Assembly: GCA_050944155.1 (NCBI GenBank)
Contig: JBMNQN010000001.1
Coordinates: 1-64,000, forward strand
Length of the DNA: 64,000 nt
Source: Candidatus Methanomethylophilaceae archaeon
GTDB taxonomy: Archaea; Thermoplasmatota; Thermoplasmata; Methanomassiliicoccales; Methanomethylophilaceae
Direction of reading: 5' to 3'
In this document: piece after piece, positions 1-64,000 of the stretch
Numbering within the stretch: the first letter of the stretch is position 1
How the letters are laid out: each line of letters starts with the position of its first letter
The notes under the pieces: model-generated
Told to the model about the DNA's origin: nothing
Seen by the model: the letters and a program-made list of their open reading frames with translations, nothing else
The model's database searches: none
Position numbers and translations under genes: made by a program

Positions 1-219
1 ACGTATGGGATTGGTGTCGTAATTCAGGTCCTTCAGAGTAAGATGGGGATTGTCGGCGACAACCGTCCCCACTCCCACGAGTATCGCGTCGAATTCCTTT
101 CGCAGACCTTTGGCCCGTTCTTTGTCTTCCGGCGACGAAATGGTAATCTGCGTACGGTCTTCTCCCGCAATTTTCCCGTCGGCGGACATGGCGCAGTTAA
201 TCTGTACGAACGGTCTCAT
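1..219 (-). CDS. 2,5-diamino-6-ribosylamino-4(3H)-pyrimidinone 5'-phosphate reductase (RibD C-terminal/Rib7 family), runs off the window edge
   Basis: Not in the ORF track. Manual translation from ATG 219: MRPFVQINCAMSADGKIAGEDRTQITISSPEDKERAKGLRKEFDAILVGVGTVVADNPHLT, with the RibD_C motifs SxDGKIA and DAILVGxGTVxxDNPxL. Overlaps the rtcA stop. Confidence 0.85.
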   Translation of the reverse strand, partial: MRPFVQINCAMSADGKIAGEDRTQITISSPEDKERAKGLRKEFDAILVGVGTVVADNPHLTLKDLNYDTNPIR

Positions 220-1246
220 TCTGCACTCCCGAATTTACGCTGAAGTGGTATCCGTCATCCCTTCTTTCCACTCCGAATCTCACGTCCAGGAAAGATTCGA
301 GAGTGTCCATCTGACTGAGAAGGTGTCTGCTTATGTTGGAAACTTTGAACGCGCTTTTTCCTTCGGCCATGGCCATGTAGGGAAGCAGCTGGTCCGCGGT
401 GTGAACGTCCACCGTGGCTCCGCTTTTCATCTCCTGAATCAGATCGTTCGCGGCATCGGCGCCGGTTTTTTCTGCCGAATATTCACGGGTGGTCAGAGCG
501 TTGCTTCCGAGACGTCCGTTTTCGTATTCCGCGACGAGACATATCCCCGCACCTCTGGAATCTCCGCGGGTGTTCTCTATTTCGATCTCCGCATCCGCAA
601 TCGGTTTCAGGGTTTTTTTGCAGGAACTGACTATTTCTTTTCCGATGCGTTCCGAAAGGTTCTGGGAAAAACATATGCCCTTTACCGACACGAGTTCTCC
701 CAAATCGCTCAGATCCATGGGAAGAATTTTTCCGATGGGGTCGAGGGTTGCGATAACGTGTCCTCCGCCCCGGGGGTAGAATCCTCTTTCCTTGATTTCC
801 GCCCGGGCGTGAATGTTCATTTTTTCCATGAGGGGAAAGAGAACCTGACGGTAGGAGTCTATGGGCGGCGCCCACAGGACGTTGGTTCCCCCTCGGATAT
901 CCACCGTCAGACGTTCGGTATGGTTTCTGGCTGCCAGCAGAATCGCCTGAAGCACCAGAGAGATGCTTCCGGCGGTGCCGATGTTCAGAGTTATGCTGTT
1001 CTTCTGTTCTTTTCCCGGAATGAATATCAGATCCGAAGAACCGGTGAAATTTCCCTCGACTTCCGATCCGGTCATTTCCGCCACGGCGCTGATTGCGGCG
1101 CAGTGCTGTTTGGAAAGGCCGTTGGTGGGTCTGTTTTCCCTTATTCTCGTAAGGTGCGTGGGAATGCCCGTGACCGCAGACAGGGCAACCGAGGTACGGA
1201 CCATCTGTCCGCCGCCTTCACCTCTGGAGCTGTCTATCTCGAGCAT
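197..1246 (-). CDS. rtcA: RNA 3'-terminal phosphate cyclase
   Basis: N-terminal LEIDSSRGEGGGQMVRT, RPTNGLSKQH, RGFYPRGGG, and DVHTADQLLPY with the catalytic His. Start placed at MLEID behind a GGAGG site. Confidence 0.93.
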   Translation of the reverse strand: MLEIDSSRGEGGGQMVRTSVALSAVTGIPTHLTRIRENRPTNGLSKQHCAAISAVAEMTGSEVEGNFTGSSDLIFIPGKEQKNSITLNIGTAGSISLVLQAILLAARNHTERLTVDIRGGTNVLWAPPIDSYRQVLFPLMEKMNIHARAEIKERGFYPRGGGHVIATLDPIGKILPMDLSDLGELVSVKGICFSQNLSERIGKEIVSSCKKTLKPIADAEIEIENTRGDSRGAGICLVAEYENGRLGSNALTTREYSAEKTGADAANDLIQEMKSGATVDVHTADQLLPYMAMAEGKSAFKVSNISRHLLSQMDTLESFLDVRFGVERRDDGYHFSVNSGVQNETVRTD

Positions 1247-1301
1247 AATATCACTGCCTCCGAATGGTATGAGAATCATATAGACTTAACGAGGGCAAAG
1301 G

Positions 1302-1373
1302 TGCGGCCGCCGGGATTTGAACCCGGGTCAGAAGCTTGGGAAGCTCCCGTCCTGACCGCTGGACTACGGCCGC
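1302..1373 (-). tRNA. tRNA-Gly(CCC)
   Basis: Reverse complement GCGGCCGTAGTCCAGCGGTCAGGACGGGAGCTTCCCAAGCTTCTGACCCGGGTTCAAATCCCGGCGGCCGCA folds as a cloverleaf with anticodon CCC. Confidence 0.95.
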
Positions 1374-1619
1374 TCAGATTCGGAATTCCGTACTTTATAA
1401 TAAATATGAGCCTCTTTCCGCCGTTTTCCGCATTGATGCAGGGATACTGTGCGGTATTTTCCTGCGGAATCCGGTTATTCGGTTATAACGGGAAACCGGA
1501 TCCGAAAAGACGGCACAGAGGCACCGGTCCGGTCTCGGTACCGATAATGTTTCTTCGGATTGCGGAACGGGGGCACTCTGCCATGTCTTTTAATACTGCT
1601 TAGATATTCGTTGTGGCGC

Positions 1620-1692
1620 GGGCTCGTGGTCTAGTGGTTATGACGTCGCCCTTACAAGGCGAAGGCCGCCGGTTCAATTCCGGCCGAGCCCA
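1620..1692 (+). tRNA. tRNA-Val(TAC)
   Basis: GGGCTCGTGGTCTAGTGGTTATGACGTCGCCCTTACAAGGCGAAGGCCGCCGGTTCAATTCCGGCCGAGCCCA; anticodon stem TCGCC/GGCGA, anticodon TAC; followed by T-rich tracts. Confidence 0.96.
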
Positions 1693-1754
1693 CTTTCTGA
1701 AAAAATCTCTGGGAGTTCTTCCGAAGCAGTCTTCTTTTTTTTGAAATTTCGGGA

Positions 1755-1846
1755 AAATAAAGCGCACCGGAATGCGAAGGAGGAAGAACCCGCGACAAAC
1801 AGGGGCATTCCGGTGTGATGTCCTGAGTGGACATATCATCCATCCA
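1755..1846 (-). ncRNA. candidate structured small RNA, copy A of a tandem pair
   Basis: Hairpin ATGTCC/GGACAT followed by an 11-bp stem CACCGGAATGC/GCATTCCGGTG enclosing TTCTTCCTCCTT. TATA-like TTTATTAAC upstream (1859-1867) and a T-rich 3' end. Confidence 0.6.
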
Positions 1847-2048
1847 TATGTTGCCGCAGTTAATAAACTCTTGCATCAAAGCCGTGTTTTCCGCCGAAAC
1901 GTTATTCCGACCGTAAGCCGAAGAAACAAAGCGCACCGGAACGCTAAGGAGGAAGAACCCACGAGAAACGGGGCGCGTTCCGGTGTGAGGTCCATATATG
2001 GACACATCATCCATCCATTAATTAACCTTGTTAATAAACCTTTTGCAT
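1758..2048. repeat. two imperfect direct repeats of about 120 bp (1758-1876 and 1928-2048), period about 170 bp
   Basis: Shared blocks aaagcgcaccggaa, aaggaggaagaaccc, ttccggtgtga, atcatccatccat, gttaataaac and ttgcat. Confidence 0.92.
1925..2017 (-). ncRNA. candidate structured small RNA, copy B of a tandem pair
   Basis: Stem CACCGGAACGC/GCGTTCCGGTG (compensatory change relative to copy A), the same TTCTTCCTCCTT loop, TATA-like TTTATTAAC at 2030-2038. Confidence 0.6.
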
Positions 2049-2098
2049 TTCCGGTACGGTTTTTTACCGGATTTCCGCAGAATAATGCTGCAGGGAGA

Positions 2099-2174
2099 TG
2101 GTGGGCCCGGCCGGATTTGAACCGGCGGCCTTCGCCGTGTGAAGGCGACGTCATAACCCCTAGACCACGAGCCC
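2099..2174 (-). tRNA. tRNA-Val(CAC), CCA encoded
   Basis: Reverse complement GGGCTCGTGGTCTAGGGGTTATGACGTCGCCTTCACACGGCGAAGGCCGCCGGTTCAAATCCGGCCGGGCCCACCA. Confidence 0.96.
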
Positions 2175-2273
2175 GAACATGCGACAGATGGCATTTTCTT
2201 ATTTAATTATGCTACTTTGCCGGAGGCCGTAAACGGGAATAAAGATTAACATTCCGATGCCGTTGTCCGCCGC

Positions 2274-3656
2274 ATGCCGGATTCCTCGGAGAACAAAACG
2301 GGCAGAAGCGAAAAAGAACTTTTTCAGAGAGCTTTCGATAACATCCTGAACACGGAAAAGAAAGACTATCCCAGTTACATGGGAGGCCTGTCCGTAGCTT
2401 CGGGAAGAGATTACGAACTTGCAAGTCCGATAGATGGCACGATTATTTTCGGCCGGGTTCAGGTTCCGGAAAAAGGAACGGCCGCAGAGGCCGTCGGATA
2501 CGCGGAAAGGGCATTTGCGTCCTGGTCGGCGAAATCCGGAGCGGAAAGGGCAGAATTGTTCGGAAACGTCCTGAAAAGGGTCAGGGCCCAGAGATACATC
2601 CTCGCGTCTTACGTCATGCTCAGTACCGGAATGTCGGAGAAAGACTGTTTGGCGGAAGCCGACGGTCTCGCTTCCGCGATAGAAAAGGCGTGTGAAGACG
2701 AAATCAAGGGGGAAGGTTCCCCTGCAGGAGTTTGGGGAATCCTGTCCGATCACGTTTCGCCTCTGGCATTCCCCGCCGCCGCGGCAGCGTGTGCGATGAT
2801 TTCCGGAAACACCGTGGTGTGCATACCATCCGCCGGATGTCCCGTGCCCATGTTCGTTTTCTACGGAATTCTTACGGCAGCAGGCCTACCTCCGGGAGTG
2901 TTCAATATCGTTCCCGGAGGAATGAGAGAAGACGCCGAAATCGCAGGCGAACCGGCGCTGAAAGGAATCGCGGCGTCGGTAAGCGGAAAAAGAGCGGAAG
3001 AACTGATTTTCCTGCCCGCCGACGAAGAACTGATGTTCGTCAACGAAATAAAGGGAATGAACCCCATAGCCGTTCACAAACCCGGTGATATGAAAGCGAC
3101 CGCCGCAAGCATAATCGAATCGGCGTTCAGAAGCTCCGGACAGAGGCTTTACTCCTGCTCCAAGGTCATAACAACCCACGGCGAAAGAGAAAAACTCGTA
3201 TCCGAACTTCTTTCCGCCGTAAAATCCCTGAAAGTCGGAGACCCTGCCGAGGAAGGAACTTCCGCAGGACCGATATTTTCGGAAGAAGATTACAAAAGGT
3301 TCGTTTCGTTGGCCGACGAACTCCGCTCCGACGTCATATACGGAGGGAAATCTGCCTCCGAAGGCGGACGTTACGTCACGCCGATGATAGTTTCCGGTTC
3401 GGATCCGGAATCGCCCGTAAGATACTCCGACACGGGTCTGCCCGTTCTTGCCGTTGTCTCCCTTTCCGATTTCGGAGAGATGATGGAAGAGATGGAAGAA
3501 ACCGAATGCGGCCTTTCCGCTTCCCTGTTTTCGGAGAACAAATCTTCGATCGGTATCTTCGGGAAGTACGCGGGAGCCGAAACAATCAACATCAACAGAG
3601 GAACGGAAAATCTGGTTCCCGCTTCAAACATAAACCGCGGACTGTTCCTGAAGTAA
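2274..3656 (+). CDS. aldehyde dehydrogenase family protein (P5C-dehydrogenase-like, degenerate active site)
   Basis: ALDH fold motifs GNTVV, AGLPPGVFNIVPG, SAFxxSGQ, LKVGDP, GRYVTPMIV and CGLSASLFS; the catalytic Cys position reads GQRL. Confidence 0.75.
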   Translation: MPDSSENKTGRSEKELFQRAFDNILNTEKKDYPSYMGGLSVASGRDYELASPIDGTIIFGRVQVPEKGTAAEAVGYAERAFASWSAKSGAERAELFGNVLKRVRAQRYILASYVMLSTGMSEKDCLAEADGLASAIEKACEDEIKGEGSPAGVWGILSDHVSPLAFPAAAAACAMISGNTVVCIPSAGCPVPMFVFYGILTAAGLPPGVFNIVPGGMREDAEIAGEPALKGIAASVSGKRAEELIFLPADEELMFVNEIKGMNPIAVHKPGDMKATAASIIESAFRSSGQRLYSCSKVITTHGEREKLVSELLSAVKSLKVGDPAEEGTSAGPIFSEEDYKRFVSLADELRSDVIYGGKSASEGGRYVTPMIVSGSDPESPVRYSDTGLPVLAVVSLSDFGEMMEEMEETECGLSASLFSENKSSIGIFGKYAGAETININRGTENLVPASNINRGLFLK

Positions 3657-3657
3657 A

Positions 3658-4353
3658 TCACAAACCTCTTACCGAGACCCTTTTGACGAAAGGTTCGGCG
3701 GCAGCCTTCATGGAACGCAGTTCTTTTTCCGAATAGGGTTTTACTTTTCCCGCTTCCGGGTTCATGGTGACGCCGGGTCTGAACTGCTGTATGCAGAAGC
3801 GGTCCGCACCGCGTATCTTCGACGCTATTTCTTTTATGTCCTCGGGGGAAACCGCTCCCGGATAGACCGTGGTTCTGAATTCGTGGTCTATTCCGGAGTC
3901 GATTATTATTCTGATGCTTTTTTCTATGTCGTCCACTTTGCCGTATCCCCCCGTGGCTTCAGAATACTTGTCGGCGCGTAACGAAGTTTTTATGTCCATG
4001 GCGACGTAATCCACAAGTCTGGCACCTATGATATCGTCAAGAATTTCAGGATTGCTTCCGTTGGTATCGAGTTTAACGGCGATACCGGTTTTCTTCAGTT
4101 TTTTAAGAAGACCGTAAAGATCCCCGCTGACGGTGGGCTCTCCGCCGGATATCACGATTCCGTCCAGAAAATCCCTGTTTTTTTCTATATATTCCAGGAC
4201 GGTATCCAAATTCACGGAGTCGGCGCGGTTTTCTGCGACATCCGGATTGTGACAGAAAGGACACGAAAAATTGCATCCGCACAGAAAAATCATGCACGAA
4301 ACCTTGCCGTCCCAATCGGAAAGGGTAGTTTTCACGAAGCCTCCGATTTTCAT
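3658..4353 (-). CDS. nrdG: anaerobic ribonucleoside-triphosphate reductase activating protein (radical SAM)
   Basis: CNFSCPFCHNP, LDGIVISGGEPT, VKLDTNGS, VDYVAMDIK, HEFRTT. Confidence 0.85.
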   Translation of the reverse strand: MKIGGFVKTTLSDWDGKVSCMIFLCGCNFSCPFCHNPDVAENRADSVNLDTVLEYIEKNRDFLDGIVISGGEPTVSGDLYGLLKKLKKTGIAVKLDTNGSNPEILDDIIGARLVDYVAMDIKTSLRADKYSEATGGYGKVDDIEKSIRIIIDSGIDHEFRTTVYPGAVSPEDIKEIASKIRGADRFCIQQFRPGVTMNPEAGKVKPYSEKELRSMKAAAEPFVKRVSVRGL

Positions 4354-4420
4354 TTTTGTCGGATTCCGTATGGACGTTCGGTATAAAGAGAGTAATATAC
4401 CGACCCGACCATTCCCCGTT

Positions 4421-5959
4421 ATGGCACAGAAAACCGTAAGGTTTTATCCTGCGGGCAAGGAAATCAAGGTCGAAGAAGGCACCCGGATAGCTCAGGCCGC
4501 CAAAGCCGCCGGAGTGGAAATAAAGCTTCCCTGCGGCGGAAAGGGAAAATGCGGACGTTGCGGAGTATACGTCAGTCTGACCGCGGAGGACGGAAGAGAA
4601 CCGAACCCCAACGGAATGGAAAGGAAACTGGCGTGCATTACCCCCGTCGAAGAAAATATCGACATTTTCGTCCCCTTCGACGAGGACGGCAGAATCGTTG
4701 CGGGAGAAGACCGCAGAAAGGCGTACGACGGGGAACTTGTACCGGTGGTCAAAGCCCGCGGAAAAGTACAGCTGGGTCTTGCGGTGGATCTCGGAACCGC
4801 GGCCATCGCCGTAAGCATTCTGGATCTCAAAAAAGGACTGGAACTTTATTCCACGGTGGGCGACAATCCCCAGTCTTTTGCAGGAGACGATCTCGAATCC
4901 CGCAGAGCCTACGCCGATTCGGTGGGCGAAGAGAAACTCAGAAAAGCAGCCATAGACAGGATAAATGATTTGATGTACATTTTCGTCAACGATCCTGAAG
5001 ACATCAAGGTCGCCGTAATTTCGGGAAAGCCCTATCTGATGGAATCTCTGACCGAAGTCTGCAGCATGACCGGAGGGCCGTTCTGCAAAGGAGGAAAAGA
5101 ACTGGGTCTCGAAATCGGAGCCCAGGCGGAAATTCTGTGCGTCAAAGATCTGTCCGCCGAAGTGGGAGGAGACCTTATCGGGGGAATAATCGGTGCCGGA
5201 ATGGACCGTTCGGAAGAAAATATTCTGTTAATCGACCTGGGTTCCACGGTTCAGCTGGCACTCGGAAACAAAGATAAAATTTCGGTATGCGCTGCCGACT
5301 CTGGTCCGGCTCTGGAAGGAGGAAACGTGATTTTCGGAATGACTCCGTCCATAGGAGCGATAGACAGCGTGATGTTCAGGCGCGGCCGTCTCAATTATAC
5401 GGTCATCGGAGGAATACCCCCGGTGGGCATATGCGGTTCCGGTCTGATCGACCTTACGGCCCAGATGTATTCCCACGGGCTTATCGATTCCGAGGGTAAA
5501 TTCACCAAAAAAACCAAACCTTTCGAATCGGAAGATGGGCCCGCCTATTCCGTGGCGGAAGGAATCTACGTTACCGAGTCGGACATATCCGCGGTGCTGA
5601 AAGCCAAGGCGGCGGTATCCGTATCCGTCAGGGCTCTGATGGAGCATGCAGGCGTCGCTCCGGAGGATGTGAAGAAAATAGTCATATCCGGTTCTTTCGG
5701 AAACTTCGTGAACACGGACAACGCCGTGGCTCTGGGTATGTTTCCGGATGTCGACAGGGACAAATTCGATTATCTGGGTAATGCGTCGATGACCTATGCC
5801 AAAAACATAATTCTTTCCGAGGACGTGAGAAACCGCGCCGATGCCGTGCCGGGAATAGTCGATGTGGTAAACACCCGCACGGAAAAATACGCCGGGGATA
5901 TGATTGCGGCCAGGAAAATATCGGAAAAAAAGAAACCGAGACGGAAACTTTTCGGATGA
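4421..5959 (+). CDS. ASKHA-domain reductive activator of corrinoid proteins (RACo/AcsV-like) with N-terminal [2Fe-2S] domain
   Basis: CGGKGKCGRC...LAC ferredoxin domain; GLAVDLGT, LLIDLG, GPALEG, GICGSGLID, ISGSFG, YLGNAS. Confidence 0.85.
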   Translation: MAQKTVRFYPAGKEIKVEEGTRIAQAAKAAGVEIKLPCGGKGKCGRCGVYVSLTAEDGREPNPNGMERKLACITPVEENIDIFVPFDEDGRIVAGEDRRKAYDGELVPVVKARGKVQLGLAVDLGTAAIAVSILDLKKGLELYSTVGDNPQSFAGDDLESRRAYADSVGEEKLRKAAIDRINDLMYIFVNDPEDIKVAVISGKPYLMESLTEVCSMTGGPFCKGGKELGLEIGAQAEILCVKDLSAEVGGDLIGGIIGAGMDRSEENILLIDLGSTVQLALGNKDKISVCAADSGPALEGGNVIFGMTPSIGAIDSVMFRRGRLNYTVIGGIPPVGICGSGLIDLTAQMYSHGLIDSEGKFTKKTKPFESEDGPAYSVAEGIYVTESDISAVLKAKAAVSVSVRALMEHAGVAPEDVKKIVISGSFGNFVNTDNAVALGMFPDVDRDKFDYLGNASMTYAKNIILSEDVRNRADAVPGIVDVVNTRTEKYAGDMIAARKISEKKKPRRKLFG

Positions 5960-5963
5960 TATC

Positions 5964-6701
5964 ATGATAATCGCATTCGCGGGAAAAGGCGGCGTGGGAA
6001 AGAGTACGATTGCGTCCCAGGTCGTGAGAAGGCTTTCCGGCAGAGGGTCGGTATTGGCGGTGGACGCGGACCCCAACTCAAATCTGAGCGACAAACTCGG
6101 AATGGAAGTCAAAGGAACCATAGGCGGACTCAGGGACGAAACGGTCGCATATCCAGAAAAAATTCCTGCGGGAATGAGCAAACAGCAGTACGTTTCCGAA
6201 CAGGTTCAGAGAATCATTACCGAATACGGTAACACGGATCTGTTGGTTATGGGCAGGCCGGAGGGCGAGGGATGTTACTGTTTCATCAACAGTTCCCTGA
6301 AGGAATGTTTCGGCAGAGTCTTCCCGTACTATGATTACGTGGTCGTGGACAACGAAGCGGGAATGGAACACATGTCCAGAAAAATACTGCCCAGCGCGGA
6401 CGTGTTCTTGTTCGTTTCCGACCCTTCCCTGACTGGAATACGGACGGTTGCAAGACTTTCCGATCTGGCGGAAGAAGTGGGGATTGATGTCGGAAGAAAG
6501 ATTCTGATAATCAACAGGGCTCCGGAGACGGTTCCCGAAAAATTGGAAGAGGCAGCGAAAGAAGCGAGATTCCATGAAATAATGCTGTTTCCCTCGGACG
6601 GTTTCATCACGGATTCCGCTCTGGAATCCGAAGTGCTGGACGTTCCGGAAGATTCTCCCTTCGGAAAATCCGTGGAAGAACTTCTGAATCTTATTCTGTG
6701 A
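5964..6701 (+). CDS. CooC/AcsF-type nickel-insertion ATPase
   Basis: AGKGGVGKST P-loop, LAVDADPNSNL, MGRPEGEGCYCFIN (CxC), VVDNEAGMEH. Confidence 0.88.
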   Translation: MIIAFAGKGGVGKSTIASQVVRRLSGRGSVLAVDADPNSNLSDKLGMEVKGTIGGLRDETVAYPEKIPAGMSKQQYVSEQVQRIITEYGNTDLLVMGRPEGEGCYCFINSSLKECFGRVFPYYDYVVVDNEAGMEHMSRKILPSADVFLFVSDPSLTGIRTVARLSDLAEEVGIDVGRKILIINRAPETVPEKLEEAAKEARFHEIMLFPSDGFITDSALESEVLDVPEDSPFGKSVEELLNLIL

Positions 6702-8610
6702 AGGGCATGCCGGCGGCCGGGTGGTTTTTCTCGGAAATCCACTGTGCCAGCTCTTCAGGAGTGTGCACGCTTTTTTCGTCCGCAATCATGCCGTAAAGTC
6801 CCGGATGCGCTTCTTCGCACAATTCGCGGAAGGGCTCTCCGAGAAGGGATTTCAGGCGGGAACCCATCCATGATATGCGTTTTATTCCCCCGTCCTCCCT
6901 GAGAAAAGCGGGGCTCAGGATGTAGCGTCTTCCGATTCCCACCATTCCCGGGCACAAACCGCCTCTTCCTATAATCGAAGACGCCTCGCCGTAAGTAATA
7001 CCCGAAGGATTGATTCCGGAATCGGTTCTGTCCACGATTATTATCGATTTTCCGTCGGCGGACAGTGCAGCGAACGCCTGCATGCATCCGCACGAGGTCA
7101 TCGGAGCTTCCAGGCTGTGAAGGCAGACTCTTTTCACGGCACCCATGGACACGGTATTCATGAGTTCGTTGATTCCGCTCCATTCTCCTTTTTTCGAATC
7201 TATCGGAATTCCTTTCGGGAAAGGACGCTGCAGTCCTCCGGGGTTTGACATGCTGCCTGCGGCCGCGTCTGTCCAGGTAACGGAACCGCATACGCCGGGT
7301 CTGTCGGGAGTTATGATGCATATGTGGTTGGGAGCGTACGTCTGGCACATGGTGCAGGTGTAGAAACAATCCGCCGTTTCGTCCGAAATTTCGGGTTCTT
7401 TGTTTTCCGCGTAAAATGCAAGACGGCCGTTCACGTAATCGGAATCCGCCGAAACCGTCACTCCGATTTTGTTTTTGAGACGTTTTTCCGCATTATCTCT
7501 GATAGTTTTTCCGATATCGTAAAAAGTAAGACCGTTTTCCTTTCCGTCTTTGCTTATGCGAATCCAGAAAGACGTTCCGGACCCGCTGTGCCAGATGCCG
7601 TCCGTTCCGTCGAGAGTCTCCTGTGCCAGCATTACCGCCGCACGAAGAACCGCAGGATTGGACGTATCGGTCCGTATTTCGATTCCAAACGTATGGGCGC
7701 CTTCCGACTCCGGCAGCTCTTTTCCGATTACGTTTACGGAGAAGTCTCCGTCTCCCGAATACACGGCGGAAACGAAGGACACGGGCGCATCCGGCCCTCC
7801 CGCTTCGAAAAACGTATCCGTCCTGCGTATGCGTCCTTTCCCGGATGTTTTTTCCTGGGATACGATTCCGCGACCGATTAATGCTCTTTCTGCCATGTTT
7901 TCCGATGCATGTTCCGACAGCCTGGGTATTGTGTTTATCGTATCGGAAACGATATAGGCACCAGCTGCCGCGGCCGAGAAAATCTGCAGAACGTTCATCA
8001 CAGTCGGGGTTCCCGTATGGATTACGACCAGACCGGATTTTTTCTTGAGAGTTTTTGCAACGGAAAGGTAATCTCCGGGTTCGGCAAACTTCTTTCCGAC
8101 AGCTGCCGATGCCAGAATTCCGTTGATAGCCAGTACGTCAAAATCGCTTATTCCGAAAACGTTTCGACTGTCATATCTCCAACGGGAATATTCTCCCGAA
8201 AGCAGAACTGTCAGACCTGCATCAATGCAGTATTCCACATCCTTTTTTCTTTCTTCGGAAACCTTTCCGATAAAAACAGCAATCCCGGGAACGTTTCCGT
8301 CCGACAGATTTTCGGTCATTTCTTCGGTGATCTCCGAAGGGAGCGCACCCGTTTTTACCAATATGTCGTAAAAAACCGAAACGCCGACTCCCATGTCTAC
8401 GGCCTTCGCAAGTCCTTTCCGTTCGGTACGGAAGAGTTTTGCGGCGTTCGAAGGTTCCACCTTTTCCGCCCCCTTCCAGGCGTATGCGGATTCTATACGG
8501 CATTCCTTCTCCGGGGAACCGGATACGGCACGTGCCAGAGCATCGTATCCGGCTGCAAGCGCATCGGGTACGTTTTTCGCTCTTCCGTATAAAACGTCCG
8601 GTATGTTCAT
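6691..8610 (-). CDS. acetyl-CoA synthase catalytic subunit-like protein (AcsB/CdhC family)
   Basis: A-cluster motifs CTMCQTYAPNHICIITPDRPGVCG and PMTSCGC; also FWIRISK and EDGGIKRISWM. The N-terminal half is divergent. Confidence 0.85.
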   Translation of the reverse strand: MNIPDVLYGRAKNVPDALAAGYDALARAVSGSPEKECRIESAYAWKGAEKVEPSNAAKLFRTERKGLAKAVDMGVGVSVFYDILVKTGALPSEITEEMTENLSDGNVPGIAVFIGKVSEERKKDVEYCIDAGLTVLLSGEYSRWRYDSRNVFGISDFDVLAINGILASAAVGKKFAEPGDYLSVAKTLKKKSGLVVIHTGTPTVMNVLQIFSAAAAGAYIVSDTINTIPRLSEHASENMAERALIGRGIVSQEKTSGKGRIRRTDTFFEAGGPDAPVSFVSAVYSGDGDFSVNVIGKELPESEGAHTFGIEIRTDTSNPAVLRAAVMLAQETLDGTDGIWHSGSGTSFWIRISKDGKENGLTFYDIGKTIRDNAEKRLKNKIGVTVSADSDYVNGRLAFYAENKEPEISDETADCFYTCTMCQTYAPNHICIITPDRPGVCGSVTWTDAAAGSMSNPGGLQRPFPKGIPIDSKKGEWSGINELMNTVSMGAVKRVCLHSLEAPMTSCGCMQAFAALSADGKSIIIVDRTDSGINPSGITYGEASSIIGRGGLCPGMVGIGRRYILSPAFLREDGGIKRISWMGSRLKSLLGEPFRELCEEAHPGLYGMIADEKSVHTPEELAQWISEKNHPAAGMPFTE

Positions 8611-9515
8611 ACGAGTTCTCTTAGTTCTTTCAGAACGAACACGCCGTTCAGTTTATCGAGTTTCTCTACCAGGATATCGCGGAGTTCGTCGGCGGAAACG
8701 TTGCTCTTTCCCATGTCCGCGACAAGTTCCAGAATCATGCTCTGATAGCAGATTTTCACTTTGCTGAACACCGAAATAAGGTTGATGTTCTCGCAGGCGA
8801 GCAGATCGAAAGTCTGAAGCATGGAACCCGGGCTGTCGGGAATTTCGAAAAGGAGTTTTATCATTTTTGTGCAGGGTTTGAAGAACGTTATCGAAATAAT
8901 CCAGGATTTGGCATCGGCAACCACCATTACGTTCTTTCCGTCGATGTCCGTGAGGATGTCTCCGTATTCTTTGGATATGTCGAATATTCCGTTCTTCATG
9001 GTCGACGGGTATGCCCGGCGTATCTCGACCTTGGTATGGGAATCGGAATCAGAGCCGAACAGACGTCCGACTTCCGCAGGTACGGTTTCTATGTGGTCTA
9101 TCAGGGAAACGGAAGGGTCGTTTTCGGATTTTCTGCGTTTGAATTCCTCTATGAGCAGATCGGCTTCTCCCGCGAAATTCAGGTCGGCCATAAGTTTCCA
9201 TATGATTACTATGTCGGACATTCCGTTCATGGACACGGAATTCAGAATGTTGATTCCCCGTTCCGCGAGAAAACGCGAAGCCTGGGCGCTGGAACCGGGA
9301 ACGTCCTTCATGTAAATCGTTATGTGGGTGAGGGTTCTGTAATTTTCCTGAGGGAAGACCGACAGAATCAGTTCGTAATCTTTCGGGCCTTCCGCAGGAT
9401 ACCTGAACAGAGTACTGTAGACGCAGCCGCCGTCCACCAGTCCCATCGTATCCGACAGCCAGCTTTTGATCTTTATTTTGTTGTCCTTGACTTTGGTAAA
9501 TTCCCAGAACTTCAT
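8607..9515 (-). CDS. ACT-domain-containing regulatory protein
   Basis: Two ACT-like motifs (MKDVPGS...LAERGINI and IPDSPGS...LACENINL); coupled to the ACS-like gene by an ATGA overlap. Confidence 0.7.
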   Translation of the reverse strand: MKFWEFTKVKDNKIKIKSWLSDTMGLVDGGCVYSTLFRYPAEGPKDYELILSVFPQENYRTLTHITIYMKDVPGSSAQASRFLAERGINILNSVSMNGMSDIVIIWKLMADLNFAGEADLLIEEFKRRKSENDPSVSLIDHIETVPAEVGRLFGSDSDSHTKVEIRRAYPSTMKNGIFDISKEYGDILTDIDGKNVMVVADAKSWIISITFFKPCTKMIKLLFEIPDSPGSMLQTFDLLACENINLISVFSKVKICYQSMILELVADMGKSNVSADELRDILVEKLDKLNGVFVLKELRELV

Positions 9516-9598
9516 GAAGCTCCCAGAGGATGATTGCCGGACTTAACCATATATCTTTCCGGTATTACGGAGTGCCGTCGCGTTATCTGCGAAAGGAA

Positions 9599-9994
9599 TC
9601 ATTTGGATTTTTTGGAAAAGAAATACCTTCCGGGCACTATCGGCGACGAACCTACGGTGAAAGAGCACACGGTGCAGCTTCTTCTGATTTCTATGACGGA
9701 ACCGTCCAAAGTCATATTTTTTACGGGTTTGAGACGGTTTCTGCAGACCGGGCAGATTTCGGGTTTCTTGGTGTTTTTCGATCTGTTGTACTCTATCGTA
9801 ACGTTGATCAATCCGCGGTTGATGCCCACTCTGCGTATTCTTTCTCCGCTGACTCTCAGTTCCGGGTCGGAGGATTTCAGCTGCTTTCCGACCAGATATA
9901 CGAGTTCCCTCTGAGAGCGGACCTGAGGATTTTTGTGCATGACTATCAGAATGGCATCGGCTATCTGGTCCTCCGCCGGTATCTTATAAGTCAT
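9599..9994 (-). CDS. hypothetical protein with C-terminal zinc ribbon
   Basis: CPVC...CTVC; TATA-like element upstream near 10015-10035. Confidence 0.65.
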   Translation of the reverse strand: MTYKIPAEDQIADAILIVMHKNPQVRSQRELVYLVGKQLKSSDPELRVSGERIRRVGINRGLINVTIEYNRSKNTKKPEICPVCRNRLKPVKNMTLDGSVIEIRRSCTVCSFTVGSSPIVPGRYFFSKKSK

Positions 9995-10117
9995 GACTGG
10001 GTATTTGCTTGTCTATATATTAGACATTGTTTATTAAAAACGGTTTTCCGTTAACCCGTATCACTTTCCGCGGTCCACGCGGAAAGTTAATCAACGACAA
10101 TCTTATATTCCGTCCGA

Positions 10118-10220
10118 GCGAGGGTAGCCAAGCAGGACAACGGCATAGGACTTAAGACCCAGAGGGTAGGAAATCCTAGACCTTAGGGTTTCGTGGGTTC
10201 GAATCCCATCCCTCGCACCA
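10118..10220 (+). tRNA. tRNA-Leu(TAA) with 16-nt canonical 37/38 intron (10157-10172), CCA encoded
   Basis: Acceptor stem GCGAGGG/CCCTCGC, anticodon stem TAGGA/TCCTA, long variable arm; the intron ACCCAGAGGGTAGGAA forms a bulge-helix-bulge (CTTA pairs with TAGG; bulges AGA and AAA). Confidence 0.93.
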
Positions 10221-10277
10221 CACCGTTATACACACTTTAACAGGAAAAATCATAATCCGAAAGCACGCTGTCCGTAC

Positions 10278-10559
10278 GTGGATTACGTAACGGTCATAGG
10301 TCTGACGGCCGGTTTTATAACAACCATGGGCTATATTCCGCAGGTCGTAAAGGGATACCGCAGCAAAAGAATGGACGACGTGTCCGTTTTCATGCCTCTG
10401 GTACTTATGATCGGCATGGGACTTTGGCTGGTATACGGAATAATGCTCCGCGACGTTCCGATTGTTTTCTGGAACGCAGTCTCGGTTGCTCTGAACGCCT
10501 GGATAATTTTTATGAAAATCCGTTACGGAAGAAAGGAAAGCGGTCCGGCGGCGCGGTGA
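10278..10559 (+). CDS. SemiSWEET/PQ-loop family transporter
   Basis: 93 aa, three TM segments, IGLTAGFITTMGYIPQVVK...DVS...LWLVYG...PIVFWN. Confidence 0.85.
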   Translation: MDYVTVIGLTAGFITTMGYIPQVVKGYRSKRMDDVSVFMPLVLMIGMGLWLVYGIMLRDVPIVFWNAVSVALNAWIIFMKIRYGRKESGPAAR

Positions 10560-10665
10560 TTTTTCTGACGGATCCGGATGTTCCGGACCCGCCGGTTCCG
10601 CAAAGTTACATATAGCCAACAATGAGCTGTCTGTCCGGTTCTCAGGAACCGAAGGAGGCACTTGG

Positions 10666-10947
10666 GTGTCAATCGACAAGGACAAATTGGAAAGAGACAA
10701 AAACGAATTCAAAGTACAGGTTCTGGAAACTTTCGCTGCGCTCATAACCGCGGCATTCGGACTTGTTGCCGCTCTCGCATGGAACGAAGCAATCAAAGCT
10801 ACCATAGCGAAATTCCTATCCACCGGCAACGGAGAGCTCATCGGCTTTTTCATTTACGCAATCATCGTGACTCTGATCGCAGTCATATTCTCGATTCTCA
10901 TCGCGAAAGCGCTTAAAAAGGCAAAATCAAAGATTCCGGAAGAATGA
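10666..10947 (+). CDS. small membrane protein (DUF5654-like)
   Basis: LITAAFGLVAALAWNEAIK motif, two TM helices, GGAGG ribosome-binding site. Confidence 0.75.
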   Translation: MSIDKDKLERDKNEFKVQVLETFAALITAAFGLVAALAWNEAIKATIAKFLSTGNGELIGFFIYAIIVTLIAVIFSILIAKALKKAKSKIPEE

Positions 10948-11079
10948 AAACACCGGGCTGTCTTCGGGCAGCCCTCAAACTGTTTAACCTTTTCACGGTT
11001 ATACGTAAATACGTCTTTTTCGTGAGGACCTGCTATCTTTATATAATGGGACTCAGTCATCGGACACGGAGTTTTAACA

Positions 11080-11448
11080 TTGCTAAACAGAAACAGGAGT
11101 GCCGGCACGGATTCTTCGTCCGATAATTCCAAAAATACCAAAAGCGGCACTAAAAACAATTACAGGAGATACAGACCGAAAACGAAAACAGTTGCGAAAA
11201 AGCAGTCCATGCTCAACACGCACAAAATAAATCCGTTCAAGTACGACATGAACGAAGTGCTTTCCTCTTCGTCCATGGATCCCGCCAAGGCATCGTCTTT
11301 TCTTGCGAGCGTTATCGCCAAAGCTTCCAGAAATTCCACCAGAGACGCGAAGGATTTCGTAAAAACCTTTCTAGAATCCGGCGATCTGACGAAAGAGGAA
11401 CACGACAAAATCAACAGGCTTCTGGATAAATACAGTAAATACCGTTAA
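11080..11448 (+). CDS. hypothetical basic protein
   Basis: 122-aa ORF with TTG start, GGAG upstream and a TATA-like element near 11038-11047. Confidence 0.65.
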   Translation: MLNRNRSAGTDSSSDNSKNTKSGTKNNYRRYRPKTKTVAKKQSMLNTHKINPFKYDMNEVLSSSSMDPAKASSFLASVIAKASRNSTRDAKDFVKTFLESGDLTKEEHDKINRLLDKYSKYR

Positions 11449-11454
11449 TCTTTC

Positions 11455-11901
11455 ATGAAATTTTCAGAAATGCGCCCGGGACGGATTTTTGTACTGAGTC
11501 TCGAGCCCGGCGAAATAATAAACGATACCATCGAAGCATTTGCGTCGGAACACGGAATTTTGTACGGCGCAGTTTCCTTAGCGGGCGGGGTGGACGGCGG
11601 TTCCGTTCTCACCGTAGGGCCCAAAATACCCATCGGAGAAAAAATAACGCCTCAGACGAAAACCCTGGAAGCCCCCTGCGAAGCGACGGGATTCGGTACA
11701 ATCTTTCCCAACGAAGACGGAGTGCCGAAAGTACATATGCACGGTTCCGCGGGCAGAGGCGGGAAATCCGCCACAGGCTGTTTCCGCAAAGGAATGGTCG
11801 CGTGGTTGGTTACCGAAGTCATAGTAACGGAATACGTGGGAACCGGTCCCGTAAGAAAGAAAGATGCGGCTACGGGATTCGAACTGCTCACAGTCGAATG
11901 A
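11455..11901 (+). CDS. PPC-domain (DUF296) protein
   Basis: GRIFVLSLEPGE, GFGTIF, PKVHMHGSAG. Confidence 0.82.
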   Translation: MKFSEMRPGRIFVLSLEPGEIINDTIEAFASEHGILYGAVSLAGGVDGGSVLTVGPKIPIGEKITPQTKTLEAPCEATGFGTIFPNEDGVPKVHMHGSAGRGGKSATGCFRKGMVAWLVTEVIVTEYVGTGPVRKKDAATGFELLTVE

Positions 11902-12234
11902 TCAGCGTCTGATTATTCCGCTGGAATTGACCCAGTTGTCGAAGATTTTGTCCGTGTAATTGTTCATGTGAACTGCATCTTCTTTGTCGGGAACGATGAA
12001 TCCGCTGAGCGGAAATTCGTTGTCGCAGTAGGGACATCTCACATTGGGGCAGTTTTTATTGGCCTGAGGGCAGGCGCTGCAGGCTATCGCCCTGGACTGG
12101 AAAAGGCTGAATTCCCGTCCGCACACCGGACAGAGGAACCTGCGCGCGGCGATTTTGAGATCCTTTGTTATGCCCGCTCCCCTTTCTTCGGGAGTGAGCC
12201 ACATGGGATCCTTGGGGGATACGGGTCCGTTCAT
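11902..12234 (-). CDS. Cys-rich zinc-finger hypothetical protein
   Basis: CPVC, CSAC, CPNVRCPYC; overlaps the GGGP synthase stop. Confidence 0.7.
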   Translation of the reverse strand: MNGPVSPKDPMWLTPEERGAGITKDLKIAARRFLCPVCGREFSLFQSRAIACSACPQANKNCPNVRCPYCDNEFPLSGFIVPDKEDAVHMNNYTDKIFDNWVNSSGIIRR

Positions 12235-12971
12235 CTCTTCCCCCTCGATGCTTCCACCACTGCCTTAAGACGGTCGATTTCGGAGCATTCTTCTATGAAC
12301 GTTCCGGTGACGATTATGTCCGCTCCGGCTTTGCGTGCTGCTTCCGCCGCTTCGGGAGTACGGATTCCTCCGCCGACAATCAGCGGAACCGAAATCGATT
12401 TTTTCACCGCCGAAATCATTTCCGGAGGGACGGGACGGTCCGCACCGCTTCCCGCTTCCAGGTAAACGAAATCCATTCCGTACAGTTCGCATGCCACCGC
12501 GTATCCGGCGGCTTTTTCGGGTTCGCTGTGTTTTATCGGATTCGCTTTTCCGACCTCGCCCACTTTCATTCCCGGTTCTACGATTATGTATCCCATGGAG
12601 AGCGTTTCGATTCCCAGTTTTTTGATGTACGGTGCGGCGTAAGCCTGGGCCCCGATTATCCAGAACGGGTCGCTGCTGTTCACGAGACTCATGAAAAAGA
12701 TTGCGTCGACCTCCGGGGAAAGTTCTTTCGGGCCTCCGGGGAAGTGTATGCAGGGGAGACCGGACATTTTGTGTATGGCTTTTGCGGTGGCGCCCAGGTT
12801 TTCGGAGGTCACTCCGGTGGAGCCCCCGATCATTATTGCGTCGGTTCCGGCTTCTTTTGCGGCTGCGGCAAGTTTTCCCGCGGCTTCGGGGCTTTGCTTG
12901 TCGGGGTCGAGAAGAGCCATGTGCACGGGCCCCTTTCCGATCAAGTCCAGGAGATATTTTTTGACATTCAT
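12231..12971 (-). CDS. geranylgeranylglyceryl phosphate synthase
   Basis: LLDPDK, TDAIMIGGST, FVYLEAGSGA, LIVGGGIR, GADIIVTG. Confidence 0.93.
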   Translation of the reverse strand: MNVKKYLLDLIGKGPVHMALLDPDKQSPEAAGKLAAAAKEAGTDAIMIGGSTGVTSENLGATAKAIHKMSGLPCIHFPGGPKELSPEVDAIFFMSLVNSSDPFWIIGAQAYAAPYIKKLGIETLSMGYIIVEPGMKVGEVGKANPIKHSEPEKAAGYAVACELYGMDFVYLEAGSGADRPVPPEMISAVKKSISVPLIVGGGIRTPEAAEAARKAGADIIVTGTFIEECSEIDRLKAVVEASRGKR

Positions 12972-13798
12972 CAGATCACACCGATAATGAAGGCCGCCAA
13001 TGCTATGAGCATGGCGATTTTCGCCGATTTCTGTGCTCTGTTGGCATTTTTGAAAACAATAATCGCGGTGTATATAAAGATTGCATCAGGGAGAAAAACC
13101 AGCATGTAGAAGCTGTTCAGTGTTTTTTCTATGATGGGCCATACGCTCAGAACGACTCCCGCAATAAAAAATACCGAAGCGATTCCGGCGGCCGCTCTGC
13201 TTCCCACGGCCATAGGCAGCGTTCTTCTTCCCTCGTCGGATTCCTCATCTTCTATGTCTTTGGAAATTTCCCTGCCGACGTTGGCGAAGAAAGACATCAG
13301 GGCTACCGGCACGCAGGCGTACATGTTTCCGCATATTGCGCCGCCGACGAGGAAAAGCATACCTGTGAGGGCGGCAATGGTAACGTTTCCCGCGAATCCT
13401 CTCTGCTTAAGAAAAACTTCGTAGGAAACCATCAGGCCCGCAGCGATAAGAACCAATCCCGTTGACAGAATGTCCCGGTAAAGCAGACTCAGAAGGGCGG
13501 ACACGATCATCATCGCGATTCCGGCGGCGAGAGCCGTGCGGGGCGAAATCTCTCCGCGGGGAACTGGACGGTCGGGATGGGCCGTTTTGTCTATCTCGCG
13601 GTCGATGTAATCGTTTAGGGCGTTTCCCCCGGCCATGAATATGAAAACTATGACGCAGGAGAGTCCGATTCCGAACGCATACTCCGTGATTCCGGTTCCC
13701 GATGCTATGAATGCGCCCACGATGACGCCTATGACGCCCATTATTCCGTTTCCGAAACGGAACAGTCTCAGGAACCTGTTCACGTCATGCTGATGCAC
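12971..13798 (-). CDS. digeranylgeranylglyceryl phosphate synthase (UbiA prenyltransferase family)
   Basis: GNALNDYIDREIDKTAHPDRPVPRG and REISKDIEDEESD motifs; multiple TM segments; adjacent to GGGP synthase. Confidence 0.9.
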   Translation of the reverse strand: MHQHDVNRFLRLFRFGNGIMGVIGVIVGAFIASGTGITEYAFGIGLSCVIVFIFMAGGNALNDYIDREIDKTAHPDRPVPRGEISPRTALAAGIAMMIVSALLSLLYRDILSTGLVLIAAGLMVSYEVFLKQRGFAGNVTIAALTGMLFLVGGAICGNMYACVPVALMSFFANVGREISKDIEDEESDEGRRTLPMAVGSRAAAGIASVFFIAGVVLSVWPIIEKTLNSFYMLVFLPDAIFIYTAIIVFKNANRAQKSAKIAMLIALAAFIIGVI

Positions 13799-13821
13799 AT
13801 TGCCGTTAAATATTTAGTCGC

Positions 13822-14847
13822 TCAGACCCGGCGCATAGCGTGGTAATATCTCGTAAGGGATCTGTGGACCCTCTGAGGGTACACACCGTCCGTTTCGAAT
13901 CCCGGCGGAGATGCTTCGCAGGGAAGTATGATACCCAGGCCGCCGCCTGGGCGGAGAACCCTGTGTACGGATTCAAAAGCTCTGGAATAAATGTGGTTAA
14001 TGTCTTCCCCGCCGGTCTTCGTGGAGCGTCCGTAGGGAGGGTCCGTAACCACCGCATCCACATTGTGCCAGCATTCAGAAATATCCCCTATGTCCAGTAC
14101 CGAGCTTCCGTGAAGTTTCAGTCCGTAGTAGGCAATATTTTCTTCGGTGCCGGCAACCATCTGCGGGTCGAAGTCCGATATTACGGCTTTCATGCCCATA
14201 ATTGCAGCCTCTATGGCTACCCCTCCGGTTCCGCAGAACGGATCCAGTACGGTTTCTCCTCTCTTCGCGGAAATCAGATTTATCAGAGCTCTGGCATACT
14301 TGGGGTGAAGGGAAATGGGAGAGAAAAACGGACGTTCTCCGACCTTTCTTTTTTCGAAGAGATCCGTTTCGGTTTTGTATTCTTCGATGTAAACGTGGAC
14401 TCTGTCGCTCATGAACAGTCTTACGACGGTATCGGGATTTTTCAGATCCACTCTGTTTTCGGAAGAATAGGCATCGCCGGCGGTTCTGACGAGTTTCTGG
14501 GAATCGACGCCGGACATCATCCCTCTGAATCTTTTCGCTCTCACCGCGAAAGTACCTTCGGGCAGCTCTCCGAAATCGAAACCGGAAATGTTTTCAGGAC
14601 TGAAAGAACCGATATACCTGCCTATTCCGTGAGTAAGTGCCAGACGTTCGGCAATATAAGGAACGTTCTTCTCGGGGAGACTTATCACCGCGTATCCCGG
14701 ACCGCAGTCCGCAACGGAGAAATTGCCGTCCGTTTCCGCTCTGACGCATCCCGCGGCTTCCGCTGCGGGCATGTTCCCCAATTCTCCGGACAGTTCGAAG
14801 AAATATTCCGGGCCGTGCCCGCAGTCGGAAAGGTTTTCCGGGTCCAT
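13822..14847 (-). CDS. THUMP-domain tRNA (guanine(10)-N2)-methyltransferase (Trm11/TrmG10-like)
   Basis: RPFFSPISLHPKYARALIN, LDPFCGTGG, VVTDPPYGRS, VHRSLTR. Confidence 0.88.
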   Translation of the reverse strand: MDPENLSDCGHGPEYFFELSGELGNMPAAEAAGCVRAETDGNFSVADCGPGYAVISLPEKNVPYIAERLALTHGIGRYIGSFSPENISGFDFGELPEGTFAVRAKRFRGMMSGVDSQKLVRTAGDAYSSENRVDLKNPDTVVRLFMSDRVHVYIEEYKTETDLFEKRKVGERPFFSPISLHPKYARALINLISAKRGETVLDPFCGTGGVAIEAAIMGMKAVISDFDPQMVAGTEENIAYYGLKLHGSSVLDIGDISECWHNVDAVVTDPPYGRSTKTGGEDINHIYSRAFESVHRVLRPGGGLGIILPCEASPPGFETDGVYPQRVHRSLTRYYHAMRRV

Positions 14848-14863
14848 GGGGACCCGATAGGTT

Positions 14864-15805
14864 TCAGTCTTTAATACCGTCTTCGGTAACCATAAAGACG
14901 GCTTCGCCTTCCGGAAGGTTGGGCGAATCTATCAGTCTGGCTATTCTCTTTCCGGCCTTCCCTTTGCGCAGATATATGCGGAACGTCGCGGTGTGTCCTA
15001 CGATGTTTCCGCCTATGGGTCTGGTGGGATCTCCGAAGAACGCGTCCGGTTTCGAAGAGACCTGGTTGGTTACGGCTATGACCGCGTTGTTCACCGTAGC
15101 GAAATTCAGCAGATCGTGCATGTGTCTGTTGAGAGTCTGCTGTCTTTCGGCGAGAGTGCCTCTTCCCACGTATTCCGCTCTGAAGTGGGATGTAAGGGAA
15201 TCCACGATGAGCAGTCTGATTTTCGTGTCTTTGGCCATTTCCAGGGCCCTTCCCACGAGAAGAATCTGGTGCTGCGAGTTGAATGCGCGGGCAACATGGA
15301 TTCTGCTCAGAACGGTCTCCGGATCCTGTCCCAGATATTCCGCCATCTGGATTATTCTCTCGGGCCTGAACGTGTTTTCCGTGTCGATTATCACCACGTC
15401 GGAATCGAGACCTCCCATCTCCTCGGGAAGTGTTGCGTTCACCGCAAGCTGGAAGCACATCTGGGACTTGCTGCTTCCGAATTCTCCGAAGAATTCCACG
15501 ATGGACTGGCTCTCCAGACCTCCGCCGAGAAGTTCGTCCACGGCTTTCGATCCCGTAGTCAGTTTCGTTACGAGTTTGCGTCTTTCCAATATTTCGTTTC
15601 CGGTTTCGAACCCGCCGATATCGGCGCACATTTTTGCGCCCTCGATGATGTCCGCCGCTTTTTTCTCGCCAATCTCGCAGGTTTCTGCAAGTTCTTTAGG
15701 CGTAGCTACGGCAATGGCCATCATATCCGTGTATCCTGCTTCGCGGAGTTTTTCTGAAATGGCTGGTCCTACTCCCGGTATGTCTTCTAGGCTTTGTGTG
15801 ACCAT
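14864..15805 (-). CDS. radA: DNA repair and recombination protein RadA
   Basis: N-terminal HhH (DIPGVGP), Walker A variant [41 protein letters not shown]. Confidence 0.96.
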
Positions 15806-15924
15806 TGGTATCTCACCATCTGCAAAAAGGAAGCCTCGGTATATAACCGAAAGCGGGGGAGGTCGCCGAATTTACCGAAAGTGAAAGACTAAACTTTTAT
15901 ATCGGCGTTCCAGATTCACGAGGG

Positions 15925-16290
15925 ATGGCAAAAAAGAAACGCAGGATTAAAGAGGAACCTGCAGAAACCTACGAATTCAAACCCGCCGACTTCGACGAGA
16001 GGGAATTCATACTCAGGGAACTCTTCGGGACCAAAGTTTTCTTCGTAGCTATTCTGCTAGCGATTCCGTGCGCTATCGCCTGGGCTTTGATTTACGGAGC
16101 GAATTCCGCATACTGGTCCATAGGTCTTCTAATATGCATAGCAGTCGCGGTCGGTTTCAAGAAAATACTGACACTGTTCAGAATAAATCCCGACATGCTC
16201 GACAGCAAAATGATGTTTGCAAATTACGCGGTTTTCCTGCTTCTGTCACTCGGTGTGACGATTCTTCTGATAAACGCGCCGTTTATCTGA
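15925..16290 (+). CDS. hypothetical membrane protein
   Basis: Three hydrophobic segments; GAGGG ribosome-binding site and a TATA element near 15896-15903. Confidence 0.7.
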   Translation: MAKKKRRIKEEPAETYEFKPADFDEREFILRELFGTKVFFVAILLAIPCAIAWALIYGANSAYWSIGLLICIAVAVGFKKILTLFRINPDMLDSKMMFANYAVFLLLSLGVTILLINAPFI

Positions 16291-16292
16291 AA

Positions 16293-17618
16293 TCAGTTGG
16301 TCCAGCTGAACTTCGGATCAAGAAGTTCGGTAAGAAGATCCGCGGGAGTTTCTTCGAGAGTCGCTTCGTGGTCTCTGACAATCATTGTCTCGGGATCCAT
16401 CTCTCTGCCTATTCCCGCTATTGCCACCTCGTCGGCGAGCATCTCTTTGGCGGTAAAGTAAGTTCTTTCCGCAATCACGTTCCATCCGCCGTCTTCTATG
16501 AAGGGCTCTCCGTATTCGTTGTCCTTCCATTTTTCCAGGAACGAGTCGGCGTTGGGTATTCCCACCGGCGGGCCGGAGTGTTTGTACGTTTTAGAAATCA
16601 CGTCTCTCTGCACTTCGAAAGCAATCCTCATTTCGTCCGCGTCCATTTCGTGCACGGCCCTCAGAACGGTAAAATCGAAATCGTTCAGTTTCTTTGAAAT
16701 CGCGTACTGGGTCTTCCAGAGCTGGGAATAAAGATTGTCTTCGATTACGTTGGGTCTTTCGAACACCACCGTTATCAGACGGGAGCCGTGGTGCTCGGTT
16801 TTGGCCAGCAGTACGTCACGGCTCAGAGGTTCTCTTTCGCGGGGCATGAAGAATCTTATGTCGGGATTCGCCAGGTAAGATTTTGCGGCAACGATGAACA
16901 GCGACATTGTGTCGATGTGAACTGCGGAAGCGACGTTTCTGCGTGGATCCACAGGGTCGTATACCGTAAGCGGAGCCACGCTGCTCGGACCCTTCCCTTC
17001 GATTTCGATCACGGTTCCTTTGCGCCATTCCGATGCGGCTTCGAGAGCTTTTCTGAAACTTCCGTATTTGAGAACAAGCAGTTCGCAGAGATATCCGGAA
17101 AAACCTCTGGTGTCGGGTTCGGCGCCGTAGGTTTCGATCCCCTTCATGAATTTCTTGAGAAGGCGTACCTCGTCTCTCTGTTCGGGTTTTAGATTTTTTT
17201 TGATATAATCGGTATGGAAAGGCGTTCTGTCCACCGACGACTGAAGTTTTTTGGTGTTTTCCAGAAGATAACTGGGCACGACATCCACGTCCAGACCTCC
17301 GAACTTTCCTCTGGTGTAGGGATGTTCGGCATACATGCGCACGCCGCCCACCACGTCTTCTCCTGTCTTCAGTCCCTCTTTGACCAGCTGTTCTCCGGGC
17401 GTTTCGCAGGGAAACATGAGAAACAGATCCAGGTCCGGATCGGAAAGATACGTGTCTTTGGCATACGAACCCACGTATCTCACTTCGGCAATGCTCAGAT
17501 TGTTCTTCCGGATGTATTCTTCGGTTTTTTTCCTGAGCAGTTCGGCCGTCTTCCCGATATGCCGCCTTTCCGCTTCCGTCGGCCTTATGATATCGAGCAC
17601 TTCCGACTCCAGACTCAT
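16293..17618 (-). CDS. cca: CCA-adding tRNA nucleotidyltransferase (class I)
   Basis: VGSYAKDTYL..DLDLF, YAEHPY, SSVDRTPFH, RGFSGYLCELL, DPVDPRRNVA. Confidence 0.95.
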   Translation of the reverse strand: MSLESEVLDIIRPTEAERRHIGKTAELLRKKTEEYIRKNNLSIAEVRYVGSYAKDTYLSDPDLDLFLMFPCETPGEQLVKEGLKTGEDVVGGVRMYAEHPYTRGKFGGLDVDVVPSYLLENTKKLQSSVDRTPFHTDYIKKNLKPEQRDEVRLLKKFMKGIETYGAEPDTRGFSGYLCELLVLKYGSFRKALEAASEWRKGTVIEIEGKGPSSVAPLTVYDPVDPRRNVASAVHIDTMSLFIVAAKSYLANPDIRFFMPREREPLSRDVLLAKTEHHGSRLITVVFERPNVIEDNLYSQLWKTQYAISKKLNDFDFTVLRAVHEMDADEMRIAFEVQRDVISKTYKHSGPPVGIPNADSFLEKWKDNEYGEPFIEDGGWNVIAERTYFTAKEMLADEVAIAGIGREMDPETMIVRDHEATLEETPADLLTELLDPKFSWTN

Positions 17619-17715
17619 GCTCCGAAGAACGCAATCATATCTTTAAGAGTATCCCGAACCGAAAAACCGGCGGAGTCTCCCTACAGATTTAAACCCCTGT
17701 TACGATACACATACG

Positions 17716-19013
17716 ATGCATTGTCCCTATTGCGAGGCACGAAACGATGATGACAGTGATTTCTGCCATCATTGCGGAGCATATCTGGATATTCCTTCCG
17801 TTTCTGCCCCGGTCCGGAAAACAAAAGGAAACAAAAAGGCTGTACGAGCAGCGTCAGCTGTAGCCGTCATACTGATTTTAGCCGTTTTCTCGGGAATATT
17901 TCTTTGGACTTTGCCTTCGGGACAGACGCTGGAAACCGACGAATACGTAATTTACGGCAGCGGTTCCGTTGCGACCGGAGCGATACAAATCTCGGAATAC
18001 GAAGACGGAGATCCTTCGACGAAATCTGTTCGGTGACGTTCACCTGTTCGGCCAATACGGTTACGGGATATGTTTGGGGAATCAGGTCCATGGACGAATC
18101 CCTTCATTACAAAAGCGACGGGTACGCCGTCGATCGCATTCACACAATTCCGGCTGATGCGGTGTTCAGTCCGGACGGACGTTCGATGTCGTGCAATCTG
18201 ACTCCGGGACACTACTCGGTCAAAGTCAAAACGAATTTCCGCGAATACACGGGAACGGTCGCGTTTCAGGGGAAAGTCGTCAGAGACTACAGCTGGACTT
18301 TTTACGCGGACAACAATCCGACCGATTTCGATGTGACGCTTGATTTCGATTACGGCGAATGTCTTCCGGGAATCGAATACGACGGCAAAAGAAGGCTTTC
18401 GAACACGGACGAAACTTACGATTTGATCAGAGTTTTTTCCGCGCCATCGGAAATCACGGACCGGCTGGAATCCCGGCTGCGGGATGCGTACGCGTCGAAA
18501 TGGGGTCCGCCCGCGGAGAACGACGGCAGATACGCACAGTTCATTCTGACTTTTGTGCAGTGCGCATTCAGTTATCCTCCCAACCAGACGGAAAAAAATA
18601 TTCTGATAAACGCGGACGAGTTCGTTTACGGAACGAAAGAATATTGGGCGTTCCCTTCCGAAGTGATAATGCAGGGTCAGGGTGACTGCGAGGATACGTC
18701 TTTCCTCTGTTCAGCTCTGTTCAAGGCCGCCGGATACGATACTGCCGTGGTGTTTCTTCCAACACATGCAATGTCGGGTGTGGCCGTTTCCGGAATACTT
18801 CCCCTTTCCGACGGCAACAGCTATGTCGTGAAACAGACCGTGGCCGGGATAACGTATTACGGATGCGAAACCACGACCGAGGGTCAGTACCCCATAGGCT
18901 ACACGGCTCTGACGTATTTTGATTCCGACAGAACGAAGAGGCCGCTTACTTACGAGCTGGAGCCGGAAATTTCTTCGGTTCCGACGGACGATCTGGGATT
19001 TTTCCCGATATGA
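17716..19013 (+). pseudogene. zinc-ribbon + TM + transglutaminase-like protein split by a frameshift near 18010-18036 (or two coupled genes)
   Basis: ORF 17716-18036 has CPYC..CHHC and a TM helix; the -1 frame continues to 19013 with GDCEDTS, LPTHAMSGV and YGCETT (Cys-His-acid triad). Confidence 0.6.
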
Positions 19014-19847
19014 TTACGGAGACGAATCTGGAATCCATTCTCCGTCGTAGGTTTCCGTATCCGAAAAAACGATTTCGGAGCCTATGTCTGCAACCATTCT
19101 GTCGTGCATGGCAAGCGTTCTGATTCCAGTTGCCTTTTCGGCTTTTTCCGCCTGTTTTTCCGGACCGAGTCTTATCATGAGAATACCCAGATGTACGAAT
19201 ACCGCGGTTTCCGGCTTTACCGTTTTTATGAACTCTATGGCGGTTTCCGTGCACAGGTGTCCTCTGATTCTGCTTCCGTTCGGCGCGGTCACGGGCAGAA
19301 TGAGAAGTCTGCTTCCGACGTACTGTTCTGCGATTTCCGGCGCATAATCCGTATCGCTCACATAGGATACTATGCCGTCCGGAGTGTGAAATTTAAAACC
19401 GACGTTGGTGCGGTCGCTGTGAATCGATCTGCATATTTCGGTTTTCATCCCTTCTATTTCCAGTACGTCTCCAGGATTCAGTACGGTGCAGGAGGAAATG
19501 ATGTTTCTGTGGTATGCCGAAATACAGGGCCCCAGATTTCCCCTTCCTTCAAGGACGGTGGGGCTTCCGTAAAGATTTCCCCTCTTTTTCATGCCCCCGA
19601 AGGACATCCCCTCGATTGCCGACTCGGCATCGGCGTAATGGTCGGGATGGCAGTGGGATACTATCACTGAGCCGGTGCGGGTCAAATCGTAATGGATTTT
19701 CTGCATCTGGGTCAGTGCTCCGGGCCCGGGGTCCACATGTACGATTCTGTTTCCGTTCATGAGGAGGAAACCTCCCGTACTCCGGGTCTGGTACATGGTG
19801 GTATGACGACCTCCGCCTGTACCGAGAAAAACGATGCGGGTCGGCAT
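19014..19847 (-). CDS. MBL-fold metallo-hydrolase
   Basis: FLGTGGGR, VDPGPG, SHCHPDH, YVSDT. Confidence 0.88.
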   Translation of the reverse strand: MPTRIVFLGTGGGRHTTMYQTRSTGGFLLMNGNRIVHVDPGPGALTQMQKIHYDLTRTGSVIVSHCHPDHYADAESAIEGMSFGGMKKRGNLYGSPTVLEGRGNLGPCISAYHRNIISSCTVLNPGDVLEIEGMKTEICRSIHSDRTNVGFKFHTPDGIVSYVSDTDYAPEIAEQYVGSRLLILPVTAPNGSRIRGHLCTETAIEFIKTVKPETAVFVHLGILMIRLGPEKQAEKAEKATGIRTLAMHDRMVADIGSEIVFSDTETYDGEWIPDSSP

Positions 19848-19953
19848 GCACACTCCAACGCTTCGGATCTATATCCCTTTTTTCGGCCGCTGCCGTGTCC
19901 GGACGTAACAAAAGTGGACAAATGTTAAACCGAAATACGTGGTTGACGCATTC

Positions 19954-21243
19954 ATGCTGACAGTTTTCCGAGGCGGTTGGGTTGTTACCCAGAACGCGGA
20001 AAGAGATATCTTCGAAGGCGACGTCGCCGTCGACGGGGAGAAAATAATCTACGCGGGCCCCGAGTTCAAAGGGTCCGCCGACAGGACAATCGATGTTTCC
20101 GGCGACATAGTCATGCCCGGTCTGATTAACACCCACACCCACGTCGCGATGTCCGTGATGAAAGGTTCTCTGGACGACCTTCTGTTTCCGGATTTTCTGA
20201 ACGCCAGTTTCAAAGTGGATGCGGACAGAACCGACGCGGACATCGAGCTGGGAACCAAGCTGGGCTGCATGGAGATGATCCGCGGGGGAACCACCACCTT
20301 CATGGATCTGTATTATTCCGAGGACGTAATCGCCAAAGCGGTAAGCCAAACCGGAATCCGGGGAGTATTGTGCTGGTGCGTTTTGGACGAAGATAAAACG
20401 ACCCAGACAGGAAATCCTCTGAAAAACTGTGCCGGATTCTGCGCCTCCCACAAGAACATGAGAAAAATAATTCCCGGCGTCGGACTCCAGGGAGTGTACG
20501 TCTGCAGCGAAGAGACATGCATCGGAGCCAAAGAGCTGTCGGACAGGGAAAACTTGCCCATGAATTTCCATCTCTCCGAGACCCGGGGAGAGGTGAACGC
20601 ACACCGCAAAGCAACCGGCAAAAGACCCGCCGAATGGCTTTACGACATAGGCGTTCTGGGACCCAGAGGCGTGGCTGCCCATTCCGCGTGGCTCACCCTG
20701 AACGAAATCAGGCTCATGGGAGAATCGGGATTATCCGTATCCTCCTGTCCCGTTTCAAATATGAAACTCGCCACGGGCGGAGTTGCCCCGGTACCGGAAT
20801 TCGAGACATCCGGAGTCAACGTTTCCGTGGGAACCGACGGCAGTACGACCAACAATTCGCTGGACATGTTCGCCGAAATGAAGACGCTGGGTCTTCTGCA
20901 GAAAGCCGGCAGATGGGACGCAACCGTCGCCGGAGCGCAGTCTCTGCTCGATTACGTAACGGTCAACGGAGCGAAAGCCGTGGGCATGGCCGACAGAATA
21001 GGCTCCCTGGAACCCGGAAAATATGCCGACATAATCGTTTTGGACGGAAAGGCCCCCAATTTGAGACCCCTCGTCCGCGAGAACATCGTCGGAAACCTGG
21101 CGTATTCGGCATCGGGACACAATGTGAAGCATACGATGTGCCAGGGAGACCTGGTTATGGAAGACCGCGAGATTGTTTCCTTCGATACGGAATCGGTTCT
21201 GGACGGAGCGGAAGACGTCTGGAGACAGCTTTGTCTGAGGTAA
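19954..21243 (+). CDS. amidohydrolase, methylthioadenosine/S-adenosylhomocysteine deaminase-like
   Basis: PGLINTHTH, FHLSET, AAHS, CPVSNMKLATG, GTDGSTTNNSLDMF, GSLEPGKYAD. Confidence 0.88.
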   Translation: MLTVFRGGWVVTQNAERDIFEGDVAVDGEKIIYAGPEFKGSADRTIDVSGDIVMPGLINTHTHVAMSVMKGSLDDLLFPDFLNASFKVDADRTDADIELGTKLGCMEMIRGGTTTFMDLYYSEDVIAKAVSQTGIRGVLCWCVLDEDKTTQTGNPLKNCAGFCASHKNMRKIIPGVGLQGVYVCSEETCIGAKELSDRENLPMNFHLSETRGEVNAHRKATGKRPAEWLYDIGVLGPRGVAAHSAWLTLNEIRLMGESGLSVSSCPVSNMKLATGGVAPVPEFETSGVNVSVGTDGSTTNNSLDMFAEMKTLGLLQKAGRWDATVAGAQSLLDYVTVNGAKAVGMADRIGSLEPGKYADIIVLDGKAPNLRPLVRENIVGNLAYSASGHNVKHTMCQGDLVMEDREIVSFDTESVLDGAEDVWRQLCLR

Positions 21244-21245
21244 GG

Positions 21246-22721
21246 TCAGAGCTGGCATGACGCAAGTCTGCAGATTGAGACCTTTACCGATTCTCTCAGT
21301 TTTTTATTTTTGTATTTCTCCATACTGTATTCGGTGGACTTTTCGAGATCCTTCAGAAACGCTTCGGTCAGCATCTCTCCCAATTCTTTCGAATATATCA
21401 TCGCGTTCGTCTCGAAGTTGAGATTCATGCTCCTTTCGTCCACGTTCGCCGACCCTATCGAGCAGTAAAAAGAATCGGCGACTATAGCCTTCGAATGGAG
21501 GAATCCGTTGTTGTAGTGGTAGACTCTCACACCGGACTCCATAAGCTGATTCGCATAGTACAGATTCACCCAATAGACGAAAGGATGGTCGGGTTTGTCG
21601 GGTATGATTATCCTGACGTCCACTCCGGAAATGGCCGATATTTTCAGCATGGCCATCGTGGCGTCGTCGGGTATAAGATACGGAGTGTGAATGTACAGCG
21701 TCTTTTTGCACCTGGAGAACATCATGAGATACTGGGCCCTAATGGGGCTGTTCGCCAGCATGTCTGGGCCCCCGGAGATTATCTGAACGGGAATATCCCC
21801 CGGGTCCGATTCCGGGTTGTAGAATCTTTTTTCCGTGGTAATGTCTTCTTTTACGGCATATCTCCAATCCGTAAGGAACCTTATCTGCATGGAAAGCACG
21901 GCAGGTCCGACGATTCTGGCCCCGGTATCCCTCCAATACCCCAACGGGCCGTCGCCGACGTATTCCATTCCTATGTTGAATCCGCCGATCCACCCTATTT
22001 TTCCGTCGATGACCATAATTTTGCGGTGGTTTCTGTTGTTTTTGCGCGGACTGAGCAGGCACGTCGCCAGACTGTGGAACAGAGAAAACCCCCCTCCGGC
22101 CTCGACGAATCTTTTGATATTTTCTTTAAGGCCTTTGCCGAACCCATAGGCATCGCACAGAATTCTTACTTCGACGCCTTCGTTCACCTTTTCGGTAAAA
22201 AGGTCTATCAGCTGTTTGCCGAATTCGTCGTCTCTCATCATGTAGAATTCGAAGTTTATCGTATCTTCGGCGTTACGTATATCGTCGATCATGTCTTTGA
22301 AATAATCCGTTCCGTCGGAGTAGACTTTGACGCTGTTGTTTTCTGTATAAATGTACCCTGCGTTCATCAGAACGTCTATGAAATCGCTGCAGTTCGGGTG
22401 AATCGCATCCAGTTTGGGTCTGTCTTTTTCGAACGTCCTCCATTGTTTTTCGACCGTTTTTCTGAAAGCATCGTCCCCGTGGGCTTTGGAACGGAACGCG
22501 TACCGGGGATAGAACGTCTGGCCGAAAACCAGGTATAAAATGAAACCCGCCGGAGGAAAAAGTATCATGACGAGAATCCACAGCATCGTTCCTTTGGGAT
22601 TCGAGCGCTCCAGGAAGAGAGTGAACAATATGAAAACGAAGTTTATGGGAATCATAAACAGTATTATGTCTCCGGAAAAACTGCCCGTAATGTAATCTCC
22701 GGGAATGGTGATTCCAAACAT
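21246..22721 (-). CDS. cls: cardiolipin synthase (phospholipase D family)
   Basis: Two HKD motifs (NHRKIMVIDG, LHSKAIVAD), N-terminal TM segments, WRDT. Start MFGITI overlaps the upstream stop (TAATG). Confidence 0.9.
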   Translation of the reverse strand: MFGITIPGDYITGSFSGDIILFMIPINFVFILFTLFLERSNPKGTMLWILVMILFPPAGFILYLVFGQTFYPRYAFRSKAHGDDAFRKTVEKQWRTFEKDRPKLDAIHPNCSDFIDVLMNAGYIYTENNSVKVYSDGTDYFKDMIDDIRNAEDTINFEFYMMRDDEFGKQLIDLFTEKVNEGVEVRILCDAYGFGKGLKENIKRFVEAGGGFSLFHSLATCLLSPRKNNRNHRKIMVIDGKIGWIGGFNIGMEYVGDGPLGYWRDTGARIVGPAVLSMQIRFLTDWRYAVKEDITTEKRFYNPESDPGDIPVQIISGGPDMLANSPIRAQYLMMFSRCKKTLYIHTPYLIPDDATMAMLKISAISGVDVRIIIPDKPDHPFVYWVNLYYANQLMESGVRVYHYNNGFLHSKAIVADSFYCSIGSANVDERSMNLNFETNAMIYSKELGEMLTEAFLKDLEKSTEYSMEKYKNKKLRESVKVSICRLASCQL

Positions 22722-23305
22722 TACTTTCCCCCGATGGGCCGGGCCGGATTTCCGACCGCAGTCGTACCTGCCGGCACGTCTTTGGTAACGACGGCTCCCG
22801 CTCCCACGATTGCGCCCCTTCCGATGCGGACGCCGGGAAGAATTATCGCTCCGGTACCGATCCAGGCGTCGTCTTCTATGATGACGGGTTTGGAAACCGT
22901 ACCCACGTTGCGGCGCCCCTCGGGATCCCGGGTATGGTCGGGAGTGACTATGGTGACGTTGGGACCAATCATTACGTAATTTCCTATGATTATCCTGTTG
23001 GAATCGAGAAAAACGCACCCGGTGTTTATTCTGACGCATTTTCCCAAATCGATGTTGAAACCCACGTCGCAGTAGAACGGAGGATTTATCACGGTTTCCG
23101 GATCGACTTCGGCCTGCAGAAGTTTTCCGAGAATTCCGTTGAGTTCTTCTCTGGTTTTGTATTTGGGTTCGTTGTATTCCGCGCAGACAGCCCTGGCTCT
23201 TTCGATTGCGGCCGCAAAGGAAGGATAGTCGGGATCGTCGTTGCTGAGCTCCACACCGGCGTATATTCTTCCGAAAAAGCTGTCTTCGGGATATTCCGTG
23301 CGCAT
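22721..23305 (-). CDS. sugar O-acetyltransferase (maltose/galactoside acetyltransferase family)
   Basis: PPFYCDVGFNI, hexapeptide repeats, WIGTGAIILPGV, GAGAVVTKDVP, GNPARPI. Confidence 0.88.
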   Translation of the reverse strand: MRTEYPEDSFFGRIYAGVELSNDDPDYPSFAAAIERARAVCAEYNEPKYKTREELNGILGKLLQAEVDPETVINPPFYCDVGFNIDLGKCVRINTGCVFLDSNRIIIGNYVMIGPNVTIVTPDHTRDPEGRRNVGTVSKPVIIEDDAWIGTGAIILPGVRIGRGAIVGAGAVVTKDVPAGTTAVGNPARPIGGK

Positions 23306-23520
23306 CGTCCCGAAATGAGTAAGCATGTTAATGTTTTTTATTATCGGACAACTCCATAATTCATGTTCCGTGCCGTAAGCTTTTTCCATTATTCTTTAAC
23401 CGGTTGCGTTTATCGGAGCAGTCTCCGCGCTTCGACCGTTTCCGTATAATAAATATCGATACGGATACTCCGTTTCGGAAAGTAAACTCCGTTGAAAAAT
23501 TTAAAATACGGTCCGCTTAT

Positions 23521-24480
23521 GTGCGTTTCAGAGGGATTCTCATTTCGGACAGTCCTATCGAGATAATAAACCTGACAAAGAGATACGGCAGCTTCGTTGC
23601 GGTGGACAATCTTAACCTGAAGATAAAACAAAACAGTTTCACCGGATTTCTGGGACCCAACGGTGCGGGAAAAAGCACCACTCTGAAGATTCTGACCAAT
23701 CTGAGCAGAGCCACCTCCGGGGAAGTTTATCTCAACGGAACAAACGTCGCCGAAAATCCCAAAAAAGCCCTTTCGGGCGTGGGAACGGTTGTGGAAACAC
23801 CCGAATTTTACGATTATCTTACTCCCGATGAAATCTTCCGCTACATCGGAGAAGTCCTGGGCATGAAATCCGAATCCATAAAGACCCAGACATCGGAAAT
23901 TCTCGAAAAAGTGAAAATGACGGAATGGGCGGACAAAAAAATCGGGACGTTCTCCAAAGGTATGAGGCAGAGGATTTCTCTGGGTCTTTCCCTTCTCGAC
24001 GACCCCAGCGTTATCATTCTCGACGAACCCACGTCGGGATTGGACCCCCGCGGTACCGCGGAAATGAGAGAGATTCTGAAAAATCTCAGATCCGGCAGCG
24101 ACGGACTTACGATTCTCATGAGCTCTCACATGCTTTACGAAGTCAGCGACCTGTGCGACCGTGTCGCAATGATCAACCACGGAAAACTTCTGTTGCACGA
24201 CGACCTCGACGCGGTTCTTTCCGAAAGCGGAATAAGAAAAATAGCCGTCAAAACCTGCCGCGACATAGATACGGCTCTGAGCAGGATACGCGGCGCGGAA
24301 AACGTAATCAAAGCCGAAATCAGAGACACGGAGATACACGTGGAACTCGAGGGCGACAGAGAGACCCAGTGCGCATTTATGAAAGCTCTTGCGGACATGG
24401 ACATCGGAGTGTACAGCATATCTCAGGACGTCAACACTCTGGAGCAGAAATACCTCGAAATGATAAAGGAGTCGAGATGA
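23521..24480 (+). CDS. ABC transporter ATP-binding protein
   Basis: GPNGAGKST, FSKGMRQR, IILDEPTSGLDP, SSH. Start uncertain (GTG 23521 or ATT 23542). Confidence 0.92.
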   Translation: MRFRGILISDSPIEIINLTKRYGSFVAVDNLNLKIKQNSFTGFLGPNGAGKSTTLKILTNLSRATSGEVYLNGTNVAENPKKALSGVGTVVETPEFYDYLTPDEIFRYIGEVLGMKSESIKTQTSEILEKVKMTEWADKKIGTFSKGMRQRISLGLSLLDDPSVIILDEPTSGLDPRGTAEMREILKNLRSGSDGLTILMSSHMLYEVSDLCDRVAMINHGKLLLHDDLDAVLSESGIRKIAVKTCRDIDTALSRIRGAENVIKAEIRDTEIHVELEGDRETQCAFMKALADMDIGVYSISQDVNTLEQKYLEMIKESR

Positions 24481-25289
24481 TGGCCGCGGACTACGCAGAC
24501 GATTTCAGACAGATGTTCGTCGTGACCAAAAACGAGATGATAAAGTACACCCGCGGGAAGAAAGCGATAATCCTTCTGGCAATAATTCTTCTCATATGGG
24601 GTTTGCTCACATCCACGGCGTTCATATTCGGTGACGGGATAGAGAAACCGGAAGAGCTCAGTATTTACATGGGCTTTGCATGGTTCCTCATAATAGCCGT
24701 CGTAACAATGTTTTCTTCCGGAACGATAGTCTCCGAATTCGAAGACCGCACGGCTCTCGTGCTCTTTACCAGACCGATCAGGAAAGTATCGATTTTCATC
24801 GGAAAAACCGTTGCGGCACTGGTTTTGGGCATACTGGCAGTATCGATTTATTTCTTCCTCAGTCTCGCAACCGTCGCAGCGTCCACGGGAAAAATACCCT
24901 CGTATTCGGGGCTTATGTTCCTGCTTCTCGTGGCGGGAACCTTTGCGGCAACCGGAGTTTCGCTGTTAATTAGTGCGGTTGTCAAAAAAGGCAATACCGC
25001 CGCGGTGCTTACGTTTTTCACGCTGTTGCTTATAACGAACATAATCTACTCTTCGCTGTTGTTAATCGCCAAGGTCGACCCCTGGTTCATGATCGATATC
25101 ATAACGAACGACCTGAATCTGGTTTTGGACATGGGGCCGACGCATATGGACAGCTACGTCGACAGTAGTCTTGGCATAGACATTCTATATCCGTCTTACA
25201 ACCCGTACAGAACCGTGGGCGTATGTCTGCTGTGGGGGGCCGTCGGAACGACGCTTTCGTACCTGTTGTTCAGACGCAAGGAAATCTGA
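24477..25289 (+). CDS. ABC-2 type transporter permease
   Basis: About six TM segments; IVSEFEDRTALVLFTRPI..FIGK motif; ATGA overlap with the ATPase. Confidence 0.88.
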   Translation: MMAADYADDFRQMFVVTKNEMIKYTRGKKAIILLAIILLIWGLLTSTAFIFGDGIEKPEELSIYMGFAWFLIIAVVTMFSSGTIVSEFEDRTALVLFTRPIRKVSIFIGKTVAALVLGILAVSIYFFLSLATVAASTGKIPSYSGLMFLLLVAGTFAATGVSLLISAVVKKGNTAAVLTFFTLLLITNIIYSSLLLIAKVDPWFMIDIITNDLNLVLDMGPTHMDSYVDSSLGIDILYPSYNPYRTVGVCLLWGAVGTTLSYLLFRRKEI

Positions 25290-25432
25290 AATCTCTGCGG
25301 GATTAATGGACAGGTCGGGGAGAATCGGACGTTCCAGGAGCTGTGTGCTGACGTGTTTATAGTAATCTTCTTGAATCAAAACATCCATAATCGGTTCTGA
25401 AGTACGGAGTACTTCGAAACGGTGGAAATCAC

Positions 25433-26290
25433 TTGTCGGAAATACTGATAGCCACGGACGGCAGCAAAGCCAGTGACGAGACCATCAAATACGGGCTCGA
25501 TTTGGCTGCTGCACTCGGATACGGCGTTTCGGCGGTTTATGTGGCAGACGAACCCATCGAAGAGGGAAAATACGAACCGACGCCCGGCGAAGAAGCGCTG
25601 ATGAACGCGGTCCAGGAAGGAAAGAACAGAGGAATAGAGGTCGAACGTTTTGTTCTGTTCGGAGCCCCTGCCGCCGAGATTGTGAAGAAAGCCAACGAGA
25701 TTCAGGCGAACGCGATAGTTCTGGGATCTACTATGCGTACGGCACTGGCACAGTGGTTCCTGGGAAGCGTGGCGGAGCGCGTAATCAAAATTGCGGGCTG
25801 TCCGGTCATCGTGGTCCGCAAATCCGAGAACGGGAATTCCGACGGCGGCGTGCTGAACAAGATGCTTATCGCGACCGACGGCAGCGAAGCGAACTCTTAC
25901 GCAGTGGATGCGGGACTCCGTCTCGCCTCCGCGCTGGGTACGAAAGTTACCGCAATGAGCGTTAACGATACGAGGGATGTCCCCCGCACCCGCGCCGAAG
26001 AGGCCAAGGCGGAGATGAACGACCGCAGCAAAGAGGCCGTGGCAGACGTTATGCAGAAAGGGTCCAAGTACGGAATAAACGTGGATCCTCTGATAGAAAA
26101 CGGAATCCCGCACAAGGAGATAGCGGCTGTTTCGGGGGATTACGACATGGTCGTAATCGGAACGCTGGGACGTACCGGATTTTTCGAAGCCAAGCTGGGA
26201 AGCGTGGCCGAAAAGGTGATAAAATTCGCCAAATGCCCCGTTATGATTGTCAGGGCGAACGATCACTTCGCTCCGGACAGGTCTATGTGA
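25433..26290 (+). CDS. universal stress protein with tandem USP domains
   Basis: Two LIATDGS...LGSVAE..IK..CPV repeats. Confidence 0.92.
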   Translation: MSEILIATDGSKASDETIKYGLDLAAALGYGVSAVYVADEPIEEGKYEPTPGEEALMNAVQEGKNRGIEVERFVLFGAPAAEIVKKANEIQANAIVLGSTMRTALAQWFLGSVAERVIKIAGCPVIVVRKSENGNSDGGVLNKMLIATDGSEANSYAVDAGLRLASALGTKVTAMSVNDTRDVPRTRAEEAKAEMNDRSKEAVADVMQKGSKYGINVDPLIENGIPHKEIAAVSGDYDMVVIGTLGRTGFFEAKLGSVAEKVIKFAKCPVMIVRANDHFAPDRSM

Positions 26291-26296
26291 ACCGTT

Positions 26297-26974
26297 TCAT
26301 CTTTTGGCTTTGAAACGGTACGGCACGTGTCTTGCATCGCAGAACGGTATGTTTCTGGAGTGTCCGCATCTGCACAGGACATAACGGTTTCTCGTCTCGT
26401 ATTCCCTGTCTTCTTCCCCGGATATCAGAGGTATTCCGCCTTTGACGTAATACCCTCCGCTGCAGTCTTTCTCCGGATCCTGGATAACCACAATCTCTTT
26501 TTCGAGCTCGTCCTCGTGTACTTTTCCGTCCTTGTCGTATGCGGTGAGACGTCCGGCGGGACATTCGCACGCCGCTCTTATTGCCATAGCTCTGTCTTCG
26601 GGGTTTCCGGAAGTTCTCACGAGGCCCCAGACTTTTCCTCTGTCGGTGTGGCAGAAACGTGCCAGAGCGCACCTGCCGTCGTCTTTAAGATCCAGAGTCT
26701 CTCCTTTGAGAACGTCCGCTCTTTCTTCATAGGGTGCCGTATCGGCCTTCTCTTTTCCGCCGAACCGAAGTTTGGAATGGCTTCCGTCGCAGAAAGGAGT
26801 GTTTTTCGAGTGTCCGCATCTGCATAACGAATAGGTTTCCTTCGTTTCCAGGGTTTCCACGTCTTCCCACACGTAACCTTCGCCCTTGGGCACGATTTTC
26901 TGAACCTTTATGGGAATTCCGCCTGACACTATGTACGGGCCGCTCTTCGTTATTTTTATGGTTTTATCCGGCAT
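26297..26974 (-). CDS. CDGSH iron-sulfur domain protein
   Basis: LCRCGHSKNTPFCDGSH and LCRCGHSRNIPFCDARH flanking a central ferredoxin-like CxxxxxC...CPAG segment. Confidence 0.9.
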   Translation of the reverse strand: MPDKTIKITKSGPYIVSGGIPIKVQKIVPKGEGYVWEDVETLETKETYSLCRCGHSKNTPFCDGSHSKLRFGGKEKADTAPYEERADVLKGETLDLKDDGRCALARFCHTDRGKVWGLVRTSGNPEDRAMAIRAACECPAGRLTAYDKDGKVHEDELEKEIVVIQDPEKDCSGGYYVKGGIPLISGEEDREYETRNRYVLCRCGHSRNIPFCDARHVPYRFKAKR

Positions 26975-27183
26975 TTCCGCATTCACTCCCCGAACGGCAT
27001 ATATGCGATGCCGTTTCCTGAGATATCGGATGCATTGTCGGCTTATTTCCTTTTGCCGTTATAAGGGCCTGGTTTCCCCCACCGTTCATTCCCGTTATGC
27101 TACACATCCGGAATAATCGCGGCCGTCCGCTTTTCGCAGAAAATCTGCGGAATGATAATAAGTCTTCAATAACATGAGGTTAC

Positions 27184-27753
27184 GTGGATGCGTTAACGGT
27201 CGTCGCGGTCATACTGCTCGTGATTTTGCTCGCAGTTCTTGTGCTTATTCTCAGGAACGAGTTCCATATCGGAGGTCAGAATCTTCTGGACATAATCAGA
27301 GACAGGAAGATAACCTCTGCCGGATGCTGTTATTATCCCGAAGAGGGAGAACTGGAACTTGCCGAAGAGTTCGGAGGCAAAACCGTAAAAATGAGGGTTC
27401 TCGACGACGATTTCATACGTTCCGTTTCCAACGGGGGAGTTTTTGCGGTGTATCTTAAGGACGGCAGAGTCGACGAATCCGAAAACATAATGGTTTCGGA
27501 AAAACCGATAAACATGGAGGCTGCCAGAGCGATAATGGCCGCATCGGGACCCAGGGGCACCAACGGCGTGATCAATCTTTACACCTACAAAGAAGACGAT
27601 GCGCTGTACATTGCCGGAGGAGACCCGGAGTGTGTTCCCGTTCTTCACGTTTCCGAAGAGGTCAGGGGATTCAAACACTATCACAGATTCGTCAGGGATA
27701 CGGAATCCGGACCCGAACGTTCGCCGAGAATATTTTTCGGAAACCGCGTATAA
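27184..27753 (+). CDS. hypothetical protein with N-terminal membrane anchor
   Basis: GTG start after GAGG; hydrophobic N-terminus. Confidence 0.65.
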   Translation: MDALTVVAVILLVILLAVLVLILRNEFHIGGQNLLDIIRDRKITSAGCCYYPEEGELELAEEFGGKTVKMRVLDDDFIRSVSNGGVFAVYLKDGRVDESENIMVSEKPINMEAARAIMAASGPRGTNGVINLYTYKEDDALYIAGGDPECVPVLHVSEEVRGFKHYHRFVRDTESGPERSPRIFFGNRV

Positions 27754-27774
27754 GCCGTCGGAATACGGTACGTT

Positions 27775-28731
27775 TTACATATCCAGTACTTCGAGGACGC
27801 CGTCCGCGCGGTACAGTTTCCATCTCGTGTCGCTGGGTATCTCCCTGAATATACCCAGAGATTCCATTTGCGCAAGATACGAGGCGGCGGTGGGCTGGGA
27901 CACTCTGAAAATACTCTGAACGTCCGAAACTCTCAGAAACGGATTTTCCATTACGGCATCCGGCATTTCCCTCAGTCTGCGTACGTTTTCCGTTTTTTCG
28001 GTAATTTCTTTTTTGCATTGCGCATAGGAGCGGAGGAATCTTTCCGTACGTTCGCATTCGTACGACACCGCGTTAAGAAAACAGATGACCCAGTCTTCGA
28101 AATCCTTTCCGTCTCCGCAGTCTTTTTCGACATAGCCGGTTCTTCCCTCCGCGAAATATCTGCTCAGAGGGAGCACTCCTTTTCTGATAATGCCGTATCT
28201 GTTCAGGGAAATCTGCGTGCATATTCTCCCTACGGTTCCGTTCCCTTCGGAAAACGGAAGCAGCAGATCGAAAAAATACCGTACAGAGGCGATATCCAGA
28301 AGAATATTTTCCGTCCTGCGGTTCATCAGAACCGACAGTTCCTTCAGTGCATCGGCGTCAACGCTGCCGTTTCCCGCGGTTATTCTGTGCAGTCTTACCA
28401 GCAGGGGGGCGGAGAAATTTCCTCCAGACGAGACGTAACGGATCCCGATTTCGGCGGCACGGCGCTGTTTTTCGGCTTTTTGCACACCTTCCGCATTCTG
28501 TTCCTTCCCCGTCTTTCCGGAAGAATAGCAGTCCGCAACCGAGACTTCGGAACCGTCGAGAGAAGACGATGCGGCCGATTCGCGTATCTTCAGCGCATCC
28601 GTTACGCCTGGGCCGGAACATTCTATCAAACCTCCCAGCCGGGACAGCGCTGCGGCGGTTTCGACGAAACGGTACTTCGTTTCTTCGTCGAGGTATTTTC
28701 TGAATTCCGCAGTTCTGCCGATAATATCCAT
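27775..28731 (-). CDS. Fic-family protein, degenerate, with C-terminal winged helix
   Basis: LLPFSEGNGTVGR resembles HPFxDGNGRxxR; LVRLHRIT; C-terminal VSDVQSIFRVSQPTAASYLAQMESLGIF. Confidence 0.75.
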   Translation of the reverse strand: MDIIGRTAEFRKYLDEETKYRFVETAAALSRLGGLIECSGPGVTDALKIRESAASSSLDGSEVSVADCYSSGKTGKEQNAEGVQKAEKQRRAAEIGIRYVSSGGNFSAPLLVRLHRITAGNGSVDADALKELSVLMNRRTENILLDIASVRYFFDLLLPFSEGNGTVGRICTQISLNRYGIIRKGVLPLSRYFAEGRTGYVEKDCGDGKDFEDWVICFLNAVSYECERTERFLRSYAQCKKEITEKTENVRRLREMPDAVMENPFLRVSDVQSIFRVSQPTAASYLAQMESLGIFREIPSDTRWKLYRADGVLEVLDM

Positions 28732-28734
28732 CTG

Positions 28735-28940
28735 ATGAGTCTTATAATCATTTTTCTATAAATAATTATTATATTTGTTATAGCAAATTTGATTTTTAAA
28801 AGATAAAACAATTCGATTCAAAGATTTATTATAATAAAATATCAAAAATCTTATAGTTAACTTAAAAATCCGCATTTAATATTCGTACGGAAAGGAAGGT
28901 TCCCGCCGCGTTGGTCGATAGTATTATAAATGTCTAAACA
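28735..28940. promoter_or_regulatory. very AT-rich divergent promoter region with perfect palindrome TTTATTATAATAAA (28825-28838)
   Basis: Sharp drop in GC and several TATA-like boxes between divergent genes. Confidence 0.5.
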
Positions 28941-28952
28941 CTGTGAACATTT

Positions 28953-29270
28953 ATGGGCGAATGCAACATCAGAGTACTTCCCGGAGTATGCAAACTGGAC
29001 ACCACGATCAAGGCGACTGTTACCGACGACTGGAAGGTTGTATTTCAGGTGGAATCCGACTGTCCCAGCGTGATGAAGCTGGCCGAAGCTCTCGGCGAAA
29101 TGGATCCCATGAAAAACCTGGACACCAAGATAGGGGAGACGGAAGTCTACTTAAAGGCAAATGATACGATTGCCCACACCGCCTGCCCGGTTCCGTGCGC
29201 CATGATAAAAGCCATCGAAGTGGCTTCCGATATGGGTCTTAAGCGCGACGTTGTTATAGAAATAAGATGA
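28953..29270 (+). CDS. small Cys-containing protein (DUF6951-like)
   Basis: PGVC...ESDCP...HTACPVP...KAIEVA pattern. Confidence 0.7.
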   Translation: MGECNIRVLPGVCKLDTTIKATVTDDWKVVFQVESDCPSVMKLAEALGEMDPMKNLDTKIGETEVYLKANDTIAHTACPVPCAMIKAIEVASDMGLKRDVVIEIR

Positions 29271-29638
29271 CCTGCAGAACAGGTCAGTCTGAACACAGAG
29301 TCGGCCTGCCCGAATACAGAGTCAGGGCGTTTCTCGCCGGAAGCGACTCTATAATGATGGGCAAGAGGCGTTCCGGAGTCGCCGCTCTTCTTGACGATGT
29401 CGAATCTGAAATAGGACGGATGGACACTAATCCGTCGGTTCTCAGAGTAAGACCGGGCGACTCCATTCCGGAAACAGTGGATGCGGACTATCTGCTGATA
29501 GAAGACGTTCTGAATTTTCCCGAATGGGAAAACGCCGTCGCGGAAGCGGCGAAAAAACCCGTAGAGGTGATTTACGGCCTGGAACTCTGCCATCAGGTTC
29601 CGGCATGTGCCAGAGTGAAAATCACACCCCGCACATGA
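29267..29638 (+). CDS. hypothetical protein
   Basis: ATGA-coupled to the upstream gene; 123 aa with typical codon usage. Confidence 0.6.
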   Translation: MTCRTGQSEHRVGLPEYRVRAFLAGSDSIMMGKRRSGVAALLDDVESEIGRMDTNPSVLRVRPGDSIPETVDADYLLIEDVLNFPEWENAVAEAAKKPVEVIYGLELCHQVPACARVKITPRT

Positions 29639-30437
29639 CGAAGGGTTTTCCGTCTATCCAGTATTGGTCGTTGATTGCGGAAGAAATCAACCTTCTCTTC
29701 TGACCCAGTCTTTCCAAATCGTATTTTTTGACGGACTTGTATTCCGTGTTGATTCTGTAAAGAGAGTTCATGCGGTCTACGTACAAAGAATCGAACCGAA
29801 TGCTGCAACCTTTCTGCGAGGCCGATACCTTTTCTGCTATCGGTCTCATGCACCCGTCCGCACCCCCGCGGGGCGGATCGGCGTGTATGTACAATATATT
29901 GCTGTCGAAGGATCGATAGTGGGAGTTCAGTTTGAACAGTTTCTGACTGAATTTTTCGGTTACGCCGTTCCCGAACTTGAACGGGTTTGTGATATTTTTA
30001 GAAGACGAAAAACCTCCGGCCAATACGGATGACAGCAAATCGCAGAAATCGTTGTTGGACATTTCGTTGGCATATACGGATCTGAACGAACCGTCCACTT
30101 TGACGGTCTTTTTCGTCGGATCGTAACCGTAGAAATGCTCCCTGCTTCTGAAGTAAAGAATCCCCTTCATTCCGCCGAAGTCTTTTTTGGTCAGTTCGTC
30201 AAAAGTGCGACCGCGGTTGTTTCTGCAGAATCCCATCATGGGTCCTATCCCGGAGTTTGCCGTGCTGGTAACTTCGAGTCCGATGCCTCGTTTTTCGTTA
30301 ATCCAGTCGGGCCTTTCGCTTTTAATGAATCCTCGGGAAGATCCGGGTTCCAGAAGTTCGAGGGTAACCATGGGTACGATTTCGCTGAAGATATCGTCCC
30401 CGCCTCTCGACTTCGGTGGTTTGCCGTTCTTTCCCAT
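29622..30437 (-). CDS. hypothetical protein, possible PD-(D/E)xK-like nuclease fold
   Basis: SERPDW....GIGLEVT motif; lower GC; AT-rich upstream region. Confidence 0.55.
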   Translation of the reverse strand: MGKNGKPPKSRGGDDIFSEIVPMVTLELLEPGSSRGFIKSERPDWINEKRGIGLEVTSTANSGIGPMMGFCRNNRGRTFDELTKKDFGGMKGILYFRSREHFYGYDPTKKTVKVDGSFRSVYANEMSNNDFCDLLSSVLAGGFSSSKNITNPFKFGNGVTEKFSQKLFKLNSHYRSFDSNILYIHADPPRGGADGCMRPIAEKVSASQKGCSIRFDSLYVDRMNSLYRINTEYKSVKKYDLERLGQKRRLISSAINDQYWIDGKPFVMCGV

Positions 30438-30706
30438 AAATACCCGCTCTCGCCCCCGCAGGGGTCACAGCATGCAAGAAATCCGCAGACGAGGATATAA
30501 AAGTTAAAATCCAACCAAAAAATTAATAAATATTATATGATTCGAGAGTATAATATATAGTATCTATATTGTAAATGTCCATTTTATATTGACTAAATGT
30601 ACAGCACAATAAAATCGGCCGGAATTTTGGATTTGTTCATACTCTCCCGGGCAAGTTCACCGGGCGGCTGAGCTGGCATATACGGATTCGGCAGATGTTT
30701 AGTTTT

Positions 30707-30726
30707 CTTCGAGGTTAGCCTCGAAG
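30707..30726. terminator. perfect 8-bp hairpin downstream of fprA
   Basis: CTTCGAGG-TTAG-CCTCGAAG next to a T-tract. Confidence 0.4.
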
Positions 30727-30788
30727 TTTCCATCAGCGAAGCTATTGTCTACTGCAGGCTTCCGTCTCTATGAGATAGGCGTCCGGAA

Positions 30789-31985
30789 TCAGGATGTTAG
30801 CGCTTTAGCGACAGCTGCCAACGCGGCACGATCTTCCTCGGAGGGATTCCAGTTACAGCGAACCTCGTCCTCGATTACCTCGAAGCCCGCTTTGTCCAGG
30901 CCTTCTTTGATTTTCGCCGTGGATTCGCCGCTCCATCCGTAACAGCCGAAGGCGGCACCCCTTTTTCCTTTGAATTTAAGCTCTTTCAGGTAGTGGAGGA
31001 AGCCGCCCATGGAAGACATCACGTCGTTGACTACGGTGGGGCTTCCGACGGCTATTGATTTGGACCTGAACACGTTCGTCATGATTTCGTTCGAGTCCAT
31101 CTTCTGCAGGTGACAGAGGACGACCTCCGTTTCCGGCGATATTTTCTTTATTTCCTCGGCGAGGCCCTTGGCGATTTTTTCGGTGCCCTCCCACATGCTG
31201 TCGTACACAATGGAAATCATGTCCTCGGCATACCGGTCGCACCATTTTTCGTAAAGACCCACGATCTGCATGGGGTCGTCCCTCCAAATCACGCCGTGAC
31301 TGGTGGCTATGATGTCGATGTCGAGGTTGAGGGAAGCTATCTCTGCCAGTTTTTTCTTGGCGACGGCGGAGAAGGGCGAGAGGATGTTGGCGTAGTATGT
31401 CATACACTCTTTGAGGACAGTCTCGGAATCGCAAAGATCGTTGAACAGTTCTTCCGCGGCGTAATGCTGTCCGAAGGCGTCGTTGGAGAACAGTATGTTA
31501 TCGCCGGTGAGGTAGCAGGCCATGCTGTCGGGCCAGTGGAGCATTCTCATCTCCACGAAGACAAGTTTTTTGCCGTTCCCGACGTCCAGCGTGTCTCCGG
31601 TTTTCACCGTGACGAAATTCCAGTCTTCGCCGCCGTACTGACCCTTGAGCGATTTCACTGCGTTGGCGGTACAGTATATGGGAACGTCCGGAATCCTCTT
31701 CATCAGTTCGGGAAGGGCCCCGCTGTGATCCTTTTCTCCGTGGTTCATCACCACGTAATCGATTTCGTCGAGGGGGATCGTTTTTCCGAGGTTTTCGACG
31801 AATTCTTCTGCATAGGGCTCCCAAACGGTGTCCACCAGCACGTTCTTGCCTTCTCTTATGAGGTATGCGTTGTACGTGGATCCGTGGCGGACATCGTAGT
31901 CGCCTCCGTGGAATTTTCTCAGGTCACGGTCGATTTTACCGACCCATTGTACGTTGTTTTTTACAACGGTTCCGAATTTAGCCAT
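30789..31985 (-). CDS. fprA: flavodiiron protein (FprA, A-type flavoprotein)
   Basis: GSTYNAYLI, NHGEKDHSG, LHWPDSM, FSNDAFGQH, SHGVIW; flavodoxin domain YDSMWEGT..GSPT..FGCYGWSGE. Confidence 0.93.
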   Translation of the reverse strand: MAKFGTVVKNNVQWVGKIDRDLRKFHGGDYDVRHGSTYNAYLIREGKNVLVDTVWEPYAEEFVENLGKTIPLDEIDYVVMNHGEKDHSGALPELMKRIPDVPIYCTANAVKSLKGQYGGEDWNFVTVKTGDTLDVGNGKKLVFVEMRMLHWPDSMACYLTGDNILFSNDAFGQHYAAEELFNDLCDSETVLKECMTYYANILSPFSAVAKKKLAEIASLNLDIDIIATSHGVIWRDDPMQIVGLYEKWCDRYAEDMISIVYDSMWEGTEKIAKGLAEEIKKISPETEVVLCHLQKMDSNEIMTNVFRSKSIAVGSPTVVNDVMSSMGGFLHYLKELKFKGKRGAAFGCYGWSGESTAKIKEGLDKAGFEVIEDEVRCNWNPSEEDRAALAAVAKALTS

Positions 31986-32126
31986 GGGTTTCCATGGGGG
32001 TTTCCGTTTTTATTGTTTCGTCCCGACGCGAAATGCAGGGAGTACCGTGCCATACCCGGGATGCTTCCGACCGGCGTCAAAAGTATCCGGGCAACGGTTA
32101 ATATCGTTCAAACCAATCGTCCCGCC

Positions 32127-33671
32127 ATGACGGGAAATGCAGCGTTCGTACGCGACGGCAGGCCGCACGCCGACCCCGCCGCGCTCAGGGCAAGGTTGCC
32201 CGAGTTTGCGGAAGCCGCCCGGAAATTCCATTCGGGCGAAATGAACAAGAAAGAATTCAAGTCCTTTTCGGGGTGGTTCGGGAGCCTTCCCCAGAGGGAC
32301 GACGAAACCCATATGGTAAGGTTCCGTCTGGCCGGCGGACGGCTCACGGAACCCAAACTGGCTTACATCGTGGATTCGGTCGAAAAATATGGTATCGACT
32401 TGGTGCACCTGACCACGGGTCAGACTATTCAATTCCACAACGTTCAATGGGAAGATGCCTGCGAGATTCTGGACGGCATGTTCGATGTCGGAATCATACC
32501 CATGGGCGGCGGCGGGGACAATCCCCGCAACGTTGCCGCGTCGCCGCTTTCCGGGGTCGATCCCGGGGAAGCTTTCGACGTTCTGCCTTTCGCGGAGGCA
32601 TCCGAGGACTATCTTCTCGGAATCCTGGAGTCGATAAAACTTCCAAGGAAATTCAAGATGGCTTTCTCCAACGGTTCCGGGTCGGACGTTCACGCCACCA
32701 TCAGAGATCTGGGATTCGTCGCCAAACCCAACGGTAAATTCGACGTCTACGCCGGGGGAGGTCTGGGGAACAGAGGTCCCAGGGCGGGCGTTCTCGTACT
32801 CAGCGACTGCGAACCGTCCGACGTTCTGTATTGCGTCGAAGCAATGATTACGCTTTTCCTGGAGCACGGGGCGTACGAAACCAGGGCCGAGACCAGAACC
32901 AGGTTCATGCGCGACAGACTGGGCGAGGAAAGGTTCGTGGAGGCTTTCGGGGAACACCTGCGCGCATCCCGCGAGAGAGGAGGGTTGGATTTGGATATAG
33001 ATGTGATTCTGGCTAAACCTTCGAAAACTGAAGGGTGGCCGATGTCCCAGAAGCAGCCCGGTATGTATGCGGCGAGAGTTTCGCCCGTTTGCGGCGACCC
33101 GACCAAAGAGGAACTGAAAAAGTTCCTGCGCATTCTCAGGGAGAACCCCGGTTCCGAAATCAGGACGTCGCCCAATCAGGAGATGTTTTTCATCAACCTC
33201 CCGAGGGAGGCGGCCGAAAACCTGTCAAAGGAGTACTCGGAGACGGAATTCCGGAGATCGGTTTCCTGCGTGGGAAGCCACATATGCCAGACAGGTCTGA
33301 GGAACTCAAGGGCCGCCCTGAAAAGTATATTGAGTGCGGAAAAGGAACAGAATTTCCCGGACGGCACCCTTCCGAGGGTGAGGATTTCCGGGTGCGGTTC
33401 GTCCTGCTCCGCCCATCAGGTCGGGGAACTGGGTCTAAGAGGAGCCACCGCAAAGACTCCCGAAGGCAACAAGCCCGGTTTCGAGATTTTCTACAAAGGG
33501 TCGGACGAACCTTTGGACGTCGTAATCGGAGAACCACTTGGGGTGATTCCGGAGGAATCCCTGCCCGCATTTTTCATCGATTTGGGAAAGGCCGTTTCGC
33601 CGGGCAGGTTTTCCGATTGGATAAAAGAAAACGACGGTAAGTTCAGGGAAATCGTCGGAAAATACGTTTGA
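32127..33671 (+). CDS. ferredoxin-type nitrite/sulfite reductase (siroheme-[4Fe-4S])
   Basis: MVRFRLAGG, HLTTGQTIQFH, GDNPRNV, LPRKFKMAF, DLGF, GGGLG, CVGSHIC and SGCGSSC. Confidence 0.88.
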   Translation: MTGNAAFVRDGRPHADPAALRARLPEFAEAARKFHSGEMNKKEFKSFSGWFGSLPQRDDETHMVRFRLAGGRLTEPKLAYIVDSVEKYGIDLVHLTTGQTIQFHNVQWEDACEILDGMFDVGIIPMGGGGDNPRNVAASPLSGVDPGEAFDVLPFAEASEDYLLGILESIKLPRKFKMAFSNGSGSDVHATIRDLGFVAKPNGKFDVYAGGGLGNRGPRAGVLVLSDCEPSDVLYCVEAMITLFLEHGAYETRAETRTRFMRDRLGEERFVEAFGEHLRASRERGGLDLDIDVILAKPSKTEGWPMSQKQPGMYAARVSPVCGDPTKEELKKFLRILRENPGSEIRTSPNQEMFFINLPREAAENLSKEYSETEFRRSVSCVGSHICQTGLRNSRAALKSILSAEKEQNFPDGTLPRVRISGCGSSCSAHQVGELGLRGATAKTPEGNKPGFEIFYKGSDEPLDVVIGEPLGVIPEESLPAFFIDLGKAVSPGRFSDWIKENDGKFREIVGKYV

Positions 33672-33868
33672 TTCGTCCTCTGCGGAAATCAGTTCCCGCA
33701 AATCCGCGGATCTTCGGACGTCGGAGACGGAAGCGACCCGTGTTGAAAACGGAGCGAACAGATTATTCTCGGGACGCTGAGGTATCGGCGAGGGAAAACA
33801 TTCACGGGAACCGAAAACGTAAAAAAGAAGAATTAGAAGTGAAAAAACAGACAGCCAGCAGAATCAGG

Positions 33869-33941
33869 TGGGCCCGCCCAGATTTGAACTGGAGTTTCAT
33901 GCACCCCAAGCATGGAGGATACCAAGCTACCCTACGGGCCC
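33869..33941 (-). tRNA. tRNA-Pro(GGG)
   Basis: Reverse complement GGGCCCGTAGGGTAGCTTGGTATCCTCCATGCTTGGGGTGCATGAAACTCCAGTTCAAATCTGGGCGGGCCCA, directly downstream of rpoN. Confidence 0.94.
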
Positions 33942-33963
33942 TTAATTGGTTTGTTTAAAGAGT

Positions 33964-34155
33964 TTAGCCGAGAGGCGCGATGTTGCCGATGAGGTCTGCG
34001 TGGGACACGATCATTCTGCGGCAGCAGTATCTTTCGAATCCCAAATCGTCGAGGACCTTTTTCGGGTCTTCTCCCATTTCTACGCGTCTGGCGTACTCGG
34101 GGTAGGCGCTGCCCACCACCTTTCCGCATGTGAAACATCTCACCGGTATTATCAT
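33964..34155 (-). CDS. rpoN: DNA-directed RNA polymerase subunit N (Rpo10)
   Basis: [12 protein letters not shown]...RYCCRRM. Confidence 0.97.
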
Positions 34156-34161
34156 TTTATC

Positions 34162-34560
34162 TCACCTGTACGACTTCTGTTTCTTGGCGCGGGCACCGTG
34201 TCCGAGCTGGTTCTTGGGCAGTTTTCTCCTGTCATCGTTGATGAGGAGAGTTCTGTCATAGTTCTTGAACATAGTCTCGAGTTCTTCGTCTTTGAAGAAG
34301 TCCACGAGTCCTCTCGCGATCGCGGTTCTCGCTGCCGCGGCCTGGCCCATCACGCCTCCGCCTTTGACGGTTACGCGTATGTTGACCCTGTCGGCTTTAT
34401 CGGATGCGAGTCCGAGAGGCTCCTGAATTTTGAGTCTCGCGAGTTCCGGAGTGTAAATGTCAAGGGGAATCTTGTTGACGGTAACTTTGCCGTTTCCTTC
34501 TTCGATAACGGCGCTCGCAACCGCCGATTTTCTTTTTCCGCTAGTGTTCACGCGTTCCAT
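34162..34560 (-). CDS. rps9: 30S ribosomal protein S9
   Basis: GKRKSAVA, VKGGGVMGQA, GARAKKQKSYR. Confidence 0.97.
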   Translation of the reverse strand: MERVNTSGKRKSAVASAVIEEGNGKVTVNKIPLDIYTPELARLKIQEPLGLASDKADRVNIRVTVKGGGVMGQAAAARTAIARGLVDFFKDEELETMFKNYDRTLLINDDRRKLPKNQLGHGARAKKQKSYR

Positions 34561-34564
34561 GGAA

Positions 34565-34990
34565 TCATCTCACGTTCGAACCCAGGAATTTGGAGACGGC
34601 TCCCAGGGTTGTGTATTTGCCGGTAATCTTCTTTTTCGCTTCGGCGGGTACCTCCACGGTTACGTCGGCGAACTGTTTGGGCGTTCCGACGTAAACGTGC
34701 AGTCTTCTGTAGGCTTCTCTTCCGCTGGTGTTTTTCCAGGGAATCATGCCTCTTACCGATCTCTTGAACAGCAGGTCGGCTCTTCTGGGATAGAAGGGCC
34801 CCTTTCTCTTGGTGGCGTCTCCCAGGTCCATGCGGTGTTTGTATTTTTCGAACACCTGTTCTTTCCTGCCGGTGATGAGTATGGCTTCGGAGTTCAGTAC
34901 TACTATCTCTTCCCCGTCCATGATTCTCTCGGCCACGATGCTTGCGAGCCTTCCGTACGTCAGGCCGCTTCCGTCTATGAACGTAACCAT
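34565..34990 (-). CDS. rpl13: 50S ribosomal protein L13
   Basis: GRLASIVA, KGPFYPRR, RSVRGMIP. Confidence 0.96.
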   Translation of the reverse strand: MVTFIDGSGLTYGRLASIVAERIMDGEEIVVLNSEAILITGRKEQVFEKYKHRMDLGDATKRKGPFYPRRADLLFKRSVRGMIPWKNTSGREAYRRLHVYVGTPKQFADVTVEVPAEAKKKITGKYTTLGAVSKFLGSNVR

Positions 34991-34994
34991 CTTT

Positions 34995-35357
34995 TCACCT
35001 CATGATCCTGACGTTGGAACCCTTGGGGTTGGATGTCATAAGTTCTCTTATGCCGACGGCTTTGCCGCCCGCTTCGTTGATTGCCTGTCTCGCCTTCTCC
35101 GAAAAGGAGTATGCCGCAACTGTCACTTTCTTGGTTATGCTGCCTGCCGCGAGAACTTTTCCGGGGACTATCAGGGTCTCCCCGTCTTTCGCATATCTTT
35201 CGATTTTGCTCAGATTCGTTTCGGCCCAATTCCTTCTGGGTTTTTCGAGCCGAACCGCAATGTCTCGCCAGACGGCAGATTCGTTCTCCCTCGACACCGC
35301 TTTGAGATCGTAGATCAGGGCGATGAGCGAAGGGTCCGTTTTCAAACTTGCCTTCAT
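34995..35357 (-). CDS. rpl18e: 50S ribosomal protein L18e
   Basis: NLSKIERY, IVPGKVL, VAAYSFS..A...I..AGG. Confidence 0.95.
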   Translation of the reverse strand: MKASLKTDPSLIALIYDLKAVSRENESAVWRDIAVRLEKPRRNWAETNLSKIERYAKDGETLIVPGKVLAAGSITKKVTVAAYSFSEKARQAINEAGGKAVGIRELMTSNPKGSNVRIMR

Positions 35358-35508
35358 TTTCTGACTCTCCCGACTTTGGGTGAGTCTGTCGTATACAGGA
35401 CCTATTTATAAACATTGCTGAAACGCGGGTTTCGGCACAGGTCTCCGCATCCCCGGTTCCGCGTACGCTATATTTAATAACATCCGCGCATTAGCAACGC
35501 CCGATATC

Positions 35509-36546
35509 ATGATAAGATTCGGACCTGCGGGAATACCGCTTTCGTGCAAAGGCCGCACTCTCAAAGACGGCATCGAGGATGTCCACAACCTCGGTCTGAC
35601 GGCGATGGAAGTGCAGATGGTCAGACCCGGCAATTACACAAGGTATCCCGACGAGGAAGAGGTCGGATTGACACTCAGAGAAATAACCGAAGATTTTGTC
35701 ATCGAGTTCGTAAGAAACGGGGAGCTCATATGCGACCCCGACGTCCCCATCGACGAGGACGACGAACTCGTTTACATGTCTTCCGGCATCACGGACAGTT
35801 TCGGTTCTCTGTACGGCATAGGCGAAACGGCGAAAAGAATGGACGTAAGCATGTCTGTACACACGCCCTACTACATGGACCTGGGATCCGAAACCCCTCT
35901 TGCCGACATCTGCATAAACAGCATCCGCCACGCGGCTCTGATCGCAAACGCCCTGGGCGGAGACACCGTGGTTACCAGTCTGGGTCTTTACAATTTGGGA
36001 TCCAGGGAGGAAACCGACGCGCGCATATACGAAAACGTGGCGGACCTTATGGACTGGTGGAAAGGCGAGGGACTTAAGCCCAGTCTCGGCGTGGAGATAA
36101 CCGGACATCAGGAAACCTTCGGTTCCCTGGAACAGGTACTGGATTTGTGCGACAGCATCAAAGGTCTGGTTCCCGTGGTGAATTTCCCCCACCACCATTC
36201 CCGTACCTTCGGTTCTCTCGGCGAAACCGAAGACTTCATCAGCCTTCTGGAACAGGTGGAACCTTATGCCAAAAACGGAATCTATTCCCACTTTTCGGGC
36301 GTCGAACACGCCGACGGCGAAGAGAAAAAGTACACACCCATCAAAAAGGGAGACTTGAAATTCGAAACCCTTGCGGATGCGCTTACGGATATGAAGCCGG
36401 AAATCAAAATCATATCCTGCTCTCCGCTGCTGGAACACGACGCCATGTACATGAGAATAATCGCCGAAAGGGTTCTCAGTAAGAAAGTTGCGAAGCATCT
36501 GAAAGAAAAGCGCAAACAGGAAGCCGCGGAAGCTGCCGGGGAATAA
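35509..36546 (+). CDS. endonuclease IV-like TIM-barrel protein
   Basis: RFGPAGIP, GLTAMEVQ, SVHTPYY, LGVEITG..ETFGSL, HFSGVE. Confidence 0.8.
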   Translation: MIRFGPAGIPLSCKGRTLKDGIEDVHNLGLTAMEVQMVRPGNYTRYPDEEEVGLTLREITEDFVIEFVRNGELICDPDVPIDEDDELVYMSSGITDSFGSLYGIGETAKRMDVSMSVHTPYYMDLGSETPLADICINSIRHAALIANALGGDTVVTSLGLYNLGSREETDARIYENVADLMDWWKGEGLKPSLGVEITGHQETFGSLEQVLDLCDSIKGLVPVVNFPHHHSRTFGSLGETEDFISLLEQVEPYAKNGIYSHFSGVEHADGEEKKYTPIKKGDLKFETLADALTDMKPEIKIISCSPLLEHDAMYMRIIAERVLSKKVAKHLKEKRKQEAAEAAGE

Positions 36547-36548
36547 AC

Positions 36549-37082
36549 GTGGATTCTGCGCTGGATTACATAATCGGCAAATGCGGAGAGTCCGCATCTT
36601 CCGTGTCAGGAGAAGACCGCGGAAAACTGGCCGACCTGATAGTATCCAAGCGCAAAATTTTTATCTACGGTTCCGGACGTTCCGGACTGGTGGGCCAGCT
36701 TTTTTCCGTACGTCTGGTACAGCTGGGTCTCGACGTTCACTTCGTGGGAGAGATGACCACCCCAATCATGTGCAAAGACGACCTGCTGATTCTGGTTTCC
36801 AACACCGGAGAAACTGCTTCCGTGGTGAAAACAGCAAACATTGCTGGTCGTATCGGCTCTCACGTAGTATGCATAACGGCGGACCCTAACAGCAAATTGG
36901 CGCATGCTTCGGATACGGTGATTCTTCTGAAAACAGGGAAGATCAAACCGGAATTCGCTCCCCTCGGAACGGTGTTCGAACTTTCCGCCCTTATGTTTTT
37001 CGACAGTTTCGTGGCGGACATGATGGAAAAACTCGGGTGCAGCGAAGACGACATGAGAAGCAGACACGCTATCTGGGTCTGA
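36549..37082 (+). CDS. 6-phospho-3-hexuloisomerase (SIS domain)
   Basis: FIYGSGRSGLVG, VGEMTTP, SNTGET, APLGTVFE, MRSRHA. Confidence 0.88.
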   Translation: MDSALDYIIGKCGESASSVSGEDRGKLADLIVSKRKIFIYGSGRSGLVGQLFSVRLVQLGLDVHFVGEMTTPIMCKDDLLILVSNTGETASVVKTANIAGRIGSHVVCITADPNSKLAHASDTVILLKTGKIKPEFAPLGTVFELSALMFFDSFVADMMEKLGCSEDDMRSRHAIWV

Positions 37083-37583
37083 TCAGTCTTCGCAGATTAT
37101 TATACATGCGTCTTTCTGTTCTCCGTCTTCCGTGCGGAACGCCATGAACGTGCCGTCGGAAGGGTCGATGACTATTGCGAATCCGGTGCCGTTTCCGAAC
37201 ATGGAAACGTGCGTTTCTATATCCGTTTCGGACATGTAGCATCCGAATCCGGGATGGGAATGGTACCAGCCCACAATCGAGCCTCCGGTTTCGTCCATGG
37301 AGGCGAACAGTTCCTCGAATCCTTCGGGATCGAATCTCACGCTGGTTTCCGTCGAATCCAGTTCGGACGTCGCCGTGCCTTCGGCCACCGCATATTCTCC
37401 GCCGTCGTCTCTGTAAACCTCTCCGAGAACGAATCCCATGACTTCTTTTCCTTCGGCGAAACCCTCGTCGGCGTGATTAAGCATATTTCCAAGCGCTGAT
37501 TCGGAAACGAATAGGTCCGCTTTCTTCACCGTGCGTTTTCTGTAGGTTCTTTCCTTCTTTTCGAAAGAGATGATTTTAGGCAT
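37083..37583 (-). CDS. JAMM/MPN+ metalloprotease, Rpn11/CSN5-like
   Basis: GKEVMGFVLG and IVGWYHSHPGFGCYMSETDIETH (E...HxH-x7-S-x2-D); AIVIDP. Confidence 0.92.
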   Translation of the reverse strand: MPKIISFEKKERTYRKRTVKKADLFVSESALGNMLNHADEGFAEGKEVMGFVLGEVYRDDGGEYAVAEGTATSELDSTETSVRFDPEGFEELFASMDETGGSIVGWYHSHPGFGCYMSETDIETHVSMFGNGTGFAIVIDPSDGTFMAFRTEDGEQKDACIIICED

Positions 37584-38061
37584 TGCCGTCACCGAATCTG
37601 ACTTCAGCCCTGAAGGCGGGTTTGTTTTCGATATACCAGCGGGACGCCTTCATGCAGGAATCCGTTCCGTAGGGACTCTTGGGATTCGGGTCTGCCAGAA
37701 GATTCTCCAGGCCCATGACGAACGACGTAAGGTTGGAACCGAAGTTCCAGTTGTCCAATATTTTCACGCAGACGTATCCGCCGTCTTCAGGCATCATTAT
37801 ATTGGGGTGGAAAATAGGGGTTTTCCAGGATGCTCTGGGTCTTTCGAAAGGATATTCTTCGGAGAGTATCAGTTCGAACCTGTGTTCTGAAGACATTTCG
37901 GTTTCAGAGATTCTCGCCGGCGAGTTCATCAGAACCACGCTAAGGGTTATGGGAAAAACCGCGTTCTCCGGAATACTTGGTATGTTCAGTCCGAGATACC
38001 CGTTCAGGCCGTTGATTTCGTTATTGATTCTTTTGACGAGAATCGGTTTGACCAGTCCCAT
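37576..38061 (-). CDS. ubiquitin-conjugating enzyme E2 (UBC fold)
   Basis: KRINNE, YPFERP, TPIFHPNI...GYVCVKILDNW, LLADPNPKSP. Confidence 0.9.
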   Translation of the reverse strand: MGLVKPILVKRINNEINGLNGYLGLNIPSIPENAVFPITLSVVLMNSPARISETEMSSEHRFELILSEEYPFERPRASWKTPIFHPNIMMPEDGGYVCVKILDNWNFGSNLTSFVMGLENLLADPNPKSPYGTDSCMKASRWYIENKPAFRAEVRFGDGNA

Positions 38062-38297
38062 CAGATTCCGCCTTCCGGGTCCGGAATCATTTCCACAACG
38101 TCGCCGTCCGAAAGGTTGGTTTCGGCGATGGTACGGCTTCCCAGAAGCAGTTTCGGCCCTTTTCTGAGGATGAAAGCACCCGCCCCCTCTCCCCAGTAGT
38201 CCGCCGCCGCATCGATTATGTCGGATATTTTTTCGTAAGGTTCCAGCTCCATCCGAATGGATGCTCCGGCCGCCGTGTTTACCACCGTAATTTTCAC
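38061..38297 (-). CDS. ubiquitin-like modifier precursor (ends GG-I)
   Basis: 78 aa; aligns by eye to ubiquitin with one gap; C-terminus PEGGI; GAGG ribosome-binding site; TGATG coupling to the E2. Confidence 0.85.
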   Translation of the reverse strand: MKITVVNTAAGASIRMELEPYEKISDIIDAAADYWGEGAGAFILRKGPKLLLGSRTIAETNLSDGDVVEMIPDPEGGI

Positions 38298-38307
38298 TGT
38301 CGTTTTT

Positions 38308-39066
38308 TCACTTCCTCGTATGATTCGGACAATCTGGATCGATATCCAAAGAAACAGTGTCCAAAGTTCCTTTTTCCCCGTTGTAGTACGTAATTCCGCG
38401 GACGCATAATTCCTCTCTTCCCGAAATAATCTTTTCGGCTTCCCTCACCTGCAATGCCGCGATTATGGACGTAGTGGTAATCTCCGCTGCGGTATGGGGA
38501 ACGAACATGTGGGAATTTCCCGTACAGGAAAACCTCAGTTCTGCGATTTTTGAGTGGGTGGAATTCATGGCGCACTGAAGACAGGGGCCGTCCGCAACGG
38601 TCTGTACTTTTCCGGACATACCGTCGGTCGCACCGTCGATGTACGGGATTCCGTAGTATTTCGCGTGGGAGTTCACGTGAAGTCTGGCACTTATGTTGTC
38701 GAGACATCCGAGAATCAGATCGAAATCCCAGGACTTCAGTTCCCGTACGTCCGAAACTATTCCTTTCACGTCGGCGTCGGGAGACAGTTCGTTCGCTCTT
38801 TCGGCAAGTATGTCGCATTTCATGGGTCCGCCCGCGTCTTCTTCTCTGAAAAACACGCAGCGGCTCAGATTGGATTTTACGATATTGTCCGTATCTACAA
38901 CGGTTATGTCCCTGAAACCGGCCAGAACCGAACATTTCACGGCTTCGTTTCCCAGGGCTCCCGCGCCTACGACGAGAATCCTGGAATCGGCTATGCGGTC
39001 GATGTCAATCCATTCGATTCTTTTCATGCGGTCGAATCTGTCGGAATCCCGTTCTCCGGTCTTCAT
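38308..39066 (-). CDS. E1-like ubiquitin-activating enzyme (ThiF/MoeB/E1 family)
   Basis: VVGAGALGNE, DxDxxxxSNLSR, LDNISARLHVN, Zn site CLQC + CPNH, candidate catalytic Cys in FSCT. Confidence 0.9.
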   Translation of the reverse strand: MKTGERDSDRFDRMKRIEWIDIDRIADSRILVVGAGALGNEAVKCSVLAGFRDITVVDTDNIVKSNLSRCVFFREEDAGGPMKCDILAERANELSPDADVKGIVSDVRELKSWDFDLILGCLDNISARLHVNSHAKYYGIPYIDGATDGMSGKVQTVADGPCLQCAMNSTHSKIAELRFSCTGNSHMFVPHTAAEITTTSIIAALQVREAEKIISGREELCVRGITYYNGEKGTLDTVSLDIDPDCPNHTRK

Positions 39067-39137
39067 CGCACGGGCAGAGCTTCCGTGTAATAAAACACCG
39101 CGGTCTGTTTTATACTCCGAAAGACTATCGGAAAGAC

Positions 39138-39335
39138 ATGGCGGAACTGCCCGAACATTCCCACTGCCTGTTCTGCGGCGACCCTGTCGCTTACGGAGAG
39201 CAATTCTGTTCCGAGGACTGCGCCGGGCATTACGCAAAAAAGAAGAAAAAGGATTTTCTCAAAGAAAACGGATTTTACATCATAGCCGCAATCGGCATAA
39301 TCGTTCTTTCCGTCATTTTCTGGATGATGCGCTGA
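39138..39335 (+). CDS. small membrane-anchored zinc-finger protein (DUF2116-like)
   Basis: HSHCLFCG....FCSEDC followed by a C-terminal TM helix. Confidence 0.78.
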   Translation: MAELPEHSHCLFCGDPVAYGEQFCSEDCAGHYAKKKKKDFLKENGFYIIAAIGIIVLSVIFWMMR

Positions 39336-40086
39336 GTCTTTCGCAGGTTTTCTTTACGTTGTGAACCCTGACGATGGCGGCTCCGTGCTTCACGGCTTCC
39401 GCAGCCGCTTCCGCGGATGCGTCGTCGTCTCTGCGTCCGTATTCGAATTCCAGATATCTTTTCCTCGACGGACCTATCAGAACGGGGTATTCTTTTCCGA
39501 AATACGAAGCGCTCCTGGTCAGTTCCGAATTCAGTTCGTGGGTTTTTCCGAATCCCACTCCCGGGTCGAGTATGATTCTTTCCTTTTTTACTCCGCCCGC
39601 TATCGCTGCCTCGGCACGTCCGTTAAGGAATTCCCTTATCTGCGGCTTTGCGTCTCCGCTCATTTCCACGGAGTGCAGCTCGTTCGGTCCGCCGTGCATA
39701 TGCATTATTATTGCGTACGAATCCGTTTCCGAAACGACTTCGATCATTCCTTCGTTTCTCAGACCGTATACGTCGTTTATTACGGTCGCTCCGGCATCCG
39801 CCGCGGCGGCGGCGATTTCGGGTTTCATGGTGTCCACGGAAACGGGAACGTCCGAGGAGGACGTGAACTCCCTTATGACGTCGACTATTCTGGAAATTTC
39901 TTCCTCTGCGGATACGGGAATCCATCCGGGGCGGGTGGATTCGCCGCCCACGTCTATTATCGACGCGCCGTCGTCGACCATCTCGAAGGCTCTTTTCAGA
40001 GCGGCGTCCGTGTCCTTGTAGGAACCTCCGTCCGAAAACGAATCCGGAGTCATGTTGAGTATTCCCATTACGGCGGGATACTTCAT
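39313..40086 (-). CDS. folP: dihydropteroate synthase
   Basis: MGILNMTPDSFSDGG, DVGGESTRPG, DPGVGFGKT, SRKR, IVRVHNV. Confidence 0.94.
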   Translation of the reverse strand: MKYPAVMGILNMTPDSFSDGGSYKDTDAALKRAFEMVDDGASIIDVGGESTRPGWIPVSAEEEISRIVDVIREFTSSSDVPVSVDTMKPEIAAAAADAGATVINDVYGLRNEGMIEVVSETDSYAIIMHMHGGPNELHSVEMSGDAKPQIREFLNGRAEAAIAGGVKKERIILDPGVGFGKTHELNSELTRSASYFGKEYPVLIGPSRKRYLEFEYGRRDDDASAEAAAEAVKHGAAIVRVHNVKKTCERLSASSRK

Positions 40087-41180
40087 GGCATCAGTCTGTC
40101 CACGAGTTCTATGAGGTCTACGATCTCGACGTTTCTGTCTCCTTTTCCGGCGCTGAGGTTGCTCACGCAGAAAGGACAGGTGGTGATTATCATATCGATG
40201 CCTTCCGCCTCGTCCAGACGGGTCGCGGATATTCCGAGGGATTCTTCGGGGAAGGCGCTTCTCACTCCGCCTCCGCCTCCGCAGCAGTGGCTCAGGCTGC
40301 GGTTATACTTCATCTCTCTGAAATCCAGGCCGGGGATTTTGGCTATGACCTGTCTGGGTTCTTCGTAAACTCCGCAGTGTCTTCCCAGGTGGCAGGGATC
40401 GTGATATGTGGCGGTGGCGTTCAGAGGTTTCAGATTAAGGTCCTGTTTCGCAAGGAATTCGGTTATGTGCAGAACTTCGAAAGGAACGTCCACGTACTTC
40501 GGATACTCGGTTTTGAACATCCTGTAGCACCCTGCGCAGGAGAGTACCAGGGTTTTGACTCCGAGTTTCTTTATGGCGTCTACGTTTTTACGGAACAGAG
40601 TTTCGGTATATTCGTTGTCGTATCCGACTCTCTGCATTACGGAACCGCAGCAGACTTCGTCGACAACCGTGAAATCGATGCCCAGTTTTTTGAGTACGGA
40701 CATGGTGGACTCGGAAGTCTTTTTGGAGCGGTATGTTGCCGTGCATCCGGCAAAGTATCCCACCTCCGCTTTGTGCCTTTTCACTCCGAGGGTTTCCTCA
40801 ACGCTTTTCTCTTCGCGGTACGGATTTCCGTATTTCACGATGCTGTCCGTCATGGCTTTGTGTTTGGGGAGCATGTGTCCGTTTTTCACCAGGTCGGCGC
40901 GGGCGGTTTCGACGATGTCCACCACATCCACTTTGGAAGGGCAGCGTCTTACGCAGTCGGCGCAGGTGGTGCATGTGTACATGTTTCTTATCACAGACTC
41001 GTCGGCGGGAAGGTCTCCGTTCACAAGTCCGTACGCCATGGTTACGCGTCCCCTCGAAGACGCCGTGTCCCAGCCTATTTCTTTGTACGACGGGCACACG
41101 CTTTTGCAGAATCCGCACATCGTGCAGACGTTCAGAGCTTTTCTTATTTTGTCGAGATTTTCGGTTTTTACGTCAGACAT
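40083..41180 (-). CDS. HdrD/GlpC-like Fe-S protein with two CCG domains
   Basis: CTMCGFCKSVCP and CTTCADCVRRCP; CCG motifs VCCGS..SCAGC and DPCHL..CCGGGGG..TCPFC. Confidence 0.88.
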   Translation of the reverse strand: MSDVKTENLDKIRKALNVCTMCGFCKSVCPSYKEIGWDTASSRGRVTMAYGLVNGDLPADESVIRNMYTCTTCADCVRRCPSKVDVVDIVETARADLVKNGHMLPKHKAMTDSIVKYGNPYREEKSVEETLGVKRHKAEVGYFAGCTATYRSKKTSESTMSVLKKLGIDFTVVDEVCCGSVMQRVGYDNEYTETLFRKNVDAIKKLGVKTLVLSCAGCYRMFKTEYPKYVDVPFEVLHITEFLAKQDLNLKPLNATATYHDPCHLGRHCGVYEEPRQVIAKIPGLDFREMKYNRSLSHCCGGGGGVRSAFPEESLGISATRLDEAEGIDMIITTCPFCVSNLSAGKGDRNVEIVDLIELVDRLMP

Positions 41181-41183
41181 GTT

Positions 41184-42425
41184 TCACTCAACTCTGGGAA
41201 TGGTAACGCTTCCGTCCATCAGGACGATGAATTCCGCTTCGGGATTCTGCCTCAGCGCTTCGTCTACGGCATCCTGCACGGAAGGGAACGCTCTCATGTT
41301 TGCTTTGTTGATTAACTCCGGATCTAGATCCGTTACGGCCCAAATCTCGGCCCAGGTCATTATCTCGGCCATTTTGGCGGCTTTGTGATATCCGAGTTTA
41401 TACTCTTCGCTGAGATTTTTTAGAATCTGTTCCGGACCGTCGGGACAGGTGAGCTGGGTAAGGAATGTGGCGCTGCCGATACCCTCGCGGCATTTGGACA
41501 CCATAACGATTTTTCCGCCTTTTTTCAGAGCCCACTTGCCGTTGTCGAGAGCCTTCTGGGACTGATACAGATCCACGTCCATGGGGTACGGAGCGACGGA
41601 AATGACCACGTCCGCTTTGCGGGGAATGGCGACGGAGAACACCTCGTTGGCGTATTCGACGGCCTTTCCGAAGGCTTCGTTCAGACCTCCGCTTACGGCT
41701 TTGTAGATATTCTGGTGTCTGTCGAGGACCAGCTGTATGGAGAATATCTTCTTTCCTTTCACCGCTTCCAGGGCATCCATCATATCTTCGTGGACAGGGT
41801 TTCCTTCGAGTGCCAGAGACTGCGCTTCCATCTTCATGGCCATCTTGTGGTTGGTCTCTATCGTCTTGAAAGAGGCGACTCCCGGAAGGAAGGATTTGCG
41901 GCCTCCCGTGTATCCGGCGAAATAGTGGGGTTCCACGCTGGTGATTATTACCAGTCTGTCGGAATCGACGGCAATTTTGTTGACTTCCATGGGAGTACCG
42001 TTCTTGGACTTACCCAGGTTTACGCATTCCGATTCTTTTGCGTTGTGAACGATTATGCGGTCCTTGAGACTCTCGTAGTGTTTTCCGAATATGAAGTCGT
42101 ATTCCTCTTCGGTGGGAGCCCTGTGGTTTCCCGTCGCTATGAGATATCTGGCACTCCTCAGATCCATTCTCTTGGAGAGTGCGTCGAGAACCTTGGCGGT
42201 AGGCGTGGGACGGGTTCCGTCGTTGACGATGAAGACCACGTCTTTCCCGCCCTTCAGGAAATCGCTCAGGGATTCCGATCCGACGGGAGAGTCTATGGAC
42301 TCTCCGATGGTTTTGTCCACGGGTCCGCAGACGACGTCCTTCGGGTAGTACGCCCCTATGTAGTTCTTGTCAGGGATTTCGGCAGGCAGGGACCCATCCT
42401 TTCCGTACTTGATATCGATGTTCAT
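41184..42425 (-). CDS. larA: nickel-pincer-dependent lactate racemase family protein
   Basis: DGTRPTP, ATGNHR, EPHYFAGYTGGRKS, TNH, GNPVHEDM, DLYQSQKAL. Confidence 0.88.
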   Translation of the reverse strand: MNIDIKYGKDGSLPAEIPDKNYIGAYYPKDVVCGPVDKTIGESIDSPVGSESLSDFLKGGKDVVFIVNDGTRPTPTAKVLDALSKRMDLRSARYLIATGNHRAPTEEEYDFIFGKHYESLKDRIIVHNAKESECVNLGKSKNGTPMEVNKIAVDSDRLVIITSVEPHYFAGYTGGRKSFLPGVASFKTIETNHKMAMKMEAQSLALEGNPVHEDMMDALEAVKGKKIFSIQLVLDRHQNIYKAVSGGLNEAFGKAVEYANEVFSVAIPRKADVVISVAPYPMDVDLYQSQKALDNGKWALKKGGKIVMVSKCREGIGSATFLTQLTCPDGPEQILKNLSEEYKLGYHKAAKMAEIMTWAEIWAVTDLDPELINKANMRAFPSVQDAVDEALRQNPEAEFIVLMDGSVTIPRVE

Positions 42426-42511
42426 AACCGACGTCTTATCTCGGATATATTATTAAATTTTCGCGCCGTTTACAGAAAACAGCGAACGGCATAAACGGAG
42501 ATCGGAACTGA

Positions 42512-43450
42512 ATGGCATCATTCGGAGAAACGGGCGAAAGGGAAACCATACGTAACATCATGAAGATAATCAGGCCGTCCGGCAGAGACGGTCCGGGAGA
42601 CGATGCCGCCCTTGCGGACATAAGCGGCCGTCTTGCGATATCCACGGACGCTACCACGGTCGAGAGACACATGCCGGAGACGATGACTTTCGAACAGTTC
42701 GGGTGGTATTCGGCCGCGGTAAGTTTCAGCGATATATCCGCCATGGGCGCCAGGCCCAAAGGGATTCTTGCGTCTCTGATGTTTCCTCCTTCTCTCGGCG
42801 AAGAAAAAATTTACGATATCATGAGCGGTATCGACCAATGTGCCGAATTCTGCGGAACGGCCGTTATCGGCGGGGACACCAAAAACGGAAACGGAGCAAT
42901 CGTGACCACGGCCATCGGCGATACGGAAGACCGTAAGCCGATGATGCGCAGCGGAGCCAAACCCGGAGATCTGGTTGCGGTGACCGGACCTTTGGGGGCA
43001 CCGGCTGCCGGATGGCATTCCATAAAGAACGGATTCGGTCTGGAAGACGCGGAAGACGCTCTCATGGTACCGATTCCCAGATGGGAAGAGGGAATCGCCC
43101 TTTCGTCTTCCGGCGCGGTGACTTCCTGCATGGACCTTTCCGACGGACTTGCGGAAGCCGCATGGGGAATCTGTTCGGCAAGCCGTGTCGGCATGGAGGT
43201 GTGCCGCGAATTTCTGCCGGAAGGCCCGGGTGTTGACGATATACATTCGGAACTTATGGTTTCCAAGGACGAAATGATGCTTTACTGGGGCGGAGAGTAC
43301 GAACTGATGTTCACCTTCGGAAAGGACGAAGTGGAAAAACTGTACGAAGGCAAAGTTGATTTTTCGATTATAGGTACGGTCACCAACGGAAGGGAACCGA
43401 TAGTATTCGGCGAAGACGGAAGGGAGGTTATGAAACACGGCGTCTATTAA
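42512..43450 (+). CDS. thiL: thiamine-monophosphate kinase
   Basis: GDDAA, SDISAMGARP, IGGDT, RSGAKPGD, MDLSDGL, GGEYELMFT. Confidence 0.92.
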   Translation: MASFGETGERETIRNIMKIIRPSGRDGPGDDAALADISGRLAISTDATTVERHMPETMTFEQFGWYSAAVSFSDISAMGARPKGILASLMFPPSLGEEKIYDIMSGIDQCAEFCGTAVIGGDTKNGNGAIVTTAIGDTEDRKPMMRSGAKPGDLVAVTGPLGAPAAGWHSIKNGFGLEDAEDALMVPIPRWEEGIALSSSGAVTSCMDLSDGLAEAAWGICSASRVGMEVCREFLPEGPGVDDIHSELMVSKDEMMLYWGGEYELMFTFGKDEVEKLYEGKVDFSIIGTVTNGREPIVFGEDGREVMKHGVY

Positions 43451-43457
43451 TCCGAAA

Positions 43458-44450
43458 GTGGAAGCCGCGTATTACACGAGAGAAAACGGCGGCTACAGAT
43501 GCGGGCTGTGCCCCCACAGGTGCCTGATAAAGCCGGGCAGCTACGGAAGATGTTCTTCCAGATACGGCGAGGAAGATATGCTCACCGCCTACACGTACGG
43601 AAAGCTTTCCTCCATATGCGTCGACCCCATAGAGAAAAAGCCACTGTATCATTTCCATCCCGGCGAAAAGACGTTCTCCGTTGGAAGCGTGGGATGCAAC
43701 ATGTCCTGCCGCCACTGCCAGAATTATGCCATATCCCAGAACGCGACGGGCAAGAAGAGAACGACCTATGTCTCCCCCGAAAAACTGGTGTCCATGTGCA
43801 GGGGAGAGAAGCTGGACATACTCTCCTTCACGTACAACGAACCCACGATATGGTACGAGTACATAATGGACGTAATGGACCTGGACCCGGATTTGATATG
43901 CGTGCTGGTTACCAACGGACTGATCAGCCGGGAACCCCTTCTGAATCTCTGCAGGGTGACTTCGGCCATGAACATCGACGTGAAGGCTTTCACCGACGAA
44001 TTTTACATGAAAATCTGCGGTGCCCATCTCGACGACGTTCTGAATTCCGCGAAAACGGTATTCGATGAAAACGTGCACCTGGAACTTACGTATCTGATGA
44101 TTCCGGGACTGAACGACGGCATGGACGAAATAGGGAGGTTCGCATGCTGGGTAAGGGATACGCTGTCCCCGGACGTACCCATACATTTCACGAGATTCCA
44201 CCCCGACAACGAGATGAACGACGTAAACTGGACGTCTCCCGACTCTCTTCTGGCTGCCCGCCAGACCGCAATGTCCGAGGGAATGAATTACGTTTACACG
44301 GGAAACATTCTGGCCGAGGGCGCAAGCGACACGTACTGTCCCGAATGCGGAACGGACGTGATAAAACGTCTGGGGTACCTGATCGAAATCGAGGCCCTGG
44401 ACGGAAACAGGTGCGCGGGCTGCAGGCACGAGCTGAACATCATCAGATGA
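43458..44450 (+). CDS. AmmeMemoRadiSam-system radical SAM enzyme
   Basis: CGLCPHRC, DPIEKKPLYHF, GCNMSCRHCQN, FTYNEPTIW, HFTRFHP, YVYTGN, CPEC. Confidence 0.88.
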   Translation: MEAAYYTRENGGYRCGLCPHRCLIKPGSYGRCSSRYGEEDMLTAYTYGKLSSICVDPIEKKPLYHFHPGEKTFSVGSVGCNMSCRHCQNYAISQNATGKKRTTYVSPEKLVSMCRGEKLDILSFTYNEPTIWYEYIMDVMDLDPDLICVLVTNGLISREPLLNLCRVTSAMNIDVKAFTDEFYMKICGAHLDDVLNSAKTVFDENVHLELTYLMIPGLNDGMDEIGRFACWVRDTLSPDVPIHFTRFHPDNEMNDVNWTSPDSLLAARQTAMSEGMNYVYTGNILAEGASDTYCPECGTDVIKRLGYLIEIEALDGNRCAGCRHELNIIR

Positions 44451-45306
44451 GGAACAGGGGATTTCCGATAAGCGCAACGAAAACGGTTGCGGCGAGAATC
44501 GGAAGTATAAACGGAATCATCGGCGTAACCCAAATTTCCTTTTCTCCGTGTTCTCTCAGTCTGGCATATATTTCCTCCGTTTCTTCGGGAACCGGAATTT
44601 TCACCAGTTCTCCGTTTTCCACGTCGTGCATAGGCCAGACGTGCGATTTTTCGGCTTCGTCCAAATCCATGATATATCCGGAAAGTGCCAGTCTGTTCAT
44701 TTTCGTCTTTCCGGCGTTTCTGTACGCGAAATAAATCACCGCCGTGAGGGAGAACAGCAGCGCAAGGAAAAGGACGGCAAGGGAGAAAACGAAAATCACG
44801 GGAAGAGGCCCCCCGGGCACTTCAATCAGAGGCAGGCCGAAGAAAGAAGGGTACACAGGGAAAGCAATCGTAAGAGAAATCATGCATTTGGCATCGGCTC
44901 CGCCTCTAAGAAGTCCGAACACATACATCAGAAGATAGACCGCATAGAATATTCCGGCCATCAGTCCCGCAATGACCCAGCTGTCGGAAGAGGACGCAAC
45001 ATACGGAATCAGGAACGATAAGAAAACCGTTACGTAAATCAGGACGGAAACGTAAAGGGAACGGTCGGAATCCCACAGTATGTCGAAAAGAATCACTGCG
45101 AATCCCGCCGCGATGACGGCGTATTCCCATTTCATTCCGCGATCGAAACTCATTGCGAGCCATACGGCGATGCCGCATACGCCGATTGCAAGCCAATGCC
45201 AATCGTGCACTTCCCTGCGGCGGATATCGCTTACGGCCGCGGATGCGAGAACCGCAAAAACCGCGACACTGAGCGCGAAGGAAATCCACTCCGTCGGAAT
45301 CGGCAT
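44443..45306 (-). CDS. A24 family prepilin/preflagellin peptidase
   Basis: SDIRRREV, GGADAK, IWVTPMIPF; multiple TM segments. Confidence 0.88.
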   Translation of the reverse strand: MPIPTEWISFALSVAVFAVLASAAVSDIRRREVHDWHWLAIGVCGIAVWLAMSFDRGMKWEYAVIAAGFAVILFDILWDSDRSLYVSVLIYVTVFLSFLIPYVASSSDSWVIAGLMAGIFYAVYLLMYVFGLLRGGADAKCMISLTIAFPVYPSFFGLPLIEVPGGPLPVIFVFSLAVLFLALLFSLTAVIYFAYRNAGKTKMNRLALSGYIMDLDEAEKSHVWPMHDVENGELVKIPVPEETEEIYARLREHGEKEIWVTPMIPFILPILAATVFVALIGNPLFLI

Positions 45307-45358
45307 AGCCCGGTAAAGGAGCGCAGATTATAATAATTGAGTAGCCTCTGGGGCTGTC

Positions 45359-46930
45359 GTGAAATTCAAACGGTTCCTCCTGGCAACGGTATTGCTTTCG
45401 GCACTGCTGCTTGCGTCCGTCCCGCTATCAGAAGATTCGTCCGCTACCGATGTAGGAGACGTCAGATACTACGCGTATTCCGGAGGAAAGGAAATTTCCG
45501 CGGGAGAAACCATAGAGATACTTTCCGGAAATTCCTCCACCCTGAGTTTCCATCTTTTCGTTCCGGACAGTGTCAGTCCCGGAACCAGACTGGTTTCCAT
45601 GTAGGTCATGTCCGCAGGGGATATGATTTCCTCTGTGGATCTTCCGGGAGAGGTTGCAATCAGCCCCGGAGGAGGCACATCCGTCGACGTTACGTTCCAT
45701 TCCGAAGCAATCGTGCACGGTGATACCGAAGCGGTCATCAGAATCTCGGTTTTGGACGTGAATACCGAGACCAGTACTTCCGGCGACGTGAATCTGAATT
45801 TCAGTATAATTTCCACGGTAGCCAGCGAAGACAGTTACAACAAAATTATCGGAATTTTCCCCAACAATCTCGAAGAACCGTTCAATCAGCCTGCCTACTC
45901 GGCGACGATAACCTTTGTGTTCTGGGTATTTTTCGGACTTCTTCTCGCTTACGTCATCATTCCCGCGGTTTTGTGGATTCCCTTTAAACACAACAAGAGC
46001 GTCCGCGGAGAGATAGTCGGAGGAATCAACAGAACCATAGTGCTGATTACCGCGGTGTTCGGAATAGCCCAGGCACTCAGGGTGTACGGTGCGCCCGACA
46101 GGACCATAGCGCTTTACGACAGCCTTTACGCAATCATAGTGGTCCTGATGGGCGCCGTTGTGGTATGGAGAATATATCTAGTAACGATTAACCACGTATT
46201 CCGCAAAATAGGCGATAACGTTTCGGTGGGCGGAGTGGACGAGACGCTCATACCCCTGTTCCGTATGATCGGTCAGATTGTCATAGGCACGGTTGCCGTC
46301 GCCGCAATCTTTTCCGCACTGGGAGCCAACCTGATAAGCATAATCGCCGGTGCGGGTATCGCGGGTCTGGCACTGTCTCTGGGAGCCCAGAGCATGCTGA
46401 ATCAGTTCTTCAGCGGACTTATGCTTCTCATATCGCGCCCCTTCGGAGAGGGGGACATAGTGAAAGTCGGAAGCGAGGCCTCCGTTCTTAAGGTCAACCG
46501 CGTCGGAATAATGAACACCAGATTCTATCACAACGACAACGAGATGATAATCACCATGCCCAACAACATGGTTACCTCGTCCGTGATATACAATTACACC
46601 AAGGAAAACAGATTCTGGCACATCTACGTGTATTTCGAAGTGGCCTACGGAAGCGACATGGACAAAGCCAAAAGCATAATGATGGACGTGGCCCTCGACA
46701 ACCCGAAGGTAATGAAGGACGGGTCTGTTCCCATGCCCGGTGTCAGGATGACTTCCCTCAAAGATTCGAGCGTAACTCTCAGACTTTCCGTTTACGTATA
46801 TGATTACAAAGACAGTTTCTCCGTGGACGGTCAGCTCAGGGAAAAAATCTATCAGGAGTTCAGGAAAAACGGAATAGAGATACCCCTCCCGCAACTGGAT
46901 GTCAACATGAAGGGCGAAAAGCAGTCCTGA
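45359..46930 (+). CDS. MscS-family mechanosensitive channel with signal peptide and extracellular N-domain; in-frame TAG at 45602-45604
   Basis: ORFs 45359-45604 and 45608-46930 share a frame and are separated only by TAG-GTC. MscS motifs AGIAGLALSLGAQ, FFSGL..RPF..GD, MPN, GIEIPLPQ. Confidence 0.82.
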
Positions 46931-46933
46931 TTA

Positions 46934-46962
46934 GGACTCCCGGAAAAATTTCCGGGAAGTCC
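46934..46962. terminator. hairpin between the convergent mscS and idsA genes
   Basis: GGACTCCCGGAAA-AA-TTTCCGGGAAGTCC inverted repeat. Confidence 0.55.
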
Positions 46963-46964
46963 GT

Positions 46965-47948
46965 TCAGATTTCGCGGTTTATGGCGAAGCGGGCAAGCTC
47001 GATCATGAAATCCTTGTCCTCGCCGGGAGGCAGGAATTCAATCTTTCCGATTGCCTTTTCCACTTTCTCTTCGGCGAGTCTGAGACCGTATTCGATGCTT
47101 CCGGCCTTTTTCATGATTCCGAGAACTCTGGATATTTCCTCTTCGGAAGCGTCGGCCTTGCCGAGGATTTTCTTGAACTCTTCCAGTTCTTTCGGGTCTT
47201 TGATGTTTTTGACCGCATGGGTGACCATTACCGTGCATTTTCCTTTGCGTATGTCGTTTCCCACGGACTTTCCGGTTTTCGAAGAATCGCCCGCGATTCC
47301 GAGATAGTCGTCGTACATCTGGAATCCGAGACCCAAATCGATTGCGTACTCGTAAATGGCGTTCACGGTTTTTTCGTCGGCCCCTCCGATTATGGCTCCT
47401 CCGGCAGCGGCGGCGGCGAACAGAACCCCTGTCTTCAGTCTGATTGTTTCAGTATATACTTCTTCGGTGACGATGTTGCCTTCGTTGTTCACGTCCATCT
47501 GCTGGCCTCTCGCCAGGTCCCAGACGGCTTTGGTGACGTATTTCAGAACGTTCCTCATGGCCTCTGCCGGAATATCCAGTTCGGCAATGATCTGGAACGC
47601 TTTGGCGAAAAGCGCGTCTCCCGCAAGTACCGCGGTGGGCATTCCGTAGCCGACGTGTATGGTTTTCATTCCTCTGCGCATATCGTCCCCGTCCATGAGG
47701 TCGTCGTGGACCAGAGTGAAGTTGTGTATGTATTCCACCGCAACCGCAAGAGGCACGGCTTTGCTCTTGTCTCCTTTGACGGCACCGCAGCAGGCCAGGG
47801 CCATCGCGGGCCTCATTCTCTTTCCGCCCGCGTAAGGGTACTGTCTGGTAGCCTCGATCAGGTTGGCGGGTTCTTCGTCTTCTATGTACTTTTTAATCGG
47901 ACCGTCGAGTTCGGCCGAGGTTTTCGAAAGATATTCTTTGGCGTTCAT
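46965..47948 (-). CDS. idsA: geranylgeranyl diphosphate synthase
   Basis: GGKRMRP, VHDDLMDGDDMRRG, GQQMD, FQMYDDYL, GKSVGNDIRKGK. Confidence 0.92.
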   Translation of the reverse strand: MNAKEYLSKTSAELDGPIKKYIEDEEPANLIEATRQYPYAGGKRMRPAMALACCGAVKGDKSKAVPLAVAVEYIHNFTLVHDDLMDGDDMRRGMKTIHVGYGMPTAVLAGDALFAKAFQIIAELDIPAEAMRNVLKYVTKAVWDLARGQQMDVNNEGNIVTEEVYTETIRLKTGVLFAAAAAGGAIIGGADEKTVNAIYEYAIDLGLGFQMYDDYLGIAGDSSKTGKSVGNDIRKGKCTVMVTHAVKNIKDPKELEEFKKILGKADASEEEISRVLGIMKKAGSIEYGLRLAEEKVEKAIGKIEFLPPGEDKDFMIELARFAINREI

Positions 47949-49000
47949 TCTAGACTCTCCATCCATTGCCTGGTTTCGCCTAAAACGACGAACCTGGCTC
48001 TTGAAAGCTGTTTGATATCGGAAGACCCGGTAAGCAGCATGGCCGCTCTGAGTTCTTCTCTGATTACGGTAAGTTTTCTTTTCACGGCATCCGCCGATTC
48101 GGCGGCTTCCCTCAGGATTGCGTTGGCGACTCCGGCACACGAAGCGCCCATGGCTACGGAAGCGGCCACGTGCGTACCGTCGAGGATGCCCCCGGAAGCT
48201 ATCAGCGGAAGTCCGCATTTCGCCTCCGCAAGCGAAACCGGAGCGGGTATCCCCCAGTCGAAGAAAGTTTCGCCCATGTACGTGCGCACCTCGTCGTTTG
48301 CTTCGGCGGCCCTGTACATTTCGACTCCCGCGAAACTGGTTCCTCCCATGCCGGCTATGTCCATTCCTTTTATTCCGATTCCCTTCAGTCTCGCCGCAAC
48401 GTCGCGGGATATTCCCGCCCCCGTCTCTTTGACGATTATCGGAAATTCGGAAGCAAGTCCGCGTATCGCCGAGAGGCAGCCCTTCGCGTTGGTGTCTCCC
48501 TCGGGCTGTACCACTTCCTGAAGATAATTCAGGTGCACGGCGACCAGATCCGCGTCTATGAGATCGAACGCTTTTTTCACATCGTCACGGGAAAACGGGT
48601 CCTTTCCGTGCTGGGGAATCAGCTGCGGCGCGCCTATGTTTCCTATGACCAGCGGAACGTCGAATTCTTTGATGACGCTGTAGCTTTCCGGCTCCACTCC
48701 CCGGACTCCGGCCCTTTCGCTTCCGATTCCCATGCCTATTCCCAGTTCGGCGCAGGCTTCGGCGATGTTGGAGTTTATTTTCTTGGCTCCCGGAAACCCG
48801 CCGGTAATCGCGGTGACGATGAGAGGAAAACTAAGTTTTTTGCCGAACAGTTCGATACCGGTGTCTATTTCTTCCGCATCGATTTCCGGAAGGGCGTTGT
48901 GAATCAGTCTCACGTCGTCCCAGTAACAGTATCCCGGGGCGATTCTCTCTTCGAGGCTGATGTTAATGTGGTCTGCTTTTCTGTCTTTTATCAATTTCAT
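47945..49000 (-). CDS. fni: type 2 isopentenyl-diphosphate delta-isomerase
   Basis: [50 protein letters not shown]. Confidence 0.94.
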
Positions 49001-49776
49001 TGCAATCCGCCCTTTGCTATCGTACAGGTAACTTTTTCTCCGCGCAGAAGCGCACCCAGTCTCCCGTCCGCCGTACCGTTTACGAGAATGCATTCTCTCT
49101 CGTTTCTGCTCATGCGCAGCATGGTTTCCATCTTTTCGCGTACGCCGCCGGTAACATCGGCGACTCTGTCGCTGTAAGAAACGGAAGAGAACGTATCGAG
49201 TCCGACCGAAGCTATCAGTTTCGCGTCTTTGTTGATTTTGGGATCGTCGGTATAGAGTCCGTCGATGTCCGATACGAATATTATTTTTTTGACGTCGAAA
49301 AGATCGGCAAGTATCTCCATGAGCTGATCTCCGGAACATATGCCGAAACCTCTCCTCCTGTCGGTTACCACGTCTCCGAAGGTTACAGGCATGATACCCA
49401 GATTCCTGAGCCTTACAATCGCTTCGGTGTCACGGGCAATCAGTTTTCCGCCGTCCATGACGAAACAGGATCCCGGGGGAACCGAAACGGCGGGAATGCC
49501 CGCATCGATAAGCTGTTTGACGACCATCAGGCTGAGTTTCCTCACGTCGTACTGAACCTGGGACGCGGGAAGAATCTGGTCTTCCGAGCTGAAGCCGTTC
49601 TGGAGTCTGTATTTTTTTGCCAGAACATGCCCGAACGACCCGGCGCCGTGGACAATAAGTACGTCCTGCCCGGATTCCTTTATCTCTCTGCAGAGACGGG
49701 CCACTCGTTCTTCGTTGAACGTTCTGTACCGGGTTTTATCCGTAATGACGCTGCCACCCAGCTTGATTAGAATCAT
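48997..49776 (-). CDS. ipk: isopentenyl phosphate kinase
   Basis: [29 protein letters not shown]; lies in the isoprenoid operon. Confidence 0.92.
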
Positions 49777-49871
49777 TTCGTCCCCGTATCGTCTGGATAT
49801 TATAATTATTGTTTCCGTCTTTTCGAAAAATTGTTAAAAGTCTACATCATAGTGTCAGCGAGAGGGTTTTG

Positions 49872-51338
49872 ATGTACTCTGACGGAAAATTGTGGATTGC
49901 CAAGGGAGACGAAAAAGTATACCTGCTTCCGAAATATGCCAACAGGCACGGTCTGATAGCGGGTGCCAGCGGTACCGGTAAAACGGTCACGATTAAGGTT
50001 ATGGCGGAATCTTTCAGCGCCATGGGCGTCCCCGTTTTCATGACCGACGTCAAAGGAGACGTCAGCGGACTGTGCCGTGCGGGCAAAGACAGCGATTCGA
50101 TGCAGAAGCGCATAAAAACCCTCGGAGTGGACGGATTCTCGTACAAAGGATTCCCCTGCGAGTTCTGGGACATTTACGGGGAGAACGGACATCCGGTCAG
50201 AACGACTGTCGACGACATGGGTCCGGATCTTCTGACCAGAATCATGGGTCTGTCCGAAGTTCAGGAGGACGTTCTCAGAATGGTGTTCCGCATATGCAGG
50301 GACGAAGGCTGGGAACTCATCGATACCAAAGACATCAAAGCCGCCGTCGGATTCATACAGGAACACAGGAAGGAGTACGAAGAGGAATACGGCCTCATGA
50401 GCGCCCAGTCACTGGGGGCGATTCAGCGTTCGGTCATGTCGCTGGAAGACGCCGGCGGAGACATCTTCTTCGGAGAACCTTCTCTGGACATCGAAGACTG
50501 GTTCGAAACCGGAGAGGACGGCAGCGGAACGATAAACATTCTCAATTGTGTGAAACTCGCGCACAACCCCAGACTTTATTCCACTTTCATCGTCTGGCTA
50601 TTAAACAAACTATTCACAGTTCTGCCCGAAGTGGGCGATATGGATAAGCCCAAACTGGTCTTTTTCTTCGACGAAGCGCACATGCTTTTCAGCGATGCCC
50701 CGCCGGTAATGGTTCAGAAGGTGGAGCAGGTCGTAAAGCTGATAAGATCCAAGGGAGTGGGAATTTACTTCATTTCTCAGAGTCCCTCCGATATTCCCGA
50801 TTCCGTACTGGCACAGTTGAGCAACAGGATTCAGCACGCGCTGCGCGCATACACCCCTAAGGAGCGCAAAGCCGTAAAAACCGCAGCCGAAACGTTCCGC
50901 CCCAATCCCAAATTCGATACTTCGGAAGTAATTATGGAACTGGGAACCGGAGAGGCGCTGGTTTCGTTCCTCGACGAAAAGGGACGTCCGGGCATTGTGG
51001 AGAGAGCTTTCATTCTTCCGCCCCAATCCTTCCTGGGACAGATTTCGGACGACGATTACAGAGCGATGGTTTACGGCAGTGCCCTTGACGAAAAATACCG
51101 TGAGCGTGTAGACAATTATACGGCATACGAAGCCCTCGCCGACCTGAAGGAAAAAAAGGCCGAAGAGGCCGAAAAGAAGGCCAAAGAGACCGAGAAAGAA
51201 AAAGCCCGTTCCGGCGGTTCGTCCGGTAAGAAGAAATCCTCTTACACAAAGAAAATGGCGGACAGAACCGTAGGGAATGCGGCATCCGCGATAGGCCGCG
51301 GTCTGGGAAACATGATTTCCAAGAAGCTCTTCCGCTGA
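49872..51338 (+). CDS. HerA-like helicase-domain ATPase (DUF853/YjgR family)
   Basis: ANRHGLIAGASGTGKT, DVKGD, LPEVGD..KPKLVFFFDEAH, IRSKGVG, QHALRA. Confidence 0.9.
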   Translation: MYSDGKLWIAKGDEKVYLLPKYANRHGLIAGASGTGKTVTIKVMAESFSAMGVPVFMTDVKGDVSGLCRAGKDSDSMQKRIKTLGVDGFSYKGFPCEFWDIYGENGHPVRTTVDDMGPDLLTRIMGLSEVQEDVLRMVFRICRDEGWELIDTKDIKAAVGFIQEHRKEYEEEYGLMSAQSLGAIQRSVMSLEDAGGDIFFGEPSLDIEDWFETGEDGSGTINILNCVKLAHNPRLYSTFIVWLLNKLFTVLPEVGDMDKPKLVFFFDEAHMLFSDAPPVMVQKVEQVVKLIRSKGVGIYFISQSPSDIPDSVLAQLSNRIQHALRAYTPKERKAVKTAAETFRPNPKFDTSEVIMELGTGEALVSFLDEKGRPGIVERAFILPPQSFLGQISDDDYRAMVYGSALDEKYRERVDNYTAYEALADLKEKKAEEAEKKAKETEKEKARSGGSSGKKKSSYTKKMADRTVGNAASAIGRGLGNMISKKLFR

Positions 51339-51339
51339 A

Positions 51340-51570
51340 TCAGCGGTATTCCACGCCGTCGTGGTCCAGAACTTCGTTCCAGAGTTTCAGAGTGTCGCGG
51401 GCCTCGTCCTCGTCCATGACCTCTATGGCATAGCCTGCGTGAATGACTGCCCACTGTCCGACCTCCGCGTCGATCATTGCGACGCTGGCCTGTCTGATCA
51501 CTCCTCCGAAATCTATGTCAGCTGTTTCTCCTTCTATCTTTACAATTTTTCCGGGAACTGCCAAACACAT
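51340..51570 (-). CDS. hypC: hydrogenase maturation chaperone HypC
   Basis: MCLAVPGKI...VIHAGYAI. Confidence 0.95.
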   Translation of the reverse strand: MCLAVPGKIVKIEGETADIDFGGVIRQASVAMIDAEVGQWAVIHAGYAIEVMDEDEARDTLKLWNEVLDHDGVEYR

Positions 51571-51575
51571 TTTTT

Positions 51576-51929
51576 TCACCCCGCAACTATGAGTACAATA
51601 GCCTCGGCCGGCTGACCGCCGGAAGCCTCCAGAGCCTCTATGGCTTTTTCTCTGTCGCAGCCTGTCTGGGACATTACGAGCTCGATGTCTTCTTCGGGTA
51701 TCGTACTGCCGGCTTCGGCTTCAGCGGAAAGAGGCCTTACGGATTCGTTTCCGACAATCTGATAGCTTCTTGAACCGCTCATTTCTATACGGACTACCTG
51801 TGCATCCGTCAGGACGATTTCGTTTTCCTTGGTTCTGATGATAACTTCGGTTACGTTCGGAACCTCGGTCTGGCTTATGCCCATCTTCTTCATCGCCTGT
51901 TTCATCTGGCGCGGATTCACTCTAGCCAT
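51576..51929 (-). CDS. nac: nascent polypeptide-associated complex protein
   Basis: NPRQMKQAMKKMGI; C-terminal UBA-like EDIELVMSQTG..A..AL. Confidence 0.93.
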   Translation of the reverse strand: MARVNPRQMKQAMKKMGISQTEVPNVTEVIIRTKENEIVLTDAQVVRIEMSGSRSYQIVGNESVRPLSAEAEAGSTIPEEDIELVMSQTGCDREKAIEALEASGGQPAEAIVLIVAG

Positions 51930-51957
51930 ACGATACCCCGAATCACTGCATGTTTAA

Positions 51958-53151
51958 TTAACGTTGTGCGGAAACGGCCTCTTTGGCCTTTTCGACCAGC
52001 GCCGCAAGGAGTTTTTCCGAAACATCGGTGTCGGGAACTCCGCCCTGCGCAAAATCTTTCTTTCCTCCACCTCTGCCCCCGAATTCCCGAAGCGTCTCGC
52101 CGAGAATCTTCTTGCAGTCCACGTTTTCGTTTCCGGAAGAAACGATAACGGAAAGGCTCTCTCCCTCGGACACGAATATTGCGGTTCCACCGTCTTTTTT
52201 CACCTTTTCGGCTTTTTCCGAAAGTATGCCGCGGTCGGCGCCGGGAACGGACGCGGCGTAGATTTCGTTTCCGTTTTCGAGAATCGGCACGACGGAAGAA
52301 AGAACCGAACCCGTGACCTTCCTGAGAGCTTTTTTCATGAATTCCGATTCGCGTTTCAGATTGGAGACGGCTTTCACCAGATCTTCCGGTTTGGAATCCG
52401 CCGCCTCCGCCGTTTCCATGCAGGTCATCGCAAGTTCCGCTGCCGCCTCTGCTGCTGCTTTTCCCACTTTGAAGTGAACGGAAGTCCCGTCCCTGCCCGC
52501 AGACACAATGCGGTCGACGAAAAGCATTCCTATTTCGGAAGTTTCCATCACGTGTATTCCGCTGCATGCGGAATAGTCGATATCGCCGATTTCCACTATG
52601 CATACATCTCCCTTTTCGGGCAGACGTTCGGCCTTCATTCTGACTTTTTCTTTGAAATCCGGATCGTCGCGGCTCATCATCACTCTTTCCACGGTGAGAT
52701 TGTCCGATATCACGGAATTAGCGAACCTGAGAGCTTTGCGCACAGTTTCCCATCCGATTTCGCCGTTTACTATCACATACTTGTTTTCCGGAGAGATGAA
52801 TATCTTCACGATTTCCAGGTCCGGAACCTCTCTTTTCAGGGAGCAGAACAGAAGGTGCTCCCCCGTGTGTCCCGCCATGAGGTCGAAACGCCTCTCCCAG
52901 TCCACGCTTCCCCAGACTCCATCGCCCTTTTTGAAAGAATTTCCGGGAACTATGTGCACTATGTTTCCGTCTTCGCCGTAGAAAGTTTCGGTTACGCACA
53001 CACCGTTCAGAAATCCGGTGTCGCACACCTGTCCGCCTCCGCCGGGATAGAACGCGGTTTTGTCCAGAACCACCCTGTCCCCTTCCGCGGACACGACCTC
53101 GGCTCCGAATTCGAACTGATAGCCGTCGTGTCTGAACAGTTCTTCCGTCAT
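51958..53151 (-). CDS. alanyl-tRNA editing protein (AlaX) with C-terminal DHHA1 domain
   Basis: FYPGGGGQ..DTG, HTGEH, ACSGIHV, GGRGGGKKDFAQGG. Confidence 0.9.
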   Translation of the reverse strand: MTEELFRHDGYQFEFGAEVVSAEGDRVVLDKTAFYPGGGGQVCDTGFLNGVCVTETFYGEDGNIVHIVPGNSFKKGDGVWGSVDWERRFDLMAGHTGEHLLFCSLKREVPDLEIVKIFISPENKYVIVNGEIGWETVRKALRFANSVISDNLTVERVMMSRDDPDFKEKVRMKAERLPEKGDVCIVEIGDIDYSACSGIHVMETSEIGMLFVDRIVSAGRDGTSVHFKVGKAAAEAAAELAMTCMETAEAADSKPEDLVKAVSNLKRESEFMKKALRKVTGSVLSSVVPILENGNEIYAASVPGADRGILSEKAEKVKKDGGTAIFVSEGESLSVIVSSGNENVDCKKILGETLREFGGRGGGKKDFAQGGVPDTDVSEKLLAALVEKAKEAVSAQR

Positions 53152-53234
53152 AACTCCGGGGAGAGCATCCCTAATCTAATAAATATCGGTAACAGGTTCC
53201 GTTAGCGTTGGTTTTTATGGGAGGTATCCGCGAC

Positions 53235-53681
53235 ATGGACGAATTGGACAGGCGTATCGTCGAACTGATGTGCGCTTCCAGCCAGGGCTCCTACAGGCAG
53301 CTGGCAAAACAGCTGGGGATACATCCGACGACACTTATACAGAGGGTCAAAAATCTCGAATCCAAAGGCATCGTGAAAGGGTACAGGGCCAAGACGGATT
53401 ACATGAAGATGGGTTTCGAGTACATGGGCATAGTTCATGTTTATGCGGACAGCATAGTCAGCGTCCAGAATGCCCTGGCGGAGATGCCGAGAGTGGTCGG
53501 TGTTTTCGACGTGACAGGAGAAAGCGACATCATCGCATGGGTTGCCTGCACGGACAGGGAAGAGTTTTCCGAAGCCGTCAAGGAAATAAACAATCTGCCC
53601 AACGTGAGGAAGACAAATACCGCGGTGGTTCTCAGCATAGCGAAAGATCCTTTGGATTTCGTCCCCCGTCTGTCGGACTGA
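53235..53681 (+). CDS. Lrp/AsnC family transcriptional regulator
   Basis: MDELDRRI..HTH..RVKNLESKGIVKGY, VTGESD. Confidence 0.92.
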   Translation: MDELDRRIVELMCASSQGSYRQLAKQLGIHPTTLIQRVKNLESKGIVKGYRAKTDYMKMGFEYMGIVHVYADSIVSVQNALAEMPRVVGVFDVTGESDIIAWVACTDREEFSEAVKEINNLPNVRKTNTAVVLSIAKDPLDFVPRLSD

Positions 53682-53744
53682 AACCAGGGATAATTTTTAT
53701 ACGAATTAGAAAGTAGCGGAGAGCATCCATTCGGAGAAATAATC

Positions 53745-55553
53745 ATGAAGAGAACCAACACATGCAGAGATCTCAGACTTGCGGACGTAGGTAAAAGCGT
53801 ATGTCTTCAGGGCTGGGTCAGGTTCTCGAGAGACCACGGAGGCGTAGCCTTTATCGATTTGGCCGATCGCTACGGAATAACCCAGATAGTTTTCGATCCG
53901 GAGGATGTCCCCGCGGAATCCGAAAAACTCGCTGAAGTTATGAAAGATTTCACCAGAGAATCCGTTGTTTCCGTCAGCGGAATCGTAAGAAAGAGAGTGG
54001 AAGGCACCGCGGATCCCCGTAACCCCACCGGAGAAGTCGAAGTTCTCATCACGGATGCCGAAGTTCTGGGAAAATCGAAACTTCCGCCGTTCGAAGTGGG
54101 AGACCAGAAGGAAGGCGTTCTCCCCAACGAAGACGTCAGGATGAAATACAGGTACCTGGACCTCAGGCGCACCGAGATGATCGAAGCTCTCACGCTCAGA
54201 AGCAGGTTCATGCATCTCGCGAGGCAGTATCTCGAAAACCGGGACTTCCTGGAAGTCGAAACTCCGATACTGGCACGTTCCACTCCCGAGGGTGCCAGAG
54301 ACTACATCGTACCTTCCAGGGTCCACCCCGGATCGTTTTACGCTCTCCCGCAGTCGCCCCAGCTTTTCAAACAGATGCTGATGGTCGGAAGCATCGACCG
54401 TTACTACCAGTTTGCCAGATGTTTCAGGGACGAGGATTCCAGAAAAGACCGTCAGCCCGAATTCACACAGCTGGACATGGAGATGTCCTTCGTGGAAGAA
54501 AAAGACATCCAGGACACAATAGAGGGACTGCTGGCACATGTTTGGGAGGGGCTGTACGGGAAGAAGCTCGAAACACCGTTCCCCCGTATCGGATACGTTG
54601 ATGCCATGGAGCGTTTCGGCTCCGACAAGCCCGACATGAGATACGGACTGGAGTTTGTGAAACTCACGGATACGGTGAAAGACGTTCCCTACGAAATATT
54701 CCGCAAAATAATCAAAGCGGGAGGAATCGTCGCAGGTCTGAACGTAAGCAAATCCCTATCCAAAGAAGAACTCGGAAGAAACGAAATAGACCGTTACATC
54801 CACTACGCCAAAAAGGCCGGACTCGGGGGACTGACATGGATGAGAGTCCAGGACGGAATACCTTCGAGCAACATAACGAAATATTTCCCCGAAGAAACTC
54901 TTCTCGCAATCAAAGAAAAAATGGGTGCCGAAGAAGGAGACGTTCTGTTCCTGATTGCGGGTCCGTGGAAGTCCACATACGAAGGCGGAGGACTTCTGAG
55001 AAAGAAAATCGCCGAAGATCTGGGTCTTGTTCCCGAAGGTGTTTTCCACTTCTCGTGGCTGGTCGACTGTCCCATGTTCGAAGTCGATCCCGTATCCGGG
55101 AAATTCGATGCGTTCCATCATCCTTTCGTCAAACCTCTCGGAGATATCGACGACAAAAATTGCGGCGGAGCCTGTTTCGATCTCTGTCTCAACGGCAACG
55201 AACTGGGTTCCGGTTCCCTCAGGATAAACGACCCCGAGATGCAGAGGGCGGTTCTGAGAAAGATAGGAAAATCCGACGAAGACATAGAGGCGGAATTCGG
55301 TTTCTTCATCGAATCCCTGAGTTACGGAGCGCCGCCCCACGGCGGAATAGCCATCGGAGTGGACAGACTCATAGCGATACTGCTCGGAAAGGATACGATA
55401 CGCGACGTGATAGCCTTCCCGAAAAACAAGAAAGCCGTGTCTCTCCTGGACAGTTCTCCGGCCAAAGTTCCAGACGAAAAACTGGAAGAGCTTCAGATCA
55501 TGACGCTTGCCGTGGAAGACATCGACTTCGGATTCGAAGAAGACGAAGAGTGA
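53745..55553 (+). CDS. aspS: aspartyl-tRNA synthetase, bacterial type with GAD insertion, probably non-discriminating
   Basis: 602 aa; GWV...RDHGG..FIDL.DRYG, RYLDLR, STPEGARDY, FYALPQSPQLFKQ, CFRDED.R.DRQPEFTQLD, GSDKPD, HHPF, GAPPHGG. Confidence 0.95.
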   Translation: MKRTNTCRDLRLADVGKSVCLQGWVRFSRDHGGVAFIDLADRYGITQIVFDPEDVPAESEKLAEVMKDFTRESVVSVSGIVRKRVEGTADPRNPTGEVEVLITDAEVLGKSKLPPFEVGDQKEGVLPNEDVRMKYRYLDLRRTEMIEALTLRSRFMHLARQYLENRDFLEVETPILARSTPEGARDYIVPSRVHPGSFYALPQSPQLFKQMLMVGSIDRYYQFARCFRDEDSRKDRQPEFTQLDMEMSFVEEKDIQDTIEGLLAHVWEGLYGKKLETPFPRIGYVDAMERFGSDKPDMRYGLEFVKLTDTVKDVPYEIFRKIIKAGGIVAGLNVSKSLSKEELGRNEIDRYIHYAKKAGLGGLTWMRVQDGIPSSNITKYFPEETLLAIKEKMGAEEGDVLFLIAGPWKSTYEGGGLLRKKIAEDLGLVPEGVFHFSWLVDCPMFEVDPVSGKFDAFHHPFVKPLGDIDDKNCGGACFDLCLNGNELGSGSLRINDPEMQRAVLRKIGKSDEDIEAEFGFFIESLSYGAPPHGGIAIGVDRLIAILLGKDTIRDVIAFPKNKKAVSLLDSSPAKVPDEKLEELQIMTLAVEDIDFGFEEDEE

Positions 55554-56891
55554 TCAGAGTCTTTTCTCTATCAGTTCTTTCACCGCATCGGCCACTTCCG
55601 CCGAAGAATACGCTCCTCCGGTCTTCCTGATAACGTAGCCTATGGCTTTGTTTGCGGCCTTTTCGTTTTTGCGGTAATCATCGACGATAGAGGGATTTCC
55701 GTCCAGATACTCTTCGACGATTCTGTCGAGATCTCCGGCCGCTTCCGATGCGACGGAAACATCCGTGCCGGTCAGGAAAGATTTGATGCGTATCCTGCAT
55801 TCGGTATCTGTGATTTCTCCTGCCTTGAATTTTTTCACGGCGTCCACGATTTCGGAAACGTCTCCTCCGCCGCGGGCTTCGAACGCCTTCCACCCGGAAC
55901 TTATCTGACCGGAAACCCAGGATTTCGCCGTTTCGGAATCGGTCTCTTTGGCAAGGGTTTCGAAGAGATGTGCCAGATCCAAAGAAGTGGATACGTACTG
56001 TCTCGCAGTTTTCTCGTCTATTCCGTACTGTTCGGAGATGCGGACTATCATCTTCTGGGGACTTTCTTTCAGAACCAGGGAATCAGCAAGATTTTTGATG
56101 TCGAAAACACCAAGATCGGGGTCGTCGATGTATCCGTAGTCGGATTCCGTCTCTTTCTTTCTGACGGAGACGGTAACTCCCCTTTCTTCGTCGAAGCGTC
56201 TGGTTTCCCTTACGACTTTTCCTCCGGCCTTCAGAAGCCTGGTCTGTCTGACCGCTTCGTACGTCAGAGCGCGTTCCACGTTTCTGAGACCGGTCACGTT
56301 TTTGACTTCGCATCTTTCTTTTCCGACGGATATGTTACAGTCGCAGCGGATGCTGCGTTCCCCGTCGTCGCCGAGATTCAGAGTATAACGGATATCGCCT
56401 ATGAGCTGTTTGAGAAATTCTCTCGCTTCCGCAGGAGAGGAAAGATCCGGTTCGGTGACTATTTCCGCCAGCGGTATGCCGGAACGGTTGTAGTCCACCA
56501 AAGACGAAAGATCGCCGGTTCTTTTGGTTTTTCCCGGGTCTTCTTCCAGGTGGATTCTGGTTATGCGTATGGGTTTTTTTCCGCTGAGACGGTAAACGCC
56601 GCCCAGTCCCACGGGACAGTCGTACTGGGTAATCTGATAGTTCTTGGCGTTGTCCGGATAGAAATAAATCTTTCTGGCAAACCAGATTCTGTCCGCCACG
56701 GTGCACCCGAGCATTTTGGCCAGAAGTATCCCGTATTCTATGGCCTTTTTGTTCATGGACGGTATCGAACCGGGAAGACCCAGACATACGGGGCAGACGT
56801 TCGTGTTGGGTTCCGCCTCCGACGTGGGACAGGAGCAGAACATCTTGGATTCGGTGGGAAGCTGTACGTGTATTTCCAAACCTATCTTCAC
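55554..56891 (-). CDS. gatB: Asp/Glu-tRNA amidotransferase subunit B
   Basis: IGLEIHVQL, CPVCLGLPG, YFYPD..KNYQITQ, HLEED.GK, DYNRSGIPL.EIV, EVKN. Confidence 0.93.
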   Translation of the reverse strand: MKIGLEIHVQLPTESKMFCSCPTSEAEPNTNVCPVCLGLPGSIPSMNKKAIEYGILLAKMLGCTVADRIWFARKIYFYPDNAKNYQITQYDCPVGLGGVYRLSGKKPIRITRIHLEEDPGKTKRTGDLSSLVDYNRSGIPLAEIVTEPDLSSPAEAREFLKQLIGDIRYTLNLGDDGERSIRCDCNISVGKERCEVKNVTGLRNVERALTYEAVRQTRLLKAGGKVVRETRRFDEERGVTVSVRKKETESDYGYIDDPDLGVFDIKNLADSLVLKESPQKMIVRISEQYGIDEKTARQYVSTSLDLAHLFETLAKETDSETAKSWVSGQISSGWKAFEARGGGDVSEIVDAVKKFKAGEITDTECRIRIKSFLTGTDVSVASEAAGDLDRIVEEYLDGNPSIVDDYRKNEKAANKAIGYVIRKTGGAYSSAEVADAVKELIEKRL

Positions 56892-58204
56892 GGTTCCGCC
56901 TCCGGTTTTATCATGTCGAAGTTTTTCTTCCATTCTTCCGCGAGGGAGAACAGAGCGTCCTCGTTCCAGTGGGCGGAAGCGAACTGGACTCCGATAGGCA
57001 TTCCGTCTCCGTCGTAGCCGCAGGGGACGGACATGTGAGGAATTCCCGCAAGGTCGGGAGGACACGCAAACGTTTCCGCCCTGTACGTTTCCGTCGGAGT
57101 CATTTCGGAAATCTTTCCGAATTCCGGCGGCACGAAAGGCACGGTCGGGGTGAGTATCGCGTCGTACTTTTCAAAAACCGAGCGGTATCCGTCTATTACG
57201 TTCTGACGCACCATTTTCGCCTTTGTGTAGTAACGTTCTCTGTATCCGGACATGCCGGCCAAAGTTCCGAGAAGAATCGTGCGTTTTGTCTCCTCGCCGA
57301 AATATTCGGAACGGAAGGACGTGAAATAGTCGTCGAATTTCAGTGTCAGATCTCCGTCCTGTCTTCCGTATCTCATGCCGCAGTAGCATGCAAGACTTGC
57401 GGAAGCTTCCGCGGCGACTATGACATGGCATGCGGGAACCGCGTATTCTGCGAACGGCATTTCGATTCTTTCGACGGTTATGCCCATATCTTTGAGTTTT
57501 TCCGTGCTTTCCGAGAAAGCCTTTTTCACCGCCGGAGATACGCCGCGGTCCGCGTCTTCGGGAACTGCGATTTTTCTCACCGTTCCGTCTTTAAGTTCCG
57601 GCTGAATGCAGGACGCAGGGTCCTTCGCATCTTTTCCGGACATAATAGTTACGTATTTTCTCAAATCCGAGGCGTCGGCGGAAAACACCCCCACTTTATC
57701 CAGCGAGCTGCTGCAGCCTATGGTCCCGTATCTCGATATTCTTCCGTAAGTGGGAACGAATCCGTAAACTCCGCAGAAACTTGCGGGAAGGCATACCGAA
57801 CCTCCTGACGAAACTCCGATCGATATCTGCCCGTCTATAAGCGCGGCGGCACAGGCCGCTCCTCCGGCGGAACCTCCGCAGGTTCTGTTCGGGTCGTAAG
57901 GATTCTTCGGAACTCCGAACGCGGAATTTACCGAAAAGTTTCCTAGACCGAATTCGTCCATATTCGTTTTCCCGATCAGCAATCCTCCCGCCTCTTTCAT
58001 TCCGGAAACGGAAGTGGCATCGAACGGGGGACGGTATCCCTCCAGAATCCTGGAACCGCAGCAGGTTTCCGTACCTTCGGCGGCAAAACAGTCTTCCGCG
58101 GAGAAAATAAACTTATGATTTCCCGTTTTTTCTCCGCCGGTCAGCGTTCTGAACATCCGGTATTTTTCGTTTAGCAGGGAAAGATCCTTCGGAAAAGAAC
58201 TCAT
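56888..58204 (-). CDS. gatA: Asp/Glu-tRNA amidotransferase subunit A (atypical catalytic motifs)
   Basis: GKTNMDEF, NPYD..R.CGGS.GG, PASFCGV.G..PTYGRISRYG, SSLD, FGEETKR.I.LG; located between gatC and gatB. Confidence 0.88.
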   Translation of the reverse strand: MSSFPKDLSLLNEKYRMFRTLTGGEKTGNHKFIFSAEDCFAAEGTETCCGSRILEGYRPPFDATSVSGMKEAGGLLIGKTNMDEFGLGNFSVNSAFGVPKNPYDPNRTCGGSAGGAACAAALIDGQISIGVSSGGSVCLPASFCGVYGFVPTYGRISRYGTIGCSSSLDKVGVFSADASDLRKYVTIMSGKDAKDPASCIQPELKDGTVRKIAVPEDADRGVSPAVKKAFSESTEKLKDMGITVERIEMPFAEYAVPACHVIVAAEASASLACYCGMRYGRQDGDLTLKFDDYFTSFRSEYFGEETKRTILLGTLAGMSGYRERYYTKAKMVRQNVIDGYRSVFEKYDAILTPTVPFVPPEFGKISEMTPTETYRAETFACPPDLAGIPHMSVPCGYDGDGMPIGVQFASAHWNEDALFSLAEEWKKNFDMIKPEAEP

Positions 58205-58473
58205 AGGAGTCTGGGCCCCCTTACGTAGTTTTCGTAGGTGTTCATGTCTCCGAGAAGAACTTCCGGGTCGATTTCTTTGGACGGAACGTCTTCTCTGGTT
58301 ACGTCGGCGACTTCCACCGGACCGATACCGAAGGTTTCGGATTCCGGTGCTCCGTCGAGCGCGGACAGGAATTCCAGTATTTCTTCCAAATCCCTGCCGA
58401 ACTTTTCGAACTCTTCTTCGGTGAATTTGAGGTGTGCGCCTCTCGCGACTTTCTCCAAGATTTCTCTGTCCAT
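58201..58473 (-). CDS. gatC: Asp/Glu-tRNA amidotransferase subunit C
   Basis: VAR.A.L..TEEE, IL.F...L, RED, YVRGPR; operon position. Confidence 0.88.
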   Translation of the reverse strand: MDREILEKVARGAHLKFTEEEFEKFGRDLEEILEFLSALDGAPESETFGIGPVEVADVTREDVPSKEIDPEVLLGDMNTYENYVRGPRLL

Positions 58474-58507
58474 TACAGACCCACACCTCAAAATATGCGA
58501 TTTGATT

Positions 58508-59050
58508 TTAATATTTGCCCGTCGGCCGTCCGATGAGTATTATAGTATTCAGAGTGACGGCGCCCTTCTCGAACGTCAGTTCTTTACCGGCGTCTTTCAG
58601 GTATTTCCCCATGTCGATGCCGTAAGCGCTTACCGAATCGACTCTCTGAAGAGGGTATCTGCATTCCGCATCGGGATACGTGCACGTGCCGCAGTATCTG
58701 CATCCTCCGTCCCCCAGTATTTTTACCGGGGCGAAGGGACGTATCATATCCCCCGCACGTCTGGTACTGCCGATCATTTCGTCGGAAACGCGTCTGACGT
58801 CTTTGGCGTTTTTAGGATCTACAACATACCTTCTGCGGACAAGGTACGCCTCGGAATAACCTTTCAGAATTTCGGAGCACTCTTCGATACTGCCCGTTCC
58901 GGGAGGACAGCCCCAGTTCGTTCCGTAGCATCCGCATTCGTTTTTTTCGCACAGAGTCCTGAACTCTTCCGCTTCGGGGGAAGTTTCCGGTACCCTGGTT
59001 TTCAGAACTTCGAACCCCTCCGTCCTCAGTCTTTCGATAAATCCGTACAT
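58508..59050 (-). CDS. predicted metal-binding protein (DUF2284-like)
   Basis: RTLC..N.CGCYG.NWGCPP, GGCRYCGTC..P...CRYP, SAYGID. Start uncertain. Confidence 0.8.
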   Translation of the reverse strand: MYGFIERLRTEGFEVLKTRVPETSPEAEEFRTLCEKNECGCYGTNWGCPPGTGSIEECSEILKGYSEAYLVRRRYVVDPKNAKDVRRVSDEMIGSTRRAGDMIRPFAPVKILGDGGCRYCGTCTYPDAECRYPLQRVDSVSAYGIDMGKYLKDAGKELTFEKGAVTLNTIILIGRPTGKY

Positions 59051-59144
59051 CTTTCCAAAGGTATCTTCCGACAGGGTTATATCGCTTTTCGGCGGCGGAG
59101 GGATTAATGATTTAAGCATGCAAACTTTACGACCGTTGATAACG

Positions 59145-59660
59145 ATGGCAGATGCAGCATCCAACAAGAAACTGGCCACAGCCATGAAAACCATGGATGA
59201 AGGAGATTTCAAGAAAGCCTATTCTCAGTTCAAAAAACTCACCGACGAATTTCCGGACGATGCGGAATGCTGGTATGCCCGTGCCGAGTGCGGAAATTAC
59301 GCGTCCGGAATGTTCGGCGCCAAAATCTCCGCCGACGAGATAATCTCCGCTTACGAGAAAGCCTGCGAACTGGATCCCGAGAACGTCGACTTCTACCAGT
59401 CCTACGGACTTTTCTGCATTTCTATCAACAAATTCGACGACGCGGAGAAACTGTACAACGAAGCCGCAGAGATGGACGAATCCAGGTCTTCCGCTCTTTA
59501 TTCCGAATTCGCCATAGAGTATTACAACACGGTGCTTGCGGGATACGGGGAAATCATGGACGACCCCAAGGCGCGTGCTCCCTTTGCAAAGAAAGCCCTT
59601 TCGTACATGCTCAAAGCGCTGGATATGACGCCGGAAGAGGCAAAATCCCTGCTGGAATAA
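59145..59660 (+). CDS. tetratricopeptide-repeat protein
   Basis: TPR-like helices (AYEKACELDPEN..FY..YG, AEKLYNEAAEMD). Confidence 0.8.
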   Translation: MADAASNKKLATAMKTMDEGDFKKAYSQFKKLTDEFPDDAECWYARAECGNYASGMFGAKISADEIISAYEKACELDPENVDFYQSYGLFCISINKFDDAEKLYNEAAEMDESRSSALYSEFAIEYYNTVLAGYGEIMDDPKARAPFAKKALSYMLKALDMTPEEAKSLLE

Positions 59661-59706
59661 GCTTTCCGCTGCAACGGAATCAACAAAAAACTGCAGATAA
59701 CAGAGA

Positions 59707-59784
59707 TGGTAGCGAGGGGTCGATTTGAACGACCGGTCTCCGGGTTATGAGCCCGACGGGATATCCTGGCTACCCTACCTCGCT
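59707..59784 (-). tRNA. initiator tRNA-Met(CAT), CCA encoded
   Basis: Reverse complement AGCGAGGTAGGGTAGCCAGGATATCCCGTCGGGCTCATAACCCGGAGACCGGTCGTTCAAATCGACCCCTCGCTACCA; A1-U72 pair and three G-C pairs in the anticodon stem. Confidence 0.95.
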
Positions 59785-59866
59785 ATACGTCGCTTTATTA
59801 GCCCTTAGTATATATCTTTTTGTACGGCCCCGGAAACGGGGTCGAAAACATCGCGAACGCGTGTTT

Positions 59867-60199
59867 TCAGAGGAATTTTTTCAGGAATTTCAGATCCTGG
59901 ATTTTTCCTTTGATTTTGACTTTGCCCGTGACGTAAGCCCTCATGGGTCTGAGTTCGCCGTCTATGAGCGCATTCAGATGCTCGGGGGTCGATATGACCG
60001 TCACGTCGGGGGTTTCCGTTTTTTCTTCTTTGAATTCGGTTATCTTCGAATCTTCGAGTTTTATAGTGTACACTTCGGTACCAAGGTCCAAGAGGAATGT
60101 TTTCTTGAGATGTGCGATTTCGTTCCGCAGTTCCTCGTCTTTTTCGCTTCTTTCGTTGAACTGTTTCACGAGCCCGTCCAAACGTTCGTACATTGTCAT
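59867..60199 (-). CDS. SCP2 sterol/lipid-binding domain protein
   Basis: PDVTV......L..LI.GEL.PM.AY..GKVKIKG...D. Confidence 0.85.
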   Translation of the reverse strand: MTMYERLDGLVKQFNERSEKDEELRNEIAHLKKTFLLDLGTEVYTIKLEDSKITEFKEEKTETPDVTVISTPEHLNALIDGELRPMRAYVTGKVKIKGKIQDLKFLKKFL

Positions 60200-60203
60200 G
60201 TAA

Positions 60204-60848
60204 TCACCAATCGCTGATTTTTGTGTTGGCCGCAAGAGTCGTCAGATTTCTGACGGACTCCCAGGAACACCTGGTATTCGGAGGAGGAACCCCCTTTTCT
60301 TTAATCCATCTTTCTATGAAATCCATCGTGACTCTGTCGCTGGGGTATCCGCTTCCCACTGATTCTCCGAATTCTTCGGATATTTCCTTTATTCTCCGGT
60401 CCCTTATCACTTTGGCGACGATCGAAGCGGCGGAAACCACAGGATATTTATCGTCGGCTTTGTGTTCCGCGACGATTTTGAATCTGTTTCCGCATTTTCT
60501 CGAAAGACGCGAAGAAAACGCCGAGGTGTTTACATCAGGGCAGTCGGCGTAAACCAGACCGGAAGGAAGCTTTCCGACTGCTTCGGCGAACATATCGAGT
60601 TCGATTTCGTTGAGAGACATTTTCTTTCTCAGGGAATCGATCTCTTCGGCGGAAACTTCCAGGAACTCCGTTTCGTAATTACCGAATATTTTTTCGTAAA
60701 GAACTTCCCGTCTGTGCGGGGTGAGTTTTTTGGAATCCTTTACACCCATGCTCATCAGGTCTCCGTCGGAATCGGTTCTGACAATGGCCACCACGAGAGG
60801 CCCCATTACCGAGCCTCTTCCTGCCTCGTCTATGCCGCAGTAATTCAC
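60204..60848 (-). CDS. rnhB: ribonuclease HII
   Basis: GIDEAGRG, DSKKL, HKAD..YPVVSAASIVAKV.RD, GSGYPSD. Confidence 0.96.
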   Translation of the reverse strand: MNYCGIDEAGRGSVMGPLVVAIVRTDSDGDLMSMGVKDSKKLTPHRREVLYEKIFGNYETEFLEVSAEEIDSLRKKMSLNEIELDMFAEAVGKLPSGLVYADCPDVNTSAFSSRLSRKCGNRFKIVAEHKADDKYPVVSAASIVAKVIRDRRIKEISEEFGESVGSGYPSDRVTMDFIERWIKEKGVPPPNTRCSWESVRNLTTLAANTKISDW

Positions 60849-60917
60849 GGAACCACCGGTTACCCGATACTTGGTAACCGTATATACTTTAAGTCGGACG
60901 AGTTATACGATGCCGGC

Positions 60918-61802
60918 ATGAATCTGAAATGCGACGTACAGTACGGGAAAACCGATTCCGAATTCAGGCTCACCCGTGTGGGCGTCACCGGAGTGAAAAA
61001 ACCGGTAATGGTCAGGAGAAAAGGAGAGAAAAACGAGTTAAACAAGTCTCTCAACTGTAACATAGACATTTTTGTCGACCTCCCGGCCGAACAGAAAGGT
61101 TCCCACATGTCCAGAAACGTGGAGGTCCTCACCGACGTTGTGTCCGAGAGTCTGAACGAACCTGTATCCGGTTTGGAAAATATGGCGGCAGACATGTGCA
61201 GAAAGCTTTTGGATCATCACGAATATTCGCAGACCGCAAACGTCTCCATAAGCGCGGATTACTTCAGGCCCAGAAAAACTCCCAACGGGAGGGATACCTA
61301 CGAAGTCTACAGACTTACCGCCGAGGCCGAAGCGGTACGCGGAAAGGGCGTGAGAAAAACCATCGGAGCAGAAGCCATCGGCATGACCGCATGTCCCTGC
61401 GCCCAGCAGACGGTTACCGAAATTCTCGGATGTTCCGGGGAGACGACGGTAATATCCCACAACCAGAGAAACGTCTGCTCCGCATCCATAACCATGGACG
61501 AAGATTTCGAAGTCGAAGCCGACGTTCTGATCGACATAATCGAAGAATCCTTCTCGTCGCCCACTTTCGAACTCCTCAAAAGAGAGGACGAAGGGAGAGT
61601 GGTCATAAACGCGCACACCAACCCGAAATTCGTGGAAGACGTTGTACGCGGAGTTCTCAGCAGGATAGTGGATAATTTCACGGAACTTCCGGACAATTCC
61701 GCGGTGGTCGTAAGAAGCGAATCCGAAGAGTCGATACACAAGCACAACGCATTCGCTCAGAGGGAGGCGACTCTCGGAGAGCTCAGAAAAGAAGCCGAAT
61801 GA
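60918..61802 (+). CDS. mptA: GTP cyclohydrolase MptA/FolE2 family
   Basis: LTRVGV, VDLP..QKGSHMSR, MTACPCA, SHNQR, LLKREDE, NPKFVEDVVR, ESIHKHNAFA. Confidence 0.9.
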   Translation: MNLKCDVQYGKTDSEFRLTRVGVTGVKKPVMVRRKGEKNELNKSLNCNIDIFVDLPAEQKGSHMSRNVEVLTDVVSESLNEPVSGLENMAADMCRKLLDHHEYSQTANVSISADYFRPRKTPNGRDTYEVYRLTAEAEAVRGKGVRKTIGAEAIGMTACPCAQQTVTEILGCSGETTVISHNQRNVCSASITMDEDFEVEADVLIDIIEESFSSPTFELLKREDEGRVVINAHTNPKFVEDVVRGVLSRIVDNFTELPDNSAVVVRSESEESIHKHNAFAQREATLGELRKEAE

Positions 61803-61803
61803 A

Positions 61804-62559
61804 TCAGATCGGTTTCAGTTTTTTATCCAAAATCGAGATGTCGTCGACGTAAATACCGTCGGGAAGTTCCAGATCGTTGAGGCAGCCCACCCAGTAGACC
61901 ACCACTCCGGGTCCGAAAATCTTCGTGTAGGGGATGAGCTGTTTTCTTGAGTTGTATCTGAATTCCACGTTGTCTCCGAAAGAGGCTTTGCTTTCGATCC
62001 AGAAGATTTTTTTCCCTTCGTACAGCATCGGCTCGTCCAGCAGACTGTCCGGCGTTTTCTCGAACTTTCCGCGCAGATCGTTTTCGGTTCTGTACGAAAT
62101 TCCCTGTCCGTCCAGCCACCCTTCGAGGAGGGACTCTCCCCATACTCCCCTTTCTTTCTGTTTCGCGGTTCCGTAGGGCGAGTAAATAAGATCGTTCTCG
62201 GTGGCTTCCCTCAGTTCCCGGGCAGTCTCTTCGCTTTCCAGCAGTTCCGGGTTTCTGACGAATTCCCAGAACTGTTTTTTCGTCGCTCCGTCTTCCTGGA
62301 AAATCATCATGGCCGTGAGAATGGGCGGGAAACGCTGCCTGTCGGCAATCTGCATTATGGTCTTTCCCTTCTTCCAATCTCTGAGCATGTATTTTGCGTT
62401 CTTTTTCACCACGTGAAACCGTTTTTTGACATCCCTGGAAACCTTCTGGGTCAGGAGGGATTCGAGCATCCTTCTGTCGTATCCTTCGGCTTCCAGTCTG
62501 TTTACGTCCGCTGCGGTCTTCAGGCCGTTGTATATTTTTTTGTATTCTGTATAATCCAT
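61804..62559 (-). CDS. C15orf41/CDIN1 (TPD domain) family PD-(D/E)xK nuclease-like protein
   Basis: KTPD.LL..P......I.WIESKASFGD, Q...Y...FGPG.V.YW.G. Confidence 0.82.
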   Translation of the reverse strand: MDYTEYKKIYNGLKTAADVNRLEAEGYDRRMLESLLTQKVSRDVKKRFHVVKKNAKYMLRDWKKGKTIMQIADRQRFPPILTAMMIFQEDGATKKQFWEFVRNPELLESEETARELREATENDLIYSPYGTAKQKERGVWGESLLEGWLDGQGISYRTENDLRGKFEKTPDSLLDEPMLYEGKKIFWIESKASFGDNVEFRYNSRKQLIPYTKIFGPGVVVYWVGCLNDLELPDGIYVDDISILDKKLKPI

Positions 62560-62563
62560 TTAA

Positions 62564-63913
62564 TCAGCCGTTCAGGTTTTTTACCAAGTCTTCGGCGGCG
62601 GAAAGGACCACGTCCTTAACCATGGATACCGGAGGGCAGTAAGCGTTTTCGGCCGAAACGAGAAACTCGTCGGCGGTCATGCCCGCAATTATTGCGGAGG
62701 TTAGCCAGTTAATGCGTCCCACTATGTTCTCTCCGGCAACCATCTGGGCTCCCACAATGCGGCGGGAAGTGCCGTCGGCGATGATTTTCACGGAGAAATC
62801 TTTTCCTCCGGGCGAGTATCTGGCTCTTGTAAATCCCTTGGATTTTCCTTCGACGGTACGGATTCCGTACCAGGAAGCCAATCCCGACGAAAGTCCCGTT
62901 CCGGCGACGTACATGTCGTCCATAACGCTGATCCAGGGGCTGGCAGTGGGTCCGAAGATTCTGTTTCCGCCGGCTGCGTTGCATCCGGCGATTTCTCCCT
63001 GTTTAACTGCGGAAGAACCGAGCTGGCTCATCGTGGGTCCGGGTGCGGCGGCAGACTGGCACTGTATAAGGTCGCCTGCAAGGTAAATGTCTTTCACAAG
63101 GCGTCCGCGTCTGTAGGGCTGGAGAGTGGGCGATACGGCAACCGCGCCCAGCATTCCTATGTCGAATCCAAGCGCCTTGGGGATATCCAGGTTTGCGCGC
63201 ACGCCGGTAGCAAAAATAACCATGCCGCAGGGATATTCCTTTCCTTTGGCCTTCACACCCGTGACCTCGTCTTTTCCGATTACGGCTTCCACGGGAGCTT
63301 CGGTGACTATTTCGACTCCTTTTTCTTCCATGTATTTTCTGACGCACAGTGCCACGTCGGAATCGGCTATGCGCGGAATCACCTGATCCATCATCTCGAT
63401 GACGGTGACCTTTTTTCCGGCATTGACGAAAGCCACGGCCATTTCCAATCCGATGACTCCCGCTCCGGCAATCACGATTTTATCGGTTTTCTTCATGCGT
63501 TCCTGGATTTTTTTGCCGTCCGAGACAGTTCTTACGGTGAACGCACCTTCCAGATCGGTTCCCGGTATCGGCGGAACGAAAACTTTGCCGCCGGTTGCGA
63601 TTACGAGAGAATCGTAACCGTATTTTTTCCCTCCCGCGGATACGGTTTTCTCTTCCGCATCCACAGAGTCGACTCTGAGTTTCGTCAGAACGCTGATGTT
63701 TTTCTCGCGTTTGTAGTACTCGGCATCATGCATTACGATGCTGTCCCAGTTGTTTTTTCCCTCCAATACCCAGGGTATTGCGCAGGGAGAATAGGCAATA
63801 TCTTCGTCTTCGGTTATGACCGTGATTTCCGACTTTGCGTCGTGTTTTCTGGCAGACGATGCTGCGGTCATACCCGCCGCGCCGGAGCCTATAATCAATA
63901 TCTTTCTAGCCAT
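62564..63913 (-). CDS. FAD-dependent pyridine nucleotide-disulfide oxidoreductase (NADH oxidase/CoA-disulfide reductase family)
   Basis: IIGSGAAG, YSPC redox Cys, LVIATG, GAGVIGLE, YLAGD, AYCPP. Confidence 0.9.
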   Translation of the reverse strand: MARKILIIGSGAAGMTAASSARKHDAKSEITVITEDEDIAYSPCAIPWVLEGKNNWDSIVMHDAEYYKREKNISVLTKLRVDSVDAEEKTVSAGGKKYGYDSLVIATGGKVFVPPIPGTDLEGAFTVRTVSDGKKIQERMKKTDKIVIAGAGVIGLEMAVAFVNAGKKVTVIEMMDQVIPRIADSDVALCVRKYMEEKGVEIVTEAPVEAVIGKDEVTGVKAKGKEYPCGMVIFATGVRANLDIPKALGFDIGMLGAVAVSPTLQPYRRGRLVKDIYLAGDLIQCQSAAAPGPTMSQLGSSAVKQGEIAGCNAAGGNRIFGPTASPWISVMDDMYVAGTGLSSGLASWYGIRTVEGKSKGFTRARYSPGGKDFSVKIIADGTSRRIVGAQMVAGENIVGRINWLTSAIIAGMTADEFLVSAENAYCPPVSMVKDVVLSAAEDLVKNLNG

Positions 63914-64000
63914 GTGGCTTACCGCTCCGTGGATGATACTGCGTATTATTAACGTTTCCCGGAATGCCGGCCGTATCGGGGCGGACGGTTCGGGAAAAGA

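What the first reader, a model, noticed from the sequence alone, without database searches (positions are those of the whole stretch)
37083..39066. Eukaryote-like ubiquitination operon (E1 - Ubl - E2 - JAMM) in a probable Methanomassiliicoccales methanogen
Seen in sequence: four coupled minus-strand genes. The E1 stop lies 10 nt before the Ubl start, Ubl and E2 overlap as TGATG, and E2 and JAMM overlap by 8 nt. They encode an E1 (GAGALG, SNLSR, LDN..AR, FSCT), a 78-aa ubiquitin-fold protein ending GG-I, a UBC-type E2 (HPN...C) and a JAMM protease with intact Zn ligands. Established: most archaea use E2-independent SAMP/Urm1 conjugation, and full E1-E2-Ub systems are best known from Caldiarchaeum and Asgard archaea; bacteria have E1-E2-JAB modules in anti-phage systems (CBASS Cap2/Cap3, Bil). 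Inference: this is a complete maturation-activation-transthiolation-deconjugation cycle in a lineage where I do not know of one being characterised. It sits among housekeeping genes with host-like codon usage and no mobility genes, which favours a cellular role (e.g. proteasomal tagging) over a defence island.
Basis: partly seen in the sequence, partly recalled or inferred. Interest (0 to 1): 0.93.

Follow-up and report, generated by a model that had tools for sequence, protein, structure and literature searches.

The report
Ubiquitin-like tagging operon in methanogen
A small gut/digester-type methanogen carries a conserved four-gene set that looks like a stripped-down version of the eukaryotic ubiquitin protein-tagging machinery, inherited vertically across much of its phylum and still biochemically untested.

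Summary
Four tightly coupled minus-strand genes encode a ThiF-type E1 (38308-39066), a 78-aa ubiquitin-fold protein ending PDPEGG-I (38061-38297), a UBC-type E2 with HPN...Cys98 (37576-38061) and an Rpn11-like JAMM protease (37083-37592). Their best solved relatives are eukaryotic: Uba1, UBC E2s, ubiquitin and Rpn11.

The genome has mcrA, and its named relatives are Methanomassiliicoccales. The E2 was found in 36 of 41 relatives, 94-95 of 201 genomes of the class and 78 of 301 of the phylum. It sits in one conserved core context beside rpL18e-rpL13-rpS9-rpoN. It is therefore a vertically inherited cellular system, not a defence island.

New here: an unlinked, unannotated membrane-anchored RING-like protein (G000:C2:22248-22781). 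It is present or absent together with E2 in 29 of 29 sampled genomes of the order, and it is modelled on the canonical E2 surface (score 0.68, best control 0.01). I propose it as the E3.

Databases already name the E2. One preprint notes a Thermoplasmatota E2 clade, and E3-less Ub-E1-E2-JAMM operons have been mentioned in print. I found no characterisation. Conjugation, targets and any proteasome link remain inferred.

The parts
38308..39066 (-). E1: 252-aa ThiF/MoeB-size adenylating enzyme. Motifs: GAGALGNE, crossover-loop Cys181 (RFSCTG), CxxC...CxxH zinc site. It has no UFD or extra domain.
   Evidence: Pfam ThiF at 2e-42 covers residues 22-247 of 252. Best PDB match is yeast Uba1 at 4e-23, against MoeB at 2.8e-14. 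The motifs are conserved across the class; positions.
38061..38297 (-). Ubl: 78-aa ubiquitin-fold modifier precursor ending ...IPDPEGG-I, with a GTG start.
   Evidence: AF2 model pLDDT 90.5 with a beta-grasp fold. Foldseek top hits are ubiquitin, E about 1e-6, TM 0.80-0.85. The family profile against PDB sequences finds only ubiquitin-type chains at the top: single ubiquitin from 0.011, di-ubiquitin about 5e-5. P72, D73, P74, G76 and G77 are invariant in 25 sequences. It is the only match of the family profile in the genome.
37576..38061 (-). E2: 161-aa UBC-fold conjugating enzyme with HPN at 85-87, catalytic Cys98 and PNP at 125-127.
   Evidence: Pfam UQ_con at 56.7 bits, above the cut-off of 27. 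No Prok-E2 family hit. Best PDB matches are eukaryotic UBE2E1, UBE2N and UBE2T at about 1e-10. H85, P86, N87 and C98 are invariant in 24 sequences. It is a single copy in the genome.
37083..37592 (-). JAMM/MPN+ metalloprotease, Rpn11-like (166-169 aa). Motifs: Glu50, H111-S-H113, S121, D124. The start is either GTG 37592 or ATG 37583.
   Evidence: Pfam JAB at 54.5 bits. Best PDB matches are Rpn11 at 4e-14, CSN5 at 3e-11 and the Caldiarchaeum Rpn11-like protein 6fjv at 7e-8. The motifs are conserved. It is the only JAB match in the genome.
39067..39137 (.). 71-nt divergent intergenic region between E1 and the DUF2116 gene, containing A/T-rich TATA-like boxes. This is the inferred operon promoter.
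   Evidence: Sequence read (GTATAAAAC and TTTTATTA upstream of the ATG); promoter function is inferred. An RNA-library contig covering E1-Ubl-start of E2 ends at 39051.

Best explanation
This is a bona fide, vertically inherited, eukaryote-type ubiquitin-like protein-conjugation system of Thermoplasmatota. It works alongside the ordinary ThiF/MoeB-type E1 of the cell.

Proposed cycle (steps 1-3 and 5 are inferred from family, motif and fold evidence; step 4 is a new hypothesis):
1. The Rpn11-like JAMM trims the residue(s) after Gly77 where present. 15 of 25 homologues carry 1-10 extra residues; 10 of 25 end at GG.
2. The minimal, presumably homodimeric, E1 adenylates Gly77 and takes the Ubl onto Cys181.
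3. The Ubl is passed to Cys98 of the UBC-fold E2.
4. A membrane-anchored C4HC3 RING-like protein acts as E3 and directs transfer to lysines of targets near the membrane. It is encoded elsewhere (G000:C2:22248-22781, upstream of pop5-psmA). Its architecture is an N-terminal TM helix, a cytoplasmic RING and zinc ribbons.
5. The JAMM also removes the tag.

The fate of tagged proteins is not shown. Delivery to PAN/Cdc48-20S proteasome is plausible, since all are encoded in the genome. I put the core claim (E2-dependent Ubl conjugation with a cellular role) at about 0.8, and the RING-E3 assignment at about 0.5.
For: Components.
- Pfam ThiF, UQ_con and JAB are all above their cut-offs.
- Catalytic motifs are invariant across about 20 families.
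- The Ubl models as ubiquitin.
- Best solved relatives are eukaryotic Uba1, UBC E2s and Rpn11, not MoeB, SAMP or Bil proteins.
- The genome's second E1 is closest to MoeB/ThiF (7e-24) rather than Uba1 (5e-21).

Distribution.
- E2 was found in 36 of 41 relatives and 94 of 201 genomes of the class.
- Pfam UQ_con found it in 95 of 201 class genomes, and in 0 of 14 control genomes.
- It was found in 78 of 301 genomes of the phylum.

Synteny in 20 distant loci.
- Ubl-E2-JAMM are adjacent in 19.
- E1 is directly upstream in 12, and downstream of JAMM in 2.
- SIS flanks the operon in 13, and the rpL18e-rpL13-rpS9-rpoN cluster in 10.

Natural fusions.
- Ubl(PDPTGG)-E2: P0158.
- E2-JAMM: P0149 and P0168.

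Decay pattern.
- Where E2 is deleted (G094, G022), the Ubl has lost GG and the JAMM its HSHPG.

RING candidate.
- Eight invariant ligands: C58, C61, C73, C75, H80, C83, C90, C93, plus P91.
- The family profile hits RING E3s in the PDB: RNF4 at 2.1e-6, RNF165 at 2.8e-6, then AMFR, Arkadia and Hrd1.
- Foldseek's best hits are RING E3s, E 3.9e-3 and weaker.
- It is present in the same 20 and not found in the same 9 genomes of the order as E2 (29 of 29). This spans at least three separate loss groups: g16, g20 and part of g8.
- In family f19, the same C4HC3 domain ends a 1452-aa protein that lies divergently next to a Ubl-E2-like gene.

Complex model (E2 with RING residues 50-104).
- Score 0.68; best of 3 controls 0.01.
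- That mark was reached by 58 of 80 solved complexes and 2 of 110 mismatched pairs. These counts hold only roughly, because my own alignments were used.
- The runs agree in at least 96% of contacts, and partner pLDDT is at least 82.
- The interface is E2 helix 1 (3-4, 7, 10-11, 14-15), residue 72 and 106-110, against RING 59-63, 83, 86-87 and 91-92.

Expression hint.
- Contigs of four RNA libraries from 3 studies, at least 99% identical, lie on the operon. One spans E1-Ubl-start of E2, and all four runs bridge the E2/JAMM junction.
Against: - No biochemistry exists: no thioester, conjugate or target has been shown.
- The Ubl reaches no Pfam cut-off, and single ubiquitin chains match only at E about 0.01-0.03.
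- The E1 has no UFD or other E2-docking domain (ThiF covers 22-247 of 252), so how E2 is charged is open.
- The RING domain is below the Pfam cut-off (18.9 against 27.3 bits), and Foldseek gives no match at E<=0.001.
- The RING gene is not linked to the operon. A RING-domain HMM found none in the fetched flanks of 99 of 100 E2 loci.
- Outside the order, the RING query hits only RING or zinc-ribbon parts of other proteins. These occur also in families where no E2 was found: f16 2/2, f29 7/7, f21 3/3. In E2-positive f11 they occur in only 2 of 8 genomes.
- The co-losses come from related genomes and amount to few independent events.
- E2-RING complexes are textbook solved pairs, so the complex pass may reflect likeness and not this pair's binding.
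- RNA-library contigs may derive from DNA and do not show a single transcript.
- No ThiS/MoaD or Urm1 family match was found in the 92%-complete genome, so an added sulfur-carrier role for this Ubl is not excluded.
Confidence: 0.75

Rival explanations
1. The cascade is real but E3-independent. E2~Ubl modifies targets (or itself) directly, as in some E2-only reactions. The TM-RING-like protein is an unrelated zinc-finger membrane protein whose distribution merely tracks lineage.
For: - No RING gene lies in the operon or its fetched flanks in 99 of 100 loci.
- The RING domain is below the Pfam cut-off.
- RING-like hits occur in E2-less families, and only 2 of 8 genomes of E2-positive f11 have one.
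- Fuchs et al. 2018 describe JAMMs in Ub-E1-E2 operons without E3 (sections read).
Against: - Presence and absence agree in 29 of 29 genomes of the order. This includes genomes where only E2 was deleted and E1/Ubl/JAMM remain.
- The family profile matches RING E3s.
- The complex model passes at 0.68 against a best control of 0.01, on the canonical surfaces.
- In f19, a RING protein lies next to a Ubl-E2-like gene.
Confidence: 0.3
2. The Ubl is mainly a sulfur carrier (thiocarboxylate) of the SAMP/Urm1/MoaD kind, activated by an E1. The E2 and JAMM have accessory or regulatory roles only.
For: - Weak ThiS/MoaD-like similarity of the Ubl tail: ThiS at 0.22, moaD_arch 18.7 bits.
- The E1 is MoeB-sized with the same CxxC...Cys...CxxC/H layout.
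- No ThiS or Urm1 family match elsewhere in the genome.
Against: - E2 with intact HPN...Cys is adjacent in 19 of 20 distant loci and invariant in its catalytic residues.
- A Ubl-E2 fusion exists.
- The Ubl fold and sequence are nearest to ubiquitin, not ThiS/MoaD.
- All NCBIfam SAMP-system models score far below their cut-offs: UbaA 83 of 450, desampylase 47 of 130.
- A second MoeB/ThiF-like E1 exists for sulfur chemistry.
- When E2 is lost, the Ubl loses GG instead of persisting as a carrier.
Confidence: 0.07
3. It is an anti-virus defence module related to bacterial Bil or CBASS Cap2/Cap3 systems, acquired horizontally.
For: It has the same four part types as BilABCD. There are weak PADLOC hits of the E1 to Cap2-type E1-E2 models (best 6.5e-12, partial) and of the JAMM to JAB and BilC (1.2e-5 and 0.0025).
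Against: - No PADLOC hit for the E2 or the Ubl.
- Fixed core-genome context beside ribosomal protein genes across the class.
- One copy per genome, and presence in most genomes of many families.
- G+C like the surroundings.
- Best relatives are eukaryotic, not bacterial defence proteins.
Confidence: 0.03

Closest known systems
Caldiarchaeum subterraneum (Aigarchaeota) and Asgard ubiquitylation operons: Ub, E1-like, E2-like, small RING finger E3, Rpn11-like JAMM. Sources: Nunoura 2011 (PMC3082918, search listing only); Hennell James 2017 (PMC5654768, passages); Fuchs 2018 (PMC6043591, passages and section 6).
   Same: A ubiquitin-fold modifier with a C-terminal GG, made as a precursor in many members. 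A ThiF-type E1. A UBC-fold E2 with HPN...Cys. An Rpn11-like JAMM. Operon organisation. The components are closer to eukaryotic than to SAMP-type proteins.
   Different: - No RING gene in the operon; the candidate E3 is unlinked and membrane-anchored.
- The E1 is only 252 aa with no room for the C-terminal UBL domain named in Hennell James Fig. 1 legend.
- It lies in a different phylum (Thermoplasmatota).
- The JAMM matches yeast Rpn11 (4e-14) better than it matches CsRpn11 (7e-8).
- No direct sequence comparison with Caldiarchaeum or Asgard E1, E2 or Ub was possible here.
E3-less 'JAMM-3' type Ub-E1-E2-JAMM operons mentioned by Fuchs et al. 2018 (section 6 read)
   Same: A JAMM more Rpn11/CSN5-like than JAMM-1/2, found in operons with Ub, E1 and E2 homologues and without an E3. 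This is the architecture seen here.
   Different: The text names no taxa and the figure is not held. Whether this operon belongs to their JAMM-3 cluster could not be tested.
Archaeal SAMP/UbaA/JAMM1 sampylation (Haloferax type; mechanism recalled, families tested via NCBIfam)
   Same: A beta-grasp modifier with GG, a MoeB-sized E1 with a crossover-loop Cys, and a JAMM that removes the tag.
   Different: Sampylation has no E2. Here a UBC E2 is a conserved core part. The UbaA, MoaD and desampylase models all score far below their cut-offs.
Bacterial BilABCD (Type I/II) and CBASS Cap2/Cap3 (Chambers et al. preprint, PMC10557695, passages)
   Same: A four-part set of Ubl, E2, JAB DUB and E1. The Ubl carries residues after the conserved Gly that the DUB removes. 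The E1 lacks a UFD.
   Different: Those are patchy defence operons. This one is a core-genome, vertically inherited operon. The E2 here is a classical UQ_con member with HPN, has no PADLOC match, and BilC matches only at 0.0025.
Membrane-anchored RING E3s (Hrd1/synoviolin, gp78/AMFR, Doa10, ZNRF3) and Pfam Prok-RING_1. The Pfam description is recalled; the family was hit.
   Same: A TM segment plus a cytoplasmic cross-brace zinc domain with a hydrophobic residue before ligand 2 and a Cys-Pro-x-Cys last pair. The family profile hits AMFR, Hrd1 and ZNRF3 RING domains.
   Different: The ligand pattern is C4HC3 with 4 residues between ligands 4 and 5, followed by zinc ribbons. The domain is below the Pfam cut-offs. 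No functional data exist.

Membership tests
Pfam UQ_con (UBC-fold E2) | Profile score above the gathering cut-off; HPN motif and catalytic Cys about 8-10 residues downstream | tested here: met
   56.7 bits against a cut-off of 27. H85, P86, N87 and C98 are invariant in 24 homologues. Eukaryotic E2s are the best PDB matches.
ThiF/E1 superfamily | Rossmann-type adenylation domain with a Gly-rich ATP loop, and a catalytic Cys in the crossover loop | tested here: met
   ThiF at 145.5 bits. GAGALGNE and RFSC181TG are conserved. Thioester chemistry itself is not testable here.
JAMM/MPN+ deubiquitinase (Rpn11/CSN5-like) | E...HxH...S...D metal and catalytic motif | tested here: met
   JAB at 54.5 bits. 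E50, H111, H113, S121 and D124 are present and conserved. Rpn11 is the best PDB match at 4e-14.
Ubiquitin-like modifier | Beta-grasp fold with an exposed C-terminal Gly-Gly | tested here: met
   Model pLDDT 90.5 with beta-beta-alpha-beta-beta-beta order. TM 0.80-0.85 to ubiquitin. G76 and G77 are invariant. Pfam ubiquitin, ThiS and Rad60-SLD are not reached.
Caldiarchaeum/Asgard-type ubiquitylation operon | A RING E3 gene inside or beside the Ub-E1-E2 operon | tested here: not met
   A RING-domain HMM found none in the fetched flanks of 99 of 100 E2 loci. The candidate lies on another contig.
Caldiarchaeum/Asgard-type ubiquitylation operon | E1-like protein with a C-terminal ubiquitin-like (UBL/UFD) domain (named in Hennell James 2017 Fig. 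1 legend) | tested here: not met
   The E1 is 252 aa and ThiF covers residues 22-247. Homologues are 252-293 aa.
SAMP/UbaA sampylation system | E2-independent; UbaA, SAMP (ThiS/MoaD) and JAMM1 equivalogs | tested here: not met
   UbaA scores 83.2 against 450, moaD_arch 18.7 against 49.5, desampylase 47.2 against 130. A conserved E2 is present.
Bil / CBASS-Cap2-Cap3 defence systems | Matches to the defence-system models, and a patchy, island-like distribution | tested here: not met
   PADLOC gives E2 0 families and Ubl 0 families, BilC at 0.0025, and Cap2-type hits to the E1 part only. The core context is conserved across the class.
RING-type E3 (candidate G000:C2:22248-22781) | Eight cross-brace zinc ligands, an E2-binding surface and a RING fold | tested here: inconclusive
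   Eight invariant ligands in a C4HC3 pattern. The profile hits RING E3s at 2e-6. The complex model scores 0.68 against 0.01. Against this: zf-RING_2 reaches only 18.9 bits of 27.3, and Foldseek's best is 3.9e-3.

The most novel reading that the evidence does not exclude
Thermoplasmatota ancestrally own a complete ubiquitin system: minimal E1, UBC E2, a membrane-anchored RING E3 and an Rpn11-like DUB. It runs an ERAD-like quality control of membrane or membrane-proximal proteins that feeds Cdc48/PAN-proteasome. If so, E2/E3-dependent ubiquitylation is not a speciality of the Asgard/TACK line. It would be much older in Archaea, or moved between phyla very early. It could also be studied in vivo in enrichable methanogens.
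Probability: 0.25. Interest if true: 0.85.

Novelty: new member of a known kind. Interest (0 to 1): 0.62.

Why it matters
Eukaryote-like ubiquitylation in archaea has been reconstituted only in vitro, from an uncultured aigarchaeon (PMC5654768, passages). Discussion of its origin centres on Asgard and TACK archaea.

Here the same kind of cascade is a single-copy, core-genome operon across much of a euryarchaeal-grade phylum. It occurs in small-genome (about 1-2 Mb) host- and digester-associated methanogens. RNA libraries from digesters contain it. A named enrichment-culture organism, Ca. Methanoplasma termitum, carries a homologue.

That offers three things:
- A tractable place to ask what a minimal Ub system does in a prokaryotic cell.
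- A natural series of decay stages (E2 lost; Ubl without GG; dead JAMM) for evolutionary tests.
- A concrete, unannotated E3 candidate.

It also bears on whether E2-dependent tagging predates the Asgard lineage.

Tried and rejected
The fusion proteins and the nearest outgroup representatives therefore carry no organism names. No tree against Asgard, Caldiarchaeum, eukaryotic or bacterial E2s was built, and the direction and age of the relationship are untested.
- Supplements are closed. Supplementary Fig. 1 of PMC5654768 ('Cluster III') and the figures and tables of PMC6043591 and 10.1101/2023.07.25.550441 may already list these operons.
- Literature searches that found no paper on this system:
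  - Methanomassiliicoccales + ubiquitin-conjugating: 0 papers.
  - Methanomassiliicoccus + ubiquitin: 18.
  - Thermoplasmata + ubiquitin + UBC + archaeal: 0.
  - Thermoplasmatota + ubiquitin: 17.
  - Thermoplasmata + ubiquitin: 38.
  - Methanomassiliicoccales + ubiquitin: 6.
  - Methanomethylophil* + ubiquitin: 41, of which the 30 listed were nearly all on genetic-code expansion.
  - Only titles and abstract starts were seen, except for the papers cited by call. PMC7203096 could not be checked, because the held part has none of the terms.
- JAMM-RING fusion as a Rosetta stone: the long JAMM proteins L030 (874 aa) and P0149 share only a zinc ribbon with the RING family (hhalign probability 21% and 11%). 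Rejected.
- RING/E2 co-occurrence at class level: not specific. The claim is kept to the order.
- Other Ubls in the genome:
  - No PF02597 or PF09138 match.
  - The A3 profile hits only the operon's Ubl among 6,421 ORFs.
  - Of 42 short ORFs ending GG plus at most 2 residues, one (G000:C3:79639-79833, 64 aa) looks like a ThiS/SAMP but matches no Pfam or NCBIfam model.
- Bacterial-type promoter and terminator scan: nothing above the shuffle expectation, and not applicable to archaea.
- RNA cover: some bins of the operon, such as 37128-37335, have no contig in any of the four runs. 
- ESM Atlas: the Ubl's nearest clusters are unnamed 'hypothetical protein' clusters of Thermoplasmatota. More distant rows (YukD, TmoB, Rad60-SLD/ubiquitin at about 0.90-0.91) are leads only.


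Full report
**1. What is in the sequence**

Between 37083 and 39066, four minus-strand ORFs follow each other:
- E1: 38308-39066, 252 aa from the ATG.
- Ubl: 38061-38297, 78 aa, GTG start.
- E2: 37576-38061, 161 aa.
- JAMM: 37083-37592, 169 aa from a GTG, or 166 aa from the ATG at 37583.

- TGA, then 10 nt, then GTG between E1 and Ubl.
- TGATG between Ubl and E2.
- An 8-nt ATG...TAA overlap between E2 and JAMM.

A longer TTG-started E1 ORF reaching 39237 overlaps the divergently transcribed DUF2116 gene at 39138-39335. Relatives align from Met1 of the 252-aa form, so 39066 is the likely start. G+C in the region (0.51-0.52) equals that of the surroundings.

**2. What the four proteins are**

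Pfam places three of them above the curated cut-offs:
- ThiF: 145.5 bits, cut-off 28.1.
- UQ_con: 56.7 bits, cut-off 27.
- JAB: 54.5 bits, cut-off 22.5.

No Prok-E2 family appears for the E2.

The Ubl reaches no cut-off (ThiS 12.6 bits, Rad60-SLD 11.7). Other evidence supports it:
- With an alignment of 25 homologues, it models with pLDDT 90.5 as a beta-grasp.
- Nearly all of the 50 listed Foldseek PDB matches are ubiquitin; the rest are NEDD8, SUMO, Hub1 and a Bacteroides ubiquitin-like protein. The best is E 9e-7; TM is 0.78-0.85 in all but one row.
- The family profile against PDB sequences likewise lists ubiquitin chains first (di-ubiquitin about 5e-5; single ubiquitin from 0.011).

Against PDB sequences:
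- E1 is closest to the active adenylation domain of yeast Uba1 (4e-23), then SUMO and NEDD8 E1s. MoeB and ThiF follow at only 3e-14 and 1e-13.
- E2 is closest to eukaryotic UBE2E1, UBE2N and UBE2T (about 1e-10).
- JAMM is closest to Rpn11 (4e-14) and CSN5. The Caldiarchaeum Rpn11-like protein scores 7e-8.

NCBIfam models of the E2-independent SAMP system all fall far below their cut-offs:
- UbaA: 83 of 450.
- moaD_arch: 18.7 of 49.5.
- Desampylase: 47 of 130.

PADLOC gives no hit for E2 or Ubl. It gives partial hits of the E1 to Cap2-type models and weak JAB and BilC hits.

They are conserved across the class:
- E1: GAGALGNE, RfsCTG, CxxC...CxxH.
- E2: IFHPNIM...G.VC...W.F...LL..PNP.
- JAMM: E..G...GWYHSHPG..C..S..D.

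The Ubl tail IPDPEGG is essentially invariant: P72, D73, P74, G76 and G77 in 25 of 25, and E75 in 24 of 25. It is followed by nothing in 10 of 25 homologues and by 1-10 residues in 15 of 25. A lysine at position 48 or 49 is present in 24 of 25. By the HMMER alignment this falls on ubiquitin G47/K48. This last point is only suggestive of chain formation.

**3. Organism and distribution**

The window lies in a 1.04-Mb, 27-contig, 92%-complete genome that encodes McrA (202.6 bits). Sources name homologues of the E2 as 'ubiquitin-conjugating enzyme E2' from Methanomethylophilaceae, Methanomassiliicoccaceae, Ca. Methanoplasma (including Ca. M. termitum) and Euryarchaeota MAGs. The 80 best named genome loci are all Methanomassiliicoccales, Thermoplasmata or Thermoplasmatota records, and 541 of 599 pattern matches encode a relative.

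The E2 was found in:
- 36 of 41 relatives.
- 94 of 201 genomes of the class with the protein as query.
- 95 of 201 genomes of the class with Pfam UQ_con over its cut-off, and in 0 of 14 well-known control genomes.
- 78 of 301 genomes of the phylum with a profile. Several large families had none among those searched (for example 0/47, 0/23, 0/21), while some 4-5-Mb genomes had up to 7 copies.

Library-wide, the E2 profile finds 31 representatives at E<=1e-30, 237 at <=1e-10 and 6,294 at <=1e-3.

**4. Context**

In 12 loci from the genus and family, the order E1-Ubl-E2 is kept in 12 of 12. JAMM and the convergent SIS gene are kept in 11 of 12; the twelfth locus is cut by a contig end.

In 20 loci from other families:
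- Ubl-E2-JAMM are adjacent in 19.
- E1 lies directly upstream in 12, downstream of JAMM in 2, and not in the fetched stretch in 5.
- The SIS gene flanks JAMM in 13.
- The AP_endo2-like TIM-barrel gene follows in most.
- The rpL18e-rpL13-rpS9-rpoN cluster is present in 10.

This is a stable core-genome neighbourhood. It rules out a defence-island reading. It also means that the SIS adjacency carries no special functional weight.

**5. Other parts of the machinery in the same genome**

- A second ThiF protein (G000:C6) is closest to MoeB and ThiF (7e-24) rather than Uba1 (5e-21).
- PAN (568.6 bits, over its cut-off) and two double-AAA Cdc48-like proteins are present.
- psmA is present.
- The operon's JAMM is the only JAB match and its E2 the only UQ_con match.
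- No ThiS/MoaD or Urm1 family match was found.

**6. A candidate E3**

A six-frame search with zf-RING_2 gave one sub-threshold match (22.3 bits). It lies in a 178-aa ORF at G000:C2:22248-22781, upstream of pop5 and psmA.

Its family consists of 18 aligned members from the order. The architecture is an N-terminal hydrophobic helix, a domain with eight invariant ligands, and then zinc ribbons. The ligand pattern is C58-x2-C61-x11-C73-x-C75-x4-H80-x2-C83-x6-C90-P-x-C93.

Evidence on the domain:
- Pfam scores it below the cut-off (18.9 of 27.3).
- Sources call its relatives 'hypothetical protein', and 2 of 26 carry a precomputed PF13639 hit.
- The family profile hits RING E3 domains in the PDB: RNF4 at 2.1e-6, RNF165 at 2.8e-6, then AMFR, Arkadia, ZNRF3 and Hrd1.
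- The AF2 model (pLDDT 85.8) finds RING E3s as its best Foldseek matches, though none at E<=0.001.

Distribution in the order. Among the 29 genomes of the order in the class sample, the protein was found in exactly the 20 that have E2. It was not found in the 9 that lack E2: G022, G055, G094, G213, G135, G196, G219, G225 and G030.

These nine include informative decay stages:
- G094 and G022 keep diverged E1, Ubl and JAMM genes but have lost E2. Their Ubl no longer ends in GG, and their JAMM has WFRTSPDG in place of WYHSHPG.
- G135 keeps only a Ubl remnant.
- G196 and G030 have nothing between SIS and DUF2116/FolP.

A complex model of E2 with RING residues 50-104 passed:
- Score 0.68; best of 3 controls 0.01.
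- The mark was reached by 58 of 80 solved complexes and by 2 of 110 mismatched pairs. These counts are only rough, because my own alignments were used.
- The runs agree in at least 96% of contacts, and partner pLDDT is at least 82.
- The contacts use E2 helix 1, residue 72 and 106-110, against RING 59-63, 83, 86-87 and 91-92.

By my recalled knowledge of E2-RING structures, these are the canonical surfaces. Because such complexes are solved, the pass shows likeness and not proof.

Independent support comes from family f19. A Ubl-E2-like fusion gene (227 aa, the Cys replaced) lies divergently beside a 1452-aa coiled-coil protein. That protein ends in the same C4HC3 domain (Prok-RING_1 at 24.4 bits, below the cut-off of 29.1). 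The same spacing of hits is seen in G157, G163, G121 and G082.

Against the assignment:
- The RING gene is never in the operon. No RING domain was found in the flanks of 99 of 100 loci.
- At class level, RING-like hits also occur in families without E2.
- RING-like hits are rare in E2-positive f11.

**7. Fusions and expression**

The representative library holds a Ubl(...PDPTGG)-E2 fusion (P0158) and E2-JAMM fusions (P0149, P0168). These fusions tie the parts together. In the first case they also require cleavage after GG.

Four metatranscriptome libraries from three studies of biogas or anaerobic digesters hold contigs at least 99% identical to the operon. One contig spans 37978-39051. All four runs bridge the E2/JAMM junction. 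By the tool's own caveat, this does not prove transcription or a single transcript.

**8. Comparison with what is known**

The closest known systems are the Caldiarchaeum and Asgard ubiquitylation operons, which have been reconstituted in vitro (PMC5654768, passages; PMC6043591). The present system shares the Ub-fold GG modifier, the E1, the UBC E2 and the Rpn11-like JAMM. It differs in three ways:
- It lacks an operon-encoded RING.
- Its E1 is minimal and lacks the C-terminal UBL domain.
- It belongs to a different phylum.

Fuchs et al. mention a 'JAMM-3' group found in Ub-E1-E2 operons without E3, and name no taxa in the text. A 2023 preprint notes that 'Ca. Thermoplasmatota E2' forms a deep branch of the archaeal E2/UEV clade (10.1101/2023.07.25.550441, passage). 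Grau-Bove et al. list Ub toolkits in Aigarchaeota, a crenarchaeal group and one marine group II euryarchaeote only (PMC4327156, passages). I found no paper that describes or tests this operon in Methanomassiliicoccales or Thermoplasmata (searches). Supplements could not be read.

**9. Verdict**

It is a new, uncharacterised member of the known kind 'archaeal eukaryote-like ubiquitin operon'. It stands out for three reasons:
- It is phylum-wide and vertically inherited.
- It occurs in small, tractable methanogen genomes.
- It has natural decay series.

The unlinked membrane RING-like protein found here is a testable E3 candidate. Conjugation itself, its targets and any link to the proteasome remain inferences.

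Noticed in passing
L025:4824-5507(+) and L025:280-4638(-) (G052, family f19); also G157:C26, G163:C34, G121:C81, G082:C26: A 227-aa fusion of a Ubl-like domain (no GG) with an E2-like domain whose Cys is replaced (GGTIHMSY). It lies divergently next to a 1452-aa coiled-coil protein that ends in a C4HC3 RING-like domain (Prok-RING_1 at 24.4 bits, below the cut-off). No E1 or JAMM was found in the fetched stretch. This may be a UEV-like, non-catalytic offshoot of the system.
   Followed up: partly
L150 (G094:C1:1449042-1452209) and L151 (G022:C3:25572-28727): In part of genus g8 the E2 is deleted, but diverged E1 (269 aa), Ubl (75 aa, ending ...YYVVPMPSVSR, no GG) and JAMM (133 aa, WFRTSPDG instead of WYHSHPG) remain in the same place. 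This is a decaying or repurposed, non-conjugating remnant.
   Followed up: partly
L149 (G135:C10:18010-21204); L156 (G196); L155 (G030): Genus g20 keeps only a Ubl remnant (...IEVIPDPETYFGG...) between DUF2116 and SIS in one genome and nothing in another. Genus g16 has SIS and AP_endo2 but no operon. These look like clean stepwise losses at a fixed site.
   Followed up: partly
P0158, P0149, P0168 (representative library); L030:5520-8141(+), L032:5495-7381(+): Natural fusions: Ubl(PDPTGG)-E2 (249 aa); E2-JAMM with a zinc ribbon (682 aa) or a PQQ-like beta-propeller (534 aa); and JAMM proteins with 450-700-aa C-terminal extensions of unknown family in two families of the class.
   Followed up: partly
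window 39138-39335 (+): A 65-aa DUF2116 'probable treble clef' zinc-ribbon protein with a C-terminal TM segment, divergent from E1. It is conserved next to the site in the family even where the operon is lost (G135, G196), so it is probably not part of the system.
   Followed up: partly
G000:C3:79639-79833 (-): A 64-aa ORF ending ...IKIASGG, shaped like a ThiS/SAMP-type carrier, but with no Pfam or NCBIfam match. It is a possible partner of the second, MoeB/ThiF-like E1 at G000:C6:50750-51415.
   Followed up: partly
window 37080-37085: The stop codons of the convergent SIS gene (ends 37082) and the JAMM gene (ends 37083) abut with no spacer, so the two transcripts must end inside each other's coding region or share a bidirectional terminator.
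   Followed up: no
G334, G322 and other 4-5.5-Mb genomes of the phylum: Some large Thermoplasmatota genomes hold 2-7 E2 paralogues, two of them tandem (G334:C27:6223-7313). This is a lineage-specific expansion of the system.
   Followed up: no
window 39313-42425 (-): Upstream neighbours are a pterin-binding (FolP/MptH-like) gene, a CCG/4Fe-4S HdrD-like gene and a LarA-like lactate-racemase-family gene in one coupled minus-strand run (4-nt overlap, then 3-nt gap). They are unrelated to the finding, but the gene set is unusual.
   Followed up: no

Follow-up and report, generated by a model that had tools for sequence, protein, structure and literature searches.

The window analyzed here, a 64,000-nucleotide stretch of contig JBMNQN010000001.1 (assembly GCA_050944155.1) from a Candidatus Methanomethylophilaceae archaeon, carries on its minus strand a four-gene operon in the order E1-Ubl-E2-JAMM, the genes of which overlap or abut. 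The features of the locus are as follows.

38308 to 39066, minus strand: E1, a ThiF-type adenylating enzyme of about 252 aa from the ATG at 39066, in a reading frame open to 39237 (Pfam ThiF, 3.8e-42)
38061 to 38297, minus strand: Ubl gene, 78 aa with a GTG start; ubiquitin fold, product ending in PDPEGG-Ile
38163 to 38165, minus strand: Arg45 codon, aligned with ubiquitin Ile44 in gapless HMMER alignments
38151 to 38153, minus strand: Lys49 codon AAA, aligned with ubiquitin Lys48 in gapless HMMER alignments
38064 to 38084, minus strand: codons of the tail Pro72-Asp-Pro-Glu-Gly76-Gly77 and of the cap Ile78
37576 to 38061, minus strand: E2, a UBC-fold conjugating enzyme of 161 aa whose start overlaps the Ubl stop (Pfam UQ_con, 2.6e-15)
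37083 to 37592, minus strand: Rpn11-like JAMM/MPN+ metalloprotease of 169 aa (Pfam JAB, 1.3e-14)

The 78-aa Ubl reading frame is present as first described, and its stop codon overlaps the E2 start codon as ATC-TGA-TG. Orthologues begin with Met-Thr two codons 5' of the GTG, at a position where the window reads ACG. An RNA-library contig over 37978 to 39051, which covers the E2 start, the whole Ubl gene, and E1, showed zero differences from the window; given this identity and the ACG at the upstream codon, GTG is the likely start of the Ubl. RNA-library contigs from three studies matched the operon exactly, but such contigs may contain DNA and are not proof of a transcript. Missing RNA-library coverage in some or all runs (37128 to 37335, 37856 to 37959, and parts of E1) carries no weight.

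Among solved structures, the best relative of the E1 is the adenylation domain of yeast Uba1 (7e-24), and those closest to the E2 are UBE2E1, UBE2N, and UBE2T (about 1e-10); the HPN motif and catalytic Cys of the E2 align with those of UBE2E1 and UBE2N. The JAMM matched yeast Rpn11 at 4e-14 and Caldiarchaeum Rpn11 (CsRpn11) at 7e-8. E1 orthologues are about 250 aa long and, judging by this length, the short enzyme would lack an evident E2-recruiting domain. The order E1-Ubl-E2-JAMM, or the part of it held by the contig, was found at all 101 loci examined, two of which are the window itself. None of the 101 had a further gene inside the operon, a RING E3 included, or a RING gene beside it, and where E2 and JAMM lie apart, as they do in divergent loci, the space is taken up by a longer N terminus of the JAMM.

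We then compared the Ubl with ubiquitin. HMMER aligned Ubl residues 6 to 77 with ubiquitin residues 5 to 76 without a gap, such that window residue n corresponds to ubiquitin residue n-1, and a profile of the Ubl family aligned over positions 7 to 78 with ubiquitin 4 to 75, again without a gap. The colinearity with ubiquitin claimed in the original prediction is thus borne out. The roughly 19 identities in 76 counted there by manual alignment were recovered from a hand reading of the HMMER alignment: V5, T7, G10, I13, E16, E18, P19, I23, G35, L43, K48, L50, R54, T55, N60, G75, and G76 (ubiquitin numbering) lie on the gapless stretch, and M1 and I3 need the single insertion to be set after Ubl residue 3. 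HMMER also placed Lys49 on ubiquitin Lys48 and Arg45 on ubiquitin Ile44, in agreement with the earlier assignment, and the tail indeed reads PDPEGG in place of LRLRGG, followed by Ile78 after the GG. A search of PDB sequences with the single Ubl reached mono-ubiquitin chains at a marginal E of 0.4 to 1; 34 of the 35 PDB sequences at E ≤ 10 were ubiquitin, ubiquitin-derived proteins, or the Rad23 UBL, and Caldiarchaeum ubiquitin (CsUb) was absent from the PDB matches of both the single Ubl and the family profile. Since a Pfam scan of the window Ubl gave no match to PF00240 (ubiquitin) at E ≤ 1, the protein is ubiquitin-like in fold only and is not filed as a PF00240 member. Across the Ubl family, PF00240 matches at E ≤ 1 were obtained for 23 of 42 members (best, 7.2e-7), and ThiS matches for 4 of 42.

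The AF2 model of the Ubl (pLDDT 90.3) has a beta-grasp fold in which strands and helix follow each other as in ubiquitin over about 76 residues, and these elements lie at ubiquitin's places with an offset of one residue. The Foldseek matches listed included ubiquitin, NEDD8, SUMO2/3, and a Bacteroides ubiquitin-like protein, with TM scores of 0.78 to 0.85; the best of those listed were ubiquitin, NEDD8, and UBL domains, and identity to ubiquitin chains was 20 to 26% over 72 to 78 columns. No MoaD, ThiS, SAMP, or Urm1 title occurred among the fold matches listed. The structural comparison that had been proposed as a check therefore came out as ubiquitin-type among the matches listed, and the claim that the Ubl is closer to ubiquitin than to MoaD, ThiS, or SAMP is supported by the fold matches listed, by Pfam counts, and by operon context.

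The same evidence bears on whether the Ubl could be a sulfur carrier of the MoaD/ThiS/SAMP type, for which the E1 would make a thiocarboxylate used in tRNA thiolation or cofactor synthesis, with conjugation absent or secondary. We regard this as improbable: in addition to the fold matches listed, which are ubiquitin-type proteins and not MoaD/ThiS, and the Pfam counts, both an Rpn11-like JAMM and an E2 that carries HPN and Cys are fixed members of the operon, GG is lost along with the E2 (see below), and the E1 scores better against Uba1 than against MoeB (4e-14). Nonetheless, the E1 is short and ThiF/MoeB-like, and the family carries traces of sulfur-carrier similarity. TIGR01687 (moaD_arch) matched the window Ubl below threshold (18.7 bits, with a cut-off of 49.5), as it did 20 of the 42 family members, SAMP1 matches occurred in 4 of 42, and PF02597 reached 12.6 bits on the window Ubl, below its cut-off of 22.5 and over residues 58 to 77 only. 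The rest of the window's genome, which is 92% complete, yielded no PF02597 gene, although the incompleteness leaves this absence unproven. Because no other ThiS/MoaD gene was found and the genome encodes a second ThiF-type E1, a sulfur-carrier role, alone or additional, may apply. The SAMP/UbaA/HvJAMM1 system of Haloferax volcanii has in common with the locus a small beta-grasp tag ending in GG, a ThiF-type E1, a JAMM desampylase, and the weak moaD_arch and SAMP1 similarity of the Ubl family; the window JAMM matched the NCBIfam desampylase model at 1.9e-12, which is below the model's cut-off. However, sampylation needs no E2 (PMC11354881), whereas a UBC-fold E2 is fixed in the window operon and the fold matches listed are ubiquitin-type.

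The Ubl occurs in 183 of 201 Methanomassiliicoccales genomes and in 83 of 301 in the phylum sample. At most loci, the operon is found at the same site, with folP/DUF2116 on one side and a SIS-domain gene on the other. Both the fixed site and the distribution among the 201 genomes, a core-gene pattern and not that of a defense island, argue against an antivirus defense module of the bacterial Bil/Bub/CBASS type, a reading that we consider extremely unlikely. The gene content is the same, since Bil/Bub and type II CBASS operons likewise combine E1, E2, JAB, and Ubl and lack a canonical E3, and PADLOC returned weak matches of the E1 to E1-E2 (Cap2) models (best, 6.5e-12) and of the JAMM to JAB and BilC models (1e-5 to 2.5e-3); yet neither the Ubl nor the E2 matched any PADLOC model. 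Unlike those systems, the window enzymes score best against eukaryotic Uba1, UBE2, and Rpn11, in a context that is core and syntenic. The E2 is absent from genus g7 (0 of 40 genomes) and from genome G030, and in these lineages the remaining Ubl lacks GG and the neighboring MPN protein lacks the HxH motif.

To evaluate which features of the Ubl are conserved, we examined 79 distinct orthologues. Column 49 holds Lys in 52 of them and R, S, T, N, A, Y, or Q in the others; no lysine column is invariant among the 79, so the expected conservation of Lys49 was not found, although the 48/49 turn has Lys at one position or the other in 76. Column 45, at the place of ubiquitin Ile44, is Arg in 63 and Lys in 16, and the column of ubiquitin His68 is Glu in all 79. 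The Ubl therefore has neither the hydrophobic Ile44 patch nor the basic LRLRGG tail of ubiquitin. PDPEGG is invariant in the 17 close orthologues obtained by sequence search; loci L022 to L101 were found with the pattern E[LM][ILV]PDPEGG, and their tail invariance is by construction and was not counted. The GG is followed by no residue in 20 of the 79 orthologues, by one variable residue in 41, and by two or more in 18, and cap length ranges from 0 to 15 residues across the Ubl family. A one-residue cap after GG, whose conservation had been proposed as a check, is accordingly not a family feature. By the orthologue alignment, neither the Lys48 equivalent nor the one-residue cap is a conserved design feature; both are particulars of lineages.

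The JAMM, by comparison, is constant at its active site: E50, H111, H113, S121, and D124 were invariant in 24 of 24 aligned sequences, including those from operons with capless tags, in an alignment that used 23 of 31 candidate loci (left out were L022, cut at 48 aa; L060, a 385-aa read-through; and L076, L067, L079, L092, L095, and L097, with uncertain starts or long extensions). As the cap is variable or absent while these catalytic residues are invariant, the conserved job of the JAMM is probably deconjugation, with cap removal confined to capped lineages such as that of the window. The proposal that the JAMM is required for maturation may hold for this genome, in which the tag is capped, but it cannot account for conservation of the JAMM, since 20 of the 79 tags are capless. 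In Caldiarchaeum, Rpn11 is reported to release a propeptide of 9 residues by cleavage behind GG, and E1 does not activate the pro-ubiquitin that is left uncut (PMC5654768, PMC6043591).

A model of the JAMM-Ubl complex reached an ipSAE of 0.85 (0.81 to 0.85 in three runs), compared with 0.00 for the best control; at least 92% of contacts agreed between runs, and partner pLDDT was at least 85. Of 80 solved complexes, 58 reached this mark, and so did 2 of the 110 pairs that were mismatched; because solved Rpn11/AMSH-ubiquitin and CsRpn11-CsUb complexes exist, this pass may mirror likeness to them. In the model, Ubl tail residues 71 to 78 lie in the catalytic site of the JAMM and touch E50, H111, H113, S121, and D124. 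Arg45 contacts F92 and F96, and Arg45 together with PDPEGG rests against the JAMM on its V85-R86-F87 strand and on a helix of acidic and aromatic residues (F92, E93, F96). Ubl residues 47 to 50 fall within the JAMM-binding face.

This placement is relevant to the suggestion that Lys49 links the tag into K48-like chains by which proteins are directed to the proteasome, which is speculative and in our judgment unlikely. Lys49 not only aligns with ubiquitin Lys48 but also opens strand 49-51 of the Ubl model, just as K48 begins the fourth strand of ubiquitin; Lys at 48 or 49 is nearly universal in the orthologues, and the genome carries a 20S proteasome alpha subunit. In addition, Caldiarchaeum ubiquitin is reported to be modified in vitro on three of its own lysines (PMC5654768). 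On the other hand, the variability of column 49 and the want of any invariant lysine column speak against such chains, and with residues 47 to 50 inside the modeled JAMM-binding face, the basic character of the turn is perhaps kept for recognition and not for an acceptor role.

Compared with the eukaryotic modifiers ubiquitin and NEDD8, the Ubl has in common its length, the order and places of strands and helix, the gapless alignment, and the GG C terminus. In polyubiquitin genes, too, a single extra residue can follow the last GG. The Ubl differs in having Arg or Lys at the Ile44 position (79 of 79), Glu at the His68 position, and PDPEGG for LRLRGG, and no head-to-tail Ubl repeat or ribosomal fusion was seen in the 101 loci.

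The Caldiarchaeum/Asgard system, which comprises ubiquitin, E1, E2, a small RING finger E3, and Rpn11, shares with the locus a ubiquitin-fold tag that ends in GG and is synthesized with an extension at its C terminus; the E1 is of the ThiF type, the E2 has the UBC fold with HPN and the catalytic Cys, and an Rpn11-like JAMM with intact E...HxH...S..D adjoins the system. The Caldiarchaeum JAMM is reported to have two tasks, maturation of the tag and its removal (PMC5654768, PMC6043591), and we propose that the window JAMM may have the same two. In contrast to that system, the window operon lacks a RING E3 and includes the JAMM, and its host belongs to a euryarchaeal-type methanogen lineage. The CsUb cap has 9 residues, whereas Methanomassiliicoccales Ubls have 0 to 15, often one, and the CsUb tail ends in TVGG in place of PDPEGG. 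The Ile44 position is Arg or Lys in the Ubl, Thr46 in CsUb, and hydrophobic in most archaeal homologues (PMC5654768). We class the window system with the known archaeal ubiquitin systems of the Caldiarchaeum/Asgard type, as a variant marked by its acidic tail, its basic residue at the "Ile44" position, and the lack of a linked E3. In the partly accessible literature on this system in Methanomassiliicoccales or Thermoplasmatota, we found two passing mentions and nothing on the Ubl. One study proposes that an MPN protein of Methanomassiliicoccus luminyensis is an Rpn11 orthologue (PMC4453063), and a tree in another includes a clade labeled "Ca. Thermoplasmatota E2" (bioRxiv 10.1101/2023.07.25.550441); "Cluster III" of PMC5654768 (Supplementary Fig. 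1) may include Thermoplasmata operons.

Elsewhere in these genomes, we observed a membrane-anchored RING-fold protein that is not linked to the operon and whose presence or absence across the 201 genomes nearly equals that of the E2. On account of this pattern, it is a candidate E3 for the Ubl system. In the window's family, its gene lies directly upstream of the Pop5 and proteasome-alpha genes. A Foldseek search with the whole 178-aa model gave no match at E ≤ 0.001; the weak rows returned were all RING or U-box E3 domains. The RING alignment used 23 of 24 sequences, L110 being left out for its uncertain start.

Taken as a whole, the Ubl is probably a ubiquitin-fold modifier of a eukaryote-type, E2-dependent conjugation system that is core and vertically inherited in Methanomassiliicoccales and other Thermoplasmatota. 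In the mechanism that we infer for it, the primary product would carry the extra Ile78, which the Rpn11-like JAMM of the operon would trim to expose Gly77. Gly77 would be adenylated by the short ThiF-type E1, after which the UBC-fold E2 would take over the tag on its catalytic Cys, as a thioester, and transfer it to lysines of target proteins. The same JAMM would take the tag off again, and this would be its conserved role, since in a quarter of the orthologous tags there is nothing to trim. Recognition would be unlike that of ubiquitin, with the Ile44 position always Arg or Lys and the tail an invariant acidic PDPEGG, and the lysine of the 48/49 turn, nearly always there, could speculatively take a further tag. 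More tentatively, and in our judgment less likely than not, Methanomassiliicoccales may possess a full ubiquitylation cycle outside the Asgard and TACK lineages, made up of E1, E2, the unlinked membrane-anchored RING-fold protein as E3, and the Rpn11-like deubiquitylase, with an Arg45/PDPEGG code unlike that of every studied Ubl and perhaps chains built on the 48/49 turn.

To our knowledge, the only reconstitution of eukaryote-type archaeal ubiquitylation so far used the system of Caldiarchaeum, which is uncultured; such systems have also been studied in Asgard lineages. A system of this kind would here be a core feature of a widespread methanogen order. Because the Ubl keeps the ubiquitin backbone with both recognition surfaces rewritten, it lends itself as a natural experiment on how the tag is read by E1, E2, and JAMM. 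Lineages that lost the E2 serve as natural knockouts, in which GG, the JAMM catalytic residues, and the RING-fold protein are likewise decayed or missing. If the full cycle with chains proved true, archaeal ubiquitylation and its link to the proteasome would become testable in a cultured organism, the order having cultured members.

The 78-aa ubiquitin-like protein (Ubl) is the second product of a compact operon, with a divergent gene next to E1:

39066..37083, minus strand: four-gene operon, whose genes abut or overlap
In the operon, minus strand: E1, ThiF-type (Pfam ThiF, 3.8e-42)
38297..38061, minus strand: Ubl, 78 aa, GTG start
In the operon, minus strand: E2, UBC-fold (Pfam UQ_con, 2.6e-15)
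In the operon, minus strand: JAMM protease (Pfam JAB, 1.3e-14)
39138-39335, plus strand: DUF2116 zinc-ribbon protein, 65 aa, with a C-terminal membrane helix (Pfam, 4.5e-14)

As read from the sequence, the Ubl stop overlaps the E2 start (ATC-TGA-TG). Ubl orthologues begin with Met-Thr two codons upstream of the GTG; at that codon the window has ACG. The DUF2116 gene, divergent from E1, keeps synteny with the operon at many loci. It is overlapped by the long E1 ORF (to 39237), so the ATG at 39066 is probably where E1 truly starts. Four RNA libraries, from three studies of biogas and anaerobic-digester metatranscriptomes, yielded contigs that matched the operon at ≥99% identity, and positions 37978-39051, comprising the E2 start, the entire Ubl, and most of E1, lie under a single such contig with zero differences from the window. 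Since RNA libraries can contain DNA, these contigs lend weak support to expression of the operon.

The original prediction aligned Ubl colinearly with ubiquitin, and gapless HMMER alignments reproduced this register, both for the protein itself (residues 6-77 on ubiquitin 5-76) and for the family profile (positions 7-78 on ubiquitin 4-75). Lys49 fell on Lys48, Arg45 on Ile44 of the altered hydrophobic patch, and the acidic PDPEGG on LRLRGG, with Ile78 following the GG. The manual count of roughly 19 of 76 identities agrees with the 20-26% identity to ubiquitin chains reported by Foldseek. As a single sequence, Ubl matched mono-ubiquitin marginally in a PDB sequence search (E 0.4-1) and did not match the Pfam ubiquitin model; nevertheless, 34 of 35 hits with E ≤10 in that search were ubiquitin, proteins derived from it, or the Rad23 UBL. 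The AlphaFold2 model, computed from 42 relatives (pLDDT 90.3), placed strands and helix where ubiquitin has them, with a one-residue shift, and the Foldseek matches listed were ubiquitin, NEDD8, SUMO2/3, and a Bacteroides ubiquitin-like protein (TM 0.78-0.85; rmsd 1.3-2.7 Å). Among the 42 relatives, Pfam matches were to ubiquitin (23), Rad60-SLD (17), YukD (15), TUG-UBL1 (11), and ThiS (4). A contrary signal came from moaD_arch of NCBIfam, a prokaryote-only library, which scored below its threshold both for the window Ubl (18.7 bits; cut-off, 49.5) and for 20 of the 42 relatives. The neighboring enzymes agree with the fold: the best match of E1 was the adenylation domain of yeast Uba1 (7e-24 versus 4e-14 for MoeB), that of E2 was UBE2E1/N/T (~1e-10), with the HPN motif and catalytic Cys aligned, and that of JAMM was Rpn11 (4e-14), followed by CSN5 and then Caldiarchaeum Rpn11 (7e-8). 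Ubl is ubiquitin-like in fold and genomic context, and its proposed placement nearer to ubiquitin than to MoaD/ThiS is supported. The window's own genome also encodes a second E1 of MoeB/ThiF type (232 aa; C-terminal CxxC motifs; Pfam ThiF, 4.6e-52) on the plus strand at G000:C6:50750-51415 (locus L102); a ThiS/MoaD-family partner for it was not detected in this 92%-complete genome.

The closest relatives of Ubl are annotated as hypothetical proteins in Methanomethylophilaceae and Methanomassiliicoccaceae MAGs. By profile search, 183 of the 201 Methanomassiliicoccales genomes carry Ubl (127 of the 140 high-quality ones), as do 83 of 301 genomes sampled phylum-wide, including members of many families outside the class; in this phylum-wide search it was not found in four families of the same class (f8-f11). 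The E1-Ubl-E2-JAMM order, or whatever part of it a contig holds, recurs in 101 loci, two of which are the window itself, usually flanked by folP/DUF2116 on one side and a divergent SIS-domain gene on the other. Given this wide presence and the recurring gene order and place, the operon is core and vertically inherited. PADLOC defense models matched neither Ubl nor E2. Several distant relatives have other architectures: Ubl-E2 fusions (P0035 and P0060), Ubl with a C-terminal extension of ~110 aa (P0036 and P0061), and two tandem Ubl repeats with membrane helices (P0020). The kind of system is already known from the Caldiarchaeum/Asgard ubiquitin operon. For the present lineage we found only two passing mentions in the literature, although the supplement of PMC5654768 may show more: PMC4453063 proposes an M. 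luminyensis MPN protein as an Rpn11 ortholog, and a published tree contains a Thermoplasmatota E2 clade (10.1101/2023.07.25.550441).

To compare residues across the family, the 101 loci were collapsed by identity to 79 distinct orthologues, the window counting as one. Position 49 is Lys in 52 of the 79 (otherwise R, S, T, N, A, and others) and position 48 in 45; 76 sequences have a Lys at 48 or 49, and every one of the 79 has at least one among 46, 48, and 49, with no invariant lysine column. The Lys48 equivalent is thus present in this gene and a lysine is kept in the 48/49 turn, but position 49 itself is not conserved, an outcome that the original prediction had named as counting against it. 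Compared with ubiquitin, the recognition surfaces differ: Arg or Lys always occupies the Ile44 column and Glu the His68 column (79/79 each), and the tail reads PDPEGG, invariant in 17 close relatives from a sequence search and changing only to PDPTGG, PDPQGG, or PDPVGG in more distant ones. W35, G47, L51, and D66 are invariant among the 79.

The predicted JAMM-Ubl complex reached an ipSAE of 0.85 (runs, 0.85, 0.81, and 0.85; best control, 0.00), with at least 92% contact agreement between runs and a partner pLDDT of at least 85; 58 of 80 solved complexes attained this mark, against 2 of 110 mismatched pairs, counts that apply only roughly here, since custom alignments were used. Solved complexes with ubiquitin exist for Rpn11, AMSH, and CsRpn11, and the good score may reflect that likeness. 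In the model, tail residues 71-78 contact the JAMM catalytic residues and the strand around V85-R86-F87, while Arg45, Lys49, and Leu50 contact JAMM F92, E93, and F96. As residues 45 and 47-50 belong to this modeled JAMM-binding face, JAMM binding offers a reason, unrelated to putative chain formation, why their basic character may be kept.

The one-residue cap likewise holds for this gene (Ile78) but not family-wide: of the 79 orthologues, 20 end at GG, 41 carry one further residue, 6 carry two, and 12 carry at least three. Where there is just one, it varies (R, S, A, M, F, L, I, N, V, C, and others), and some longer tails have the form CRW..P..C. With the cap variable or absent, selection does not act on its identity, and trimming is unnecessary in a quarter of the family. 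The Lys48 equivalent and the one-residue cap, although true of this gene, are lineage details. One subclade (L050, L053, L070, L074, and L075) carries, behind the GG, a 9- to 10-residue propeptide of the form C-R-W-x-x-P-x-x-[C/S/Y]; the Caldiarchaeum propeptide also starts with Cys (PMC5654768). The JAMM motif (E50, H111, H113, S121, and D124) is invariant in 24 aligned JAMMs, some from cap-less operons, so its conserved function has to be something besides trimming, most simply taking the tag off targets again. The proposed requirement of JAMM for maturation would therefore apply only in capped lineages, this genome included. Caldiarchaeum offers a precedent that fits both proposed JAMM roles: its Rpn11 removes a propeptide of 9 residues by cleaving precisely behind the GG and acts in deconjugation as well, and E1 does not activate pro-ubiquitin that has been left uncut (PMC5654768 and PMC6043591).

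E2 was not found in 40/40 genomes of genus g7, 9/16 of g2, and 4/4 of g22. Two g7 loci (L112 and L113) have lost E1 and E2; all that remains between DUF2116 and SIS is a GG-less Ubl and, next to it, an MPN-like ORF lacking HxH. In a g2 locus (L114, genome G030), E2 is lost, and E1 persists with a Ubl lacking GG and a degenerate MPN protein. So GG and the JAMM catalytic residues decay together with E2 loss, a pattern that supports an E2-dependent conjugation role of the GG tail. In many genomes the ORF of the relic GG-less Ubl is still intact, suggesting that this protein has a role other than conjugation.

Another gene nearly matches E2 in its distribution:

G000:C2:22248-22778 (L105:1243-1776 / L106:1501-2034), minus strand, outside the window: membrane-anchored Cys-rich protein, 177-178 aa

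This RING-like protein, with a membrane helix at its N terminus and a Cys-rich region, scores below threshold against zf-RING_2 (18.9-22.3 bits; cut-off, 27.3). Among 23 orthologues, conservation covers its eight metal ligands (C4HC3 spacing) together with the Ile that follows the first Cys and the Pro that follows the seventh. The Foldseek matches listed for its model (pLDDT 83.8) were RING or U-box E3 domains only (probability up to 1.00; rmsd 2.1-2.9 Å over 48-58 columns), with weak E-values of 0.014-0.09. The protein and E2 each occur in 138 of 201 genomes, both in 133, one only in 5 and 5, and neither in 58, a comparison confined to this pair, in which related genomes are not independent and perhaps four to six separate losses are represented; the two genes occupy an identical set of 7 of 16 genomes in g2 and of 3 of 6 in genus g27. 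In the family to which the window belongs, Pop5 and the proteasome alpha subunit are encoded immediately downstream of the RING-like gene. We regard this RING-like protein as a candidate for the missing E3.
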